From the IMG/VR virus record IMGVR_UViG_3300045960_000093, positions 4,211 through 68,210 of that record: 64,000 nucleotides of DNA. One strand, 5' to 3'. The position numbers and the translations under genes are program-made. This document shows, piece by piece, positions 1 to 64,000 of the stretch. The stretch is from a virus. Numbering within the stretch: position 1 is the first letter of the stretch; each line of letters starts with the position of its first letter. Below the pieces are notes generated by a model. The model had not been told where the DNA came from and searched no databases. It saw only the letters and a list, made by a program, of their open reading frames with translations.

Positions 1-1
1 C

Positions 2-1375
2 AAGGAGGACGGGTACCTGGGCCTGACGCCCCTCAAGATGACGGGCGGCAACAAAGCCTCGGTCGACGAAGAAGTCATGGAGCTGCTGGGCGCCACCAAC
101 CTGCCGGTGGCGACCAAGATCCTGGAGTGCCGCAAGCTCTACAAGACCAAGAGCACGTACCTCGAGACGCTGCGTGACTTGGCGACGTACTACCAGGATG
201 GGCGCATCCACCCCAACTTCAATCAGTTCGGAGCTCGGACGGGCCGCTTCTCAACGGACGTCCCGAACAGCCAGAACTTCCCACGTCCGGACAACGATGT
301 GTTCGGTATCCGCAAGGCGTTCTTCGCGCCCCCGGGATGCCGGCTGATCGTCTCGGACTACGAGCAGTTGGAAATGCGCATCATGGCCCACATGTCGGGC
401 GACCCGAAGATGATCCAGGCCATCCAGGAGGGGAAGGATCTCCACTCCTTCACGGTCTCGCTCATCGAAGGTCTGCCCTACGAGGCCATCATCGCGGCCA
501 AGAAGGCTGAGAGCCCGACCCCCGAGCAGAAGAAGCTCAAGGGTCTCCGGCAGGACTACAAGGCCATCGGCTTCGGCATCATCTACGGCGCCGGCCCGCC
601 CAAGATCGGGGAGCAGATCGACATCCCCGAAGAGGAGGTCAAAGCCAAGCGGGAAGAGATGCGCGTCGGCGATGACCGCTTGCACAAGAAGTACGACCGG
701 AAGAAGAAGAAGAACCCACTGCTGACGTCGGACCAGATCTACACCGCGCTGGCCAGAGAGGCGATCGCGGCCGAGAAGATCGCGTCGTACTTCCAGGCCT
801 TCCCGAACGTCAAGCAGTATATGGAACAGGTCCCGCAAGAGTGCCGCGCCCTCATGGAGCGGGACTTCTGGGGCAAGCCGCGGTACCGCCCTGTCAACAC
901 CGCCACCGGGCTGCCGGTGATGGATGATCAGGAGTACGACTGGGACATGGGGGTGTGGTCTCCGGGTGCAATCCCGCTGACGCGCACCGGCCATCCCAAA
1001 GAGTTCGGGTTCGTCCAGACTCTGTGTGGTCGATACCGTCGGCTCGAGGACATCAACCACACAAGCTTCATGTACAAAGGTGAAGCGGAGCGGCAGGCCG
1101 TCAACACGACCATCCAAGGCTCTGCTTCAGACGTCATCAAGGCCGCGATGCTGCGAATCGAGCATCACCCCAGGCTCAAGGAGCTGGGGGCCGAGATGGT
1201 CAACCAGGTGCATGACGAGCTCGTCATCATCTGTCCCGCGGAGAACGTCGAGGAAGCGTCGGCGATCGTGCGGGAGTGCATGGAGCATCCGTTCTGCCAG
1301 GGAAAGGAAGCCCTGGTCGTGCCTTTGCCGGTCGATTTGAAGGTGGTAGATCGGTGGAACGAAGCCAAGGGATGA
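2..1375 (+). CDS. polA: DNA polymerase family A, C-terminal polymerase domain (5' end lies outside the window)
   Basis: Motifs ARTGRFST, DYEQLEMRIMAH (motif A), RQDYKAIGFGIIYG (motif B), RQAVNTTIQGSASD, VHDEL (motif C); frame is open from position 2. Confidence 0.96.
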   Translation, partial: KEDGYLGLTPLKMTGGNKASVDEEVMELLGATNLPVATKILECRKLYKTKSTYLETLRDLATYYQDGRIHPNFNQFGARTGRFSTDVPNSQNFPRPDNDVFGIRKAFFAPPGCRLIVSDYEQLEMRIMAHMSGDPKMIQAIQEGKDLHSFTVSLIEGLPYEAIIAAKKAESPTPEQKKLKGLRQDYKAIGFGIIYGAGPPKIGEQIDIPEEEVKAKREEMRVGDDRLHKKYDRKKKKNPLLTSDQIYTALAREAIAAEKIASYFQAFPNVKQYMEQVPQECRALMERDFWGKPRYRPVNTATGLPVMDDQEYDWDMGVWSPGAIPLTRTGHPKEFGFVQTLCGRYRRLEDINHTSFMYKGEAERQAVNTTIQGSASDVIKAAMLRIEHHPRLKELGAEMVNQVHDELVIICPAENVEEASAIVRECMEHPFCQGKEALVVPLPVDLKVVDRWNEAKG

Positions 1376-1821
1376 TGACCATAACGGACATCGCCAAGCT
1401 CGTCGCCGGCTCCGTCGGCTCCGAGCAAGGCGTGGCCTACGGCTTTGTCCGTGCGGTGTTCGAACAGATGGCAGCGGCCCTGGACTCGGGTGCGGAGATC
1501 CGCATCCGGGGACTGGGCCGCTTCTATTGGAGGCCGTTCCACAAGACCACGACGGTCACGGGCTCGCGCCGCCGCACATACGCAAAAGGTATGAAGCTGC
1601 GGTTCGACCCGTCGGAGCAGCTCCGCAAAAGGAGAAAGATCATGAGCGAAGACGGAATGACCAAGTTGGGAGTAGTGCTGGATGACCAGAAAACGAAGAC
1701 GGCCACCAACGAGCCGGAGTCTGAAGAGCGCGTTTGTCCGCTCTGCGGCAAGACTCTGGACGACGCTGGTGCTTGTCCGGAACACGGCACAGAGCCTTTT
1801 GAGCCCGACACCGCCCCCTAG
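1372..1821 (+). CDS. HU/IHF-like DNA-binding protein with a C-terminal zinc-ribbon extension
   Basis: ATGA overlap with the polymerase stop; ALDSGAEIRIRGLGRF...KLRFDPSEQL matches the HU/IHF pattern; C-terminal CPLC...CPEH. Confidence 0.8.
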   Translation: MMTITDIAKLVAGSVGSEQGVAYGFVRAVFEQMAAALDSGAEIRIRGLGRFYWRPFHKTTTVTGSRRRTYAKGMKLRFDPSEQLRKRRKIMSEDGMTKLGVVLDDQKTKTATNEPESEERVCPLCGKTLDDAGACPEHGTEPFEPDTAP

Positions 1822-1822
1822 G

Positions 1823-2296
1823 GTGGACGAGCCCAACGGGTACGGCTGTGCGGATTGCAGGCTGGTCTACAGCCTCAACGTCTACGCGACGGGAGACGAC
1901 GAAGCTCGCTTCGCGTTCTGCCCACGATGCGGCCGCGTAGCACGACGCCTAGGTCGTCTGCCCTCTCTGGTAGAAGACGAAGGCGAGTTCTTCTTGATGG
2001 ATGATGCCGGGTTCGGCACCGGACCCTTCAACACCGAAGACGATGCCAGGAACGATCTGTTGTCCTGGTTCGAAGGAAAGGAACGTCATGAGCGCACGAA
2101 AGAAAGAGCCGGTCGAGTCATCCTCCTCCGACGAGACCCCGAAGAAGCCAAAGGTCCAGGGGCCCAAGAAGGCAGCCCCCAAGACGGAGGCCAAGCCCAA
2201 GGGGCCGACGGCCAAAGAGATGGCCGAGGAGTTCGCGTACAAGATGGCGCACGACCCGGGCTACCGGGGAAAGGTGCAGGTAAGCCTCGCGAGTGA
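1823..2296 (+). CDS. Zinc-ribbon hypothetical protein (CADC...CPRC)
   Basis: GTG just after the HU stop; two CxxC motifs; the 3' ~210 nt overlap the recA start in another frame. Confidence 0.55.
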   Translation: MDEPNGYGCADCRLVYSLNVYATGDDEARFAFCPRCGRVARRLGRLPSLVEDEGEFFLMDDAGFGTGPFNTEDDARNDLLSWFEGKERHERTKERAGRVILLRRDPEEAKGPGAQEGSPQDGGQAQGADGQRDGRGVRVQDGARPGLPGKGAGKPRE

Positions 2297-3443
2297 CTAC
2301 TCGTCGCCGTACTACCTGCGTAGGCCCACCGGAGTGTTGGGGCTCGACCTTGCGATGGGTGGCGGGTTCCCGGCCGGCGGAGGCGTCCAGATCTTCGGGC
2401 CGGGCTCGGCCGGCAAGACCTACCTGGCGTTCCGCACGGCCGGGCAGGTGCAGAAGAACTACGGTGAGGACGCGATCATCGGTATCGGGTGCTCGGAGAT
2501 TCGGCTCGACAAGGGCTTCGCCCGCCGCGCCGGCTTCTGCATCCCGTACTCCGATCGGGAGATCAACGACTACAACGCCATCAGGATCTCGCAGGGCTAC
2601 CCGCCGTTCACTCCGGAGGAGCAGGCCGACCTGCGGATGCAGATCGGTCAGGTCGTGATGCTGGCCGGGGCCAATGGCGCCGAGCTCTTGGACTCGACGA
2701 TCGCCCACATGCGGTACTTCCGCAGCTACAGCCAGCTCATCATCCTGGAGTCCCTGGGGGCGCTGTTGACCCCCGACCAGGACGAGAAGGATGTCGGCGA
2801 CCGGACGTACGGCGGCAGCTCGGGCATCATCACGACCTGGCAGAACAAGAACTACCCGCTCTACATGCTCGATGGCGAGGACGGCGAGAGCCTGAAGACG
2901 ACCATCATCGGCATCAACCAGGTGCGCGCAGTGCTCGACGGGTCGCCGCATGGGCCCAAGACTCGGCCGGCCGCCGGCGCGTGGTCCTGGGTGCACGCGC
3001 AGTTGGTGAACCTGGAGCTGAAGATCGGAGAGCCCCTCTGGGTCGACTCTCAGCACACGGCCAAGAGCGGGCACGTGGTCAAGTGGGACATCCGGAAGGG
3101 CAAGGCCGGCACCCACGATGGCATCCGCGGGGAGTACCTGTGGCACCATCTGCCGGGTCGGGACCCGGTCTTCTGGTCGGACGTCCAGAATTCGTTCGCG
3201 GACTACGGTATCGACACCGTGCGCGAGCTCGTCGACACGTCGCGCAAGATGGACGTCGTCCTACAGGGCGGCGCCTACCTGACGTTCGATGACGGCATCG
3301 GTCCTCAGGTTCGCGTCCAGGGCGAGCGCGGAGAGCCGGCGACCGAGAAGCTGGCCGTCATGGTGGCGAGCGACCCAGAGCTGGAGCTCCGGATTCGCAA
3401 CGCCTGCCTGAAGAAGGCGAACCTGACGGTGCAGTTCCGATGA
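2088..3443 (+). CDS. recA: RecA/UvsX-like recombinase
   Basis: PTGVLGLDLAMGGGFPAG, Walker A GPGSAGKT, Walker B LIILES, IIGINQVR; purine-rich RBS (GAAGGAAAGGAA) before ATG 2088. Confidence 0.92.
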   Translation: MSARKKEPVESSSSDETPKKPKVQGPKKAAPKTEAKPKGPTAKEMAEEFAYKMAHDPGYRGKVQVSLASDYSSPYYLRRPTGVLGLDLAMGGGFPAGGGVQIFGPGSAGKTYLAFRTAGQVQKNYGEDAIIGIGCSEIRLDKGFARRAGFCIPYSDREINDYNAIRISQGYPPFTPEEQADLRMQIGQVVMLAGANGAELLDSTIAHMRYFRSYSQLIILESLGALLTPDQDEKDVGDRTYGGSSGIITTWQNKNYPLYMLDGEDGESLKTTIIGINQVRAVLDGSPHGPKTRPAAGAWSWVHAQLVNLELKIGEPLWVDSQHTAKSGHVVKWDIRKGKAGTHDGIRGEYLWHHLPGRDPVFWSDVQNSFADYGIDTVRELVDTSRKMDVVLQGGAYLTFDDGIGPQVRVQGERGEPATEKLAVMVASDPELELRIRNACLKKANLTVQFR

Positions 3444-3928
3444 AGACCACCCTTCACTGTTCGGTCTGCGGCTTCAACCAGGAGCTGAAGCCAAGCGAGT
3501 CCAAGACTCGCCGGCGATATGGGCTGGAGCCCAAGTGTCCCAAGTGCCACAGCGTCATGCAGTACAACGTGTCGGAGCTCGGCACTACGGACAACCAGCG
3601 CCGCAGCCAGGCACAGGAGGAGCGTGTCGCAGCCAGGGAGGGGGCCAAGAGGCAAGCGGCCTCAGGCTCCCGCCCCGGCTACGAAGGTGACGTCCGAAAG
3701 GTCGGCGCCTACCGAGGTGAGTGCAAGTTCACCAGAGCCAAGTCCTTCGCGCTCAAGCTCGAGGTGCTTCGCCAGCTGGAGATGCAGGCCGACTACGGGG
3801 AGCTCCCTGTTCTCGACCTCGAGTTCCAAGGCAACGAGGGTCACTGGCGCTACGTCGTACTGCCGGAGTGGGCCTACGAGATCCTCATGAAGGAGTCAGG
3901 GAGACGATGCAAGACACCAACGTCCTGA
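3440..3928 (+). CDS. Zn-ribbon + PD-(D/E)XK nuclease, Holliday junction resolvase-like
   Basis: CSVC/CPKC, then QEERVA...ASGS...GDV...ECK nuclease core; ATGA-coupled to recA. Confidence 0.72.
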   Translation: MKTTLHCSVCGFNQELKPSESKTRRRYGLEPKCPKCHSVMQYNVSELGTTDNQRRSQAQEERVAAREGAKRQAASGSRPGYEGDVRKVGAYRGECKFTRAKSFALKLEVLRQLEMQADYGELPVLDLEFQGNEGHWRYVVLPEWAYEILMKESGRRCKTPTS

Positions 3929-4734
3929 GGACCTTGGAAGAGCTCGACTGGGCGCGGCAGAACAACCCTGCCGTGCTCGAGCACTACCTGGGTCAGGTCA
4001 CCATCTTGGAGGACTTGAAGAAGTACCTCCGGTTCCTCGACGACAACGAGATCACCACCACCCTGACGACGGAGCTCAAGCGCCACAAGCGAAGAGAGAA
4101 AGGGATTCACCCGTCGTCGGCCTGCAAGAAGAACGTCTGCCTGCTCAAGCTGTACTACGAGTGCACGTTCGCCATCGAGCCGGCCAAGAAGTTCGACGCG
4201 CAGTCCCAGCTGACATGGGACATCGGCACCATGCTGCACGTCATGTTGCAGACGCACCTCAAGGCTATGTACGGGGAGCAGTTCCAGTACGAGGTGCCGC
4301 TGCGTCGCGGGGCCATCAAGAGCAGCACCGATGGTCTCTTCTCCTTCACCAACTACCGCTTCATCCTGGAGATCAAATCCATCAAGGAGGGCGGCAACTT
4401 TGGGTGGGAGACCATTCAGGCGAAGCCCATGGAGGACAACGTCCGTCAGGCCCACTTCTACATGTGGCTGGCCAACGTCCCGATGGCGCTTCTGTTCTAC
4501 ATCAACAAGAACGGCAGCGAGTTCAAAGAGCACGCCGTCGTGTTCGATCCCGACACCTGGAGCGAGATCGAACGTGACGTATTGCAGCCCGTCGTCTCGA
4601 CCGTCTACGAGAACGGGCCCATGGTGCCGGCCCGCCCGGGTTGGCACTGCAAGTGGTGTGACTTCGCGCACTCGTGCCCCGAGAGAGGAGGAAAGCAGGA
4701 TGGCGACTCTGACTGGTCCGAAAAGAGGCCCTGA
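3907..4734 (+). CDS. Cas4-like/RecB-family PD-(D/E)XK exonuclease with probable Fe-S cysteines
   Basis: IHPSSAC...C, GTMLH, TDG, LEIKS, QAHFY and C-terminal CKWC..C; RBS GGGAG before ATG 3907. Confidence 0.85.
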   Translation: MQDTNVLRTLEELDWARQNNPAVLEHYLGQVTILEDLKKYLRFLDDNEITTTLTTELKRHKRREKGIHPSSACKKNVCLLKLYYECTFAIEPAKKFDAQSQLTWDIGTMLHVMLQTHLKAMYGEQFQYEVPLRRGAIKSSTDGLFSFTNYRFILEIKSIKEGGNFGWETIQAKPMEDNVRQAHFYMWLANVPMALLFYINKNGSEFKEHAVVFDPDTWSEIERDVLQPVVSTVYENGPMVPARPGWHCKWCDFAHSCPERGGKQDGDSDWSEKRP

Positions 4735-5515
4735 GGGTGGCCTCAGTACCGACATCGGCGAGATCGAAGCCATGGAGCGGTACAGCATCGTCAAGCGCGT
4801 CGAGGAGCGAATCGCTGCCTTCGGCATCACGGCGCCTGTCCGGCCCACCGTGTCCGAGGAGCAGGTCAGCTGGATACCGGGCTTGGAGGCAGGGAACTAC
4901 TTCGACGGCCGGCTGCCGTCGGTAATTCGCCGGCTGTCTCTCGACCAGCTGTCCGAGCTGCTGGGCTTGATGTCTGGCTACTACGCCTACCTGTCGTTCG
5001 TCACCAACCGGGCGGCGGCCGAGAGGTCGGAGGCGTTGCGCAAGAAGGAGTTCCTGTGGTCGTACATCCGAGACGCCGTCAAGCGCACGCCTGACGCCGC
5101 GACGGGGAAGCGGCCCACGGACCAGAGCGCGAGCGACGCTGTCCGCCACGACACCCGGTTCGTGATGGCCAGCGCCGCGTACGACGAAGCCAACTGCGTC
5201 TACGAGACGCTCAACGCCATGCTGAGGGTCACCGAGCAGGACATGAAGGTCATCTCCCGCGAGGTCACCATCCAGCAGATGAAGCTCTTCGACGGGTTCA
5301 AGGGAAGCAATCCGATGGTGGATGCTGCCCGGAGAGCCGCGCGCGAGGCGTACCAGGAGGAAGCCCATGGTGACATGGCCAGGGAATTCGCGAGGGACTT
5401 CAACCCTCGGCCCACCGCCGGGGGCTCCCACTATCCAGCTGGGGTCGAGACCGAGGGTGGCCCCGGTCCCGCACCTGCCCCGGTCGGCCGCCCGGCCATC
5501 ACGCGCCGGCGCTGA
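4700..5515 (+). CDS. Helical protein, possibly a UvsY-like recombination mediator
   Basis: Long helical core (RPTDQSASDAVRHDTRF...ISREVT) reminiscent of UvsY; near recA; RBS GAGGAGG. Confidence 0.45.
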   Translation: MATLTGPKRGPEGGLSTDIGEIEAMERYSIVKRVEERIAAFGITAPVRPTVSEEQVSWIPGLEAGNYFDGRLPSVIRRLSLDQLSELLGLMSGYYAYLSFVTNRAAAERSEALRKKEFLWSYIRDAVKRTPDAATGKRPTDQSASDAVRHDTRFVMASAAYDEANCVYETLNAMLRVTEQDMKVISREVTIQQMKLFDGFKGSNPMVDAARRAAREAYQEEAHGDMAREFARDFNPRPTAGGSHYPAGVETEGGPGPAPAPVGRPAITRRR

Positions 5516-5528
5516 GGTAGGGAGCTCC

Positions 5529-6020
5529 ATCAAGCTGACGCTACCGCTGCCCCCCTCGACGAATCACATCTACACGAGGACTCGAGGGGGCGGTGTGTCG
5601 CTGACGCATGAGGCCAATCGGTTTCGGGAGAACGTCAAGGCGGCGGTTGTCCGGCAGCTCGTGCAGATCGCGAGCCTGCCGGTCGACCCAGAGACCGTCT
5701 ACCGCGTCACTCTGCTGGCGTACTTCGACCAGCTCGAGAACCCGGGCTGGTTCAAGACCCTGACCAAGGGTCCGAGGAAGGGCGAAAGGGACGCGAAGAG
5801 CCGGTATAAGGCTCTGGATATCGACAACCGAATTAAGTTTCTGCAGGACTGCGTGGTTCGGAGCGTCGGCATCCCGAATGACAGCCAGGTGTTCGAGAGC
5901 CGGCTGGTCAAGCTCGAAGATCCAGACAACCCTCGGGCCGAGGTCACCGTCGAGGTGAGGTCTCGGGACGACTACTTCCCGAAAGGAGGACAGCATGGCC
6001 ACCAAGCTACCGAACGTTGA
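5529..6020 (+). CDS. rusA: RusA-family Holliday junction resolvase (start uncertain)
   Basis: LTLPLPPSTNHIY N-terminal motif, DIDNRIKFLQD catalytic motif, NDSQV, PRAEVTV. Confidence 0.82.
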   Translation: MKLTLPLPPSTNHIYTRTRGGGVSLTHEANRFRENVKAAVVRQLVQIASLPVDPETVYRVTLLAYFDQLENPGWFKTLTKGPRKGERDAKSRYKALDIDNRIKFLQDCVVRSVGIPNDSQVFESRLVKLEDPDNPRAEVTVEVRSRDDYFPKGGQHGHQATER

Positions 6021-6330
6021 GGTCAACCTCGAGGCCCTCAACCACTCTGAGTTGGTGCTGCTGGCCAACTGGTGCATGTTGGGCGTGACGAGGGCCGACA
6101 CGCGAGAAGCCATCATCCAGGCGTTGGAGACCATGACGCCGCTCAACACGGCGCCGGCGTTCTTCGACGAGGCGGACAGGATGAGCCGGTGGATTCAGTA
6201 CCACTGGGACGTGTTCCGCATGCAGGTCGGCAAGCGCGTGTGCCCGAACTGCATGGAGTGCCGGGATTTGCAGAACCTGGACTGCTACCAGCACAACCGG
6301 CTCAACCTCGAGGGCGCCCGTCGTGGATGA
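5995..6330 (+). CDS. Hypothetical protein with C-terminal Cys cluster
   Basis: Strong RBS AAAGGAGG; CPNCMEC..C. Confidence 0.7.
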   Translation: MATKLPNVEVNLEALNHSELVLLANWCMLGVTRADTREAIIQALETMTPLNTAPAFFDEADRMSRWIQYHWDVFRMQVGKRVCPNCMECRDLQNLDCYQHNRLNLEGARRG

Positions 6331-7609
6331 GCTGATCCCCATCTGCTTGTATTGCAGCAAGCTGGTGCACTGCCCGCTCCTCTCCGACTCCGGAGGGAAG
6401 TGCGTGGAAGAAAGGCTCATCACGGCAGAGCGCTACCGTGAGTGCCCGGACTGGACTCCGATCCAGTACGCGAAGAAAAAGGTCAGAGACAAGATGTACA
6501 ACATCTCTGGGCTGGGGTATCTGCGATGCGCCCATTCGGAGTTCCCCGACCAGGAAACCAGCCTCACGCTAGACGAAGGAGCGCTGTATGCGATGATCAT
6601 GGAACGAGAAAGGCCTGACTTCTACTCGATGCTCTACGAGGGCATCACGACAACGGAGCGCGACACGCAGCTTCGTTTCCAGACCGACGAGAACGGCCAG
6701 ATCAAGGTCGTCGTAGGTCCGGACGGTACCGAGATTCCGCTGGTGCGGCCGAACTACGAGCTCATGGGGTACGCGATGGCCCCAGAGGGTCCGATCTGCG
6801 CCGGCCGCAACGTCATGTTCTCCAGCGTCAACGAAATCATCGAGCACATTCTGAAGACCGAGGTGGCGGCCGGTCTTGTCATCAAAGCCAAGAAACCAAA
6901 GGCGGAAACGCCCCAACCCGAGGAAAGGGAGACCGTAGATATGCCTCCAGCCAAAGGAACCCCAGTTCAGACCCGTGTTGTCACCAACCGTCCCGGCCCG
7001 AGCGTCGCCCCGACGCCCGGCAACGTCCGTCCGCCGGCGCAAGCCGCGGCTCCGGGCCCGCGTCGGGCCAACCCGAAGCCCCCGGCCGGCGCTCCCGCGC
7101 AAGCCGCGGCTCCGGCGCCGGCGTCGTTGCCCAAGCCCAAGCCGGTGCAGACCAGCGGCCCCGCGGTCGGTGGTCGGGTGTCGAATCCCGTTCGGCGTCC
7201 GGGGCCGCAGCCCCAGCCGCAGGTGCAGGAGCAGCAGGCTCCCGAAGAGGTCGCGGCGCAGTCGGCGATCGACCTCGAGGGCCTGGCCGTCATGACGGCG
7301 AACGTCATGGAGGCCAAGACGGCGGCGCAGATCGAGGCGCTCCGCGGCGAGCTCCTGGGCGCCATCGACCACGCCAAGAGCCAGCTGGCTGACATGCTGG
7401 CCATCGCGTTCGACATGGCGGTGCAGACCAACGGCACCTACCAGTACGCGCAGATGGACGACAAGAACAACTACGTGGTCGACGACCAGGGCAACCCCGT
7501 CATGGTGTCGCTGCCGCAGATCAGCCGCAAGAAGGGCCGTCTGCTCAGCTTCGCCGACCAGTCGGCCTACACGGCGCCCGACGAGGAAGGCCAAGCCCAG
7601 GGGGAATAG
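6323..7609 (+). CDS. Hypothetical protein: Cys-rich N-terminus, Pro/Ala-rich linker, helical C-terminus
   Basis: 428-aa ORF overlapping the upstream gene, with GC3-rich codons. Confidence 0.8.
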   Translation: MDELIPICLYCSKLVHCPLLSDSGGKCVEERLITAERYRECPDWTPIQYAKKKVRDKMYNISGLGYLRCAHSEFPDQETSLTLDEGALYAMIMERERPDFYSMLYEGITTTERDTQLRFQTDENGQIKVVVGPDGTEIPLVRPNYELMGYAMAPEGPICAGRNVMFSSVNEIIEHILKTEVAAGLVIKAKKPKAETPQPEERETVDMPPAKGTPVQTRVVTNRPGPSVAPTPGNVRPPAQAAAPGPRRANPKPPAGAPAQAAAPAPASLPKPKPVQTSGPAVGGRVSNPVRRPGPQPQPQVQEQQAPEEVAAQSAIDLEGLAVMTANVMEAKTAAQIEALRGELLGAIDHAKSQLADMLAIAFDMAVQTNGTYQYAQMDDKNNYVVDDQGNPVMVSLPQISRKKGRLLSFADQSAYTAPDEEGQAQGE

Positions 7610-7791
7610 CCCCTGCCCCGAACCACGGGGCCCCTGACACCGACGGCATCGTCGTGAGGTCAGAAGAGCTGTCCTCCATGCCGATGGAGCAGCTCCAAGC
7701 CCTCGCCGACGCCGTAGGCGTTGGGTACCTGGGCCTCGACGAAGAGGCCCTGAGGGCGAAGCTGGTTCTCGAAGGAGAGCCTGTTGTTTGA
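7600..7791 (+). CDS. -1 frame extension encoding a Rho-N/HeH-like helical module (candidate frameshift product)
   Basis: Open -1 frame GIAPAPNHGAPDTDGIVVRSEELSSMPMEQLQALADAVGVGYLGLDEEALRAKLVLEGEPVV* from the GGGGGAA heptamer to just before a terminator. Confidence 0.6.
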   Translation, partial: GGIAPAPNHGAPDTDGIVVRSEELSSMPMEQLQALADAVGVGYLGLDEEALRAKLVLEGEPVV

Positions 7792-7794
7792 CAC

Positions 7795-7834
7795 AAGCCC
7801 CCGCCTGGGTTCGCCTGGGCGGGGGCTTTCGTTT
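7795..7834 (+). terminator. Intrinsic terminator
   Basis: AAGCCCCCGCCTGGG-TTCG-CCTGGGCGGGGGCTT hairpin followed by TCGTTT. Confidence 0.8.
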
Positions 7835-7843
7835 GGAGCGCCC

Positions 7844-8194
7844 ATGAGCACAAGACCACCGCTGCGGGGACCGAAAGGGCCCGACAACATGCCGGAGGAG
7901 AGCACCGTCACTGGGGTTCAAGAACGGCGACAACCCGACAACGCACAGCAGCGCGGCGTTCTGGACGCCGTGCTCCAGGAGCGAGAGTACCAGCGGCAGC
8001 GCTGGCACTCCGACCAGCACCACCAGCAGTCCGACTGGCTGGCCATCATGACGGTCTGGTTGGGCAAGATCGCCTCCGAGGCGCCGCCGTACCGCGACCC
8101 CAGCAACCCCGAGGCCGCCAAGGCTTTCAAGAAACGCATCACGCAGCTCACCGCCATCGGGCTCGCCGCCCTCGAGGCCATGGAGGAGTCATGA
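7844..8194 (+). CDS. MazG-like all-alpha NTP pyrophosphohydrolase-fold protein
   Basis: VLQEREYQRQRW...DWLAIM...LGK...QLTAIGLAALE pattern; RBS GGAG; the catalytic acidic residues look degenerate. Confidence 0.5.
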   Translation: MSTRPPLRGPKGPDNMPEESTVTGVQERRQPDNAQQRGVLDAVLQEREYQRQRWHSDQHHQQSDWLAIMTVWLGKIASEAPPYRDPSNPEAAKAFKKRITQLTAIGLAALEAMEES

Positions 8195-8529
8195 AGCGTG
8201 GCACCTACATGCTCAAGCCCGAGAGGATAAAGCTCGGCAAGCTGGTGAAGACGTACCTGTACCTGCGTGGTGGCACGAAGGACGAGACGGCCTTCTACCA
8301 GTACAAGATCAAGACCAAAGCCGGAGAGCTTCTGGTGTCGACCAACGATGACACCGGTGCGGTCTTCTGTCGGTTCTCCGATCCTACGGCCGCAAAGAAC
8401 ACCCTGAATGGGTATGGAGCTCTCCAGAGGCTCAACCCCTACTCGGGAAAGTGGAACTTCCACTGGAGCCGCATGGACGCCGAAGAAGCCTTCCAGCAGT
8501 TCAAGTACGAGCTCGACAGAGTGCTGTGA
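8191..8529 (+). CDS. Hypothetical protein
   Basis: ATGA overlap; RBS GGAGG; last gene of the + strand block. Confidence 0.7.
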   Translation: MKRGTYMLKPERIKLGKLVKTYLYLRGGTKDETAFYQYKIKTKAGELLVSTNDDTGAVFCRFSDPTAAKNTLNGYGALQRLNPYSGKWNFHWSRMDAEEAFQQFKYELDRVL

Positions 8530-8565
8530 GGAACCGGGGGCGGGCAGCCGCCCCCATTCCTTTTT
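8530..8565 (+). terminator. Intrinsic terminator between the convergent operons
   Basis: GGGGGCGG-GCAG-CCGCCCCC stem, extendable by GGAA/TTCC, followed by TTTTT. Confidence 0.8.
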
Positions 8566-8569
8566 AGCC

Positions 8570-9031
8570 TTATTTTGTGCCCAGGTAGAAGCCCAAGCCA
8601 ACGGCGCCGGCGACCACCCCGGCGGCGCCCACGATGTAGGGCCAGATGGTGCCGCCTTCGCACTCGACCAGCTTCTTCTCGCAGGTGTTGAGGCTACCCT
8701 CGAGCCGCAGGCACCGATCGGCCAGGATCTTCTTGTCGGCCTGGAGGGCCACGATGATGGTGTCCTTCGCGTCCAGCGCCCTTTTTAGCCCTGCCGCGAC
8801 CTCGGTGAGGTCTTGGACGTCGGCCCTCAGCTTGACGAGCTCTGCGTCGAACTGGGCGAGCTGGAGGTACTCGTCCAGCAGGTAGTAGCGGGCCCGCCCC
8901 ACGCCCTGAACCTGCCCGTCGTGGCCGGGCGGCATAAGCTGGAAGGCCACCACGGTCTGCGCCTGAGCGGGCCGCGGGTCCGTCATCATCAGAACGAAGA
9001 AGGCCAGAGCCCACGTTCGGTTGGACAGCAT
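8570..9031 (-). CDS. Signal peptide + coiled coil + C-terminal TM protein (spanin-like)
   Basis: MLSNRTWALAFFVL...AQA signal peptide; heptad region; WPYIVGAAGVVAGAVGLGFYL tail. Confidence 0.55.
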   Translation of the reverse strand: MLSNRTWALAFFVLMMTDPRPAQAQTVVAFQLMPPGHDGQVQGVGRARYYLLDEYLQLAQFDAELVKLRADVQDLTEVAAGLKRALDAKDTIIVALQADKKILADRCLRLEGSLNTCEKKLVECEGGTIWPYIVGAAGVVAGAVGLGFYLGTK

Positions 9032-9032
9032 C

Positions 9033-9449
9033 CTACTTCCTCGCGTCGACGACGATCTGGTCCCAGGACGTGATGCTGGAGAGCTCCTTGACGTGCTCCT
9101 CGTGGGCGACCCGGCGGGCGTCCATCTCGTTCTGGAGCTCGGTGACACGGGCCATGGCGTCTCGGATGACCTCTTCGGCATCCTTCCGCTGGGCGTCGTT
9201 GTCGGCGAGCTTCGCGTTCTCGTGCGCCTGCCGTTCAGCCTCGAGCTGCTCCCGGAGCTTCCGGGCGGTCTCAGCCGCGGCGCGCTTGGTGAGCACCATC
9301 TTGATGCCCAGGATGGCGAGGATCAGAACGAAGATGCCGATGAAGAACGCCGCGACCGGCAGAGAGGACTTCTCCTCTGTGCCGGCCGCGGAGTCCAACA
9401 GCTTCTGCAGGCCGGTCTTTTCGGCCGGCTTGGGGTCTTGGTCCGGCAT
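9033..9449 (-). CDS. Single-TM coiled-coil protein (i-spanin-like)
   Basis: TM segment AAFFIGIFVLILAILGI followed by a ~90-aa coiled coil. Confidence 0.55.
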   Translation of the reverse strand: MPDQDPKPAEKTGLQKLLDSAAGTEEKSSLPVAAFFIGIFVLILAILGIKMVLTKRAAAETARKLREQLEAERQAHENAKLADNDAQRKDAEEVIRDAMARVTELQNEMDARRVAHEEHVKELSSITSWDQIVVDARK

Positions 9450-9450
9450 G

Positions 9451-10014
9451 CTACTTCGCCGGGGCCGGCGCCGGGGGTACGGGCTTCTTCTGGACCAGCG
9501 CGACGATGACATCGAAGAGCTCGTGGATCGAGATGGCCAACGGTCCCGAGATGCCGAGCATGATGGCGCTCATCCAGTCCTCGCCGGCGGCGAAGTGCGA
9601 TAGCAGCGTCACGCCGATACCGAGCACCAGGGTCGACAGTCTCAGCACCAGCTTGCCTTTCGCGCCCTTCCAGAACTCGCTCGTGAACTTCAGGCAACTG
9701 AGCAAGATCTTGAAGATGGCGGCCAGCAGACCCATGAGGGCCAGCCGAGCGGCCAGCTTGTCGCCGGCGCCCTTGGCGGCCTTGAGGACCTTGAAGGCCT
9801 CCGCGACGCCCTTGGCATCTGTCACGACGTCGTTGACGGTGATCTTGTCGCCTTCGACTTTGACGACGTCGGGGACCGCGGCCGGCTCGACCGCCGGCGC
9901 CGCAGGCTGCTCGACGGCGGCCGTGGCTGGAACGGGGACCGGGGTTGCGGGGGCCTGCGCCAGCGCAATCGCGGCCCAGAGCAGAAAGGGAAGCGACAGC
10001 AGGGTCTTCTTCAT
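9451..10014 (-). CDS. Signal peptide + ~3 TM membrane protein (holin-like)
   Basis: MKKTLLSLPFLLWAAIALA signal peptide; three hydrophobic segments; RBS AGGAG. Confidence 0.55.
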   Translation of the reverse strand: MKKTLLSLPFLLWAAIALAQAPATPVPVPATAAVEQPAAPAVEPAAVPDVVKVEGDKITVNDVVTDAKGVAEAFKVLKAAKGAGDKLAARLALMGLLAAIFKILLSCLKFTSEFWKGAKGKLVLRLSTLVLGIGVTLLSHFAAGEDWMSAIMLGISGPLAISIHELFDVIVALVQKKPVPPAPAPAK

Positions 10015-10023
10015 GGTTCTCTC

Positions 10024-10455
10024 CTAGGCCTCGGAGGCCTTCGCGGTTTCAGGCAACGGAGGCGTGGTGGGGCCGCGGCGCATGCCGGGAACCGGCCCTT
10101 TGCGCTTCGCCGGCGTCGGTGGCACCGGAGGGGCGCTCTCCGAAGGGACCCCGTTGCCGGCCGGCGGCACGATGTCCTCTTCGAACTTCGAGGACGCCAG
10201 GTAGTCCAAGAGGCCGGTAGCCCGGCCCTGGATGTCGGCCGCCTGGAGCTCGAGCGAACGCAGACGGGCCTCGGCCTGTCGGATCTGGTCCCGCATCTGG
10301 CTGACGTCCTGCTGGACCTGATTGAGGCGCTGCGACTCTTGGCGGTACTTGGTCGCGATCCTCAGCTCTTCCTTCGACAGGCTCTTGGGGTCGCTCTCGG
10401 AGGTCTTCAGGACGTTTTGGATGTAGTTCTGGACTTGCTGTTGGTCGATCGGCAT
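10024..10455 (-). CDS. Coiled-coil hypothetical protein
   Basis: Heptad-rich core; RBS GGGAG. Confidence 0.7.
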   Translation of the reverse strand: MPIDQQQVQNYIQNVLKTSESDPKSLSKEELRIATKYRQESQRLNQVQQDVSQMRDQIRQAEARLRSLELQAADIQGRATGLLDYLASSKFEEDIVPPAGNGVPSESAPPVPPTPAKRKGPVPGMRRGPTTPPLPETAKASEA

Positions 10456-10493
10456 GTGGTCTCCCGTGGTTATGGCCTTGGTCGGTCTCTATC

Positions 10494-10841
10494 TCATTCG
10501 ATGGTGCCTGACAAGATTCCCTTGGCGATCAGGTACTCGTACAGCACGCGCGCCGCGCCGGCGTAGATGGTCTCTTCCGCCTCAGGGAGCTCGGCCACCA
10601 GGTCGTCGTAGTCGGTCGTCGCCGGACCAGGCTCGGCCGGCTTGTTCTCGATGCAGACCGACGGCTCCAGCGACGCCTTGCCGCGAACCCACGATCCGTC
10701 GACCACGTCACCGTACTCCAGGCGAACCTGAACGACCTTTGCGTGCAGGTCGATGCTGAAGCCCGTGATCTTGGCCCGAGGGTACGTCTCACCCGGGTCC
10801 GAGCTACCCGGGTCGTAGGGAGTGGTCAAAAGAATCGGCAT
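10494..10841 (-). CDS. Putative tail fibre assembly/chaperone protein (paralog of 14824-15153)
   Basis: Directly follows tail fibre 1; LTTPYDPGSSDPGETY vs LTTPIDPGSMDPGQTY in the paralog. Confidence 0.55.
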   Translation of the reverse strand: MPILLTTPYDPGSSDPGETYPRAKITGFSIDLHAKVVQVRLEYGDVVDGSWVRGKASLEPSVCIENKPAEPGPATTDYDDLVAELPEAEETIYAGAARVLYEYLIAKGILSGTIE

Positions 10842-10853
10842 CTCAGTCTCCTA

Positions 10854-13800
10854 TCAGGCCTGGCCGTCCGGAATCATGTCTTTTCCGTACATGTAGAGGC
10901 GAGCCCCACCGACCATGTAGACCGTGCCCGCCGTCGCCTTGGTCGACGTGAACTCTACCCAGTAGACGTTGCCGGCAACCGTCGTGTGGTTGCAGGTGAT
11001 CGTCGAGGTGAAGTCTCCGACGGCGCTGGTAGCTGCGGCCGAGGCCACCAGAGTGGCGGCAGACCGCGAGTTCCAGGCGCGGCGGTAGAGGCTCACGGTC
11101 AACGTGTCGGTCGTGTACTGATAGTACGCCACGTCGATCGACACGATGGTGTGGCCCTGCGAGAGGCTCGGCAGATCCATCAGGTAGACGTTGCTCGTGT
11201 TGGTCGCGTCGTACACGAGCTCGTAGTACCGGTAGTTGAACGCATGATGCATCTTCTGCGTCGTCGAGACCGTGTCGCCCTTGGGGAAGGCGTACTTGTA
11301 GTAGTACAAGTCGACGTTCCCCTGGAAGTAGCTCATGTCTGGCGCGTAGAGGTAGCTCATCGCCTGGCAGTAACCAGACGACCATCGGAACGCATCCACC
11401 ATGGTGGCGTTCGATCCGGCGATGCCGGTTGCGTTCGAGGACTGCAAGTACCCGTAGGCGTAACCACCGCCGGGGTACGAGATAATGCGCTGCGCGTAGC
11501 CGGCCCCAATGCGCACCCAGCTTGCACCGTTGTAGTAGCAGTTGAAGTTGAGGCTCTTCTCGCCCCCATCATGCATCGAGCCGATGCTGCCAAACTGGAT
11601 GGGGTTGTTGGAGTTGTTGCTGAGCGTGAGCAGGACGTAGGAGCTCGCCTGGTTTCGGAACGTGTGCAGGTCCGCGTCGTACCAACCGGAGTTCGCTGAG
11701 CCGTAGGACGCACCGTAGAGCTCGATGTGGGCGCCGGAGCTCTGGGCAGAGCCGCCGGACAGCACAAGCCCGCCGTTGTCCACGTCGCGAGAGATGCCCT
11801 GGCCCGTCATGACCTGTACTAGGCCGTTGTTTCGGCGGAAGCGGATTGAAGTCCCGAGCCAGGCCCCGGCGTCGTTGTAGCGATGCAACGTCATGTCGGA
11901 GCCAGCATCACTGCCGGTCTCTCCAGTGCCGTCACAGTTCCAGAACCAGCGTTGGTTGGCGCTGGTGGAGAAGATGACTCCTCGGTCGGTTCCGGCCGCC
12001 CCGTCTATGTAGAGGGCAACGGAACCCGTAGTCTTCAATCGGGCCGAACCGCCCACATCCAGCGGGTAAGCGGCCGACGAGCGGCTGATTCCCACGTAAC
12101 CACCCGATGGGTTCAACAGCAGGTCGTACACCGTCGCGACGCCGTCAACGCGCTGGGAAGAGATGAAGCTCTGACCGCTCGAGAGCACACCCAGGTTCAG
12201 GCCGTAGTTGTTCTCGTTCAAGATCGAGAAGTTGGTGCTTGGAGACCCGGCCAGCGGGTAAGCCGCCATCATCTCGGCAGTCGGAATGGTGATCGACAGC
12301 TTGCTCCTTGGGCTGTAGCTGCCGATTCCGTAGTTGCCTGGACCCTGCCAAGTCAAGTGCGTCGTCGACGCCGACGTGCTACCCGTCGTAGGATTCGCCG
12401 CCGTATAGAGAACGGCGTTCCACTGAGCGGTCAAAGTCGTGTTGGTCCAGTCGTCCGCGTCGAGCAGGAACGACAGCATCTTGGTCGTCGTCGCGTTCGA
12501 CGCACGCCGGCGAATGATCTGCTGTCCATAGTTCCAGTTCATCGCCGACTCGTTCTGGTAGGCGATCGTGCTACGAATGGAGCCGGTCACGTCGAGGTTG
12601 TAGCTCGGGGTGTTTCCGATGCCCACGTAGCCGTTGTCGGCGATCCGCATCCGCTCACCGGCAGTGAGCGTTCCGGCGGTCGTTGTCAGGAACGTGATGT
12701 ACGTTCCCTGCGCACCCGACGTAAAGGTCTCCGCGGCCAGCACACGCATGCTCGCACGAGAAGCGGCGCTCCAGTTCGTACCATCATGCCCACCAGACCC
12801 GAAAATGCCCAAGATGGTTCCAGCCGTAACGGCGAGCGGTGAGGCGTAGGTGCCAAGCGAGCGGTAGGTGTTGAAGAGGGCTAGTGCTCCATAGCTGCGG
12901 AGCCGCACAGAGGCGTTCGCAGCGGAGTTGTCGATCTGGATGCCGGTGGAATCCACCGTTACCAGATTCCAAGCCGTAGCACCGGCGTTGAATCGCCACG
13001 TGCTCGACGCGCGATCGAAGATCAAAGTGTCCGAGGTATCGAACCGGATGGTGGGGTTGCCGCTCTCCATCGCCAGAGAGAAGACAGGGTCGTACCCAAT
13101 CTTCAGCGAGTTGGCCAGGATGTCGGTATGGTTTCCGGTCTCGTCGTGCTCTGAGTCTAGCCGGTAGTCCAGGTCCTCGAGGCTGAGCCGGTAGTCATCG
13201 TACAGCACGTCGGTCCACGAGCTCGCCGACGGCCCCAGGATGTTCTGGATGGCCTTCTGGATCTTGGCGTCCGTCTCCTGCATGTACCGCAGAGGAGCGG
13301 ACGAGAAGGCCGCGGGGTTGTTCGAGATGCTGTCCAGGCTCGACTGGCGCCGGTAGATGACTTTGTAGGTCCCGGCCGGAAGCGAGAAGGTCGGCTCGAC
13401 GTACGGCGTGTCGTAGAACGACCCGTTGTACCGCAGGTCGAACGTCCCCATCGAAAGCCCCGACGGGTTCAGCATCACGGGGCCGAAGTCCTCGGTGACG
13501 AGCTCGAGCGTGGTGTCGTCGATGATGGCCGACACTCGGTAGTTGCCGTTGTTGTTGTACGGCGCCGTGCCGGTGTGGCCCGCGATGATGAACTTGTCGC
13601 CGATGATGGCCTGGGTGGTGAACTCGAGCCCCGTGCCGGCGCAGACCACCCGGTTGTTGAGCTCGACGCGAACGACGGTTCCGGTCTTCTTGGAGCCGTC
13701 CAGGCCCTCAACACGGGTGCCGGCCGGGCCGGTCAGCAGACGGTTCACGCGGGCGGTGTCGACGACGAACGTCACGACGTCGCCAGTCACGGCGGCGTTG

Positions 13801-14819
13801 ACCTGTACGCGGGTCCCATCGGTGTCGACGTTGCGCACTATGACGATGGTTCCCGAGATGTACTTCAAGATCTTGAGCGGACGGTTGGCCAGCGTACCGA
13901 GCGCGCCGTCGCTCGACTTCACGTAGATGTCGCCCTTGACGTCTGCCGGGAGGAAGACCGACGTTCCCGCGGTCACCCGCTGTTCGGCCATCGTGGCATC
14001 GTACGCAAACGTCAGCGAGACGCCGGCGTTGCGGACCGAGGTACTCTCGACCGCGATCTCGTCGCCGTTGGAGTCGAGGATCTTGACGATGTCCTCGAGG
14101 TCGAACGGACTGGGCGCCGGCGCAGAGCCGGTGTGCACGACGTCCGACAGGTAGAACCCGGCTCCTGGGTTCGTCACGTCGGTCGAGATCGTCTCTGCCA
14201 TCTGCTTCTTGCGCAGCAGCATGGCGCTGTAGTCGGCGTTGAGGGCGATCTGCATGACGGCGCGGTTGATGGTCCGCGCCTCCAGGCTCTCGCTCTCCGA
14301 CAGGAGAAGCTGGCCCGGGTAGACACGCTGACGGTCAGGATCGAACTGGCTGGGGGACTCGATCTCTCCCGCGTAGCTCTCCGTGTAGCCGAAGAGGCCG
14401 AGCTTCGACAACGAGTCGTTGTCCGATGTGGTGTCGGGGAGGACCTCGAGATAGCTGCCCTCTCCAGTCGTCGGGCTCTCGAGCTTCAGGAAGCCGTTGT
14501 CCTGCTTGGCGACGTTGGCCCCCAAGGGGCCCGCCATCGTGATGGCGTTGATCTCCGTAACGACCTGCGCGAGCGACAACGTCCCGGCGCCGGAGGAGAA
14601 GGTGATCAAGATGTCGTCCACGGCATCGACGTTCATGTAGAACGTCTTGGCCCGTACGTCGAAGCCAGCGCCCTTGTCTTGTTGGACGCCCAGCAGCGCC
14701 GCACGGGTGCGGATGACGCGCGGTACCACCGATGCCTCGCTGGGAGTCGAGAACGCCGGCAGGACCGGCCAGCCGCCGATCAGACGAGGAGCTTCGACGT
14801 ATGAGAACGGCATCGTCAT
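10854..14819 (-). CDS. Tail fibre protein 1
   Basis: 1321 aa, G/S/T-rich; ERMRIADNGYVGIG...LDVTG fibre repeats; N-terminus paralogous to 15164-19795. Confidence 0.82.
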   Translation of the reverse strand: MTMPFSYVEAPRLIGGWPVLPAFSTPSEASVVPRVIRTRAALLGVQQDKGAGFDVRAKTFYMNVDAVDDILITFSSGAGTLSLAQVVTEINAITMAGPLGANVAKQDNGFLKLESPTTGEGSYLEVLPDTTSDNDSLSKLGLFGYTESYAGEIESPSQFDPDRQRVYPGQLLLSESESLEARTINRAVMQIALNADYSAMLLRKKQMAETISTDVTNPGAGFYLSDVVHTGSAPAPSPFDLEDIVKILDSNGDEIAVESTSVRNAGVSLTFAYDATMAEQRVTAGTSVFLPADVKGDIYVKSSDGALGTLANRPLKILKYISGTIVIVRNVDTDGTRVQVNAAVTGDVVTFVVDTARVNRLLTGPAGTRVEGLDGSKKTGTVVRVELNNRVVCAGTGLEFTTQAIIGDKFIIAGHTGTAPYNNNGNYRVSAIIDDTTLELVTEDFGPVMLNPSGLSMGTFDLRYNGSFYDTPYVEPTFSLPAGTYKVIYRRQSSLDSISNNPAAFSSAPLRYMQETDAKIQKAIQNILGPSASSWTDVLYDDYRLSLEDLDYRLDSEHDETGNHTDILANSLKIGYDPVFSLAMESGNPTIRFDTSDTLIFDRASSTWRFNAGATAWNLVTVDSTGIQIDNSAANASVRLRSYGALALFNTYRSLGTYASPLAVTAGTILGIFGSGGHDGTNWSAASRASMRVLAAETFTSGAQGTYITFLTTTAGTLTAGERMRIADNGYVGIGNTPSYNLDVTGSIRSTIAYQNESAMNWNYGQQIIRRRASNATTTKMLSFLLDADDWTNTTLTAQWNAVLYTAANPTTGSTSASTTHLTWQGPGNYGIGSYSPRSKLSITIPTAEMMAAYPLAGSPSTNFSILNENNYGLNLGVLSSGQSFISSQRVDGVATVYDLLLNPSGGYVGISRSSAAYPLDVGGSARLKTTGSVALYIDGAAGTDRGVIFSTSANQRWFWNCDGTGETGSDAGSDMTLHRYNDAGAWLGTSIRFRRNNGLVQVMTGQGISRDVDNGGLVLSGGSAQSSGAHIELYGASYGSANSGWYDADLHTFRNQASSYVLLTLSNNSNNPIQFGSIGSMHDGGEKSLNFNCYYNGASWVRIGAGYAQRIISYPGGGYAYGYLQSSNATGIAGSNATMVDAFRWSSGYCQAMSYLYAPDMSYFQGNVDLYYYKYAFPKGDTVSTTQKMHHAFNYRYYELVYDATNTSNVYLMDLPSLSQGHTIVSIDVAYYQYTTDTLTVSLYRRAWNSRSAATLVASAAATSAVGDFTSTITCNHTTVAGNVYWVEFTSTKATAGTVYMVGGARLYMYGKDMIPDGQA

Positions 14820-14823
14820 GGCG

Positions 14824-15153
14824 CTATCCTACCGTGCCCGCGTACTCCGGCACCACGGACTGCACGGCGCTGTACAGGCTCCGCAGCATGGCGTCTTCGA
14901 ACAGCTCTCCGTCGAGCGTTGGGAGAGCCTTGATGGCCTCGTACGAGGGAGTGGAGCTCGCGTCGACCACCACGTTGCGCCGAAGAGGAAGACCTCGGCG
15001 CCACGACCCCTCGAGGTAGCAGCCCACCTCCAGCGTGAGCGTGATGCACGGCAACAGGGGGTCGATGGAGATGAAGACGATGCGAACCTTGTTGTAGGTC
15101 TGCCCTGGGTCCATGCTGCCCGGGTCGATGGGGGTTGTGAGTGTGATGTCCAT
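14824..15153 (-). CDS. Putative tail fibre assembly/chaperone protein
   Basis: Follows tail fibre 2; paralog of 10494-10841; RBS AGGAG. Confidence 0.55.
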   Translation of the reverse strand: MDITLTTPIDPGSMDPGQTYNKVRIVFISIDPLLPCITLTLEVGCYLEGSWRRGLPLRRNVVVDASSTPSYEAIKALPTLDGELFEDAMLRSLYSAVQSVVPEYAGTVG

Positions 15154-15163
15154 CGCTGTCTCC

Positions 15164-18100
15164 TCAGGCAGTCGCCAGTTGACGCTTCAAGTCCGCGACC
15201 TCAGCCTTGAGGCTCTGTAGGGCCTTGGTCAGTACTGAGATGATGGACGGCACGTTGAGCGTGGTCTTTTCGGAAGTCGCTACGAGCTCCGGCATCTCTT
15301 CGGCGATGAAGCCGGCCTTCGGGCCGTCCTCCAACGCGGTCTTGAACCGGAACGTCACCGGGCTCAGCTGATCGAGGATACGACCCGCATCATCGGCCGA
15401 GAGCTTCTCCACGTCCTGCTTGAAGCGGATAGAGGAGCCAGGATTCCACTGACCGGTCGCGCTCAGGTTTGCCGTGGTATCGCCGTGCTGGATCGCGGGT
15501 TGTGTGGCAACCCCGCTGACTCGAGGGCTGTACACGATGATGCCGGCGGCTAGTCCGTTCCATCCGGCCGGCAAAGAGATGTAGTTGACGCTGATGCCGT
15601 AGGCGCGGTTGCCGGCGTTCACCCAGCTGGTGGAGAGCCCCGTGATGCTCATGCCGTAAACTAGGCCAGCGGACGTGATGGTATCGACGCGAACGCCGAT
15701 CGCACCCTGCGTTGCCGCCGCCGTGATGTTGTAGAGCGACATGCCGTGCGTGAAGTAGGAGCCGGCGCCGCCCGAGATGTTTCTCGCCGCGAACCCTCCC
15801 ATCCCGTACGTCCCGCCCGCCGTGCTGGTGATCCCGTCTAGGAAGACCCCCCACGCGGTACCTGTGTAGACATTTCCGGTGCCTTCCCCCATGAACGCTG
15901 CCGCAAAGCTTCCCAGACACGACGCCGAGTGGAAACTATACGCGGTCATCGAGTTACCGGCGCTCTGCGAGTCCGAAAATCCGACAACAGCTCGGTACCC
16001 CTCGGCCGCGCTGTAGGCGAAGTTCGCCCCACAGGCAACCGTTGAGCGGAACCCGTAGGCGAAGCCGCCGACCGCGCTGCCGCCACCGTACGGCTTTGCA
16101 AGGTAGACGTCACATCCGTAGGCGCTGGTGAACGTCGAGGTGCCGCCCGCATAAGGGCTGACGTTGATCTTCAAACCACTCAGGTTGGAGATCGTGCTGT
16201 TGTAGCCGCTCCCAAACTGGGAGACATCGACCTGCTGCCCACAGATGGTGTCGAACAGTACCCCGTTCACGTCCGAAAGGTCGCGCTCCACCTCGATGTA
16301 CTGCCCGATGACACTTCCGGTCTGGCCGCCAGCCTGAGGGAACATGTTGCTGTAGCTGGTGTGGAGGTGCGTGAGATACCGCGTCTCCGACGGAGTCCCG
16401 ATCTGGAAATGCTTGTCGACGTAGAAGAGTGGGTACAGCGCGTTTTGCGAAGTCGAGTTGATGTAGAGGCCGCGCATGTTCCCGCTGGCGATGCCCGGCA
16501 TGAAGCAGAAGTTTCCGTACTCTCCGTTGTACGGGCCGCTGATGGGTCCATAGGTGCTGAAGATCAGATTGCCGACTCCCCGCTGCGCGATCTGTGTGGT
16601 ACCGGCGCTGCCACCGTTCCTAACGATCCTCAGCCCATACGTCGTGTAGGTGCTGTCACCCACCAAGTCGATGTAGGACGCCGCGTCGGTCGTCTGCCTA
16701 CCACCAACACGAAGGTAGCTGTCTCCGCCAGCCGTCTCGTTGGCCACCCGAAGCGCAGCGTTGACGTCGAGTCGGTAGGTGGAGCTGATCGTCGTGTCCA
16801 ACGACGAGAAGCCGATGCCGGCGTTTCCGCTGCTCTGCCCGACCAGAAGGGGCTGGTTGGCTGCCCCATTCGTCAGATAGAAATTTCCGCCAGACCGGAT
16901 GCCGAACGTCGACGTCGTGCTGGGGCTCGTGGCCGTCATCGACAGGCTGTCGCCGTAGGCCTTCGTAGATACGAAGGCAGCGTTTCCGGTCGCGGTTCGC
17001 TGTACGGTGATCTGTCCGCCGTTCGTCGTATCGACGCTGACGATGACGTCGTTGTTGGCCCCGTTGTCTCGGAAGTTGAACGTCGAGGTATTGGCGTCGC
17101 CTAGCACACGGAGGTCGGAGATCAGGCTCCACGTCGACCCGTTCCACCGCTTGAACTCCCACTTGGCGATGTGCTGTGTGGCCGGAGTCGTTCCGGTCTC
17201 CATGTCGAGCACCATCAATGGAGACCCGACGCCCTGGTACGAGGTACCTTGGTTGACGGACCCGCTGGGCCGATAGAACGCCGCGATCTTCCCAAGTCCC
17301 GAACTCGGACCGCTCACGGAGAACGTCGCGTTGTCGAGCGTTCCACCATTCACTGCCAACGGGGTTCCGATCCACGAGCTCGTCTGCCCACGGATCTTCG
17401 ACGTAGCACCCTGGAAGTTGGTGGCCAGTGCCGCTGGAGTAATGGACGCCGGGTTCCAGCTATAGCCGAAGTCCTCGTAGGCGCACGCCCCTGGTGTTCC
17501 GGTGTTGAGGTCGGTGACGAGCTCTTCCCAGACCGTCGGGTTGGAAAGACGACGACGGAACAGCACGTAGCGCGCAGCCCCGGCGACACGGTCCCACGTC
17601 AGCCGCACGTACTTGTCGTTCGAGGTTGGGACGACTGCCGGCTCCTCGGTCAGATTCGGCGGCCCGTAGGTACCGTCCGGTGCAACACCGGCCACGCGGT
17701 AGTAGTAGGTGTCGGCTGCCACGATGCTGGCGCCCGCGACAACGGTGGTGAACAAGAAGGCGTCGTAGGACTGCGCCATCTCCAGCGAGAAGGCCTGTCC
17801 GTTCCCTGCCCACAAGGATGTTCTCGGGTAGATGTTCGTGTGCAGCGAGCCGAAGTACCCGTCGGCACTCATATCGGACAACGTCACCGAGTCGGCGGCG
17901 TTTCGTAGGATCACCTTCAGGTTGTGGTTGGACTCGTCGGTCGCGGTGTTCCGAACGATGACGGTGTTGCCCGTGTTGCCGGGCTCCATGTTGATGACGT
18001 CAGGACGGATGGTGGCGTGGCGTCCGGAGTCGTTGTGGTGCTCGAGCCAGAACAGGTTGAAGATGTTCTCGAGGTTGCTCTCGCGGCTCCCGTACAGGTA

Positions 18101-19795
18101 GTCGGTGATGGTCGTCGCCGAAGGTCCGATGATGGCCAAGATGGCCTTCTGGATGGTCTCGTCGGCCTCCTGGCCGTACCGGAGGCTACCGCCGGCGAGC
18201 GCCGTGGCGTCGTCGGTCGCGGTCCGGATGGTCGACATGTCGTAGTAGACGACCCGAATCGTTTGCGGCGTGCTTGGGAACGTGCTCGGGATCGCACCGT
18301 TGGGGAACGCCAAGAATCGGATGAACGGGTCACGCCAGAAGCGGCCATCCGTCGTGACCGTAACGGTGCCCAGAGAACCGCTGGTGCTGGGGTTCAGGTA
18401 GACTGGCCCGAAGTCGACGGACGCGAGCTCCAGGGTCCACTTGTCGACTACCTTGGTGACACGGTACGAGCCGGTGTTCGAGTACGGGATGTTGGGGGCC
18501 GCGCCGGCCCACACCACCAGGTCGCCCTCGCGAACGATCGGCGCCGCATCGGTCCCGAAGTCGGCGCCGGCGCAGTAGATGCGGTTGTTCTTGTCGATCC
18601 GGGTGACCGCCGTGCTGGCCTGCTTGGTGCCGTAGGAGTTCTCGATCCGAACGCCGCCGAGCTCCGGCGCCTTGTCGTAGACGCCGTCGACCAGGCAACG
18701 GACCGTCTGCACCTGATCGAGAGAGCCAGTGCGCCCCGACTCCGTGATCTGGTACTTGACCCCGGTGCCTGGTACCACCGGGTTGATGATGACCTCGGTG
18801 GGGCTGTGGTACTCGATGATCTTGAGCAGCACCCCGTTCAACGCCGACGGGCCACCCGACAGGTTCGTGGGCTTGACGTAGTAGTCGCCGGTCTCGTGAA
18901 TCGGAAGGAACGGAGCGCTGGCGGATGTGACGACCTGGTACAGCTTGTCGGAGTCCCACGCGAAGTTCAGGTCCGTGTAGGTCGTACCTTGGACGTCGTT
19001 CTCCTTGACGAGCTCTCGGCCATCGCTGTCGAGGATCGCGAACCACTTCTCCAACACCGAGGTGCTGGGCGCCGTCGCGTCACCCGTGTAGACCCAACCG
19101 GAGAGCTGTATGCCTTCCTGGTTCGGAGAGCGAACCGAGTAGGTCGTCTCCAGCTCGGCCCTCTTGGCGATGCGCTTCTTGTCGAGCAGCAGCCCCGAAC
19201 GGTCGCTGTTGACCGCCAGCTGGAACGTCATGCGGTTGAACACGCTGGACTCGAACTGCTCACCCTCCATCCACGAGAGCTGACCCGGGTTGGCGACTTG
19301 GCGGTCGGGATCGATGTTCTGCGCCTGCCGGAGGTCACCGCCTCTGGAGACCGTTTCGGCAAACAGTCCGAGCTCCGACAGAACCGACGAGCCCGCGGTC
19401 ACCAAGGTCTCGATCCGCAGGTAGCTGTTGGCCCCAAGGCGAGGGCTCATCAGACGCAGGAAGCCGTTGTCGTTGAACGCCACCACCTCGTTCATGCACG
19501 ACGAGGAGTTGATGCGCGCCACGACCTGGTCGAGCGTGTGAGGGTCTGAGGACACGAACGAGACAGTCTTCTGGATGGGAGCGTACGGGAACGCCGGGTC
19601 GTCGATCCACAGGTAGAACGACTTCCCCGACACGTCGAACCCCAACGGGGTCTCACGCTGAACGCCCAAGATGGTCGCTTGCGCGTTGAGCGTTCTTGGC
19701 AACGTGAGCGGGGTGCCGCCGGAGCTGTAGGACGGAAGGATGGGCCAGGAGCCCATCAAAGTGCCGACGTCAGTGTGTTGGAACGGTGCCGGCAT
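15164..19795 (-). CDS. Tail fibre protein 2 with C-terminal peptidase S74 intramolecular chaperone
   Basis: SSIRFKQDVEKL...PVTFRFK...GFIAEE plus terminal coiled coil; FN3-like segment YYYRVAGV...LTWDRVAGA. Confidence 0.87.
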   Translation of the reverse strand: MPAPFQHTDVGTLMGSWPILPSYSSGGTPLTLPRTLNAQATILGVQRETPLGFDVSGKSFYLWIDDPAFPYAPIQKTVSFVSSDPHTLDQVVARINSSSCMNEVVAFNDNGFLRLMSPRLGANSYLRIETLVTAGSSVLSELGLFAETVSRGGDLRQAQNIDPDRQVANPGQLSWMEGEQFESSVFNRMTFQLAVNSDRSGLLLDKKRIAKRAELETTYSVRSPNQEGIQLSGWVYTGDATAPSTSVLEKWFAILDSDGRELVKENDVQGTTYTDLNFAWDSDKLYQVVTSASAPFLPIHETGDYYVKPTNLSGGPSALNGVLLKIIEYHSPTEVIINPVVPGTGVKYQITESGRTGSLDQVQTVRCLVDGVYDKAPELGGVRIENSYGTKQASTAVTRIDKNNRIYCAGADFGTDAAPIVREGDLVVWAGAAPNIPYSNTGSYRVTKVVDKWTLELASVDFGPVYLNPSTSGSLGTVTVTTDGRFWRDPFIRFLAFPNGAIPSTFPSTPQTIRVVYYDMSTIRTATDDATALAGGSLRYGQEADETIQKAILAIIGPSATTITDYLYGSRESNLENIFNLFWLEHHNDSGRHATIRPDVINMEPGNTGNTVIVRNTATDESNHNLKVILRNAADSVTLSDMSADGYFGSLHTNIYPRTSLWAGNGQAFSLEMAQSYDAFLFTTVVAGASIVAADTYYYRVAGVAPDGTYGPPNLTEEPAVVPTSNDKYVRLTWDRVAGAARYVLFRRRLSNPTVWEELVTDLNTGTPGACAYEDFGYSWNPASITPAALATNFQGATSKIRGQTSSWIGTPLAVNGGTLDNATFSVSGPSSGLGKIAAFYRPSGSVNQGTSYQGVGSPLMVLDMETGTTPATQHIAKWEFKRWNGSTWSLISDLRVLGDANTSTFNFRDNGANNDVIVSVDTTNGGQITVQRTATGNAAFVSTKAYGDSLSMTATSPSTTSTFGIRSGGNFYLTNGAANQPLLVGQSSGNAGIGFSSLDTTISSTYRLDVNAALRVANETAGGDSYLRVGGRQTTDAASYIDLVGDSTYTTYGLRIVRNGGSAGTTQIAQRGVGNLIFSTYGPISGPYNGEYGNFCFMPGIASGNMRGLYINSTSQNALYPLFYVDKHFQIGTPSETRYLTHLHTSYSNMFPQAGGQTGSVIGQYIEVERDLSDVNGVLFDTICGQQVDVSQFGSGYNSTISNLSGLKINVSPYAGGTSTFTSAYGCDVYLAKPYGGGSAVGGFAYGFRSTVACGANFAYSAAEGYRAVVGFSDSQSAGNSMTAYSFHSASCLGSFAAAFMGEGTGNVYTGTAWGVFLDGITSTAGGTYGMGGFAARNISGGAGSYFTHGMSLYNITAAATQGAIGVRVDTITSAGLVYGMSITGLSTSWVNAGNRAYGISVNYISLPAGWNGLAAGIIVYSPRVSGVATQPAIQHGDTTANLSATGQWNPGSSIRFKQDVEKLSADDAGRILDQLSPVTFRFKTALEDGPKAGFIAEEMPELVATSEKTTLNVPSIISVLTKALQSLKAEVADLKRQLATA

Positions 19796-19804
19796 CGAGC
19801 TCTC

Positions 19805-20398
19805 CTACACGAACCGGAAGTCCCAGCGAACCTCGAGGGTGAAGTCTACCGTCTTCGACAGCCCGTCGAAAGCTTTGTAGGCGATGACGGAGTTGTTCCC
19901 GCTGGTGGGATTCAACATCGTCGCGGACGGGAGGCCGATGGGGTCGTAGCTGACGTCATCGAACGCCCCGTTGTTGGCCGGGCTGACGTCAGCCAGAAGG
20001 GCAGCTTCCGAGACGACGACCGGGACGCCGGCGATCGTGATCTCGGACGTCCCGAACTCCTTGATGAAGCGCGCCGTCGTGCTGTTGGGGTACTCGACGG
20101 TCTGGATGGGGCGGATGTAGTCGGTCGAGGTGGCCAACGTGGGCTGCGCGAGCTTCGTGACGGTCGCGGACTCCAACTGCGACCCGATGCCTACCCCCAT
20201 CCAACGGACTCGGCGATTCGTGTACGCGATGTCGGTCCCCGAGATGGTCTGCCAGGCAATCAGCTTCGCCAGCCAGTTCTTGCCGTTGGTCGTGAAGACG
20301 TTGTGGCCCTCGCGGTGCGAGCCGGGAACGATCTTGCCGCGCTCTCGCATGACCATCCAGATGTTGGCTTCGATGGAGATGTTGTCCGACAGGCGCAT
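19805..20398 (-). CDS. Baseplate/tail-fibre attachment-like structural protein
   Basis: GHNVFTTNG...MGVGIG...SEAAL...WDFRF; paralog of 20409-21164. Confidence 0.55.
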   Translation of the reverse strand: MRLSDNISIEANIWMVMRERGKIVPGSHREGHNVFTTNGKNWLAKLIAWQTISGTDIAYTNRRVRWMGVGIGSQLESATVTKLAQPTLATSTDYIRPIQTVEYPNSTTARFIKEFGTSEITIAGVPVVVSEAALLADVSPANNGAFDDVSYDPIGLPSATMLNPTSGNNSVIAYKAFDGLSKTVDFTLEVRWDFRFV

Positions 20399-20408
20399 GA
20401 TGACCCCT

Positions 20409-21164
20409 TCAGAACTTGAGCTGCCAGTAGATCTGCATGGTGTATTCCGCGATCAGCACCAGGCCCTCAAAGGACTTGTATGCCACGACTGGGACCAAAG
20501 ATGAACGCTCGGAGAACTGCCACGTAACCCCCGTCTCCGGAGAGCCCCACAGCGCACTGGAGATCTCCAAAGAGGTTGGGCTGAGCACCCGGATGACGCG
20601 GTAGTTACCCGGATGGGCGCCGGTGGTGGCCCGAAACGGCTGCTCCTCGTGGATGGGTGTGAGGCCAGACAGCCCGGTCACCGTGGTGACGCTTCCTACG
20701 CTGGCGGCAATCGAAGCTCCTGTTCCGCCCATCAACGGGCTCTGACCGACCGTGAGCCCGGCCTCCGAGATGATCTTCGGTATCGACGGCGTGAACAACG
20801 AAACGGTGAACGACGTGTAGGCCATCACCGACGACACCGTCGGGAACGACATCGCGATGATGGGCTTCCAGTATGCGCCCGCCGCGATACCCGGCATCGC
20901 CAGCGGCGTCACGAGCCGCAGGACGTTCTTGTTCTCTAGCTGAGTGCCACTTCCGATGCCCATGTAGCGCAGCCGCCAGTCTGTGTGGGCAGCTTCCGCG
21001 GGTAGAGGATCGACGTCTGGGTCCGCGATGGTCTTCCAGCTCATCAGATAGGTGAGCCACTTCTCTCCGTAGGTGGTGAAGACGTTGTGCCCTTCACGCA
21101 GCGTACCGGGAACGATCTTCCCTCGTTCGCGGCAGAGCGCTCGGAAGTTGACGCCCTCCCTCAT
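20409..21164 (-). CDS. Baseplate/tail-fibre attachment-like protein (paralog carrying an inserted beta module)
   Basis: RERGKIVPG..REGHNVFTT.G..WL shared with 19805-20398. Confidence 0.55.
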   Translation of the reverse strand: MREGVNFRALCRERGKIVPGTLREGHNVFTTYGEKWLTYLMSWKTIADPDVDPLPAEAAHTDWRLRYMGIGSGTQLENKNVLRLVTPLAMPGIAAGAYWKPIIAMSFPTVSSVMAYTSFTVSLFTPSIPKIISEAGLTVGQSPLMGGTGASIAASVGSVTTVTGLSGLTPIHEEQPFRATTGAHPGNYRVIRVLSPTSLEISSALWGSPETGVTWQFSERSSLVPVVAYKSFEGLVLIAEYTMQIYWQLKF

Positions 21165-21538
21165 GCCATCCTCCGCGACAGGACGAAGTTGTAGACCTCG
21201 GGGCCTACCGTCAGCGTCTCATAGACCGTGATGACGGTGTCCGTCACGGACCTCACGGTCAGCGTCATGCCGTTGTTCGGGCCGCTGCCGCCGTCATCTA
21301 GGCCCGAGATGATGTCCCCTTGCCGAATGCCGAGCTTGTTCGGGGCCAGCGTAGCCGGGCCCCAGAACTCGTACGTGGTTCCCGTGTAGGCTGGATTCCG
21401 AATGAGCGTGTGGGTCCCGTTGGCCACCAAGCCGTTTCCGTTGAGGCCGGTGCAGACGAGCTCGATGTCGAAGCGCTCTGTAGGCGACAGCTCGGAGAAG
21501 CGCTCGAAGAAGGATCGGTGGATGGGGTCTATCGCCAT
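21161..21538 (-). CDS. Small structural protein with beta module
   Basis: GIRQGDII...NNGMTLTVRSV; translationally coupled. Confidence 0.55.
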   Translation of the reverse strand: MAIDPIHRSFFERFSELSPTERFDIELVCTGLNGNGLVANGTHTLIRNPAYTGTTYEFWGPATLAPNKLGIRQGDIISGLDDGGSGPNNGMTLTVRSVTDTVITVYETLTVGPEVYNFVLSRRMA

Positions 21539-21539
21539 G

Positions 21540-24500
21540 TTACGGCCCCACCTGCAGGTACAGCGTCGCCTGCCCGTCCCCGGTGTCGGAAGTTGCCGAA
21601 GGCCGATCGATCACAACGTGCCCAGCGTCGACGTACTGCGTGATCATAAACGTCCCATCATTCGACGGGTTCTGCGAGTTGCTGACCGAAACGAAGGTAC
21701 CAACCATCCCGGGAGTGAAGACGCCTTGAATGCTCCCCAACCCGATGTCGAGGACCTCGAGCTGGACGTCCAAGCCGGCGACGGTGCGAGCTCCGTAGAC
21801 CAGCCCGTGCTGTAGCGACGGCCGAACGATGCGAAAGGTTTGACCCGACGCTACCGAGGTGAGGGCCGCATCGCCATCGGCGCGGCGCAGTTGCCCGCCG
21901 GTGTCCGTCAAGTACGGCGGCCGCGGCCGATACCGGACGTTGACGTTGGGGCCAAAGCTGTCGGCCCCGGTCCCGTACGGGCTGTAGATCGCCACCGAGG
22001 TGGGGCTCAAGTAGCTGACGATCTTGTACGTCCCCGGGTGGTCGGAGTTGGTGATCTCCAGATACCAGCCGACGTCGTTGGCCGTCATGCCGCTCAGACC
22101 CGTGATGGGCATCGTACCGGTCAACCAGGTGAGGCTCGACGGCCACACGCGCTCCACCACATCCAGCACGTACTCCCCAAGGTTCGGCCCACTCTCGATC
22201 GTCAGATGGTCCCCGACCTGTACGTCATTCGACAGCAGGGCCGCCGAGGCGCTGCTCGCGAGACCCGTGGCGTCGGTCTCCAGGTCGGTGCCTCGCAACA
22301 GAGTTCCTGACTGACGACGAAGGACCGAAGCCGTCAAGAGCTGAGTGCCGCTGTAGGAGAACAGGCCGCTATCGAGTAGCGGGTAGTTGAGCGAAGCGAG
22401 CTCCGACAGAGGGGCCGCAGAGCGCAGCACCGCGGTGTTGGGGTTCACGACGGTCAGGATCTCGTACAGCCCAGGGTTCAACATGCCGGCGCCAGGTTGC
22501 CCGGCGTGGATGTACAGCAAGTCCCCCTCGACCTCTGGCAGGCCTCCAGCCGCGGCCTGACGCCCTCGTGCACCACCCCACCCCGTCGCGGAGGTGGCCA
22601 CTACCCATGGAGCATTTTCGGCGGTCACGACGTCCCGCAGTGTCTTGAGGATTCTGGTCTGGAACGGGCGCGACCCCAGGTTCCACAGGACGGCGCCTTG
22701 GTGGTTGTCATCGGTCGCGCGGTTCGTAGCCTCGAGCCCTGTGACGTTGTCGTAGAGCTTGATCCTGATGGCGCCGCCGACCGTGTCCGCAACCTCGATG
22801 TCGTCCGCGACCGAGTGGACCAGAGTGGCGATGACCTTCGTGTAGGTCGGCTTGATGGACCGGATGAAGTCCAAAGCAAACTGGACGTCCGAGGAATCGA
22901 ACACCGAGCTGTCGATCAGGATCTTGAACACGAAGTACTTGAGGATCTCCAACCCGAACAGCGAGCGCTCCCACCACATCGGGGTCTTGACGTAGTCCTG
23001 GACGTCAACGCCCTTGCAGATCGCCGCGTAGGCCTCGATGGTGTCCCCGGCGTTGTAGGGGTTGCCGGTCGCCGGGTTGGTCTCGAGGCCCACGGACATC
23101 GGGTAGAAGTAGACTCGTCGGTTGCCGGTCGGTTTCCAGTTCAGGTCCAGGTCTTCGATGAGCAGCCGGCCCAGCGCTTTCCCTTGGCTGTCCGTGGTGA
23201 AGTTCGCCTGGTGCTCGAGGATCAGGCCCTTCTCGTCCGTGAACGGGAGGCCCAGCAAGATCTGCATGCCGAGCCGAAGGTTGTTGACCGTGGGCCCGTT
23301 CGTGTAGGCGAACACCAACCCTTTGACGGCGCTCAGGTAGGGCGCCCGAGTCTTCTTGGCCGTCAGGTCGTTCCGGTTCAGGCGGACCAGGCGACCGAAG
23401 TTCTCTTCGATCCGGTCAGAGTTGTCGAGCAGCGCGAGCTCCGACCAGAACTCCTCGGGCGACGGGGCCTTGGGAGAGAACAGCTTGTTGACGAACGTCA
23501 GGGTCCCGTTCTCGATCGTGTAGTCCAGGTTCTCAAGCAGAATGGTCGGAGGGTCGGCCGGCGACTCCTGCAAAGCCGGTAGGCTGACCAGCGTGGGGTC
23601 GATGGCGACCGCCTTGTTGTGCAGCACGGTCTTCGCCCGCATCGAGATCTTGTACTCACTGAAGCGCCGCTGCACGAGGTTGATGCCCGGAGGGATGTAG
23701 GCGATCAGAGTCTCGGCCATCGCGGCGATGTCGCGGTCCGACGACTGGGCAGGCACCATCCTCAGATCGACGACGAGCTGCCGGAACAGCGCCCGCTCAA
23801 CATCGGCCCCTTGGCGGCCCCGCTCCACCCAGGAGATCGCCGGGTTGCCGCTGTCGGCCCCGACGGCCAGGGGATTGCGGATCGTGACGGTGTTCTCGTC
23901 GACGTACGAAACGACCTTGTACCGGCCGGGGTTGTCGCCGTTCAGGATCTCCAGCCAGCTGCCAACGCTGGTGGGCCGCATGCCCGACAGACCGCTGACC
24001 GTTACGACGCCGCCGGATGCCACCACGCTGGCCGCCGAGCCGGAGTTGGTCGGCTCCGAGAGGTCGTCGGTGGTGAACTCGAACGACAGACGATCTCCAG
24101 CGGCCCCAACGACGCGAGCTCGGAGCTCCGCGCTGATCTTCGCGTCATGGCGCGTCACCTCGAGGACCAGAACATCACCCGCCGACACGCCGCGGGCCTG
24201 GAACTGGGCACCTGGGACATGCAGAAGATGCGACAGCCGCCAGCTGGCCCCGACGATGCCGTCTGACAGCGTCGAGTTTCGTAGGAACACCACCGAGTAC
24301 GGGCGGCCGATAGCGTACGACTGCGCGGTGCCGGTCTTGAAGCTGGGAACCGGTCCACCGGGGGGATCGGCCAGGTAGGCGACCGCGACTTGGGTGGTCG
24401 ACACCGTCTTGACGAGGTACGTGCCGGCGTTCTCCCCGCTGCGAATCACCAGACGGTCACCGGCTTGAACGCCTGCCGCTATGAAGTCGGTCGGGAGCTC

Positions 24501-25406
24501 GATGGTGCCCGTCGAGGTCAGGATGTTGCTTCCGAGCGTCGTGGCGCCGTCGGTGTCGGAGGACAGCAGCAAGCCCTTGTTGGCAACCCGCTCGATGATG
24601 TGCCCTTGGCCGTTGACGCACAGCAGCCGGCCCTTGGCGCCGAAGTTGCCGTTGAGGTTCGTGAAGTCCGTCCGGTCGCCGTCGCCTGGGTTCCCGAGGG
24701 GGACGTAGAACACCGTGGTGTTGCCGGTACCGGGGGTCTGGCCGATGTTGCCAGACCGGCCGTTGAGGCCGGCGTCGGTCTTGCCGACGATGATGCGCTG
24801 GTCTGTGTAGGGCGTCAGGTCGGTGCGCATCGAGACGCGCTGCCACCGGCGCTGCTTGGTCGTCTGGATGGTGGCCAGCGACTTGTTGAGGTCGTGGTCC
24901 CACAGCGTGATGACCTCGGCGCCGAGCTCCTGGATGATGCCGGACCAGATGGTGGTGAGCTTCTCTCGGTCCTCGACGAGGTTCCAGAAGTCCGAGATGT
25001 AGTTCCACAGGAACTGGGCGTCCGGGACGATGTTCTCCCCGACGGGGACCTGGCTGTACTGGATGGTGACGCTGGCCGAGACGGGGTCACTGGTGAGCTC
25101 GCCGTCATCGACGGTGAGCGCCACCACGTAGGTTCCGACCTTGTCGGGGATGAACGAGACGGCGGCCGCGCGGGGCCGGATCTCTTTGAAACCGGAGGTC
25201 TCTACTTCGCTACCGAGCGGGGTCTGAGCGAACTTCCAGTGGTAGTTGAGCGGCGTCCGCTCGGGGTCGTAGCTCTTGCGTCCATCGAGCTGGATGATGG
25301 AGCCCAGCAGCGCACTGACCCTCGTAAGGGCCAGCTGCGCCACAGGCTTCTGGTTCTGTGGCCCGACCGTGAAGGTCGTGAACTTTTGAGAACTTTCGCC
25401 GCTCAT
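21540..25406 (-). CDS. Large baseplate/virion protein with N-terminal PKD/Ig-like domain
   Basis: LDGRKSYDPE...YHWKF...FIPDKVGTYVVALTVDDG PKD pattern; GPTVNNLRLG and IKPTYT wedge-like motifs. Confidence 0.7.
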   Translation of the reverse strand: MSGESSQKFTTFTVGPQNQKPVAQLALTRVSALLGSIIQLDGRKSYDPERTPLNYHWKFAQTPLGSEVETSGFKEIRPRAAAVSFIPDKVGTYVVALTVDDGELTSDPVSASVTIQYSQVPVGENIVPDAQFLWNYISDFWNLVEDREKLTTIWSGIIQELGAEVITLWDHDLNKSLATIQTTKQRRWQRVSMRTDLTPYTDQRIIVGKTDAGLNGRSGNIGQTPGTGNTTVFYVPLGNPGDGDRTDFTNLNGNFGAKGRLLCVNGQGHIIERVANKGLLLSSDTDGATTLGSNILTSTGTIELPTDFIAAGVQAGDRLVIRSGENAGTYLVKTVSTTQVAVAYLADPPGGPVPSFKTGTAQSYAIGRPYSVVFLRNSTLSDGIVGASWRLSHLLHVPGAQFQARGVSAGDVLVLEVTRHDAKISAELRARVVGAAGDRLSFEFTTDDLSEPTNSGSAASVVASGGVVTVSGLSGMRPTSVGSWLEILNGDNPGRYKVVSYVDENTVTIRNPLAVGADSGNPAISWVERGRQGADVERALFRQLVVDLRMVPAQSSDRDIAAMAETLIAYIPPGINLVQRRFSEYKISMRAKTVLHNKAVAIDPTLVSLPALQESPADPPTILLENLDYTIENGTLTFVNKLFSPKAPSPEEFWSELALLDNSDRIEENFGRLVRLNRNDLTAKKTRAPYLSAVKGLVFAYTNGPTVNNLRLGMQILLGLPFTDEKGLILEHQANFTTDSQGKALGRLLIEDLDLNWKPTGNRRVYFYPMSVGLETNPATGNPYNAGDTIEAYAAICKGVDVQDYVKTPMWWERSLFGLEILKYFVFKILIDSSVFDSSDVQFALDFIRSIKPTYTKVIATLVHSVADDIEVADTVGGAIRIKLYDNVTGLEATNRATDDNHQGAVLWNLGSRPFQTRILKTLRDVVTAENAPWVVATSATGWGGARGRQAAAGGLPEVEGDLLYIHAGQPGAGMLNPGLYEILTVVNPNTAVLRSAAPLSELASLNYPLLDSGLFSYSGTQLLTASVLRRQSGTLLRGTDLETDATGLASSASAALLSNDVQVGDHLTIESGPNLGEYVLDVVERVWPSSLTWLTGTMPITGLSGMTANDVGWYLEITNSDHPGTYKIVSYLSPTSVAIYSPYGTGADSFGPNVNVRYRPRPPYLTDTGGQLRRADGDAALTSVASGQTFRIVRPSLQHGLVYGARTVAGLDVQLEVLDIGLGSIQGVFTPGMVGTFVSVSNSQNPSNDGTFMITQYVDAGHVVIDRPSATSDTGDGQATLYLQVGP

Positions 25407-25415
25407 TCCAGCTCA

Positions 25416-26147
25416 TCAGGCGGAGTAGAAGCACTCCAACCAGTCGACGTACGTTTCATACAGGGACCCGGCGCCGGCGTCTACCTGCGCGCCAAAGCCG
25501 ACGCCCGCATAGGCCGGGACGTTGTCCACGAGCTCCGAGATCGCCGCTACGCCGCCACTGATTCGCGTCCACACCGGACTCGGCGGCGGATTGACGTAGG
25601 GGTCGCTCTCGAACACCTGCAAGTAAGCATCGCCGTTGGGCTGCCGCAAGAAGTCCAGGCGCAAGTGACGCCACTTGTAGCCGCCCAGGGAACCCGAGAC
25701 CGGGGTTCCAGACCAGAGAGAGGTCTGCACGCCGGCGACCGTTCGGTAGAGGTTCAGGTTCCACTGGGGAATGGTGCCGTCCTGCCAAAGCGCCAAGTGG
25801 TACCCGTTGTTGGAGATCGCCTTGGTGCTCGAGGCCGTGCTGGGCACCGCATCATCCATCCGGACCCCGAGGATCGCACACTGATTGCCAGGGTTGCGAA
25901 GCCCGAGATTGAACAGCCCACGAACGCTGACGTCTTTCTGCGTGGTGAACTGCGCGGCGTCGACACCGTTGTACTTGAAGCGCACCCGGCCCTCTCCAGA
26001 ACCGCCGGCCGAGATGTCGACCTTCCGGCACCAGGTGTCGAACGACAGCTTGTTGCCCGGGACGTTCACGTGCTGGAAAGCGTTGTGAACGATGTTGGTG
26101 TTGGCCGGCGCTATGGCGGCCAAGATGTTCCAGTCGCTCGCACCCAT
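25416..26147 (-). CDS. Beta-sandwich (lectin-like) virion protein
   Basis: 243 aa, W/Y/G-rich; ends in GFG...YVDWLEC. Confidence 0.55.
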   Translation of the reverse strand: MGASDWNILAAIAPANTNIVHNAFQHVNVPGNKLSFDTWCRKVDISAGGSGEGRVRFKYNGVDAAQFTTQKDVSVRGLFNLGLRNPGNQCAILGVRMDDAVPSTASSTKAISNNGYHLALWQDGTIPQWNLNLYRTVAGVQTSLWSGTPVSGSLGGYKWRHLRLDFLRQPNGDAYLQVFESDPYVNPPPSPVWTRISGGVAAISELVDNVPAYAGVGFGAQVDAGAGSLYETYVDWLECFYSA

Positions 26148-26156
26148 GTCGATCTC

Positions 26157-26918
26157 CTACGTCAAAGTCCCATACCGGAACGAGATGTTATTCCAGAGCG
26201 TGACCCCACCGCCACCACTACCGCCCGACACCGCGATACCCATCCTGTGTTGCCCAGAAACGTACGGAGCGAGGTAGTCTCGACGGTCGGTAGAAGGCCA
26301 TGTTCCGAACGCCGTCCACGCGGACCAGCCAACGTCGTTGATCGTGGTCAGCCGAGTCGCGGTAGTGTTGTAGCGATAGTAGAAGCGTGTGTTGGGCACG
26401 TCTCCCGAGTGCGTATCATCGAAGCCGCACGCCACCTCGAGCTGGACGAAGTAGCTGTTGAAACGAGGAATCACCACCGCCGAGTTGGCCCACGCGCTTA
26501 CCGTCTGACCATCGCTGACGCGATGCGCGTACAGGTATTGGTCCCCCGTCAGATGACTCCCACTGAAGCCGAAGAGGAGCCCCGTGACACTGGTGCCGTA
26601 GCCGACGATTGCTCCCGACAGGTTGGCGATTCCTTGCATCCAGAAGCCGCATGGTCCGTTGACGGTCGAACGGTTGCTGATGCACCCGCTGGCGATCTGG
26701 TACTTCGCCTTCGATGCTGCGGCGTCGAGCCCGTTGTACAGATACCCCAGGAGGTAGTACCCGCCCGAAGACTGCCGTGACCAGTGGTATGAGGTACTGC
26801 CGCCACCCGCCGGAGCGATGCTGCATCGGCCCTCGTTCCAGTTGCGCGCCGCGGCGTCGAGCCCCGTGCTCCCGGCGGCATCCTTCCAAGTCCACCTGGT
26901 GAAGTCGCCGGAAGCCAT
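26157..26918 (-). CDS. Beta-sandwich (lectin-like) virion protein
   Basis: Start MASGDF overlaps the upstream stop (TGATG); similar architecture to its neighbours. Confidence 0.55.
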   Translation of the reverse strand: MASGDFTRWTWKDAAGSTGLDAAARNWNEGRCSIAPAGGGSTSYHWSRQSSGGYYLLGYLYNGLDAAASKAKYQIASGCISNRSTVNGPCGFWMQGIANLSGAIVGYGTSVTGLLFGFSGSHLTGDQYLYAHRVSDGQTVSAWANSAVVIPRFNSYFVQLEVACGFDDTHSGDVPNTRFYYRYNTTATRLTTINDVGWSAWTAFGTWPSTDRRDYLAPYVSGQHRMGIAVSGGSGGGGVTLWNNISFRYGTLT

Positions 26919-27631
26919 CAGTCGATCCCCATGTTGATCCGGACCTGGTCGAAGTACACGTAGCAGTTGGTGAAGTCCGGAGAGCTTCCGCCGACACCGG
27001 CGTGCGCCACCCCGAAGCCCCAATAGCCAGGCTGGTTGGTCACCCCGCCGTGTCCGCTGTCGGTCGCGACCGTTGCCCACGACGTCCACCCGGCGGAACC
27101 AGGAGACGACAGCGCGGTGCCGTTGTTGTACCGCTGCTCGAGCAGCACGTTGCTCGAGACGTTCTTCGCACGAATCTCGAACTGGCACAGGCCGGGACTG
27201 TCACCGTTGAGCTTCGGGATCGTCCAGGTACTGCCTACCTGGGCAAAGACCCCGGACAGCACTCGGTACAGACGAACGTTGAACGGACCAACGCTTCCCG
27301 TCGTAGCGGCCTGGAACAGGCCGGCGAAGTAGCAGTTGAGGTGCGTCGCGAGCGTGGGAGTGGCGCTCTGCTGTCGAATCCATACTCCGTAGAGGTCGTA
27401 GAGGTTCCCCGTGGTGCCGGTGCGAAACGCTCCAGAGATCGACCCATCGCGCAACGGGAAGTTGCCAGCGAACGAGGGACCGTTGTAGAGCCAACCGACG
27501 ATCTGCCCGTTGACCTTACTGCCGAGCCGCATGAAGGCGCTGTAGCCCGAGCCGCTGGTCAGCGTCCCGCCACCGCGCTCACGAACCCCCATCGGCGGGG
27601 CTTCTCGAAAGTTCCAGTTCGCGATCGACAT
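26918..27631 (-). CDS. Beta-sandwich (lectin-like) virion protein
   Basis: Start MSIANW overlaps the upstream stop (TGATG); GYWGFG...YFDQVRI terminus. Confidence 0.55.
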   Translation of the reverse strand: MSIANWNFREAPPMGVRERGGGTLTSGSGYSAFMRLGSKVNGQIVGWLYNGPSFAGNFPLRDGSISGAFRTGTTGNLYDLYGVWIRQQSATPTLATHLNCYFAGLFQAATTGSVGPFNVRLYRVLSGVFAQVGSTWTIPKLNGDSPGLCQFEIRAKNVSSNVLLEQRYNNGTALSSPGSAGWTSWATVATDSGHGGVTNQPGYWGFGVAHAGVGGSSPDFTNCYVYFDQVRINMGID

Positions 27632-30600
27632 CAGGCTAACCCCGGACCCTTCAAGTAGCACATCATGGCGCCCCACGTCGTGCCTGCGGTGATCGAAGCC
27701 TGTGACTGCTGCGACGCTCCGGTGTGCCCAATCACTCCGATGCGCGCTGCGCCTTGGATGTAGTAGCCCGGGTAGTTGTTGAAGGCGTTGAAGGAGCCGC
27801 CCGGAGCTCCAAAGACGTCGGTGTTCTTGTACGAGCGGAACAGCGCGATGGCGAGGCCGTCGCTTGCCGTGGGCGCCACGGCACCCGTATCGGCCGTTGT
27901 TGTAGTCCCAGTCACCAGCGTGCCGGTGACGTCGAGGAGCTCGGCGTTGCCGGTCAAGATGGTCTGCATCACGATGACGTTCTTGTTGGACGAAGCGAAC
28001 GACGCCGTCGGGGTGCCACTCGGTGTGACCACAGTCTTGTTCGTTACCGTCCATACCTCGAAGCGGAACTTGCTGTCGGCCGACAGTACGTTCACCCGCT
28101 GTACCGGGGTCCCAAAGCCGGCGTTGGAGATCCCGGTGCATGCCGACATATCCTGCGCGCCACTGTAGTTGGCGTGCAGGATGAAGAAGTAGGTCGTCCA
28201 GCCGAAGATGCAGCCGCCTCCGTAGAAGCCGAACGTTGTGTTGCCGGGGTACAGGTCACCGTACCGACCGCCCCAGCCGTCGGAGCCCGGCTGTGGGCCG
28301 TTGGTGCCGAAGTTGGGCCACCCATAGGCGGCGCCATTTGCCAGAGTGGCAAAAGGCTCGGGAGAAGAAGCCACCGGGTAGTTGTTGAAGCGGGTGTCGT
28401 TCCACGTCAAGCCGTAACCGTCGGTCGGCTGAATGGCGTTGTTGATCCACGACTGGACGTTGAAGTTCGCGTACTCCTCGAACTCCTCGACGCTCGGGTT
28501 GTCGGAGAACGCCGCCCAGGGCGTCCACTCGACCTCGAAGGCTTCGTAGTAGACCGGGGTTGCCGTGTTGAACCGAGAGGCTGTTCCACTGTAGCTGGAG
28601 TGGATGGCGCCCACGCCAGACCAGTTCTGCTCGAAGTCGTCCCTTGGATTCGTGGTGTCGAAGATCGAAGCACTGGTGGCCGTCGTGCTGGTGTGCAGCG
28701 GTCCCGCATCGGCCCACTCGTCTTCGAAATCCTCCCATGACGTGTTGGCTGTATCGAAGCGACCCGCGGTACCCACGAACGTCGTGTGCATAGGGCCAGC
28801 ATCCGGCCAGCCGCCATAGGGCACACTGGCGTCGAAGTCCTCTTGGTCGGCCACCGGGTCGTTGAAGTGTGAGGCCTCGACCGCCAGGCTGTCGGTGTGC
28901 AGCGGGCCGGCGTCGGGCCAGCCATGCTCGCAGCTGTCCTCGTAGTAGATGGAGCCCGTGAAGATAGCGGGCAAGCCGACGAAGTTGTTGTTCTCGTAGC
29001 TGCGTGCGTTCGCGATGTAGTTGACCGAGTAGTTGACCCGCGCCAGCGCTTCCGCTTCGGTCAACACCGGCCGCAGACAGACCTCCAACCCGCGAGAAGT
29101 GGAGATCAGAACGTGTGAGACCTGACTGACTGTCTTGGCGTAGTCCCCGAAGTGCCCGATCACCAAGCGCGGGTATCCGGAACCGTCTGAGGGCGCGTAG
29201 GGGAACGACAGCTGATCGAACGACAGCGTGGGCCGATCGGACTCGTTCAAGTACAGGTTCAGCTGACCGCGGAAGGTCCGCTCCAGGCGGTAGAGGGTGA
29301 ACCTCGTCCAGTCCACGATGGCGAACGTAGCGGCCACCGAGGACACGCCGGCGCGGATGAGCTCCAGGTTCTCCACGGGGTCCGCAACGGTCTGTAGGAA
29401 CACGATCTTGCCGTAGGGCGGCCCCATGTCGGCGAAGATCAGCGCGGTCTGGTAGGTGTCGTCGATCAACGCGGCGCGGAAGCCTGTCAGGTGTCGAGTG
29501 GGGGACACGACGTCGCTGCTGGCATAGGACTCGACGCGAGCTCGGAACTCCAACGCGACCCCGTTGCTGGGTCGCATGCCGGCCGTGTAGTCGCGTCGGA
29601 TCTGAACTTTGCCCGCCTCCGTCTCATCGGCGTCGGTCAACGTTCCGTACTCGTCACCAGCCGTGATGGTGCCGTTGCCGTCCTTGGCCCAGCCTGCCGG
29701 CAGCGGCGTCACGATCTGGTCGGTCGTGAGGCCACGAACGGCCGTGGAGTACCGAAGCTTGTAGACGCAGAGGCGCGCTGTGGCGACACCGACGTTGGCG
29801 TTGTGGAGGAAGCCGAGCCCCGGCCCCGGCATGCTCGAAGCCGGCAAGGCCGAATAGGCCATGCCGAGAACGTACGTTGGTATGACGCTCACGCCGTCAT
29901 CGATCAGGCAGTACAAGGAGACGGCGTTGTGGTCTGGGTCGAATACGATTCGATAGGTGGTGGGGTTCACAAAGGACTGTTGAGCGGCCGCGTAGGAGAT
30001 CAACTGTTCGGGGTTCGGGGTGTCCTTCAAGAACCCCACGTACTGCGTGCCCTGGACGTCTTGGAGGAACGCCAGTCGTGCACTGCGGACACCGTCGTCG
30101 ACGTAGAACTCGACCCCTGTGGTCTCGACCCCTACGGCTTGCGAGAAAGACTCCACGGAAGCCTTGAAGTCGAACACAGTCTGGGACGACATCGCAGGCT
30201 CGGAGCGGTAGTACCCAACGCTCTTGGTGGCATCTCGCCGCTCCACGGCCAGATGGTCACTCTCCAGGAAGGCATCACCCCCGATACTCCCGAACGAGCT
30301 CGGCAGCGAGTTCCACGGCGTTTCATGGTGCTCGGGTAGCGCGGTCGGCCGGTAGAGCATCGCCTCGTTGGTGTGAAAGAACCCTTCGAAGGCGCCACAC
30401 ACGATGCCCTTACGAATCGGCGCCGTGGTGAGGTTGTAGAGCGCCGCGAACTTCCAGCGGCTGATGCTGGTGGTCTCGGACGCGATGTGACCGAAGAACG
30501 CCTGCGGGACTTCTTCACGCTGCTCTTCGGTCGGGAGCTCGGAGAAGTCGCTGATCTTCCCGTCGATCAGCAGCGTGTCACCGGCGTCGGTACCGCTGGA

Positions 30601-31230
30601 AGCGTACAGACGGACGACGTCCATCGCGGGGTACCACAAGAGCTTGAACGTCACCCACACGTCGTCCCAGTCGATCAAGCAGGCGTAGCTGGCGCTCGGC
30701 GGCGTCGTCGCTAGACGCGCGGCGCTGTGCATCTCCACACGATGGGTGCCCTGCTCGTACAGCTTGACCGCAACGCCCTTCTTGCCGGCCAGCAGTCCGA
30801 ACGCGACCCCCGAGAAGTCGTTGTAGTAGGTCGCCTCTACGGCGTTGAGGCGGACGGTGAACTCCGCCATCAGTGGACCGTCGACCTCCGCTGGCGCCTC
30901 CAGGCCCCCGAAGAAGTACGTGGCCTCTTGGATCTGAGGGAGCGGCGTCACGGCCTTCGTGAGGATCAACTCGCCTTGCCCACCGATGGCGCGCTCCGCC
31001 GGCTGGTAGGGCGTCGTCCCGCCGTAGCTCTCCAGGCGGAAAGTGAAGTCGGTCCTGGCCTCGGGGAACACCTGTCCGGTGTAGTAGATCGGGCCCTCTC
31101 CGTAGAAGAGGTCGACGCTGTCTTCCAAGACCTCGGTGCCGGCGATCCGCAGGCCGAACCGAACGCTATCCCGTACGCCGGCGATGGCACCCTGTGAGGG
31201 TCTCCGGTTGATGATCTGGGGAGTTGACAT
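27631..31230 (-). CDS. Large virion protein with beta-sandwich domains and acidic repeats
   Basis: 1199-aa ORF within the structural operon. Confidence 0.7.
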   Translation of the reverse strand: MSTPQIINRRPSQGAIAGVRDSVRFGLRIAGTEVLEDSVDLFYGEGPIYYTGQVFPEARTDFTFRLESYGGTTPYQPAERAIGGQGELILTKAVTPLPQIQEATYFFGGLEAPAEVDGPLMAEFTVRLNAVEATYYNDFSGVAFGLLAGKKGVAVKLYEQGTHRVEMHSAARLATTPPSASYACLIDWDDVWVTFKLLWYPAMDVVRLYASSGTDAGDTLLIDGKISDFSELPTEEQREEVPQAFFGHIASETTSISRWKFAALYNLTTAPIRKGIVCGAFEGFFHTNEAMLYRPTALPEHHETPWNSLPSSFGSIGGDAFLESDHLAVERRDATKSVGYYRSEPAMSSQTVFDFKASVESFSQAVGVETTGVEFYVDDGVRSARLAFLQDVQGTQYVGFLKDTPNPEQLISYAAAQQSFVNPTTYRIVFDPDHNAVSLYCLIDDGVSVIPTYVLGMAYSALPASSMPGPGLGFLHNANVGVATARLCVYKLRYSTAVRGLTTDQIVTPLPAGWAKDGNGTITAGDEYGTLTDADETEAGKVQIRRDYTAGMRPSNGVALEFRARVESYASSDVVSPTRHLTGFRAALIDDTYQTALIFADMGPPYGKIVFLQTVADPVENLELIRAGVSSVAATFAIVDWTRFTLYRLERTFRGQLNLYLNESDRPTLSFDQLSFPYAPSDGSGYPRLVIGHFGDYAKTVSQVSHVLISTSRGLEVCLRPVLTEAEALARVNYSVNYIANARSYENNNFVGLPAIFTGSIYYEDSCEHGWPDAGPLHTDSLAVEASHFNDPVADQEDFDASVPYGGWPDAGPMHTTFVGTAGRFDTANTSWEDFEDEWADAGPLHTSTTATSASIFDTTNPRDDFEQNWSGVGAIHSSYSGTASRFNTATPVYYEAFEVEWTPWAAFSDNPSVEEFEEYANFNVQSWINNAIQPTDGYGLTWNDTRFNNYPVASSPEPFATLANGAAYGWPNFGTNGPQPGSDGWGGRYGDLYPGNTTFGFYGGGCIFGWTTYFFILHANYSGAQDMSACTGISNAGFGTPVQRVNVLSADSKFRFEVWTVTNKTVVTPSGTPTASFASSNKNVIVMQTILTGNAELLDVTGTLVTGTTTTADTGAVAPTASDGLAIALFRSYKNTDVFGAPGGSFNAFNNYPGYYIQGAARIGVIGHTGASQQSQASITAGTTWGAMMCYLKGPGLA
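28525..28926 (-). repeat. About four degenerate acidic protein repeats of ~31-40 aa (W.DAGPLHT...F......EDFE..W)
   Basis: WPDAGPLHT, WPDAGPMHT, WADAGPLHT, WSGVGAIHS in the translation. Confidence 0.8.
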
Positions 31231-31252
31231 CCTACGGAGCCCCTCTTACGGT
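31224..31252 (+). promoter_or_regulatory. Candidate sigma-70 promoter
   Basis: TTGACA (31224-29), 17-bp spacer, TACGGT (31247-52); ATG at 31259 lies at the expected +1. Confidence 0.55.
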
Positions 31253-31258
31253 TCGAGA

Positions 31259-31603
31259 ATGTTCGAACCTATGGACCCGGACATCGCCCGAGCCCTCATC
31301 GCTGAGGAGCCCGACACCCTGACCGAAGCTGCTCGAAAGGAGGCCGAGCTCTACGCCAACATCGCGTGTCCCATGTGTTACCAGAACGGGGCCGAAAAGA
31401 GAATTCCCCCTCCTCGCTTTGAGATCTCGGAGGATGGGCTGCCTCAGTTGGCGAGCTCGTCGTTCTCTCCGAATCGGCCGCTGCCCGTGGGCTATGCCCA
31501 CTGCCTGCACTGCGGTACCGATTTCGATCCCCATAGCGGCCTCATCCGTCAAACCGACGTGTCGCTCATTGCTGGTCCAGAGTCAGACCCTCGTTCAACT
31601 TAG
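31259..31603 (+). CDS. Zinc-ribbon protein, antisense to the structural operon
   Basis: CPMC...CLHC; fills the gap between two - strand genes. Confidence 0.7.
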   Translation: MFEPMDPDIARALIAEEPDTLTEAARKEAELYANIACPMCYQNGAEKRIPPPRFEISEDGLPQLASSSFSPNRPLPVGYAHCLHCGTDFDPHSGLIRQTDVSLIAGPESDPRST

Positions 31604-34600
31604 CGAAGAAGGCCGAGATGCGACCGGTGCCGTGGTACGGCACCGTGTTGAGGCCACCAAGCTGGTCCTCCGTCCGATCGACGACCAGCCGACGGTCCAG
31701 GTCATGCGTCACCGCGGACAGCTCGATGGGGTGCCGAATCGAGTCCGCCCCGCGGCGAGTCAAGAAGGCCTCGAGATCCGACACCTCGAGCTGCGCCTCC
31801 GCGCCCAGCGTGTTGATGTAGTCCTCGAGGACCGGCCCGATGACGTCCGGCGACGGCCCGCCACCGTAGATGAAGTTCACGTACACGTACGACGGCAGGA
31901 AGTGACGTGCCAACGGATTGGCGTTGATCGGGCGGTCGGTGTCGGACCTCAGCAGGTCATGGACCAGCCGAGTCACCACCGAGGTCTCGTACATCACCTT
32001 CAGGTTGCGGCCGCTCACCTCGCTGCGGTTCTCCGGGCTGTCGCTGTTGCCCACCGGAAGGAACCGACGGTCGAACAGCAGCGACACCTGCTCGAACGGA
32101 GAGAACGTCAGGTTGCTGTTGTCGACCGCGTAGGTGTAGCCGTCGATCGACACCTTCCCGTCCTCAACGAGCGCCAGACGGGCGTTGCGTTCGATGTTGT
32201 ACTCGTCGCCAGAGCCGTCGGACTCCACCTGAACGTCGGCGTAGTAGAACGACCCATCGAAGTTGTTCTGCATCTCGGTCGAGCTGAGCCGGTAGACCTT
32301 GGGCCGCAGCAACCGGTAGAGCGCCCGGTCGCTGGGGTAGAGCTTGCCGTTCGAGCTCTCGAACCCGCCGACGGTCAACATCGTCCGTGACCCGTGGATA
32401 CCTCCCCGAATGCGGAACGGGTTGCCGGTGACCAGCACCTGGAAGCGGTTGTTGGGGTTGTTGGCGATGTCGACGTAGTCGGTGCCGGTGCCCACGATCG
32501 TATAGACCCCACGATTCGGACCGCTCAGCACCTCCAGACGATCTCCGACGTTGGCCCCCGTCATGCTGGTGGAGCCGTCGGTGCGCACCATACGGATGTT
32601 GAACCCACCCTGCGCCTCGGTGGTTCCGCGCATCACGCCGGTCATGGACTCCGACATCATGGTCGCTACCTGGGTGACGGCCACTTGCGTCGGCACCGAG
32701 GTGTAGATGTGGAACGGCTGCTCGATGTTGTCCTTGGACTCCGTGCGGAGCCAGGTGAACCGGCCGATGTCGAAGCAGTCGAAGTCGGCCCCGCTGGTCG
32801 CCTCGATGTTGGTGAACGAGACCTTGAGGGTCGCCCTGCCGGGCGACGGGTACGCCTGGATCTCGTAAGCCCCGTCGATGTCATCGCGGGTCGACTCGAA
32901 GATCGTGATGTAGTGCCCGACCGTCGTGCCAAGCCCGCCGGCGTCGGTGGTGTCGTAGAGATCCGTGGTCCCCGTACCGGCATAGAACCGTTGCAGCGCC
33001 CAGGGCTGCCGCGGCGTGACGTCCATGCCTTTGATGGTCTGGGTCGTAGAGGTCAGCACCCGGTCGAGCCGTAGTGCCTTCGCACTCTCGACGCTCTCGA
33101 TGATGTATTCACCAGCATCCGGCCCGCTGTCGATCACCAGTGTCTGCCCGGCCAGCGGGTAGATGCGGTCCATCGCCTGGAAGTCGATGGTCGAGATCGA
33201 GGGGATCTCGATGCGGTTGCTTCCCGTCACGGACCGTAGCCCGGCGGGCTTGCCGAAGATACCGAGCTCCTCGAAGGTAGCACTGACCGAGGTGGCGGTG
33301 GCGCCCGTCGGAATCACCAACCCATCGGGGTTGTCGATGGTGGCCGTGGTGCCGGCAAGACCGATCACGCGGAAGAACTGGCCGTCGGAGTCCAGACGAA
33401 TCCATCGGTTGACGTACAGGTTGGTCGCGTCGTCGAACACGACCGTCGTGGTACCGTTCCAGGTCGCCGTTCCATCTCCGTCGGCCGGCCTGACGCCTCG
33501 GAAGGGGATCTGCTCGTTGACCTCCAAGATGTCACCCTCGTTGAGCTCCAGGCCGAACACATCGGGGTGGTTCTCGTCGGTGAGCTCCACGATGGACTTG
33601 AAAGCCGCGGCTGTCGGCTCATAGACGCTCGTAACACGGATGTCTCGGAGCTTCGTCTCCGTCGCTCCTGGAGACGGCAGCAGGCGGAACCCATCGACCT
33701 GAGAGAACCGGAAGCTGCGGGGGGTTCCGACGTCCTCGTACTTCATGCGGGCGCCCGTCAGCCCTGTTGGAATCTCGACCGAGGTGGGGTCGAGGAAGTA
33801 CAGCCGAGCTACGCCCGACGACGGCAGGCCGAGCGTGTAGTGCACTCCGGTGCTCAAGTCGATGAACGGGGTGCCGCCGTCGGCCGAAACCGCGACTTGG
33901 ATGACGTGCGCGTTCCCGAGCACGTTGATGGCCTCCACCGTGTAGGTGCCTTGGCTGGTCGTGTTGATGACGTTCAGGCGCCAACCGGGGACGACGCCTT
34001 CCGCGGGGAAGTCGACGTCGTCATCCTGGAGGTAGTAGCGCCCCAGGGCTCCATCTTGGATGACACCTCGGAAGCTTTCGACCTGGATACCTTCGGCCCG
34101 ATTGGAGAACACGCCAACGGCTCGAATGTCGGCGGTGGTTCCGTAGGGGATCTGGATGCCGGTCGGCTGGGAGTTGGAGTCCAGCAGCTCGACGGACTTG
34201 ACGCGAACGAGCGGCCGCTCGATGCCCGTGAAGGCACGGTAGACCGAGAACTTCTGCGAGAACCCCGTGTTGAGGGGGGCGGTGTCGAGCAACAGCGCCG
34301 TTCCGGTCACCGACGTGACGCCGTACTTCCCGGAGTTGTCACCTTCCAGGATCTCGAGGGTGTCACCGGACGACACACCGGCCAGCAGGAAGTTGGTCTC
34401 GCCGGCGGACGTTACGGTCTTGTCGCCTGCCGTGGTGTTGAGGTCTTGCCCGAGGAAGATGGTGCCGAGGGGGATCTTCACGACCTTCGGGGACACCAGG
34501 TCGACGTTCAGCTCGTCGTCGAGCCGATAGCGCAGGCCGCTGCCATCTCCGGTGCCGGAGGGGGTCGCGTTCTTGGTCAGGTTCCGGTCGAGCAGCAGGG

Positions 34601-36560
34601 TGTCGTTGTCCGCCAGGGAGTTGAGGATTCTCCGAATCGAGTAGATGCCGGCGTCCTCACCGGTCTCGATGACCACCGAGTCACCGACCTTGGTGCCCAG
34701 CGCGGCGAAGTCCTTTCCGGTTTCGAGGCCCCACGAGTTCGTACGAGAGGCGTCGCGGTCTCGTACCTGCGGCTTGGAGGTCGTGTTCTCGATGACCCGG
34801 ATGTCGGTGTCGAAGGACAGGTTCGTGCCCAACGAGTAGATGCTCCCGGTCTCTTGGTTGACGAGCTCGAGCTTGACGCGAACACACCGCTCTGGAGAGC
34901 CGCCGTGAGCGGTGGTGTACTCCTGGTCCATCACGGCCAGGATCTTGAGGGTCGCTTGTCGGCCCGACTCCAGGATCTGCACGTACCGGCCCACGTCGTC
35001 TGCCGTGAACTTCCACGGCACCAGATCGCTGTCCGCGCCCGGGTCCCCGCCACCACCGGCGCTCGGCTCGTACTGCTTGATCAGCACCTCGTTGTTGGTT
35101 GCGAGGGCGACCCCGAAGCGATCGAGTCCGGTCCGCATCAGAACATCGGTCAGCTTCTCGGTGATAAAGACGAACTTGTCGTCCTCGCCACCGAACGACT
35201 CCAGGTCCACCCCGAAGTGAAGCGGCAGCCCGTCCCGGATGCCTTCCAGAGTGATCTCCTTCTGGACCGGCTGCCCGGCGCGGACGTACACGTCCAGCGC
35301 ACCGCCGATGTGCACCTCGTTGTCGTTGATCTCGATCGTGCCAGCCTGGGTCTTGGGCCCCAAGATGCCGCCCGGGATGTCGGAGATCGTGATGGGGCCG
35401 GACGGCTTGCTGATCGTCAGCGCCGGCGAAGGCATGGGGAACGTGACATCTGGCGTCACGATCAAGTAGTCGGCCCCGACGAACTGGACCGTGTGCTCGA
35501 AGATTTGCCCTGTGGTCAGGTTGACCTGGGTCGCCAGGTCTCCCTGGGCCACACCCACCTCGGCGAACGTGTCTTTGAAGCCACTCCCGTTCAGCACGAT
35601 GATGCCGTTGGTCGGGTTCTGAAGCTCGATTCGATTCCCTGCCGACGGTGACTCTACGACGGCGAGCGCGTAGGCGTTCGGTCCGGTGCCGCCCTTGATG
35701 ATGTCGCGTTCCATCTCGACATCGCCAAAGCCGATCGTCTGGATGAGCCGGATGCTCTCGAACACGTCGGTCAGCCGAGCGTTGATGCCGCGGAACGTGA
35801 CCAACGACTTCTCGGTCAGGCTGTTTTCCACGCGCTCGATGAAGTCCGTCGTGGTCTCCTTGTCGTCACCCTCCTCGAAGCTGGCCTTGTTGGTGACCTT
35901 GATGACCTCCGGGGCGTTCTCGATCCCGGACAGGACGTTGGCGTCGATGTTGTACTCGGTGCCCTGCTGTTCCGCGCGGACGATGATGTCTTGGTAGTAG
36001 AGGTTGTCCTCGATGTTGAACAGCATGTTGTCGGCCGAGATCGCTTGGTTCTCAACCGGCATGTAGCGATGGCCACTGGGGTCGAAGCAGAGGTTGTTGG
36101 GGGAGATGATGCTGTTTCGGGGAGCCGAGAAGTACAGCCTGGCGAGTCCGACGGCATAGCCGCCCAGCCGGCGGCGAACGAAGAAGTTGGCGCCGAGGTT
36201 GTCGGCCTCTCGTTCGTTCAGGACCTCGGGGTTGGCGAGCGATTGGTTGTTGGAGATCTGGCGGATCTGGCGGCGGAACGGCTCCAGCAAGATCGTCATG
36301 ATCTTGACCGCGTAGTCGTCCATCGGCTCCCCATCCTGCATGACCAGCTCGGGGAACTCGGTCTTCAACCGACGAATGATGAAGTCCCGGAGTGGGGTCT
36401 CGTAGGGGTCGGGCCCAACGCGATCGATCAGCGGCTGGATGACGGTGCTGTAGAACTGCGAGCCCGAGCTCGTGTCAATCGAGGGGTCCCACGACTTGAC
36501 GCGCTCCTGGAGGAACAGGGTGAGATCGTCGATATCGTTTACGCCCGTGTAGCTGGACAT
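31566..36560 (-). CDS. Baseplate J/gp6-like protein with large insertions
   Basis: DNLGANFFVRRRLG..AVG, VRAEQQGTEYNI, EGDDKETT..FIER J-like N-terminus; LEDYINTLG..LEVSDL C-terminus. Confidence 0.8.
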   Translation of the reverse strand: MSSYTGVNDIDDLTLFLQERVKSWDPSIDTSSGSQFYSTVIQPLIDRVGPDPYETPLRDFIIRRLKTEFPELVMQDGEPMDDYAVKIMTILLEPFRRQIRQISNNQSLANPEVLNEREADNLGANFFVRRRLGGYAVGLARLYFSAPRNSIISPNNLCFDPSGHRYMPVENQAISADNMLFNIEDNLYYQDIIVRAEQQGTEYNIDANVLSGIENAPEVIKVTNKASFEEGDDKETTTDFIERVENSLTEKSLVTFRGINARLTDVFESIRLIQTIGFGDVEMERDIIKGGTGPNAYALAVVESPSAGNRIELQNPTNGIIVLNGSGFKDTFAEVGVAQGDLATQVNLTTGQIFEHTVQFVGADYLIVTPDVTFPMPSPALTISKPSGPITISDIPGGILGPKTQAGTIEINDNEVHIGGALDVYVRAGQPVQKEITLEGIRDGLPLHFGVDLESFGGEDDKFVFITEKLTDVLMRTGLDRFGVALATNNEVLIKQYEPSAGGGGDPGADSDLVPWKFTADDVGRYVQILESGRQATLKILAVMDQEYTTAHGGSPERCVRVKLELVNQETGSIYSLGTNLSFDTDIRVIENTTSKPQVRDRDASRTNSWGLETGKDFAALGTKVGDSVVIETGEDAGIYSIRRILNSLADNDTLLLDRNLTKNATPSGTGDGSGLRYRLDDELNVDLVSPKVVKIPLGTIFLGQDLNTTAGDKTVTSAGETNFLLAGVSSGDTLEILEGDNSGKYGVTSVTGTALLLDTAPLNTGFSQKFSVYRAFTGIERPLVRVKSVELLDSNSQPTGIQIPYGTTADIRAVGVFSNRAEGIQVESFRGVIQDGALGRYYLQDDDVDFPAEGVVPGWRLNVINTTSQGTYTVEAINVLGNAHVIQVAVSADGGTPFIDLSTGVHYTLGLPSSGVARLYFLDPTSVEIPTGLTGARMKYEDVGTPRSFRFSQVDGFRLLPSPGATETKLRDIRVTSVYEPTAAAFKSIVELTDENHPDVFGLELNEGDILEVNEQIPFRGVRPADGDGTATWNGTTTVVFDDATNLYVNRWIRLDSDGQFFRVIGLAGTTATIDNPDGLVIPTGATATSVSATFEELGIFGKPAGLRSVTGSNRIEIPSISTIDFQAMDRIYPLAGQTLVIDSGPDAGEYIIESVESAKALRLDRVLTSTTQTIKGMDVTPRQPWALQRFYAGTGTTDLYDTTDAGGLGTTVGHYITIFESTRDDIDGAYEIQAYPSPGRATLKVSFTNIEATSGADFDCFDIGRFTWLRTESKDNIEQPFHIYTSVPTQVAVTQVATMMSESMTGVMRGTTEAQGGFNIRMVRTDGSTSMTGANVGDRLEVLSGPNRGVYTIVGTGTDYVDIANNPNNRFQVLVTGNPFRIRGGIHGSRTMLTVGGFESSNGKLYPSDRALYRLLRPKVYRLSSTEMQNNFDGSFYYADVQVESDGSGDEYNIERNARLALVEDGKVSIDGYTYAVDNSNLTFSPFEQVSLLFDRRFLPVGNSDSPENRSEVSGRNLKVMYETSVVTRLVHDLLRSDTDRPINANPLARHFLPSYVYVNFIYGGGPSPDVIGPVLEDYINTLGAEAQLEVSDLEAFLTRRGADSIRHPIELSAVTHDLDRRLVVDRTEDQLGGLNTVPYHGTGRISAFFAKLNEGLTLDQQ

Positions 36561-36568
36561 TGGTTACC

Positions 36569-37225
36569 TCACAGTTGCAGCGCGGTCACGGCGTCGGCCC
36601 CGGCCATGCTCTGTAGTCGAACTTGCACGCGGGCCTCCATCTGGGCCTCGTAGATGGCCACGTCGACCAGCGTAGCGGCGTAGAGCCGCTCGGACAGTTG
36701 AAGGTCGGTTTGGTTGGCTTGCGCGGTGCGGATCTGAGACGACGTCGTGTCGATGGACCGAGTGATCGATGCGTAGATGGGCTGCATGTCACGGGTCGTC
36801 GTGACCCGGCCGGCGAGCTGCTGGAGCCCACCGCCCCGTTCGGGGTTCAAGGCGTCGGAGCCGGGCGACTGCAGAATCCACTTGGTGAACAGCTGGACCA
36901 GCTTCAGAAGGCCGTCGACCTTTCGGGTCTTGTCGCCGATCTCGAACGAGAGCTTCGATGCCGCGGCCTTCCTGGTGAAGTTCGTGCTGATGATCTGGAT
37001 GGTCGAGATGCGGCCGATGTCCTCTGGCACCTGGGCGTAGATGGTCTTCTTGTCGACGATCATGAACTCCGGCACATCGGAGTCGTTGATCAACACCCGC
37101 GAGGCGCTCGACAGGTCCTCCCCCTTGATCTCGAGCGTGGGCGGGTACAGCCCCGGGACGAACTGAGGGATCGACTGCACGACCAGAAGGTCCCGAAAGC
37201 GTATGACCTCAAGCTGGTAGGCCAC
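36569..37225 (-). CDS. Baseplate wedge gp25/GPW-like protein with N-terminal IPT-like domain
   Basis: DGLLKLVQ..TKWILQSPGSD..NPERGGGL; immediately upstream of the J-like gene. Confidence 0.65.
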   Translation of the reverse strand: MAYQLEVIRFRDLLVVQSIPQFVPGLYPPTLEIKGEDLSSASRVLINDSDVPEFMIVDKKTIYAQVPEDIGRISTIQIISTNFTRKAAASKLSFEIGDKTRKVDGLLKLVQLFTKWILQSPGSDALNPERGGGLQQLAGRVTTTRDMQPIYASITRSIDTTSSQIRTAQANQTDLQLSERLYAATLVDVAIYEAQMEARVQVRLQSMAGADAVTALQL

Positions 37226-37237
37226 AGTCCTCTCCTG

Positions 37238-37732
37238 CTACCCCGTCGTCGTAGCGATTCCAGTGTCCGGAACCGTGCTGTCGAGGGGTTCAACATACTC
37301 TGCGTAGTTGGCAACTTCAATCGGCTGCGCGGCCGAGATCTGCGTCACCACGTCCGAGATCGAGTTCACGATGGCCATCAGGCGGTCCATCTTAGTCGGT
37401 CGACCCAGCTCCGTACCAGCCAAGAAGTCTGCCGTCTTGGAAGGGGCCGGCGGCTGAGCGCCCGCCGGCGGCGGCTTGTTGGGGTCGAACGAGTAGGGGT
37501 CGTACTGGGCGGCCGACGTCTTGGAGCTCTCACCGTTGCGAAGGATCTGGTAGCTGATCAGCTCCTCGTACGTCACCGTCGCGAACGCTTGGTTGACCTC
37601 TGCGCTCCGGATGAACGCGAAGGCATCCGCCACAACGTTTCGCAGTACCTTGGAGGCGGCCGGCTCCAGGTTCTCGGCGATCTCTTGGTTGTTCTCAACC
37701 GCGACCTGGTTGAACTCGATGTCGCTCGGCAT
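37238..37732 (-). CDS. Hypothetical protein
   Basis: Coupled ORF; RBS GGAGG. Confidence 0.7.
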   Translation of the reverse strand: MPSDIEFNQVAVENNQEIAENLEPAASKVLRNVVADAFAFIRSAEVNQAFATVTYEELISYQILRNGESSKTSAAQYDPYSFDPNKPPPAGAQPPAPSKTADFLAGTELGRPTKMDRLMAIVNSISDVVTQISAAQPIEVANYAEYVEPLDSTVPDTGIATTTG

Positions 37733-40700
37733 CTATTCCTCCACCAGCTGCGGGTCTTCCACGTCGGAGAAGTCCGTCTCAGGATTGGTCCCCGTCTGAA
37801 TGCTGACCGCCAGGTTGTGCGACCGCGCCACGCCCTCTTGGGTCTGTGACACCCTCGGCAGATCCCTGACCACCGCCCTCGAGGTGGCCAGCAGGTTCCC
37901 TGCGTAGGACCCCGTCTCATCGGTCGTTCCGAAGAACGCTTCGATCTTCGCCGAAGTCAGCAGGTCCGCAGCCCGCTCGTACTTGCGGTCCAAGAAGGCC
38001 TCCAGCAGGTCGTCGATCGCCTTGACGGAGTCGACGGAGTACGACGTCAGGATGCTGGTCAGGTTGTCGGCCGCCGTCGGCACGGTCGCCGAGTACTCTG
38101 CGGCCCGCAGAGGCGTCGCGGTCAAGATGGACAGCAGGTCGGTCATCATGCGCTTGGTTTGGTTGCGCGACGACTCGAAGTTCTGACCCGGCAGCATGGC
38201 GGCCACCAGCGCATAGGCCAGCGCGTCCAAGCTCACATCGTACTGGTTCTTCTTGAGCAGGCTGCTGGAGGTCGTGAAGGTCACGAGCCGGTCATGCAGC
38301 GCGTTGTAGCTGCTCGAGGCCGTCCCAACGATCTCGAATCCAGCATCGACCAGGTTCGCCGGGACGCCAGAGGCCAACGTCAACAGGGTTCCGTTGGAGG
38401 CCAGCACCGTGTAGAGGTCGGCCCACCCAAGAATGCGTAGAACGTCTCCCTCGGCGACCTTGGTGAACGACAGTAGCTCCCCTTTGCGGTTGACGGCTTC
38501 GAAGCCACACAAGGTCCCCCGGTAGGTGTCGGCGACCAGACCCATCTCGGCCGGGCTCGACACGACCTGAACCGAAGAGCGGCTGTTGATCAGCAACGAA
38601 TAGATGAGGACCGTCTCTCGGAACACCCGATACCGCAGGCCTTGCTCGCTGGCAGAGAACGTCCCATCCATCTCGAGCTGGAGCTGGTCGTTGTTCACGT
38701 AGGAGATGCGGTAGCGGCCGGAGGCTGTCCCATCCAGGATCTCTACCTGGTCACCAGCCGCGACGCCCAGCGTGCTGTACAGGAGGCCCGACTCGTCTTG
38801 AACGACGTTGTCGTCGTACATGGATCGAAGCGTACCCTCGTACAGTACCTGCTCCTGCGTGGACGCCATGCCGTTGTACGGAAGCCCGTACTCGGTGATC
38901 AGCTCGGCCAGCACCGAGGCGGACAGGAAGTTGTTCAGGGCGTATCGCGGGTCCAGACGCTCTCCGAGCACGAACCCGAGCTCTCCATGCCCGGACAGAG
39001 CAACTGTCGTCGGCGCCCCGGCGGAAGGGAGACTGGGCTGTAGGAAGGAGTCCACAATCTGAAGATGCCGACGCCACCGGCTCCGCAGCTCCAACGAGAG
39101 CTTGGTCGGGTCGCCAGGGCTCGACACCGGGCGGACGTACCGCCGCAGGGACCACCACGGCATGTTGGTGTCTTCGATGGTGTTGATCGACGCGATCACA
39201 CTCGACACGCTGGACGAGGCGGATGGCAGCGTTGCGGTCTTCTGCGCGGGGCACACCTGAACCTTGGTGTTGGCCGTCGGAGAGACGCCCAGCGCCGGCG
39301 ACCACCACAGCCGCACGTTGGGGTCCCCGTTGTAGGTCGCGAAGATCGTCACCGTGTTGCCGGGGAACGTCATGCCGGCGTCGTAGTCGTCCAGCATCAC
39401 GGTGTTCCCCGACACGTAGGACAAGATCTCCCGGCGGTCCCCTGACGCATTCTTCACGTAGCCGCCCACCATGCCGGGGCTGAACACGCTCGTCGTGGTG
39501 ATGAGCTGGCCCGATGACGGCGTGTAGGACAACATCACGCCGGTGCCTTTCTGCGTGATGTCGGTGATGACTCGAGGGTACAGGTTGCTACCCGACAAGG
39601 CGCCACCGGTGTCTCGGAACAGCAGCGGGGCCCCAAGGTGCCGGAACCCCAGCCACATCCCTGAAGCTCCTGGAGTGAACAGGCAGGAAGAAGTTGAGTA
39701 CACGGTGTTCACCGTGCCGTCGTAGAAGTTGGGGTCGAGCAGGACGTGTAGGTGGTTGTTCAGGGTATCGAGAGAGAACGGCTCTTGATTGCGCCCCACC
39801 AGGCAAGGGCCGCGCACCTGGTCGACCGGCACCGAGACTGAGCTCTCCCCGTTGAACGCCAGCACCAAGGGGGCCGAGACCGGCAGCGTCCAAGGCCCCG
39901 GCGCCGTCGTTACCTGTGCGGCCGACCCCGTGGGGCCCGAAAGGCCGCCCTCATCCAGGACCGTCGTGTCACCGACGGCTCGACCAAGATGTGACAGGCC
40001 TACCGGGACAGGGTCCACTGGGCTGCGGTACCGAACGTCCGACGGGTCCGAGAAGGTGCCGATGATGTTGACCGCCGACTTGTTGGCGAGCGCCTTGAGT
40101 AGCGTGCGGCGGCTGGCCTCCAGGTTCTGTGCGCCGGTCGCCGTCTCGGTGAACGCCATCATGTCGTCGAGGTTCTTGCGCACCCCGGCGAGCGCGGCCG
40201 TCGAAGCCTTGGAGGCGATGTCCAGCGCGTTGAACGAGGTCAGCAGGTCACGTAGATCGGTGACGGCTGGCAGCAGGCGGTCGTGCATCGCCTGAAGATC
40301 CTTCAAGTCGGTCTTCAGGATGGTGCGGGCCTCCTCCTTCGGGTGCACGAAGTCCTGCGTGCGCTGTGACACCGTGTTGCCGTAGAACTGCGCCGCGTAG
40401 GATGCCATCTGCCGGTCGAAGCGATCGGTCTCTGGCCGGCCCGTCAGGCTCTGTGCGGCATCGAGAGCCAGAACGGTCGTCTTGGCGTTGGACAGCGTCG
40501 TCGTATCGGTGACGGGCTGACCGCGCTGGCTCAGGTCGTCCAGTGCAACCAGCATGTCCTCGACCAACGCAACCTCCTGGGTCACGATCGACCGGAGCTT
40601 GTTGGCCGCCAGCTGCGCGACGTAGAAGATGCCGTCGGGGGCGAACAGGAACGTCAGCGACGCCATGTCGAGGAGCTGTTCGTACTCCTCACGGGTGTTG

Positions 40701-40789
40701 AGGTTGCCACCGTTCCTAGACGGAGTGAGCCGGGCTCGAAAGATCAAGGAGAGCTCGTTGAGGAGCTCGGCATCCGTGTAGATCGCCAT
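37733..40789 (-). CDS. Large virion structural protein
   Basis: 1018 aa; helical termini flank repeated beta modules (GVAAGDQVEILDG..GRYRI). Confidence 0.7.
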   Translation of the reverse strand: MAIYTDAELLNELSLIFRARLTPSRNGGNLNTREEYEQLLDMASLTFLFAPDGIFYVAQLAANKLRSIVTQEVALVEDMLVALDDLSQRGQPVTDTTTLSNAKTTVLALDAAQSLTGRPETDRFDRQMASYAAQFYGNTVSQRTQDFVHPKEEARTILKTDLKDLQAMHDRLLPAVTDLRDLLTSFNALDIASKASTAALAGVRKNLDDMMAFTETATGAQNLEASRRTLLKALANKSAVNIIGTFSDPSDVRYRSPVDPVPVGLSHLGRAVGDTTVLDEGGLSGPTGSAAQVTTAPGPWTLPVSAPLVLAFNGESSVSVPVDQVRGPCLVGRNQEPFSLDTLNNHLHVLLDPNFYDGTVNTVYSTSSCLFTPGASGMWLGFRHLGAPLLFRDTGGALSGSNLYPRVITDITQKGTGVMLSYTPSSGQLITTTSVFSPGMVGGYVKNASGDRREILSYVSGNTVMLDDYDAGMTFPGNTVTIFATYNGDPNVRLWWSPALGVSPTANTKVQVCPAQKTATLPSASSSVSSVIASINTIEDTNMPWWSLRRYVRPVSSPGDPTKLSLELRSRWRRHLQIVDSFLQPSLPSAGAPTTVALSGHGELGFVLGERLDPRYALNNFLSASVLAELITEYGLPYNGMASTQEQVLYEGTLRSMYDDNVVQDESGLLYSTLGVAAGDQVEILDGTASGRYRISYVNNDQLQLEMDGTFSASEQGLRYRVFRETVLIYSLLINSRSSVQVVSSPAEMGLVADTYRGTLCGFEAVNRKGELLSFTKVAEGDVLRILGWADLYTVLASNGTLLTLASGVPANLVDAGFEIVGTASSSYNALHDRLVTFTTSSSLLKKNQYDVSLDALAYALVAAMLPGQNFESSRNQTKRMMTDLLSILTATPLRAAEYSATVPTAADNLTSILTSYSVDSVKAIDDLLEAFLDRKYERAADLLTSAKIEAFFGTTDETGSYAGNLLATSRAVVRDLPRVSQTQEGVARSHNLAVSIQTGTNPETDFSDVEDPQLVEE

Positions 40790-41269
40790 TTACGCCGTCG
40801 CTTGCCACTGTACCTTCGGGACCGTGAACAGGAACGTCTCGCGGCGGATGACCTTCGGCTTCAGCTGCTCCCGGTAGCTTTTGGCGTACTTGTAGAGGGG
40901 AAGAAACGGTGCCGCGAAGTTTTCGCTCTTCCACCTTTCTGTCTGCTCGGCGGTTGCCGAGATGACGTCGAATACGAACTCTTCGCGCACCTGAGAGGTC
41001 TCGATCTTCTTGACGTCGGCGCGGGTCAACGTCGTCACCTTGCGACGCAGGTAGTCGGGGTCCCACCCGAACAGCTCGCAGACCTCATCGAACGCGAAGC
41101 CGTTCTCGTACCTCTGGTTCGGGGTGAAGATGTACTGGAAGGCGCGCTTCCATTCGAGCGAGTGCTGCCGCACCCCACGGTACAGCACGTAGTCGAACAC
41201 CGCTCTGCGCAGCACGGAGGCCCATAGCATCTTGTCTTCGAAAGGGACGTTGCGCGCGTACACGTACAT
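40790..41269 (-). CDS. Helical hypothetical protein, possible DNA-binding regulator
   Basis: LWASVLRRAVFD...FAFDEVCELFGWDPDYLRRK HTH-like segment. Confidence 0.55.
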   Translation of the reverse strand: MYVYARNVPFEDKMLWASVLRRAVFDYVLYRGVRQHSLEWKRAFQYIFTPNQRYENGFAFDEVCELFGWDPDYLRRKVTTLTRADVKKIETSQVREEFVFDVISATAEQTERWKSENFAAPFLPLYKYAKSYREQLKPKVIRRETFLFTVPKVQWQATA

Positions 41270-41270
41270 A

Positions 41271-42545
41271 TCAGGTCACCGTTATTGTTGGGGTTGACGG
41301 CAGGATGACGAGATCGGGAATCGGAGGAGTGCGGGGAGCCGCGGTACCGGTGCCGCGCGTCACCACGATGTCCGTGGTGCCAACCCCGACAGGCGAGACC
41401 AGGAGATGCCCGTCGTCCGTCACCTGTACGACGGCCACGGTTTCGTCGACCGTGAAGACCAGGAGCGCCGACAGCGCCTCCTTGCCTTCCACGTTCTCTT
41501 GTTTGTTGGAGGCGGTGACCGTGAGGGTGAGGGTCGCCGAGGGTCCGCCGACGACCAACGGGATCGAGGTCTGGTCGAACTCGATCATGGTGACGTAGGG
41601 GTACAGGACGTCGACCAGCAGCGCGCCGGCCTCGTCGGGTACCCAGATGGACGCCAGCGGGTTGGTGAAGGGCTCCGACATGCCGGCGATGAAGACGTCG
41701 AAGACGCCGCGGCGCGGGAGCGAAAGGTCCGCTGAGCCGTTGGAGTCGGTCTTGGCCCGCACCTCGGACAGCACCATGCTGTTGCCGATGACGCTCGGCT
41801 CTCCGCTGAACGGAAGGCCACTGATGACGCGGCTCGGGTAGCCCTCACGAGGGCGGAACACGAGCTCGAGGTCGCGGATCGGACGATTCGCCGAGTCGAC
41901 GAACTTGCCGGTCAACCGGCACATCAACGGGTCCCCGGAGACCGGGAGCACTTCGGGCACCACCAGGAAGTCGAAGATGTTGGTGTTGGGCGGTGACACG
42001 GGGTCCAGGACGTAGATCTCCTGGGTCGTCCCGTTCGGGATGTTGCTGCCCAGCGGAGGATAGAGACGCACGACGTACCGCAGTCCTGGCGTCGCGGCGC
42101 CGACGAGCACGATGTCAGCCTCTCCGTTCGCGTCGGTCTCGAGCTCCGTGACGAAGATGTCCGAGGAGTCGAACAGCCGAAGTCTGACGCCCTCGACGGG
42201 GTTGGGCGTCGGCACCATGTCGTCTTTCGTGACGAGCCGGACCTGTTGGCCGCTCATCCCAACGTGACCTACGAACTGGTGGGTGACCGGGGTGCCCGGC
42301 GGGTCCACGACCGAGATGTCGAACCAGTTGTTGGGGCCGAAGGCCGAGCCCTGCTTGTAGAGCTGGACCTTGTACGCGGTGCCGCCGGCGCTGCCGTCCA
42401 GCGGGAACATGATCTCCCCGGCCCCGTCCGTCAGGCCCTCGGTCAGGTAGGCCAGCGCGGGGGTGAAGAGCATGACGCGAACACCGGAGATCGCCACAGG
42501 GACGACCTGATCATCGACGGTTCGGATGGTGACCTGTACGCTCAT
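41271..42545 (-). CDS. Ig/transthyretin-like repeat structural protein
   Basis: Tandem PV.GVR..LF.......TD..G repeats; C-terminal Big_2-like segment. Confidence 0.65.
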   Translation of the reverse strand: MSVQVTIRTVDDQVVPVAISGVRVMLFTPALAYLTEGLTDGAGEIMFPLDGSAGGTAYKVQLYKQGSAFGPNNWFDISVVDPPGTPVTHQFVGHVGMSGQQVRLVTKDDMVPTPNPVEGVRLRLFDSSDIFVTELETDANGEADIVLVGAATPGLRYVVRLYPPLGSNIPNGTTQEIYVLDPVSPPNTNIFDFLVVPEVLPVSGDPLMCRLTGKFVDSANRPIRDLELVFRPREGYPSRVISGLPFSGEPSVIGNSMVLSEVRAKTDSNGSADLSLPRRGVFDVFIAGMSEPFTNPLASIWVPDEAGALLVDVLYPYVTMIEFDQTSIPLVVGGPSATLTLTVTASNKQENVEGKEALSALLVFTVDETVAVVQVTDDGHLLVSPVGVGTTDIVVTRGTGTAAPRTPPIPDLVILPSTPTITVT

Positions 42546-43489
42546 CAGACAGTCCTACGTGGTGCGGCCGGGAAGTTGACCTCTACCACACGGAACGGGT
42601 CTGGGGCAGCCCCGAGCTCCTGCAACAGATCGAACTCCGGTGTGTTGGGCACTTGAATCTCCCGGATGACCGAGGTGCCCTCGAACACGACCTTGATCTT
42701 CAGGCCGCGCACCAGCACGACCTCAGCTTGCCCGGCGTTGTCGGTCTTGATGGTGATGGGCTTCCTCGCCAGCGCGACCTGGAAGCCTTCGACGGTGAAC
42801 GGCTCGTGGATGGTGTAGAACGTGATCTCCTGGTCGGGGACCGCGACGCCGGCGCCGTCGACCAGCTTGACCATCGCCTTGCTTAGCTTGTCGGCCGTCA
42901 GCATCGTGCTGGCGGCGCCCTGGAACGGCTGCGAGTCCTGGCTCTCCAGCAGGTTGGTGGTGTTGAAGAACTGGGCCTTGTAGTAGTAGCCCGGCTCCCC
43001 GTCGTCATCCTGGTAGCTGTAGATGCCCTGTCCGGCGATGAGCTGGATGTGGGCGTCCTCTCCGATGTCCCGGGTCCCGGTAATCCAGCCGAAGTCCGCC
43101 GCGGCCGCGCCGCCCGTGATCTCGAGCTTCGACTTCGTGCCGGTGAGGGTCGACGTCAGATGCAGCACGCCGGCGATCTCCGACGCCACCGTGGCGCCGA
43201 CCGCAGCGTTGATCTGCGGCGCGACGGCCGCGGCCGACAACGGGTTCGTGCCGGTGAAGATGATGCTGACCTCTGGGTTCATGTCGACCTTGAGCTTCAA
43301 GGTCTTGCTGACCACCGACCACGGCCCCGCGATCGGAGGCTGAAGGTGCGCCGGCTTTGGCGACAGGTCGGTGATGAGCCCGTAGGTGCCGTCGATCCCG
43401 GTGATCGACCGCTTGATGCGGATGACGTCAAACGACGCCATGACGGACGTGACATCCGTTACCGTGATGGTCAGTTGAGTGACGCCCAT
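42545..43489 (-). CDS. Structural protein with Ig-like domains
   Basis: Coupled ORF; KTDNAGQAEVVLVRG. Confidence 0.62.
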   Translation of the reverse strand: MGVTQLTITVTDVTSVMASFDVIRIKRSITGIDGTYGLITDLSPKPAHLQPPIAGPWSVVSKTLKLKVDMNPEVSIIFTGTNPLSAAAVAPQINAAVGATVASEIAGVLHLTSTLTGTKSKLEITGGAAAADFGWITGTRDIGEDAHIQLIAGQGIYSYQDDDGEPGYYYKAQFFNTTNLLESQDSQPFQGAASTMLTADKLSKAMVKLVDGAGVAVPDQEITFYTIHEPFTVEGFQVALARKPITIKTDNAGQAEVVLVRGLKIKVVFEGTSVIREIQVPNTPEFDLLQELGAAPDPFRVVEVNFPAAPRRTV

Positions 43490-43497
43490 CGACTACC

Positions 43498-43767
43498 TCA
43501 CTTGCCTATGTTGGGCTTCAGCACCCCTCCGCCCGAGATGGTCGGAGGCGCGGCCGCCGGCGTTGTGGGCGCCGAGGCGCCGCCTGTGATGGCAGGGCTG
43601 GAGACACCAGCTCCGCTGATACCCGGGCCCGGTGGCGCCGCGTACGCCGAGCCTATGAGCTCCGGCTGAATGGATTCGCTGCGAGAAACGACCGGCCCAG
43701 CCCCAAAGACCTGCGCGCCGCCGGCGCCCAGCATCCACAGGTATCCGCGGGTGGCCAGTTGGATCAT
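43498..43767 (-). CDS. Small G/A/P-rich protein
   Basis: ATGA-coupled; LATRGYL N-terminus. Confidence 0.55.
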   Translation of the reverse strand: MIQLATRGYLWMLGAGGAQVFGAGPVVSRSESIQPELIGSAYAAPPGPGISGAGVSSPAITGGASAPTTPAAAPPTISGGGVLKPNIGK

Positions 43768-44504
43768 AGGACCTTCTTCAGGGAGAACCGACGAACCACG
43801 TTCAGCCCTGCGTAGGTAGCCTCGATGCCGTACTGTTGCGTCAGGCCCACGGTCTCACTGCCCCCCGGGTTGATCGGCACGTTGGCCGCAGAGTCGAAGA
43901 CCCGCAGGCGCGCCGACGTGAGCTGACCGAGTGTATCGTAGGTCTGGTTGTCCAGGATAGCGTTCTGGTGCAGCAGCCCCAGCACACGAGCGAGGTCGGC
44001 CGTCATCTGCGCCAGAGGAGCGGTGATCTCCGACGTGCTCTCGTCGAGTGCATCTCGGATGGCCTCGAGGCTGGCCATCGACTGCTGGAAGGTCTTGCTG
44101 CCGTCCTTGTTGAGGATGCGGTCCATGAGGCTGCCCGTGACGACCAGAGCGGGCGTCAGCGTGGGGGCCTGGTCGATCTTCTGAACCTGTGCGCGGGCCG
44201 CGACCGCAACGTCGTTGGTGAGCTCGTCGACCGAGGCGTACTGGGCATGCCAGATGTCCCGGTTGAACGAGATGGCGACCTGGAGCTCGTACACCCCCAG
44301 AGTATCGGGCGTGAAGCTCGTCTTGTACTCGCCCGTGGAGCCGATTTCGGAGATGGTGACCGGCAGGGCCTCGACGGCCCCGTTGACGAAGACGGTGCTG
44401 CTGAAATCCCCCGACCCTAGACCAGACCGCTTGGTGAACCCGTCATCCTCGAAAGCTGGAAACTGGTCAACGACTGGGGTGCCTCTCTCCACTTCACGGG
44501 TCAT
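43764..44504 (-). CDS. Hypothetical structural protein
   Basis: Coupled 246-aa ORF. Confidence 0.65.
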   Translation of the reverse strand: MTREVERGTPVVDQFPAFEDDGFTKRSGLGSGDFSSTVFVNGAVEALPVTISEIGSTGEYKTSFTPDTLGVYELQVAISFNRDIWHAQYASVDELTNDVAVAARAQVQKIDQAPTLTPALVVTGSLMDRILNKDGSKTFQQSMASLEAIRDALDESTSEITAPLAQMTADLARVLGLLHQNAILDNQTYDTLGQLTSARLRVFDSAANVPINPGGSETVGLTQQYGIEATYAGLNVVRRFSLKKVL

Positions 44505-44851
44505 TGACCATTCTTTACCGCAAGATTGAGTGCAAAGGCTACATCATGTAGCGCACCGCTGACCTCTCGCATCCGTCGCCGGCGGTGCTCTTTCCAGAGG
44601 TTCGAGACCTCCTTGGGTTTCAGCTTCTTGCGTTTGATCTCCTGTTCGATCAGGAGCTCGTCGAGCTGCGGTTCCGTCAAGACACCCTGCTCGAGCAGGA
44701 TCTTCCCCAACGGCAAGCGCTCCTCTTGCTTCCTGAGCGCGTCCGCAACCTGCTCTCGGGTCGCATAGCCTTTGGCTATCGCCAGGTTTCCGATCGACGT
44801 TGGGTCCTTGTACGGGTCCTTCGACGAACCGTTCACCTTGGAGATCGACAT
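44501..44851 (-). CDS. Standalone MshEN-like (GspE/PilB N-terminal) domain protein
   Basis: Tandem 24-aa motifs SIGNLAIAKGYATREQVADALRKQ and PLGKILLEQGVLTEPQLDELLIEQ; RBS AGGAGG. Confidence 0.72.
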   Translation of the reverse strand: MSISKVNGSSKDPYKDPTSIGNLAIAKGYATREQVADALRKQEERLPLGKILLEQGVLTEPQLDELLIEQEIKRKKLKPKEVSNLWKEHRRRRMREVSGALHDVAFALNLAVKNGQ

Positions 44852-44861
44852 GAGGTTCCTC

Positions 44862-45104
44862 CTACCGCCGCGGGAAGCGAGTCTCGAGGGCCTCTTTGAA
44901 AGACCGGAGGGCATCCCGTACTTCGACCAGTACGGTAATCATGACCTTGCTCTCTTCTTTGTCGGCCGCGGCCTGCTCTTTGGCGTTCTGGCGGTTCTCG
45001 TTCCGCTCCTGCCAGTACGCCCAGCCGAGTACCGCAATGGCGAACACATAGATGCCGTGCTCCTTCAGAATCAGGCCGATGACGTCCCAGGTCATATTGT
45101 GCAC
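44862..45104 (-). CDS. Small single-TM protein (holin-like)
   Basis: TM GIYVFAIAVLGWAYW followed by a charged helix. Confidence 0.5.
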   Translation of the reverse strand: MHNMTWDVIGLILKEHGIYVFAIAVLGWAYWQERNENRQNAKEQAAADKEESKVMITVLVEVRDALRSFKEALETRFPRR

Positions 45105-45163
45105 CTTTCCTGCTGAACAGAGCTAGTATCGCCCGCCACCCTCGAAAAGATCCAGAGAATTCA

Positions 45164-45667
45164 CTACTTCTTGATTTCCGGGAAGAAGTCTGGGTGCTGC
45201 TCGCAGTACTTCAGCGCGGATTCCGGATCGGTGTAGTCGGGGTCGAACTTGTCGGTGTCGGGAAGACGCTTCGAGGACTTGAACACCTTGACGGCGAGCT
45301 CGGAGCAGAAGTCACCCTTGGTGCTGTGGAACGGGTGCCGGATCTTGTGCTTGAAGACGCGCCAGATGATGAGCCAGAGGCCGAAGATCGCCAGGCCTTC
45401 GAAGGCGTACCACTTCCCGATCTCCTGTCGGTTGGCCTTGAAGCAGTCCTCGATGTCGAACCGGCACTCGAACTCCTTAACGATGTTGTGGCGCGACCGC
45501 TCGGCCGGTCGCTGGAGCACCATCGGCCACGTGGCCTCGGTGGACCACTCGCCGCCCCATGTGACCGACGGGTGCTGGAAGAAGCAGTGGCTGGTACGGC
45601 CTTTGGTGAGCCGGCGGATGATGCGGCCGATCCAGGTGTTGGAGGCTGTGAAGACGATGCGAATCAT
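45164..45667 (-). CDS. Permuted papain-like (NlpC/P60, YiiX/YebB-like) enzyme
   Basis: IGRIIRRLT...SHC (His first), IGKWY, FCSEL (Cys last). Confidence 0.75.
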   Translation of the reverse strand: MIRIVFTASNTWIGRIIRRLTKGRTSHCFFQHPSVTWGGEWSTEATWPMVLQRPAERSRHNIVKEFECRFDIEDCFKANRQEIGKWYAFEGLAIFGLWLIIWRVFKHKIRHPFHSTKGDFCSELAVKVFKSSKRLPDTDKFDPDYTDPESALKYCEQHPDFFPEIKK

Positions 45668-45927
45668 GTGTGCGCCTTTGCTTTCTTCTTCTTGGGCTTG
45701 GTGATGTGTTCGAGGATCTGGGTTATGCCCTCTTGGAGCTTCACCATCTTGTCGGCGACATCCGTCTCGAACCGCACGATCTCCTGCTGGATGTTGTGAA
45801 GGAGCTCCACCTGTTCCTCCCCTTTCTGCACGGACCGAGCCCGGCAGGCCTGGAAGTCATCCTGGAGAACCAGCAAGCGCGGATAGATATCTGCGGGGTC
45901 CATCGAGCCATTACCGTTTGCCATCAC
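45664..45927 (-). CDS. Small coiled-coil protein
   Basis: ATGA-coupled; RBS GAGG; basic tail. Confidence 0.6.
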   Translation of the reverse strand: MMANGNGSMDPADIYPRLLVLQDDFQACRARSVQKGEEQVELLHNIQQEIVRFETDVADKMVKLQEGITQILEHITKPKKKKAKAHT

Positions 45928-45939
45928 GTACCTCGTGCA

Positions 45940-46152
45940 TCATGAGAATCGCGCCGTAACCGTGTCGATCGCTTTCCGTGCCTGCTCGATACACGTCCTG
46001 CAGATGAACACCCCTGTCCCACCGATACGAATGCCGCGAACCGCGGGAGTCAGCTTGATCTCGCAGACCCCGCAGTAGGCGTCCCCGCAAAGGCTCGTGC
46101 CGTTGGGTGGCCAGACCGTTAGCGGCGCGGCCTGTTGTCCAGCAGGTACCAT
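45940..46152 (-). CDS. ClpX C4-type zinc-finger-like protein
   Basis: YCGVC...IGGTGVFICRTCIEQARKAI resembles ClpX CSFC...IAGP.VYICDECV; AGGAG upstream of ATG 46152. Confidence 0.55.
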   Translation of the reverse strand: MVPAGQQAAPLTVWPPNGTSLCGDAYCGVCEIKLTPAVRGIRIGGTGVFICRTCIEQARKAIDTVTARFS

Positions 46153-46430
46153 ATGCCCAGCACTCCTATGACGCAGGTGAGAGGGTCCGAGATCCACGAG
46201 TTCCACCAAGACTCCGGGTCGAGCCATCGGTCAGGCCACAGACGGAACGCGACGAGCTCCTCGAACACCTCCCACCCGAAAGCGAACAGCAGGCAGGAGA
46301 ATAGCGCCACCCACTTGTTGACCTTCAGTCCCCACAAGCTAGAGCCCATGAAGACCCAGAACGCCAAATGCGGCAGCGTCCAGACGTCGAAGAACGAGTA
46401 CCCGGTGATGGGCAGCAACCAATGGAACAT
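46119..46430 (-). CDS. Small multi-TM protein with H...WE..E...ES..NS..D motif (DUF2585-like)
   Basis: DVWTLPH, GWEVFE, ESWWNSWISD within hydrophobic segments. Confidence 0.6.
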   Translation of the reverse strand: MFHWLLPITGYSFFDVWTLPHLAFWVFMGSSLWGLKVNKWVALFSCLLFAFGWEVFEELVAFRLWPDRWLDPESWWNSWISDPLTCVIGVLGIWYLLDNRPRR

Positions 46431-46432
46431 CG

Positions 46433-47149
46433 CTACACCGACTTCCTTCTGGCGATCGCCAGGTCCCAACCTACCTTCAAGGTCTTGCCGGCGTCCGCGT
46501 TGTAGACCGTCACGCGGAAGAACCACTCCGGCAAGATCCACTTGGGTTTGATGTTCTCCACGATGAACTCGCGCATCCCAGCATCCAGCACCAGGTGGAG
46601 GTCCGCGAAATGTCCGAGCTCGAGCTCGGCGTCGAAGAGGTTGTACTTGGCCTTCTGCGGCTCTCCCGGGGAGACCGTACCCTTTCCGATCCACGGGTCC
46701 GAGTAGTCCCAGAACCCGCTCATCGCGTTGGTCTCGTCATCGTTGGCCGGGACCGGTACCAGGGTGGTTCCGAGGTTCTTGCCGCCATCGCCGGCCGCCG
46801 GCACGATGATGTTGAACCCGTACGGCGTCGAGACCGCGTTGGCGTTTCCGTTGCCCGCTGCGTCGGTCACGACGGTTGCCGGCGCTCTGGCCTCCATCTT
46901 GACCCAACTGCCGTAGCCGCCGCCCACCCACATGAGATGGCCGCCGGCCAAGAAGATGCCGTCCTGGAATGAGAAGTCCATCGACGCGGTGCCGACGCCT
47001 TCCTTCGATAGGCCGAACAGGTCACCGGCGTACCGAACGCCGCCGGCGTCGCCGCGGCCTGCGAAGTTGAGCAGCACCTCTCCGGGGAAGATGTTGGGCA
47101 GGTAGAACGGCTTGCCGTCCGCCGCCACGGGACCGAATGACCCCATCAT
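46433..47149 (-). CDS. Hypothetical virion protein
   Basis: ATGA-coupled start MMGSFG. Confidence 0.62.
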   Translation of the reverse strand: MMGSFGPVAADGKPFYLPNIFPGEVLLNFAGRGDAGGVRYAGDLFGLSKEGVGTASMDFSFQDGIFLAGGHLMWVGGGYGSWVKMEARAPATVVTDAAGNGNANAVSTPYGFNIIVPAAGDGGKNLGTTLVPVPANDDETNAMSGFWDYSDPWIGKGTVSPGEPQKAKYNLFDAELELGHFADLHLVLDAGMREFIVENIKPKWILPEWFFRVTVYNADAGKTLKVGWDLAIARRKSV

Positions 47150-47637
47150 AGCTTGATCCCCTGTAGGAACATCTCGAGGTACGAGATGCTGCGTAGGTCG
47201 TCTCGAACAGTCGCCCGCACGAAGTCGTCGTTGGGGAAGGCACCTTGCTTCACCAACCGCATTCCCGGCGGGATGAAGATGAAGATCTGCACCAGCGACG
47301 TCGTTCCCGAGATGATGTTGAATCCGCCCTGCGGAGTTGAGATCTCGATCAGATCCCTGGTGCGCTTCAAGGTCCCGAACGAGAAGCTGACGTCCCCGTC
47401 TTTGGCCTCGAGCAGCAGTCCGTTGGTCAGCGTTCCTACGGCGTCCGCAAGGAACTTGTTGCCGATCGCCGGAGTTCCTGTGAACTCCGCGATCAGGCAC
47501 ATCGAGTGGATCTCAACGTCCAGGTCGTTACCCGGCGAGTAGGAGAACACCACAGGGGTCGACGAGCCGTTGACCGCCATGTTGGCGCTGCCGCCGTTCT
47601 TCAGCGGTGCGTTCCAGAGTTTCGATACCTCACCCAT
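47146..47637 (-). CDS. Hypothetical beta-sandwich virion protein
   Basis: MAVNGSSTPVVF; translationally coupled. Confidence 0.62.
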   Translation of the reverse strand: MGEVSKLWNAPLKNGGSANMAVNGSSTPVVFSYSPGNDLDVEIHSMCLIAEFTGTPAIGNKFLADAVGTLTNGLLLEAKDGDVSFSFGTLKRTRDLIEISTPQGGFNIISGTTSLVQIFIFIPPGMRLVKQGAFPNDDFVRATVRDDLRSISYLEMFLQGIKL

Positions 47638-49373
47638 CAGGTCACCTGCTCGTAGTAGTCAAAGCTTCCGTAGTAGGTTCTCGACGACGTGCTGTCCGGC
47701 GACACGTACATCTCGACTCTTGCCGGACCAACGACGACGATCGGGGTCGCGTAGGCGCGGGTCGATTGTCCGCTGGACGGAGCACGTAGCAGGTCGGAGA
47801 TCTGGAGCTCCGTCGCGTTAGGCGTCAGCGGGTACGCCGCCTTTATCAGGAAGCCCGCGGTGTCGGCGCCCTTGATGCCTCCCAGCATCCCGGTGATGAA
47901 ACAGGTGTAGCCGGCCGGGACATAGTGGTTAGAGGCCGAGAACGTCTGGTTGGAGCCGGCCGCGATGCTCCAGATCGTAGCGCCGCCACCACCCGTCGCG
48001 GCTTTCAACGAGATGATGCCGGCGTTCGAACCGCCGCTGCCGACTGTCATGACGTCCATCTTCTCTACGAACCGAATGTTGGTCGCCGTCGTATTGACGG
48101 GCGTCGTGCCGTTGAGCGTCACGGTCTCCGTGTAGGGGCCAGCCAGAGTGTTGTCGAAGTAGGTGATCTTGACGGTACGAGCGCCGGTGCCGGCCGCCGC
48201 ATCGGCCGCGCTGGAGGACACGATGGAACGCTGTGCCGCGCTGGCCTGCTCGGTGTAGACCGTCTCGTTCAGCTCTACCACCGTAACGGCCGACAGCACG
48301 GTTCTTCCGAACGCGAAGCCGCGACGAATCGCCGTAGTTCCGGCCGCGGCCGTGACAAGCCGACCTTGTGCATCGGTGAGCAACGCCTGTACGTGGTTGG
48401 TGTCGTCCACGCCGCCGATCTGCACGGGATTTCCGACCGGTGTTGCGCCGTCCGCCGCCAACCCCTCAACCTGCTGACTCCCGCCCTCTCCGCCGCCCCA
48501 GGTGTAGACATCCAAGGCCTGGTGGTTCGCATCGACGACCGAGCTCGTCACATCCGCCGGCGTCGTCGCCCCCTTGGTACCACCACGCATGATGGTTCTC
48601 TGGGTGCCGTCGGTCTGCTGTGTGGACTTTGCCAACGAGCTGAGGGCAGCGTCGAGGAAGGGGTTCTTGATCGACGCCTGCCCGCTGGAGTCCACCTCCA
48701 AGGCGTTGCCCGCCGGGCTCACCACCTGTGTCTTCTGTGCTCCGCTGGTTTGGTTCCCAGACGTCGACGGAGACACGAAGTTCGCCCCATCGGACAGCCG
48801 CACGGAGTTCGGGCTGGCGGCCGTCGTGTGCTCCTGCGACGGAGAGGCCGGGATGTTGTCCGTCTTGGCCTTGATGAGCCCTAGCGTGGTTTCCGTCGCC
48901 CGAGTGCTCAACGCCGCATCGAGGTTGTCCGTCTTGGCCTTGATGCCACTGAGCGGGGTGTCGAGGTTGTCGGTCTTGGCCTTGACCAAGCCCAACGTCG
49001 TCTCCGTCGCGCGCGTGCTGAGCGCCGCATCGAGATTGTCGGTCTTGGCCTTCACGAGCCCCAACGTGGTCTCGGTCGCACGAGTGCTGAGGGCGGCATC
49101 CAGGTTGTCGGTCTTGGCTTTCACCAAGCCGAGCGTTGTCTCGGTGGCCCGTGTACTGATGGCTGCGTCGAGGTTATCGGTCTTGGTCTTGATGTTGCCG
49201 AGCGTCGTCTCCGTGGCGGCGCCGGCGGGAAGCGGAAGAGACTCTGCGCTGACGGGCTGCGTGACGCCACTACCGTCTGTGGCCAAGCCGTTCGGCGTGA
49301 CGGTCGCGGTGTTGGTACCGTCGCTGATCTTGACCGGCGGGGTTCCCTCAAGCTCTGCGATGACGAGCGGCAT
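47637..49373 (-). CDS. Fibre-like virion protein with 23-aa tandem repeats
   Basis: 578 aa; repeat stalk followed by a C-terminal beta domain. Confidence 0.72.
   Translation of the reverse strand: MPLVIAELEGTPPVKISDGTNTATVTPNGLATDGSGVTQPVSAESLPLPAGAATETTLGNIKTKTDNLDAAISTRATETTLGLVKAKTDNLDAALSTRATETTLGLVKAKTDNLDAALSTRATETTLGLVKAKTDNLDTPLSGIKAKTDNLDAALSTRATETTLGLIKAKTDNIPASPSQEHTTAASPNSVRLSDGANFVSPSTSGNQTSGAQKTQVVSPAGNALEVDSSGQASIKNPFLDAALSSLAKSTQQTDGTQRTIMRGGTKGATTPADVTSSVVDANHQALDVYTWGGGEGGSQQVEGLAADGATPVGNPVQIGGVDDTNHVQALLTDAQGRLVTAAAGTTAIRRGFAFGRTVLSAVTVVELNETVYTEQASAAQRSIVSSSAADAAAGTGARTVKITYFDNTLAGPYTETVTLNGTTPVNTTATNIRFVEKMDVMTVGSGGSNAGIISLKAATGGGGATIWSIAAGSNQTFSASNHYVPAGYTCFITGMLGGIKGADTAGFLIKAAYPLTPNATELQISDLLRAPSSGQSTRAYATPIVVVGPARVEMYVSPDSTSSRTYYGSFDYYEQVT
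48855..49217 (-). repeat. 69-bp/23-aa tandem repeat ATETTLGLVKAKTDNLDAALSTR (~5 units, one shortened)
   Basis: Visible in both DNA and translation; units differ mainly at synonymous sites. Confidence 0.92.
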
Positions 49374-49897
49374 CAGACGTTCCTCACATAGGTGGCGCTC
49401 ACCACGTTACCGCCCGAGCGCGTGTACGTCACGGTCAACTGTGCCACAACGGTCACCCCGTCAGAATCGAAGATCTTCCGGACCTCCGCGTCGACATGCC
49501 CACCACTGCGCGTGTAGTCGATGGACTTCAAGAGCTTCGACGTCGCGTGGTTGGTCCAGCTCTCCTGACTGACCTGGCCACCCGTCCTGCTGATCGCGTA
49601 GTCGTAGTTGACCGAGTTGGGTTCGCTGTCCAACAGGAAGTCGTAGATGCTGAGCCCGGCCGCCGACGCCAGCTCGGCCAAGGTCTTGTGACCCACGATG
49701 GGGTCTACGAAGCAGAGGTTGTCGCTGGAGTCGCGCTCAGTACGAACCGTCGAGTCGTCGCTAGTGGAGTGCTGGTACGCGATGCCGCGGCAATCGACGT
49801 AGTCCTCGTTGCGATCCAACGCGGTGGGAAACTGGTCAGTCTCATCACCGCCGGATGCGACGCTCTCTATCTTGAGAGGTTGGACTCGGTCGATCAC
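49373..49897 (-). CDS. Hypothetical virion protein
   Basis: GTG start; repeated YTRSGG.V beta hairpins. Confidence 0.65.
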   Translation of the reverse strand: MIDRVQPLKIESVASGGDETDQFPTALDRNEDYVDCRGIAYQHSTSDDSTVRTERDSSDNLCFVDPIVGHKTLAELASAAGLSIYDFLLDSEPNSVNYDYAISRTGGQVSQESWTNHATSKLLKSIDYTRSGGHVDAEVRKIFDSDGVTVVAQLTVTYTRSGGNVVSATYVRNV

Positions 49898-49910
49898 GGC
49901 GGCGCCTCAC

Positions 49911-49974
49911 GAAAAGTGGGGCGGAGATGTGCTCACCTCAGCAACCGTGGTGGTACTACCACGCGCCCCAGTTC
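49911..49974 (-). other. Intergenic three-way-junction RNA structure / branched terminator candidate
   Basis: Stems TGGGGCG/CGCCCCA, CGTGGT/ACCACG and GAGGTG/CATCTC, followed by CTTTTC. Confidence 0.55.
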
Positions 49975-49983
49975 AGCTCCGGC

Positions 49984-51387
49984 TTACGCCAGCTTCTTGC
50001 CGTAGTCGACCACGTGGACCCAGAGGTCCGTGGCGTTCATCGCGTAGCCGCACAGGATCACGCGGGTGTTGCCGGTCGGCAGCGCGGTCCCGATACCGCC
50101 AGTCGCCTGGAGGTAGTACGGGGTGCCGGCGGTCGCCGTCGAGATGGCGCCGAGGATCTCGCCCACCGCGACGATGGTCGCCGGGTTGCCCACGGTGTTC
50201 TGCGTGACTTCCGACACACCGATGACGCGCGACTTCGCGTCGTTGTCGGCCCGCGCCTTGCCAACGCGGTCGTTGGTCGCCGACCAGTAGACCGCGTCCG
50301 CCTTCGCGATGGCCTCGGCGACCGCGATGTCGGCCGCGACCTTCTTGATCTTGGCGTGGGAGTGCAGCAGGTCCGCGTTGCTGCCGTCCGTCAGGTCGTC
50401 GAGGTTCGGCGCCGTGACGGTGGCACCCACCGCGGTACCCGCGATGGTGAACAGAGCCGGGAGACCCAGCACCTTGAGACCCGTGCCGCTCTTGGACAGC
50501 GTCGAGCCGTCCAGCAGAACGTCCGCACCCGCCGCCGTGACGGTGAGCGGGCCGGCCGGGTCAGGCAGGAACGCCAGACCCTTCGCGCCCGCGGTACCGG
50601 CGAGCTGGAGGCCCGGATACGGCGTGACGCCGAGAGAGTACGTCGACAGCTTGACGTTGGTCGACGCCGAGTTGCCCACGACCTCGATGCCGTCGCCGTT
50701 CTTGACGGCGATCGTGGTGCTGTTGGGCTTCCACAAGCCCGCGCCGGCCGTGATGCTGGCCAGGCCGGTGAACTCCACCCAGTTGGCGCCGTCGTACGTG
50801 AAGCCCAGGTTCAGGTACTGGCTGTTCGGGCCGTTGACCAGGAAGGCGTCGCCTTCCGTCGGGGCCGTGAACGTCCAGGTGTTGGTGCCGCTGTTGTAGT
50901 ACGCGGTGTTGTTGTTCTTGCCCGCGAACGATCCGGCCGGCGTGGTCGCGCTGTTGGCCGAGACGGCGACCCAGGTAGTGTTCGGCGGCTCACCGCCCGA
51001 GTTGGCGATGATGACCTGCCAGGCGGTCCCGGTCCACTCGATGATGTCGCCGTTGTTGTAGGTGCCGCCCCAGTTGTTGACCACGTAGGCGTCGCCCTTG
51101 ACGGGGCCGACCGGCGGGCTGCCGCCCATGTCGGAGTCGTCGATCATGTTGAGCACCGCGACGGGGTGCTTCCAGTGGATGCCGGCCGCCACGGCGTCGA
51201 GCTGCGCCTTGGTGACGGCGTCCTGCGGGTCGACGGCATCCCCCATGCCGGTGACCTTGTAGGTCCCCATGGCGATGTTGCCGCCCATCGTCAACCCACC
51301 GAGGGTCATGGAGTCGGACGTCGACATCTCCTGAGCGAAGCCTTCGCCAGCGCCCTGGGACAGGAACAGTGGTTTACGCGGTGCCAT
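49984..51387 (-). CDS. Head/whisker fibre-like protein with DUF2793-like and C-terminal DUF2190-like segments
   Basis: DPQDAVTKAQLD, GDAYVV...WTGTAW, AEAIAKADAVY...VIGV; RBS AAGGAG. Confidence 0.62.
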   Translation of the reverse strand: MAPRKPLFLSQGAGEGFAQEMSTSDSMTLGGLTMGGNIAMGTYKVTGMGDAVDPQDAVTKAQLDAVAAGIHWKHPVAVLNMIDDSDMGGSPPVGPVKGDAYVVNNWGGTYNNGDIIEWTGTAWQVIIANSGGEPPNTTWVAVSANSATTPAGSFAGKNNNTAYYNSGTNTWTFTAPTEGDAFLVNGPNSQYLNLGFTYDGANWVEFTGLASITAGAGLWKPNSTTIAVKNGDGIEVVGNSASTNVKLSTYSLGVTPYPGLQLAGTAGAKGLAFLPDPAGPLTVTAAGADVLLDGSTLSKSGTGLKVLGLPALFTIAGTAVGATVTAPNLDDLTDGSNADLLHSHAKIKKVAADIAVAEAIAKADAVYWSATNDRVGKARADNDAKSRVIGVSEVTQNTVGNPATIVAVGEILGAISTATAGTPYYLQATGGIGTALPTGNTRVILCGYAMNATDLWVHVVDYGKKLA

Positions 51388-51434
51388 GATAACTTCTCCT
51401 TGCGCTGCAGAGCCCTAGAGCTCGTGGTTGAGGG

Positions 51435-51869
51435 TCACTCTTTCTTCGGAGCTTGTCCGCGAATGACCCGGGTATCCGGGTCAATCGTCATCGTGGTGGG
51501 GTCGAGGTTGAACTTCTCGGCGATGCTCTTGACGAGCGCCTCGTACTCCGGCTTCATCCGCTCGACGATCGCCTGGAGGCGCGCCTTCTCGAGCATCTTG
51601 AGCCGCTTGAGGTCCTGGGCGTCGCGCTCGGCCTTGTCGATCTCGAAGTCGGCGAGCCGCTGGCCTTGCAGCGAGTTCCGGATCTCGACGTCGATCCTGT
51701 TGAACTTCAGGGCCTCGATCTCCGTGAGGCGCATCACGCTCTCCACGGCATCGGCGTCGCCCAGGTGCTTCTTGCAGTAGGCGCCTGATACACGCTTCCG
51801 CGTGCAACCCGGATGGTCACAGGTCTTCTTGGGTTTTGCCGCTGCGTCCATGCTGCTCGTATCCGTCAT
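51435..51869 (-). CDS. Zn-finger + coiled-coil hypothetical protein
   Basis: CDHPGC...YCKKH; RBS GGGAG. Confidence 0.68.
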   Translation of the reverse strand: MTDTSSMDAAAKPKKTCDHPGCTRKRVSGAYCKKHLGDADAVESVMRLTEIEALKFNRIDVEIRNSLQGQRLADFEIDKAERDAQDLKRLKMLEKARLQAIVERMKPEYEALVKSIAEKFNLDPTTMTIDPDTRVIRGQAPKKE

Positions 51870-51911
51870 GTTGGTCTCCCTTTTGTGCCCGGCCTTCGGG
51901 CGTCAGATTTG

Positions 51912-51940
51912 AGGATAACAGCCTCGAGGTATCGTGCAAA
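51912..51940 (-). promoter_or_regulatory. Candidate sigma-70 (extended -10) promoter
   Basis: Minus strand TTGCAC, 16-bp spacer, TGT-TATCCT in an AT-richer intergenic gap. Confidence 0.45.
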
Positions 51941-51944
51941 GAGT

Positions 51945-52382
51945 CTACTCGATCCGCTTGATCATCAGGAAGTTGGGACTCAGCAGCACCTCCGAAGACC
52001 CCATCGCGGTCCCCATCGGTTGCACCATCGCGTAGCTGTCCGGCGCCGGAGCCGGCATTGGAAGGTCATGGGAAAGCCGGCCATCCATGGTGACGAACAA
52101 CGACTTGGGGAACGTCAGCCCGGTGAACAACCCCTGGAGCTCACCAAGGCACTGCACGACGCAGTGCGTGCTGTCCGTCTTCTCGGTCACCACCCCCAAC
52201 GCCGGCATCTTGACGATGTTCGATGGGTCAGCGCGGTCAACCTGGTAGTACTCATCGACCTTGGGACCCGCGATGTAGACGCAGTAGCCGACCGCCAAGC
52301 TCGGCGGGCAGGTCGCTTTGAACGACTTGCCCGGAAAGAGCTCGATGGAACGAGCTATGCTGAGCGGGTTCAGTAGGTCCAT
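51945..52382 (-). CDS. DUF2190-like capsid decoration/cement protein
   Basis: LAVGYCVYI...PALGVV...G...GL..LFVT.DG.L pattern. Confidence 0.55.
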   Translation of the reverse strand: MDLLNPLSIARSIELFPGKSFKATCPPSLAVGYCVYIAGPKVDEYYQVDRADPSNIVKMPALGVVTEKTDSTHCVVQCLGELQGLFTGLTFPKSLFVTMDGRLSHDLPMPAPAPDSYAMVQPMGTAMGSSEVLLSPNFLMIKRIE

Positions 52383-52394
52383 GTCGCATTCTCA

Positions 52395-52646
52395 TCAACC
52401 ACCAGGCGCTCCCCCGATGCTCCCGAAGAGGACGTACTGGTCGATCTCCTCCTTCAGGGCCGAGACGGCCTGCTCGAGGTTCGCGTCCCCCGCCGCCGTG
52501 GCGCCGCGGCCCGTCAAGACCGAGCGCAGGAACAGCGTCTCGTTGTCCAGCCGGGTCTTCTCTTTCTGCCCCCACTCCTGAACGGCCGCCAGAAGGGCGT
52601 TCAGATTCGCATCTCGAGAGGTTTTGTCCGGAGGCAGCGTGGCCAT
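52395..52646 (-). CDS. Small helical hypothetical protein
   Basis: Abuts the sigma factor gene. Confidence 0.6.
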   Translation of the reverse strand: MATLPPDKTSRDANLNALLAAVQEWGQKEKTRLDNETLFLRSVLTGRGATAAGDANLEQAVSALKEEIDQYVLFGSIGGAPGG

Positions 52647-53417
52647 CTACATGTACCTCTTCACCTTCTCGGCGATGCTGTTCTTGATGCGCGTGACCTT
52701 GGAGGCGTTCCAACCCTGCTTCTTGGCGATCTCGCCAGGCCGCAGCTTCTCCTTCCCGCCGTCTCCGATCAAGTGCTCGTAGACCAGCAGCTCCTCGTTG
52801 TCGAGCTGTGGCTTGATGAGGCGCAGCACCTCGGTCTCTCGAGACGGCATGTTGACCGCGGGGTCGAAGCCACTCGTGTAGCCCGACGAGTACAGGGCCT
52901 TGCGGTTCTCGGCCTGCATGCGACCCACTTCGGCCGGGGCCCAGCCGAGATGCTCGGAGATCTCTCGCGTCGTGGGGTCTCTCCCGAACTGGTCTTCGAG
53001 CGTCGAGACCGCGTTGTCGAACAGACCCTTCTGGTGCCCGGTTCTCGTCTCTACGATTCGCGCCGGGTTCTGGTAGGTCGTCAGGTACCGATTGGCTTTC
53101 AGCAGCCGCTGCGTCACCCAGGTTCCCAGCGCGGCCCCCTTGGTGGGGTCGTAGGTCCGAGCGGCGTTCAGGAACTGGTTGTTGAACTCCGCGTGCACCA
53201 CGGCCGGCGGCAGATCGACGTTGCGTGCCCAGCGGTCGGCCTTGTTACGGATGAGGCCTCGGAACTGCTGCAACAGTGGGCGGAAGTGCGCGGGGTCTTC
53301 ACCGCTGTTCTTCCACGTCTTCCAGAGCTCGAGATCCTTCTGTCGGCGCTCAGGAAACGCGGTCTCTTTCTTGGCGCCCTCTTTGAGGAGCTCCAGGATG
53401 TCGTCCCATTCGGTCAA
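52647..53417 (-). CDS. RNA polymerase sigma-70 family factor (FliA/SigF-like regions 2-3-4)
   Basis: YDPTKGAALGTW (region 2), GRDPTTREISEHLG (region 3), EIAKKQGWNASKVTRIK (region 4). Confidence 0.88.
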   Translation of the reverse strand: MTEWDDILELLKEGAKKETAFPERRQKDLELWKTWKNSGEDPAHFRPLLQQFRGLIRNKADRWARNVDLPPAVVHAEFNNQFLNAARTYDPTKGAALGTWVTQRLLKANRYLTTYQNPARIVETRTGHQKGLFDNAVSTLEDQFGRDPTTREISEHLGWAPAEVGRMQAENRKALYSSGYTSGFDPAVNMPSRETEVLRLIKPQLDNEELLVYEHLIGDGGKEKLRPGEIAKKQGWNASKVTRIKNSIAEKVKRYM

Positions 53418-53432
53418 GGGGCCCCCTCACGT

Positions 53433-54062
53433 TTACCGGCGCCCCAACACCCGCTGGACGTCCCCTGAACCCTCGTCCGCCGTGCTCGGATCGTGGTCCT
53501 TGTCCTTGTACTTCCGGGTGATGCCTTCCCGGTTCTCGAACATCTGGTCGAGGTACGGCTGCCAGCTCTGCTTCACTTCCTTCTCCATCCGAGGAGTCGG
53601 GCAGGGGCACATCGACGTGACTTCGGGCTCCGGCTTACTGGCCGGCATCTTCTCCGCTCCGTTGTCGTTGAGGATGCCCTCGGCGTCGACCAGGCCAGCG
53701 GTTGGCGGCTTGTCGGAGGCGGCGTGCTTCTTGAGGTACTGGACGAGCGGGTCGTTCTCGATCATGAGATCCACCGAGCCTTTCTTCGTCTTCATTCCGG
53801 GAACCGGGCCCACCTCGGCGCTCGAAGCGCGCGGGCGTGCCTTGGGCAACGTGCTGAAGGCCTTCTCGCCGCCCTTCGCCACGCTGCCTTTCGCGATCGC
53901 CGTCCCGGCCTTACCCGCCGTCGACGCCGACCCCGCGATAGCCTGCACGGCTTTGATGGCCTGGCCCTTCTTGAGCAAGGTGTCGACCCGGATGGGGCGA
54001 CGGCCCTTTCGAGTCTGCTGGTAGTGCGCCATGCGCTTGGAGGCCGACTCTTTGTCCATCAT
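53433..54062 (-). CDS. Basic, low-complexity hypothetical protein
   Basis: RKGRRPIRVDTLLK; ATGA-coupled. Confidence 0.65.
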   Translation of the reverse strand: MMDKESASKRMAHYQQTRKGRRPIRVDTLLKKGQAIKAVQAIAGSASTAGKAGTAIAKGSVAKGGEKAFSTLPKARPRASSAEVGPVPGMKTKKGSVDLMIENDPLVQYLKKHAASDKPPTAGLVDAEGILNDNGAEKMPASKPEPEVTSMCPCPTPRMEKEVKQSWQPYLDQMFENREGITRKYKDKDHDPSTADEGSGDVQRVLGRR

Positions 54063-54391
54063 GGCACTTTCTGCTTTCTGGTCTCTGCATGACGCAGACG
54101 GTCCCGGGCCTTGTTCTCCATGCGCTTGACGAGATGCAGCCGTAGCGCCGGAATGAGCGCCCCACCGGCTGTACCACGCAGCACGCTACCCACCAACCAC
54201 TTCGCCTTCGAGTTGCCTGGAGACACCACGTGCCCCGACTCGATCTTGTTGGCGACGGCCCGAATGGCTGGGTAGGAGACGGCGCCAAGGCCCGCGTACT
54301 GTGCGTACAGCTTGCCCTCTTCCTTCTTCGTCATCTGAACGGCGATCTTGGTCAGCTCGTCGACGAAGTATGGAAAGATGCCGTCGGTCAC
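54059..54391 (-). CDS. Small protein with N-terminal FVDELTKIA motif
   Basis: GTGA-coupled; G/A-rich hydrophobic helices. Confidence 0.65.
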   Translation of the reverse strand: MTDGIFPYFVDELTKIAVQMTKKEEGKLYAQYAGLGAVSYPAIRAVANKIESGHVVSPGNSKAKWLVGSVLRGTAGGALIPALRLHLVKRMENKARDRLRHAETRKQKVP

Positions 54392-54543
54392 TTCACCAGG
54401 CCCATCTTCCGATTGCGCTCGTCCTTCTCGGGGCTCTGGAGCCGCTCGTTGCGCTTCTCGACCTTCTCCTTGACGCGCTTCATGAACAAGGAGTCGGGCT
54501 TGACGGTCTCGGGCTTCTTCTCGTTCTGGTCTGCCATTGTCAT
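54388..54543 (-). CDS. Small charged protein (51 aa, below the ORF-track cutoff)
   Basis: MTMADQNEKKPETVKPDSLFMKRV...GLVK*; coupled at both ends; RBS AGGAG. Confidence 0.6.
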   Translation of the reverse strand: MTMADQNEKKPETVKPDSLFMKRVKEKVEKRNERLQSPEKDERNRKMGLVK

Positions 54544-55139
54544 GCTCCTGATCTGACCACCACCTCGGGTTCTTCCATCTCGTAGGCGGCGGGGTTGGGT
54601 TCCTCGGTCGGCTCTTCGTCCTGCGTCAGCAGGCTGGAGAACGGCCGCTCGGTCCTCTTGTCGATCTCCTCTTCGCGGGCCTGCAAGGCCTTGTCCCGGA
54701 TGTCGCTGAGCTCATCAAAGAACGACGATGTCATATCGGCGAAGTTGGGCATCTTGGCCCCCACTTTTACCTTGTTCTGACGGAAGCCGGCAATGTGTTT
54801 GCACTCGTGCCCCGGGTCCACGCTGGACTTGAACCGCCAGTCGTTGCACGTGCAGGCCAACCGGCCATCGGGGGTCTTGCGGATCTCGTAGGTCTTGCTG
54901 GGACTCGTGGAGCTCTGAACCTTCCCAAGGGGCTCTGCTTTGGCGAGATCGTGCAGCGACTGCGCGTGTTGCACCAGCTTGGCGTCCGCCCCTGGGTGCT
55001 TGGACAGCGCGTCGATGAAGCCCTGCGACTGCGCGCTCCGGACGAACTTGTCCCAGCGCTCGTTGCCGGCTCTTGGAGAGAAGTGGTACTCGACCCTTCG
55101 CTTCTCCCGGCTGTCCGCCATGCGACCAAAGACGCCCAT
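54540..55139 (-). CDS. SWIM zinc-finger protein
   Basis: YEI...LACTCNDW...ECKHI (CxC..CxH); FFDELSDI motif. Confidence 0.78.
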   Translation of the reverse strand: MGVFGRMADSREKRRVEYHFSPRAGNERWDKFVRSAQSQGFIDALSKHPGADAKLVQHAQSLHDLAKAEPLGKVQSSTSPSKTYEIRKTPDGRLACTCNDWRFKSSVDPGHECKHIAGFRQNKVKVGAKMPNFADMTSSFFDELSDIRDKALQAREEEIDKRTERPFSSLLTQDEEPTEEPNPAAYEMEEPEVVVRSGA

Positions 55140-55142
55140 CGT

Positions 55143-55355
55143 TTACCCGCGCTGCATCTTCCGCATCTGTTCGGCCATCATGATGTCGTCGATGCCACGC
55201 TTGCCCGCCAGCGCGGCCGCGGCCCCGCCGCCGACGAGCGCGAGGGGCTTCTTGTTGGCCTTGAGCCACGGCATCGCAACGTCCGTCACGTAGCCGGCCC
55301 TCTTCACGATGTCGTCGATCTCGTCCAAGAAGCTGCCGATGTTGATCCCGTCCAT
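55143..55355 (-). CDS. Small protein with FLDEIDDI motif
   Basis: RBS GGAGAGG; VGGGAAAALAG helix. Confidence 0.62.
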   Translation of the reverse strand: MDGINIGSFLDEIDDIVKRAGYVTDVAMPWLKANKKPLALVGGGAAAALAGKRGIDDIMMAEQMRKMQRG

Positions 55356-55365
55356 TGGTCCTCTC

Positions 55366-58300
55366 CTAGCTGCCCATCATACCTCGGCTGATCTTGAGCT
55401 CCGCCATGTAGGCGCGCACTCGAGCTCGCGATCGGCCTCGCGGGTCGTAGCTGCTGTTCAACGCTCGCTTCTCCTGCTGCTTGTTCAACACCCCGGGCCT
55501 CGTCACCGCCGCCGGACTGGCTTCTCCAGGCATCAAAGCCCCCAGAGCATCGCCGCCAGCCAACACCTGATCGCCGACCCGCTTGGGCCGCTGCACCTCG
55601 GTATTGTAGTCTCCGTAGGCTCGGCTATGGAAGCCTTCGATCATCGCCGACGGGTCTTCGACCAACCCGTTCGGGGCGAACTTGAGGTTGGCGCTCCCGA
55701 GGATCTCCGTCATCGAGGCAATCGGCCTGGTCGTGAACTCTCGAATGAATTCGTGTACCTCGGCGCTTCGGTCCTTCATCATCCCGTACACGATCGAGAG
55801 CCCGTCGATCGTCTCCTCGACGCTCCCCGGCACCACGGTGTACACCTCGCCTCCAGGTACACCTTCGACCGATGCCGTGCCTTCGCCCTGCGTGGTATCG
55901 ACCTTGCGCTGCGCGTCGGTCTTCTGTCGCTTGAGCAGAGTGTCCTGCGTGGCCTGCCCGATGCTCTTGTCGTCCGTGATGGCGAACGTCCCAAGCAGCG
56001 GGTAGTAGACGGCCTCCGTGATGCTGTCGTTGCCCCAGACGTCTGCCTGCATCCAGCGCGGCCGCGCCTTATCCTCGAAGGCCAGCGTCGACCTCTTGAA
56101 CCGCCCAGTCGGAACCCGCTTGGAGAACTCGATCACCAATGACTCGGGCAGCGTCACGGTCCCGTCGGCGCTCTTGTGCGCCTCGTAGTAGTCGGCGGAC
56201 AGCCCCAGCCCCTCCGTGACTTCCTGCTCGGTGGCTTTCCACGAGCCGGGATCGGTGACGCGGGTGATCTTCCCCAGGTCCTCGACATACAGGTTGGGCT
56301 TCAGCTTTTCTTCTGACCACCGGCGCGTCAGCTCCAAGAACAGCTCGCGCTTCCGGTACGCGACGGCGTACTTCGGGTCTTGCGCCAGCTTCTTCATGCT
56401 GAAGAGTTCCGGCTCCGCTTCGACGTCGGCCGTCTCCTCTTCGGTCATGACGCCCAGAAACTCGTCGTCCAGGCCACGATGCGTTCGGACGTAGGAGAAC
56501 CCGACGCCTGTGGCGCCGCCGCTCTGGGAGACCGAGTGGTTGATGTTCACGATCTTCCCGATGAACTGCGTCGGCAGCATCCGACGACCAAGCGCCTTCT
56601 CCAGAGCCTCGACGACAGCCGGCGCCGGCGCCGAGCGGTCTATGATGACCGACGGCAGGCCCAGCACCAGGTTGGGCATGAAGACGCCCTGGATGGCCAG
56701 GTTCCGGCTCGACCAGCGGTGCAGGAAGAGCTGGAAGTTCGCCAGGCGCTGCAAGTAGTTGACCTTCTGAAGCTTGGACAGCTCGGCTTGTGACTTCGAC
56801 TTCGAGGCCGCCAGGATGCCCCAGCGGTGGCCGTCGCTGACCCACTCGAGCTTCGGGACGATGCCAGAGTGGACCTCGTGTGGCAGCAAGACGCGAGCTC
56901 CGCGCCCGATGGTCGCGCCCAGCGACTGCCCTCTGGCGTCCTCGATGTTGGGGGCGAAGTAGAACCGGCCGAACAGCTTGGCGCCGGCGGCGCCACCACC
57001 CACGATGGCACTCAAGCCGCCCTGGCAGGCCAGGCGTGTCACCTCTCGAGCGAAGTTTCGGCTGTAGGTCAGCGTGTAGTACTGGTCCGGGAAGATGACG
57101 TTGCACCGCGGCGGGGAGACGAAGAACACCTCGGGGAAGAACAGCTGGTTGAACAGATGCCCACCGGCCGGGACCTGCACCTTCTTGGGCACCATCTTCC
57201 GAGCTCTGTGCTTCAGGCCCAGAAGGTCTGCGATCTCTTGGATGGAGCCCTCGAGGGAGCTTCGAGCATCCTTGGCGATCGTCGCATAGTTGCCGATGGC
57301 TTCTTGTGGGCTGTTCGGCAGAGCGTTGAACGCCGTCTTGATGCCGGCCGAGACACTCTGGATGGTGCCGGACAGCGAGGCCTTGTCATCGGTCGTCAGA
57401 GCGTTGACGAGCCCGGTGGTGTGGCGGATCGTTTCGTCGACTGGCACGAGGATCTTCTTGGCCGCCACCAGGGCCTCGGCCGACGCCCCGCCGGTTTGCG
57501 ACATCAGCGACATCGCCTTCAGCAGCATCAACGACGACTTCCCGCACTCCGTGATGATGTACTTGAGGTCTTCCTTGATGATCCGGCCGGACGCCTGGTC
57601 GGTGAAGATCGTCGCCGGGACACTGACGCGCCGCGAGGCGTCACGGTAGCCGGGCGGCTGATAGTGCGCGCACGGGTTCGGGTAGAGGTTGTGGAACACG
57701 TACTTGCAGACGTGCATCAAGATCTCGCGGAACGACAGCAGCGTCCCCATCGAGCTCATGCCGTTGCGCATCCAGTTGTAGAACGCCTTGCCGCTGTAGA
57801 TCTGCGCGGAGGTCTTGTCGGCCTCAATGGCACCCAGCATCCCAAGGAAGTTGTACCGGAGCTCCGCGATGCTGAAGAAGTCGTTGACGCCGTTGTAGCC
57901 CTCTTGGCCGGAGCCGCGGTGCTTGATGCCACCTACGGCCTCGAGCAGGTGGATCATGCCGCCCAGGAGGCCTTGGCACTGCTGGTACTCCGGGGTCAGC
58001 GGCTTGCTGGTCAGCAGCCGACCGATGGTCCACTGCGTCCCCTTGGCGACGTTGTCGAACAACCCCTCGCCGGCCTCGAGGAACTGGTGGACCTTGTCCG
58101 TCAGTCCATCGCCACCGACCGAGTAGTCGGCGAACCACTGGTAGCAGGCGTCCCAGTAGGATGAGAGATCGATGCACTGGAGCACCAGCTGACGCGCGCT
58201 CGAGGTCTTGTTGTACGTGTAGCCGATGACCTCTCCGCTGAACAAGAGCTTGTAGCTCCAGTCCGAGGCCTCGTACCGGTCGATCTCTTTCTCGGTCGCG

Positions 58301-58554
58301 CTCACCCGCCCCATCCGGGCCGTCGTGCCCGCGGCCTCCTCGGCCTTCTTGATGTCCTGCGCGGTCAGCGTCTCCAGATAGAAGAGGTGGACCAGCGTGC
58401 GTGGCAGCAGGTTCAACGACATGTCGGTCGGGATGATCTGAATCGACGCCTGAGCGGGCTGGTCCGGCACGCTGTTCACCTGCGCCGCGATGACCGGCAC
58501 CTCGATGCCCTCCAGAAACAACCGGAGGCCTAGTGGGGCAGCTTGTACGCTCAT
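55366..58554 (-). CDS. Large tail/baseplate hub-like protein
   Basis: LRLFLEGIEVPV...LLFSGEVIG...LQCIDLS N-terminus; position after the tape measure. Confidence 0.55.
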   Translation of the reverse strand: MSVQAAPLGLRLFLEGIEVPVIAAQVNSVPDQPAQASIQIIPTDMSLNLLPRTLVHLFYLETLTAQDIKKAEEAAGTTARMGRVSATEKEIDRYEASDWSYKLLFSGEVIGYTYNKTSSARQLVLQCIDLSSYWDACYQWFADYSVGGDGLTDKVHQFLEAGEGLFDNVAKGTQWTIGRLLTSKPLTPEYQQCQGLLGGMIHLLEAVGGIKHRGSGQEGYNGVNDFFSIAELRYNFLGMLGAIEADKTSAQIYSGKAFYNWMRNGMSSMGTLLSFREILMHVCKYVFHNLYPNPCAHYQPPGYRDASRRVSVPATIFTDQASGRIIKEDLKYIITECGKSSLMLLKAMSLMSQTGGASAEALVAAKKILVPVDETIRHTTGLVNALTTDDKASLSGTIQSVSAGIKTAFNALPNSPQEAIGNYATIAKDARSSLEGSIQEIADLLGLKHRARKMVPKKVQVPAGGHLFNQLFFPEVFFVSPPRCNVIFPDQYYTLTYSRNFAREVTRLACQGGLSAIVGGGAAGAKLFGRFYFAPNIEDARGQSLGATIGRGARVLLPHEVHSGIVPKLEWVSDGHRWGILAASKSKSQAELSKLQKVNYLQRLANFQLFLHRWSSRNLAIQGVFMPNLVLGLPSVIIDRSAPAPAVVEALEKALGRRMLPTQFIGKIVNINHSVSQSGGATGVGFSYVRTHRGLDDEFLGVMTEEETADVEAEPELFSMKKLAQDPKYAVAYRKRELFLELTRRWSEEKLKPNLYVEDLGKITRVTDPGSWKATEQEVTEGLGLSADYYEAHKSADGTVTLPESLVIEFSKRVPTGRFKRSTLAFEDKARPRWMQADVWGNDSITEAVYYPLLGTFAITDDKSIGQATQDTLLKRQKTDAQRKVDTTQGEGTASVEGVPGGEVYTVVPGSVEETIDGLSIVYGMMKDRSAEVHEFIREFTTRPIASMTEILGSANLKFAPNGLVEDPSAMIEGFHSRAYGDYNTEVQRPKRVGDQVLAGGDALGALMPGEASPAAVTRPGVLNKQQEKRALNSSYDPRGRSRARVRAYMAELKISRGMMGS

Positions 58555-61025
58555 ACGACTGGCTTGATCTCCGCGTCGACGTCACCCGCCGGCATGATGC
58601 CCGACGTGTCTTGTGGACTCTTCGGGGCCTTCTGTGGGCTGCCATACACCAAAGCCAGAAGCGCTGCACGCTCTTCGGCCGTCAAGGTCTTCCGCTGGAT
58701 GATGCCCTCCCCGCCGTAGACGTCCTCGATGGACTTCGGGGATACCTGGGCGCCGACCTGGGCGAAGTACTCGGGCTCCGTCATGGGGCGCGTCTTGGTG
58801 CCGGTGAAGATGCTCTTGACGTCGGAGCTGGTCAGCAACGATGTCGCGGACGGCCCGTAGACCTGCTCCGGCTCTGCTTCTGGGATGATGCGACCAACAG
58901 GTGCGGACTCCACGATCTCCCTGGTCACGATGATGGCCTCGTCGGGGGCCATGGTCTCGCGCTCGTAGTACGTCTGCTGCGTCGTGTACTCCGGCGTGGT
59001 GCGGCCCACCGGCGTCGAGACCGTGACGGGCTTCGTCTCGATCACCTCTTCGGACGCCGTATCACGCTCGCCATAGGCGTCGTCCAACGCAGACTTGACG
59101 GCGTCCTCGTTCCCCGAGGCCAAGCCCTGGACGAGCGTAGCGGCTTCCTCGGCCGCGGCCGCGTCCTTGGCGCGCTGCTGCTCCATGAGGGCCGCGTAGT
59201 CGGCGTCTTGGTAGGCCGCTTCGTAGTTGCGGTCCCGGTAGGAGTCGGTCGGTGAGCGATACGAGCTCTCGGTGTAGACCTCTGCCACGGCGGCCGAGCG
59301 GGCTGCCGAGCCCGTCTCCAGGACCGGCTGGTCTTCGGGTGCCAGTGCGGCCTCGCTGTACACCACGTCGGACCCGGCCGGCCCGGTGTTGAACGCACGA
59401 CCGGTCTGCGAGATCCCTGAGCGATCGCTGGCCAGCTTGTTGTAAGAGAGGTAGTCCGTCGACAGGTAGACGTCGCCGATCTTGGACTCCTCGGTGAAGT
59501 TGTCCTTCACCTCGCTGAACATCGCATCCAGCGTACGGCCTCCCGCCGTACCGATGAACTTCCCGATCGGGTTGAGACCGTTCACCACCCCCAGCGCCAC
59601 CAGCTCCAGCTGGTTGGGGGCGACGCCCAACAGCGTGTTGGATACGGTCCCCAACGGGTCGGAGATGAAGCCAGCCACGGTGGTCACCAAAGAGAAGCTC
59701 GACCGCAGGAAACCGATGACGTCCGCGGCGTCTCCGTACAGGCCCTCGGCCTGCTGCGCCATCGTGATGGCAGCCAGCGTGGCCTGACGCTCTTCGGCGA
59801 CCGCGATGCGCAACAGGTCTCGGTTGACCATCTCCATCTGCTGCGCGGGGGTTAGCAGGTCAGCGGTTGCCGACGGCTGCTGCCGGATCGGGTACTCGTC
59901 GTAGTTCTCGTAGATGGCGCCATGCGCCTTTCCCGTCACGGCCGACAGCCAGGTGGGGCCGAACTTCGATGGGCCCAGCATCCGAAGCTTGTGGTTGACC
60001 GGCACCCCGGCCACTGTGCTGGGAGCTCCGGTCTTCAGGTTGATGAAGGCGCTGCCTGCCGCACTGATGGAGTTGCCCGCGACTTCGGCTACGTCGGTGC
60101 CCGATACGAAGGCCGCGATGCCGACCGGCAGTCGGACCAAGCGGCCGCTGGTGAAGTTGCGGAACACATCTAGGTAGTTGTAGGCCATTGTCTCGAGGCC
60201 TCGCGCCTCGCGGATGACGGACCTCATCTTGGCCAAGAACCCAGTGGGACCCGTTGCGGTCGCGTTCTTGAACCGCACCTGTGAGGTGATGGACACGAAC
60301 TTCTTCCGCTGGGCCTCGAGCTCCAGGTTGAGGATGTCGGTGGTCTGCGCCTCGACGCCGGGGAACTGGATGGTGCCAACCGCCGAGTACTCGTAGTAGT
60401 TGGTCACCAGCATCTGCATCTGGAACTGGACCGTGTAGGGAGCGTCGGCGTCGTCGACGGCCGTGCAGGACAGCGGATACCCCTCGATGACGCAGGTGTC
60501 GTACGACAGGTAGCACCGAGCGTTCATCTGCACGAGCTTAGTGCCGCGCAGGTAGAGGTCATAGTTCTGCCAGAACTGGGCGCGCCAGTTGAAGTCCTCG
60601 GTGTTCATCAAGACCCCGGAGAACGTCAGCATGCGCGGCCGCTCACCGAAGAAGTAGACGAAGGTGTCACCAAAGGTCTCGATGATCTGCTGCTTCTCCA
60701 TCCGCTGGTCTTCGACGCGCTGGAGGATGAAGTCCGAGAAGTCCTTCACCTGGCCAGTCCACTCTCCTCGGTCTCCTTGGCTGCCGGAGGTGTTGTACGC
60801 GGAGCTCGAGGTCAAGGGGATCGCCGAGCCGTCAGGCTTGCGGACTGACAGCACCGCGTAGACGTCGTCCTTGATCTGGACGCCGCGGTAGGGGCGGCGC
60901 ACCGTGCTCTGTACGTCGAGGTCCCGTTCTCCGGTGGACTGGCCACCCAGTCCCATGCCCTGAGACCGTGCGTGCGCCGCGGCATTGTGGAACCCATCGG
61001 ACTCGAGAAAGATGTGCATCCCCAT
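58551..61025 (-). CDS. Baseplate/tail tube-initiator-like protein
   Basis: EKQQIIETFG..VYFFGERPRMLTFSGVL; position after the tape measure. Confidence 0.5.
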   Translation of the reverse strand: MGMHIFLESDGFHNAAAHARSQGMGLGGQSTGERDLDVQSTVRRPYRGVQIKDDVYAVLSVRKPDGSAIPLTSSSAYNTSGSQGDRGEWTGQVKDFSDFILQRVEDQRMEKQQIIETFGDTFVYFFGERPRMLTFSGVLMNTEDFNWRAQFWQNYDLYLRGTKLVQMNARCYLSYDTCVIEGYPLSCTAVDDADAPYTVQFQMQMLVTNYYEYSAVGTIQFPGVEAQTTDILNLELEAQRKKFVSITSQVRFKNATATGPTGFLAKMRSVIREARGLETMAYNYLDVFRNFTSGRLVRLPVGIAAFVSGTDVAEVAGNSISAAGSAFINLKTGAPSTVAGVPVNHKLRMLGPSKFGPTWLSAVTGKAHGAIYENYDEYPIRQQPSATADLLTPAQQMEMVNRDLLRIAVAEERQATLAAITMAQQAEGLYGDAADVIGFLRSSFSLVTTVAGFISDPLGTVSNTLLGVAPNQLELVALGVVNGLNPIGKFIGTAGGRTLDAMFSEVKDNFTEESKIGDVYLSTDYLSYNKLASDRSGISQTGRAFNTGPAGSDVVYSEAALAPEDQPVLETGSAARSAAVAEVYTESSYRSPTDSYRDRNYEAAYQDADYAALMEQQRAKDAAAAEEAATLVQGLASGNEDAVKSALDDAYGERDTASEEVIETKPVTVSTPVGRTTPEYTTQQTYYERETMAPDEAIIVTREIVESAPVGRIIPEAEPEQVYGPSATSLLTSSDVKSIFTGTKTRPMTEPEYFAQVGAQVSPKSIEDVYGGEGIIQRKTLTAEERAALLALVYGSPQKAPKSPQDTSGIMPAGDVDAEIKPVV

Positions 61026-61028
61026 CGT

Positions 61029-61250
61029 CTACCCCGCCGAGTACCGCGTCTTCAGAAGCGCGTCCTTGAAGGTCTGCGGCACGACAGTATCGACATCGTT
61101 GCCGGTTACGATTCGAAAGAGCTCACGGTTGACCATGTGGACGAACACGTCGTCGACGTTGATGCGGTCCACGATCTTGAGCCGTACCTTGCCGCGCTGC
61201 GTCGACGTGATGGTGAAGGACTGCTCGAATCGTGGGGCCTCTTCCGACAT
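61029..61250 (-). CDS. Small hypothetical protein
   Basis: RBS GAGGT; fills the gap after the tape measure gene. Confidence 0.6.
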   Translation of the reverse strand: MSEEAPRFEQSFTITSTQRGKVRLKIVDRINVDDVFVHMVNRELFRIVTGNDVDTVVPQTFKDALLKTRYSAG

Positions 61251-61258
61251 GCGTCACC

Positions 61259-64000
61259 TCACTCGTCCTTCTTCGGCGGGTTGGTGGTTCCGGACTCCGT
61301 AGGTACCTTGGGCTTGGTCGATGGGTCCTTGAACTCCAGGCCCGGAATCGCCTGGTTGACCGCCGTGACGAAGTCCGTATGGGCCTTGGCGTACGAGACC
61401 AGTAGGTGCTCGAGGGTGCCGACCGGGCCTCCACCGCCGCCGGCGGTGGGTCCGCTGCCGCGCAGCACCTCGGCGGCTTTCTTCAACGTGGCCTTGATGG
61501 CCTCCAACTCCTGGCTGTCCACCTTGCCGCCACTCTTGGCCTTCGCGGCAATATCCTTCTTCATCTCGTCGGGCAGCGCGGCGTACAAATCCAGGCGCTG
61601 CATCTGCTTCATGAAGTCTTTCTCGCTCATCCCGCCCTTCAGGCCCGAGATGACGGCTTCACGACCGACCTGGACACCGACCAACCCGCCCTGTCCGGCC
61701 AGCAGACGATTGATCTCCTTCTCCTTCAGCTCGCCGCTGGCACCGAGCTTCTCGACGCCGGCCGCCGCCTCTCCGAACTTCCCTTCCTCGTACAAAGCTC
61801 GCAGGCGCTCCAAGCGGCCCGACATCGTGCCGCGAATCCCACTGATCCCCTCGATCTGCCCTTGAGCCTTCGCGGCGCTCTGGATCGACTTGTTGGTCTT
61901 CTCGGTTTCCAGTGAGCCCAGAGAGGTCATGTAGGACTTCAGAGCGTCGGTAGCGCCTTTGCTCATGCGGCCCTTGTCGATCATCTCGGCGACTTTGCCG
62001 GCGGTCCCGCCCATCTTGGAAAGCTCTTTGGCGGCCTCACTCCCAGGACCACCCTCCATAGCCTTGATGATCAACGGAGCCATCTCGGGGTTGGCCATCT
62101 CCTGGAGCTCGGAGGTCGAAAGGCCCGTGGTCCCGGTGAGCTCTCCGATGGTCGCGCCGATTGAGGCGCCCGCCAACGCGAGAGGGATCGAGAGGATACC
62201 GAAGCCCGCGGCCGCGCCGATCGCTCCGCCGATCACAGCCCCCTGTGAGGCCCCGCCTTTCGCCCCAACGGCTTCCCGGAGCGCGTCTACGGCATCTTGC
62301 TGCGCCTGCGCGGGGTCCTTGGCGGCGCCGGGGCCGGCGGCGTTGGCCATCTTGGACAAGTCGATCTTGTACGACGACTTCTCCCAGCCCTTCTCGTTCA
62401 TGCCCGTCATGACGGCGCCGAGCTCGACGATCGCCTTGTTCTTGTCGGAACCCTTCGACGATGCCGCGATGTCGTTCAACGCCTTCGCGGCTCTCGGGTT
62501 CTTCTTCACGAGCGCCGTCACGGCCTGTCCGTACCCCTCGGGGTCGCGTTCCTTGAGATGCAGGAGCTGCTGCCGATTTGCGGGGTCGGACAGCACCTTG
62601 TCGACTTCGGCGCTCACGATGTCCTGTGCGGCACGCTGCTCCTTGGTCGGGCCTCCACCGACAGCCACCCCTAGGGTGACGGGCCCGCTCGCGTAGTCGA
62701 CCAGGCGCTGCTGGGCGAAGCCCACATCCTCTGTGGACGCGCTGTATCCGCCGCCGAGGTTGACGTCGCCGGCGCCGGCGGCTCCCTTGCGGATGCCCAT
62801 CCCCATGCGGGCCAGCATCTGCGCACGAGGCGTCATCCAGGTGTCGCTCGCACTTTGCTGTAGCACCGACAACGCGCTGCCCTTCTCCCGCGTCATCTCG
62901 ATCATCGAGTTGCCGATGGAGCCAGGGTCGATCCAGTTCTGCATCGTGTCTTTCGACATCTTCTTGAGCGCTGCCTCGTTGGGCTGCGTGTAGCCGCCAG
63001 TCGCCAGGTTCATCGCACCCTTGAAGCTGACCCCGCCTACAGCCTGCGGACCCATCCCGAGTAGCCGTCGGGACGCGCTGTCCCACATGTCTCCCATGTC
63101 GGTCGAGAACTTCTCCATCGACTGCTGGATGGGGCGCTCTACGTCTTCCTCCCACCGATGGCTCAGCGCGTCCTTGAACCCCTGCCACGAGCGGGTCTTG
63201 CGGTACTCCATCTTCCGGAGGATCTCGCTCATCGCCGCTTCGGTGGACCGCTGCTTGTCGATCTGCATGCGCGGCAGGTCCTTCATGCTGGCCTGCAGGA
63301 GATCGGCGGTGCGCTGGTCGGTCTGGGTGGCCATCGTGATCCAGCGGTTCTGGATCTCCTCGTCGGCGCCGCCGTAGCCGGCCGCGGTCATCATCTGCCC
63401 GATGCCCTGAGACACGCCGGCCAATCCACCCTGGGACAGCATCGACTGCCCCATCTCGCCCTTGCGGTTGAAGAACGACACCTGGGACGTGCGGTTGCTG
63501 ACGCGCTTCCGACCCATCTGCGAGAGCTGGTCGACCGAGATCTCACCGCGCAGGAACTTCTGCATGAGCTCAGGGTCCATGCGACCCGTGAAGCGGTCGT
63601 TCTTCATCTCGCCCAGGCCCGCCAGCATCATCTGCCCCATCGGGTGCTGGCTGAATCCGATCATGGCCTGCTGGAGCCCCTGCGCGACCTGCTGCTGTCC
63701 GGCGGCGCCGCCCTGGCCGCCGGTGTACTCCATGATCTGCTCTTCGGTCAGCGTGCCGGCCTTCATCATCGAAGAGACGTTCATCATCATCTCTTGGCCG
63801 ACCTTCGCACCCGCGCCCATGCGGCCGCCCATCGCGTGCGACATCGCGGCGCCGGACTGCATGGCGCCCATCATGGCCTGGCCACCCTGTGGACCCAGAG
63901 TCTTCATCGACGCCATGGTCCCCATGATGTCCTGCGGGTTCCACAGACCCATTTGCCGCATCTGGCCCATCATGGGCATCGCTTCTTCCAGCGACGTGCC
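61259..64000 (-). CDS. Tail tape measure-like protein (5' end lies outside the window)
   Basis: More than 910 aa, helical, M/G/A/Q-rich, with glycine-zipper GAVIGGAIGAAAG; frame open to the window edge. Confidence 0.75.
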   Translation of the reverse strand, partial: GTSLEEAMPMMGQMRQMGLWNPQDIMGTMASMKTLGPQGGQAMMGAMQSGAAMSHAMGGRMGAGAKVGQEMMMNVSSMMKAGTLTEEQIMEYTGGQGGAAGQQQVAQGLQQAMIGFSQHPMGQMMLAGLGEMKNDRFTGRMDPELMQKFLRGEISVDQLSQMGRKRVSNRTSQVSFFNRKGEMGQSMLSQGGLAGVSQGIGQMMTAAGYGGADEEIQNRWITMATQTDQRTADLLQASMKDLPRMQIDKQRSTEAAMSEILRKMEYRKTRSWQGFKDALSHRWEEDVERPIQQSMEKFSTDMGDMWDSASRRLLGMGPQAVGGVSFKGAMNLATGGYTQPNEAALKKMSKDTMQNWIDPGSIGNSMIEMTREKGSALSVLQQSASDTWMTPRAQMLARMGMGIRKGAAGAGDVNLGGGYSASTEDVGFAQQRLVDYASGPVTLGVAVGGGPTKEQRAAQDIVSAEVDKVLSDPANRQQLLHLKERDPEGYGQAVTALVKKNPRAAKALNDIAASSKGSDKNKAIVELGAVMTGMNEKGWEKSSYKIDLSKMANAAGPGAAKDPAQAQQDAVDALREAVGAKGGASQGAVIGGAIGAAAGFGILSIPLALAGASIGATIGELTGTTGLSTSELQEMANPEMAPLIIKAMEGGPGSEAAKELSKMGGTAGKVAEMIDKGRMSKGATDALKSYMTSLGSLETEKTNKSIQSAAKAQGQIEGISGIRGTMSGRLERLRALYEEGKFGEAAAGVEKLGASGELKEKEINRLLAGQGGLVGVQVGREAVISGLKGGMSEKDFMKQMQRLDLYAALPDEMKKDIAAKAKSGGKVDSQELEAIKATLKKAAEVLRGSGPTAGGGGGPVGTLEHLLVSYAKAHTDFVTAVNQAIPGLEFKDPSTKPKVPTESGTTNPPKKDE

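Follow-up and report, generated by a model that had tools for sequence, protein, structure and literature searches.

The window that we analyzed, a stretch of 64,000 nucleotides, comes from an uncultured phage and carries on its + strand a DNA-replication block in which the genes for PolA, a RecA-like protein, a PD-(D/E)XK protein and RusA are followed by one final gene, encoding a protein of 428 amino acids; the virion genes lie on the opposite strand. The initial annotation had drawn attention to the 3′ end of this gene, where the heptamer GGGGGAA sits right before the stop codon, and we confirmed this arrangement from the sequence. It had also described a perfect hairpin 8 nucleotides downstream, a −1 frame that stays open for ~60 codons, and an intrinsic terminator 3 nucleotides beyond the end of that frame, all of which held up on reanalysis. 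The hairpin folded at −11.9 kcal/mol (z −2.77, with none of 200 shuffled sequences as stable), the −1 frame was open for 63 codons from the first base of the heptamer, and the terminator stem began 3 nucleotides past the −1 frame stop codon. This stem, in which 7795–7809 pairs with 7814–7828, had a predicted stability of −32.5 kcal/mol (z −4.87) and runs into the UUUCGUUU tract at 7827–7834. Two Rfam matches in the region, to ftsZ-DE (27.6 bits against a threshold of 72.2) and to sX6, were sub-threshold and overlapped the terminator, and we took them as chance. The features of the locus are collected in Table 1.

Table 1. Features at the 3′ end of the replication block, in coordinates of the window.
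Feature	Position	Strand	Description
0-frame gene	6323..7609	+	GTG start, 428 aa; ORF ends CAG GGG GAA TAG
Internal in-frame ATG (Met207)	6941..6943	+	GGGAGAC upstream; candidate second start
SD-like GAGGAAGG	7583..7590	+	Ends 9 nt 5′ of the heptamer; candidate upstream stimulator
Slippery heptamer G_GGG_GAA	7600..7606	+	In phase; proposed −1 shift site
−1 frame extension	7600..7791	+	63 codons plus TGA 7789–7791; linker 7609–7677, helix-extended loop-helix (HeH) domain 7678–7788
0-frame stop TAG	7607..7609	+	Abuts the 3′ end of the heptamer
Hairpin GCCCCG-AACCA-CGGGGC	7615..7631	+	6-bp G+C stem, 5-nt loop, starts 8 nt 3′ of the heptamer; candidate stimulator
Independent ORF of the rival explanation	7678..7791	+	37 aa from ATG 7678; as annotated by gene callers
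Intrinsic terminator	7795..7834	+	15-bp stem whose last bases open the U-rich UUUCGUUU tract; follows the −1 ORF, not the 0-frame stop

The 428-amino-acid protein starts with a Cys-rich domain and finishes in an acidic tail; between the two lie a Lys-rich stretch, a disordered region rich in Pro and Ala, a long helix and a small β unit. Its AlphaFold2 model had pLDDT values above 90 at residues 1–190 and 320–420 and below 50 at residues 209–313. The family to which it belongs comprises 109 representative clusters and matched no family in Pfam, PHROGs or NCBIfam. Structural searches with the model were similarly unrevealing: Foldseek returned nothing at E ≤ 0.001 against the PDB and BFVD, no lead emerged from the ESM Atlas (best score 0.76), and VIA-align produced coiled-coil matches only, apart from a resemblance of residues 112–186 to the Rho N-terminal subdomain (Z 5.7). 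We considered a tail assembly chaperone of the G/GT type and rejected this identity, given the position of the gene in the replication block and the lack of a match to any tail chaperone family in Pfam or PHROG. Within the ORF, Met207 was shared by 67 of the 71 family members in the alignment, with GGAGAC located 6–9 nucleotides 5′ of the corresponding ATG in four of four loci, a pattern consistent with a possible second start that would yield a shorter isoform.

The heptamer itself is in phase with the gene and would allow tRNAs to re-pair in the −1 frame, as is characteristic of slippery sites. GGGGGAA occurred three times on the two strands of the window, compared with 9.5 ± 2.9 times in shuffled sequences, and is thus rare rather than frequent in this DNA; both of its codons are minority codons as well: across 15 long genes of the window, GGG made up 23% of the Gly codons and GAA 16% of the Glu codons. 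That phage tail assembly chaperones slip at GGGGGAA is borne out for actinobacteriophages by PMC10885494, in which this −1 slip motif, called 'fivetwo', is documented in about a thousand annotated chaperone genes and its slip is explained by G:U re-pairing. PMC5506516 likewise proposes GGGGGAA as the site in corynephage phi16, together with an internal SD sequence and a pseudoknot.

To place these features in an evolutionary context we compared five loci for which DNA was available, namely the window and the loci L002, L003, L004 and L007. These five represent four deep lineages, and the window and L003 are not independent; the host proteins of these two are 58% identical, versus 30–34% between lineages. 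Related DNA was scarce. INPHARED phages had no blastn match with the region and no tblastn match with P0002, P0017, P0055 or P0070, the genome contigs had no match with P0002 or alignment A5, and the viral contigs had no match with P0002, A6 or the protein of the window itself and, with A3, A5, A10 and A11, yielded only the same three other contigs; L002 came from the one metagenome scan. In all five loci the family gene was followed by a homologous HeH ORF in the −1 frame, which was already open where the gene ends. Moreover, in four of them (the window, L003, L002 and L004) G_GGG_GAA stood in phase 0–1 codon 5′ of the stop, with TAG immediately behind it in the window, L003 and L002 but a codon further on in L004, and the C-terminal residues flanking this site varied from locus to locus. 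The comparison of homologues that the initial annotation had suggested thus found the in-phase heptamer, the nearby stop and the homologous −1 ORF retained together in four of five loci, among proteins that are 30–58% identical. For L007 the outcome was mixed: the −1 ORF was kept, but the G-run heptamer was absent and only A_AAA_C was present, which counts against a frameshift.

The RNA elements around the heptamer were conserved to differing degrees. In three of the four GGGGGAA loci a hairpin began 7–8 nucleotides past the heptamer (z −2.5 to −2.9); the hairpin of the window has the spacing of a stimulatory structure, 5–9 nucleotides downstream, and is a candidate for one. The L003 hairpin had a stem identical to that of the window with a different loop, and L004 had a 10-bp stem of different sequence 7 nucleotides 3′ of its heptamer. 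No stable hairpin followed the heptamer in L002 (z 0.25), which counts against a frameshift, and no significant one was found in L007; we therefore rejected the idea of a hairpin stimulator conserved in all loci. Comparable terminators followed the stop codon of the −1 ORF in L003, L002 and L004 (z −4.4 to −4.9), and none followed it in L007. As for the SD-like GAGGAAGG, comparable purine runs were present in L003 and L004 and absent in L002, and in a variant contig from run X3, in which four letters are missing at 7587, the element was partly deleted. We thus rejected it as a conserved stimulator, although it may act as an upstream stimulator in the window.

We then turned to the protein family as a whole, in which 70 of the 109 representatives ended in G-[E/N/K] plus 0–2 residues, compared with an expectation of 8.7 ± 2.8 (maximum 18) from 2000 shuffles of the last 30 residues. 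In each of these 70 proteins the residue before the G could be encoded by an NNG codon. GE, GN and GK were all enriched at the C terminus, whereas GD was not (4 at the end versus 37 elsewhere), which suggests that selection acted on the nucleotides of a G run or A run and not on the peptide. The lack of such an ending in 39 of the 109 representatives counts against a frameshift, and the abundance of Gly and Glu in the tails of the family by itself makes GE endings, as well as SD-like sequence, more probable.

Although the −1 frame is indeed open, its openness is weak evidence on its own, since alternative frames are often open at 63% GC and the −1 frame here extended open for 69 codons on the upstream side of the heptamer, too. 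On this account the heptamer, the hairpin and the openness of the frame might be devoid of function and the HeH-like ORF not expressed, but the conservation of the locus makes such a coincidence scarcely credible: the extension was better conserved than its host protein (49–50% versus 33–34% identity), the HeH part of the X3 variant differed mostly by substitutions that are synonymous in the −1 frame, and a terminator followed the extension in four of five loci. Signs of coding constraint extended from the slip site onward into the linker, which was 25–26 codons long in the four GGGGGAA loci and had a coding-like GC content by codon position in four of four loci. Ile17 of the extension was invariant in all five loci despite being specified by three different codons (ATC, ATC, ATA, ATT and ATT), and in both the window and L003 every ATG, GTG and TTG of the −1 frame comes after it.

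The model of the extension contained two helices (residues 29–39 and 48–58) with an extended Gly-rich loop between them, at a pLDDT of ~80 for the motif. Its best match in VIA-align was the Rho N-terminal subdomain (1a62 residues 1–47; Z 5.8, rmsd 1.9 Å, 45 residues aligned), bearing in mind that a structural Z below 8, as here, may mean merely a shared helical arrangement. The next matches were to YqbF, SAP domains, T4 endonuclease VII, the LEM domain of emerin and the SAP domain of FAN1, with Z of 4.0–4.9 for SAP and LEM. At the sequence level, Pfam Rho_N (PF07498) matched three of the five extension sequences at 12.9–13.9 bits (12.9 for the window, best E 0.01), below the gathering cut-off of 24.9; a search of PDB sequences gave nothing significant (best E 0.33), and Foldseek against the PDB gave nothing at E ≤ 0.001. 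The earlier description of the extension as Rho-N/HeH/SAP-like was thus favored by the predicted fold, for which Rho ranked first and SAP and LEM next, but not by the Pfam threshold. The predicted extension probably resembles the Rho-N/SAP type at the fold level, and by analogy with other HeH domains it would most plausibly serve as a tether, either to nucleic acid or to a partner protein. No longer protein bearing this HeH turned up in a search, a negative that the search method itself rates as weak evidence.

The main competitor to a frameshift is a separate small gene expressed without recoding, in which a HeH peptide of 37 amino acids from ATG 7678 or 45 amino acids from GTG 7654 would be translated through reinitiation or off a ribosome-binding site of its own, and the heptamer and hairpin would be incidental. 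Here the initial annotation, which had described the extension as having no convincing SD-start of its own and as absent from the ORF list, needed correction: the list holds the 45-amino-acid ORF, and the 37-amino-acid ORF of the gene callers (P0003) has GAAGAG 9 nucleotides upstream of its ATG. Such ORFs of 37 amino acids were called with the same start Met in three close relatives (P0003, P0004 and P0005), and in all four GGGGGAA loci an SD-like purine run preceded a start codon at the HeH edge by 4–9 nucleotides (GAAGAG in the window, GAGGAG in L003, GAGGG in L004, and AGAGG before a TTG in L002). These runs, which resemble the TAGGA/GAGG motifs found before long genes of the phage, could permit separate production of the HeH. 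In L007, moreover, the −1 ORF has a GTG 2 nucleotides past the upstream stop, and termination-reinitiation could therefore replace the slip there. However, the SD-like runs are also plain Glu and Gly codons, and the start Met is replaced by Gln in L002. A separate gene would also leave unexplained the in-phase GGGGGAA composed of rare codons in four of five loci, the hairpin at 7–8 nucleotides built from two different stem sequences, the family-wide G-[E/N/K] C termini, the constant −1 relation in five of five loci, the indel-free, stop-free and coding-like linker 5′ of the Met, and the invariant Ile17 with its three codons, which precedes any start both in the window and in L003. We consider this explanation improbable, albeit the one to be taken most seriously; a frameshift and an independent start of the HeH may also coexist.

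Because one extra G in the G5 run would join the two frames into a single ORF of ~490 amino acids, and the homopolymer lies at the exact change of frame, we also weighed an indel introduced by assembly or sequencing. A contig in Logan from the probable source run was identical to the window over 7300–7900 at a depth of 32, a contig from another study that covers 7589–7739 had a single change, in the hairpin loop, and G_GGG_GAA was unchanged in contigs of runs X2 and X3. The X3 contig was informative in that it is ~89% identical to the window: the hairpin stems and the 15 nucleotides at 7598–7612 were unchanged while the loop and flanks varied, and its indels amounted to only six letters, all upstream of the slip site. 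The same split between frames was found in four other contigs from other samples. Had the true gene been fused, in-frame homologues might have been anticipated, as the initial annotation had pointed out, but the HeH was in frame in none of 111 family proteins (best E 0.29). Because of this lack of in-frame fusions and the retention of the same G5 in contigs from two other studies, we regard an indel as extremely unlikely.

The G5 homopolymer could instead promote transcriptional slippage, with RNA polymerase adding or dropping a base so that the frame changes in the RNA and the same product results. Transcriptional slippage is known from longer runs, most often A or T. Furthermore, slippage by the polymerase has no need of a hairpin at 7–8 nucleotides or of the A-A after the G run, and the GN and GK endings of the family point to classical X_XXY_YYZ ribosomal sites, which leaves this explanation very unlikely.

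Together, these results make it likely that the gene and the −1 ORF behind it are joined by a programmed −1 ribosomal frameshift, and the original interpretation is supported. The location of the gene in the replication block and the lack of a chaperone match agree with its being a non-tail gene. From the anatomy of the locus, its conservation and the predicted fold, we infer a slip that would proceed as follows. Most ribosomes would read CAG GGG GAA and stop at the TAG, producing the 428-amino-acid protein, while a minority would slip back by one base on G_GGG_GAA, with the Gly-tRNA re-pairing on GGG and the Glu-tRNA on GGA via a central G:U pair; alternatively, the Gly-tRNA alone might slip before the Glu-tRNA arrives. 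The downstream hairpin probably aids the slip. Slipped ribosomes would read ~60 further codons in the −1 frame, adding a flexible linker of ~25 residues and a HeH of the Rho-N/SAP/LEM type of ~35 residues, and the mRNA would end at the terminator just past the −1 stop. By analogy, only a fraction of the molecules would carry the tail. More speculatively, the family (>100 clusters from uncultivated large phages) might constitute a four-isoform locus, in which the Met207 start gives long and short bodies and the −1 frameshift adds the HeH or does not. The slip site would have turned over (GGGGGAA; G_GGA_AAC/T behind GN endings; G_GGA_AAA/G behind GK endings; A_AAA_C in L007) with the −1 HeH kept, and a fixed minority of tailed molecules would anchor a coiled-coil and Pro/Ala-rich disordered assembly to DNA during replication or recombination. 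We offer this composite picture tentatively, as a possibility that we would not yet favor.

To our knowledge, conserved programmed frameshifts in tailed phages come almost solely from the tail chaperone gene and some capsid genes. The mechanism is a textbook one, and what would be new is its use by this gene family: the same device, and even the same heptamer, appears to have been kept across very distant relatives in a gene of the replication/recombination block. Outside supplementary files, in which such cases might be listed (for example among the PRFect 'false positives'), our literature search found no description of the 428-amino-acid family and none of a HeH appended by frameshifting. 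For annotation, the rule that emerges is to join genes of this family to the small 'hypothetical' ORF behind them, and the natural series of slip-site variants lends itself to the study of how frameshift sites evolve. The arrangement also gives a hint about function, in that a protein needing a set minority of its copies to bear a HeH tether that binds DNA or a partner probably builds a multimeric assembly on DNA.

Among known systems, the closest is the tail assembly chaperone frameshift exemplified by lambda gpG/gpGT, which shares the −1 slip near the upstream frame's 3′ end and a 0-frame stop close behind (PMC10885494 and PMC5506516; for lambda, PMC5009743), and in the chaperones of actinobacteriophages and corynephage phi16 the heptamer GGGGGAA is identical to that of the window (PMC10885494, PMC5506516). 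In chaperones a minority of the product is longer by a C-terminal domain, as we propose here. However, the upstream frame of the chaperones is short, whereas the gene described here encodes 428 amino acids with a long disordered region; the part added is a linker and a 35-residue HeH motif instead of a domain for binding the major tail protein; and the gene lies in the PolA/RecA-like/PD-(D/E)XK/RusA block instead of between the major tail protein and tape measure genes. The tau/gamma frameshift of E. coli dnaX, likewise of the −1 type, occurs in a gene associated with replication and involves a downstream hairpin and an upstream SD-like element; it resembles the present case in its setting, its hairpin and possibly its SD-like element. 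The upstream SD-like run here is not conserved, however, and the shift in dnaX shortens the protein at an immediate −1 frame stop, whereas here it would lengthen it. With Rho_N, SAP and LEM modules the extension, as modeled, would share two helices and an extended loop, although its Pfam Rho_N score is sub-threshold. Finally, nested phage genes make isoforms by means of an internal in-frame start, and Met207 with its GGAGAC, whose conservation suggests internal initiation, may likewise give rise to long and short forms of the protein.

The 68,210-base IMG/VR record from which the window was taken (bases 4211–68210; ~63% G+C; CheckV completeness 35%) derives from an uncultured, probably large phage. 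Its + strand carries a replication and recombination block (family A DNA polymerase, RecA-like ATPase, PD-(D/E)XK nuclease and RusA), followed by a 111-aa gene, the 428-aa ORF, the region under study and two further small genes, and virion genes on the − strand converge on this block. The end of the 428-aa gene, the slippery heptamer, the nearby hairpin and the terminator behind the −1 stop are arranged just as the initial annotation had described. The hairpin (−11.9 kcal/mol, z −2.77) was equalled by none of 200 shuffles, and the terminator is stronger still (−32.5 kcal/mol, z −4.87). At ~63% G+C an open −1 frame is not in itself remarkable: ahead of the heptamer, this frame already runs for 69 codons without a stop. 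GGGGGAA is under-represented in the window (3 observed versus 9.5 ± 2.9 expected), and its second in-phase occurrence, at base 3906 of the 4632 of a virion gene, lies far from the stop. An Rfam match to the ftsZ-DE RNA over the extension end and terminator stayed below the 72.2-bit cut-off, at 27.6 bits, and was taken as a chance likeness of a G+C-rich hairpin. The two small genes beyond the terminator are conserved together with the locus; the 116-aa one has homologues at three related loci (L003, L004 and L007) and weakly matches phrog_2831 (E 1.7e-6).

Features of the frameshift region and related elements in the window
Feature	Position	Strand	Detail
428-aa gene, 0 frame	6323–7609	+	ends CAG GGG GAA TAG
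Segment modeled as Rho-like	6656–6880	+	residues 112–186
Suggested internal start	6941 (region 6921–6943)	+	in-frame ATG, Met207
Slippery heptamer GGGGGAA	7600–7606	+	phase G_GGG_GAA
Hairpin GCCCCG/CGGGGC	7615–7631	+	8 nt 3′ of heptamer
−1 frame	to TGA 7789–7791	+	63 codons
Possible start in extension	7654	+	GTG
Possible start in extension	7678	+	ATG; 37-aa ORF called by gene callers (P0003)
Terminator	from 3 nt past the −1 stop	+	15-bp stem and U tract
ftsZ-DE match (rejected)	7763–7829
Small genes	7844–8194; 8191–8529
Second in-phase G_GGG_GAA	15884–15890	−	within ORF 15164–19795 (1543 aa)

An assembly indel in the G run could also split a single gene in this way. We compared contigs of three public sequencing runs over 7300–7900. 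The Logan contig of the probable source run (depth 32) was identical to the window, and a 151-nt contig from another study (covering 7589–7739) had a single change, in the hairpin loop. A 573-nt contig from a third study had 53 changes and lacked six letters at 7587 and 7593; this deletion precedes the slip site and preserves the reading frame, and there were no indels downstream. Positions 7598–7612 and both stem halves were unchanged in this contig, which differed in the loop (at 7621 and 7625) and next to the stem (at 7613, 7614 and 7632). In the part encoding the helix–extended loop–helix (HeH) motif, most changes affected third codon positions as read in the −1 frame. Because the contigs of all three runs and four other loci agree on the split, we ruled out an assembly indel. 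The simple in-frame fusion that the initial annotation had named as the counter-case among homologues was likewise absent: none of 111 family proteins contained an in-frame copy of the extension (best E 0.29).

A word-index search returned a single homologue of the 428-aa protein (P0002, 32% identity, likewise ending Gln-Gly-Glu), and a full HMM search with three query sequences returned 109 representative clusters, of which 103 reached E ≤ 1e-10. No family members were found among cultured-phage records, either by blastn with the region or by tblastn with family proteins. We compared DNA at five loci: the window, L002 (a metagenome contig), and L003, L004 and L007 (IMG/VR contigs of 202,100, 132,593 and 46,114 bases). 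All share the order RusA, ~105–112-aa protein, family gene and small ORF; the family proteins of the window and L003 are 58% identical, and the other pairs measured, which leave out L007, are 30–34% identical. The conservation that the initial annotation had proposed to look for was largely found, with a homologous HeH-motif ORF behind the family gene in all five loci, always in its −1 frame, and an in-phase G_GGG_GAA kept in four of the five, although the flanking residues vary. GGG accounts for 23% of Gly codons in this phage and GAA for 16% of Glu codons, so Gly-Glu would be written GGG GAA only ~4% of the time.

Gene ends and downstream elements at the five loci
Locus	Gene end	Hairpin	Terminator after −1 stop
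Window	CAG GGG GAA TAG	6 bp, 8 nt downstream, z −2.77	yes
L003	CAG GGG GAA TAG	stem of the window with another loop, 7 bp, −13.4 kcal/mol	yes
L002	CAG GGG GAA TAG	none significant, z 0.25	yes
L004	GAG GGG GAA GAG TAG	unrelated 10-bp stem, 7 nt downstream, −20.1 kcal/mol, z −2.9	yes
L007	ATA AAA CAG TAG	none significant, z −0.86	none

At the exceptional locus, L007 (2808–2831), the −1 frame opens merely five codons ahead of the stop; the sole slippery candidate is A_AAA_C, and the −1 HeH ORF has a GTG 2 nt past the stop. This locus would use either another slip site (A_AAA_C) or termination-reinitiation.

The C termini of the wider family point in the same direction. A C-terminal Gly-[Glu/Asn/Lys], with zero to two more residues behind it, is present in 70 of the 109 representatives (GE, 26; GE plus one residue, 17; GN, 8; GN plus one, 10; GN plus two, 4; GK, 4; GK plus one, 1), compared with 8.7 ± 2.8 (maximum 18) in 2000 shuffles of the last 30 residues, and in all 70 an NNG codon could specify the residue ahead of the Gly. 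Per position, GE was enriched ~6-fold and GN and GK ~11-fold at the end relative to the rest of the tail; GD was not enriched there (4 versus 37 elsewhere). Glu, Asn and Lys have no common chemistry; what they share is codons rich in A behind a G run. The constraint therefore looks as if it acts on nucleotides, as expected for slip sites such as G_GGG_GAA, G_GGA_AAY and G_GGA_AAR, those behind the GN and GK ends being predicted from protein C termini.

With its conserved heptamer and −1 HeH ORF, and no in-frame fusion, the locus supports the frameshift interpretation of the initial annotation, and we regard a programmed −1 frameshift as probably real. Ribosomes would undergo a classical −1 slip at the 'five-two' heptamer, which has the 0-frame stop directly behind it, and the downstream hairpin would assist. 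Evidence against this reading comes from L002, which has no hairpin, from L007, which has no heptamer, and from the 39 of 109 representatives without a G-[E/N/K] end, some of which are fragments and some of which carry the motif farther from the terminus.

Translation of the linker bears on whether the HeH could instead possibly be made as a separate 34–37-aa peptide from its own start, which could also coexist with the long form. Read in the −1 frame, the 22–25 codons between slip site and HeH had a coding-like distribution of G+C over the codon positions at four of four loci, with third-position G+C (0.72–0.83) highest or tied and second-position lowest, as in the upstream gene; the four loci with GGGGGAA have linkers of 25–26 codons. 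All five loci keep Ile17 of the extension, written with three different codons, and in the window and L003 it lies upstream of every in-frame ATG, GTG or TTG, with none before codon 26 in L003. The extension, for which the initial annotation saw no convincing start with a Shine-Dalgarno (SD) sequence, does contain a GTG, an ATG and an annotated ORF. At each of the four loci with GGGGGAA, an SD-like purine run stands 4–9 nt ahead of a start codon at the N-terminal boundary of the HeH and resembles motifs ahead of the long genes of this phage. The Met at this boundary is retained in L004 and in two close relatives, P0004 and P0005, but is replaced by Gln in L002. A separate peptide is therefore possible, although the purine runs also simply spell Glu and Gly in an acidic stretch. 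Between the window and either L002 or L004, the extension (7600–7788) is better conserved than the host protein (6323–7606), at 49–50% versus 33–34% identity.

An AlphaFold2 model of the extension, built from a five-sequence alignment, predicted a disordered linker and helices at residues 21–26, 29–39 and 48–58 (pLDDT ~80). Its best VIA-align match was the Rho N-terminal subdomain (1a62 residues 1–47; Z 5.8, rmsd 1.9 Å, 45 aligned), followed by YqbF, several SAP domains, T4 endonuclease VII, the emerin LEM and the FAN1 SAP; Foldseek gave non-significant matches only. Pfam Rho_N matched three of the five members (best E 0.01), scoring 12.9 bits against a threshold of 24.9. The structural ranking is in line with the 'Rho-N/HeH/SAP-like' label and the Pfam score falls short of family membership, so the modeled domain resembles an HeH module without qualifying as a member of Rho_N.

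The model of the 428-aa protein was confident at residues 1–190 and 320–420 and disordered at 209–313. The protein matched no Pfam, PHROG or NCBIfam family, and Foldseek, VIA-align and the ESM Atlas gave no fold assignment save for residues 112–186, whose model is similar to the Rho N-terminal subdomain (1a62; Z 5.7, rmsd 1.4 Å, 48 aligned, 25% identity); the long form would therefore hold two HeH-like modules. This segment is also similar to T4 endonuclease VII, in its C-terminal part. Met207, where the disordered half begins, is kept in 67 of the 71 family members aligned, and GGAGAC precedes it by 6–9 nt in four of four loci; this pattern suggests that an internal start is conserved and that the protein therefore has a long and a short isoform.

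We found no published description of this gene family in the literature searched, which covered papers without their supplementary files. The heptamer itself is a known slip site, as the initial annotation had stated: in its account of annotated actinobacteriophage tail assembly chaperone genes, PMC10885494 places GGGGGAA at all of about a thousand 'fivetwo' sites and explains the slip by the Glu tRNA re-pairing with GGA through a G:U pair, and for corynephage phi16 a combination of SD, GGGGGAA and pseudoknot is proposed in PMC5506516. The present gene has this heptamer in common with the tail assembly chaperones but sits in a DNA-metabolism block and matches no chaperone family, and we therefore rejected a tail chaperone identity for it. 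The device, −1 frameshifting, is a known one, probably used here by a new gene family.
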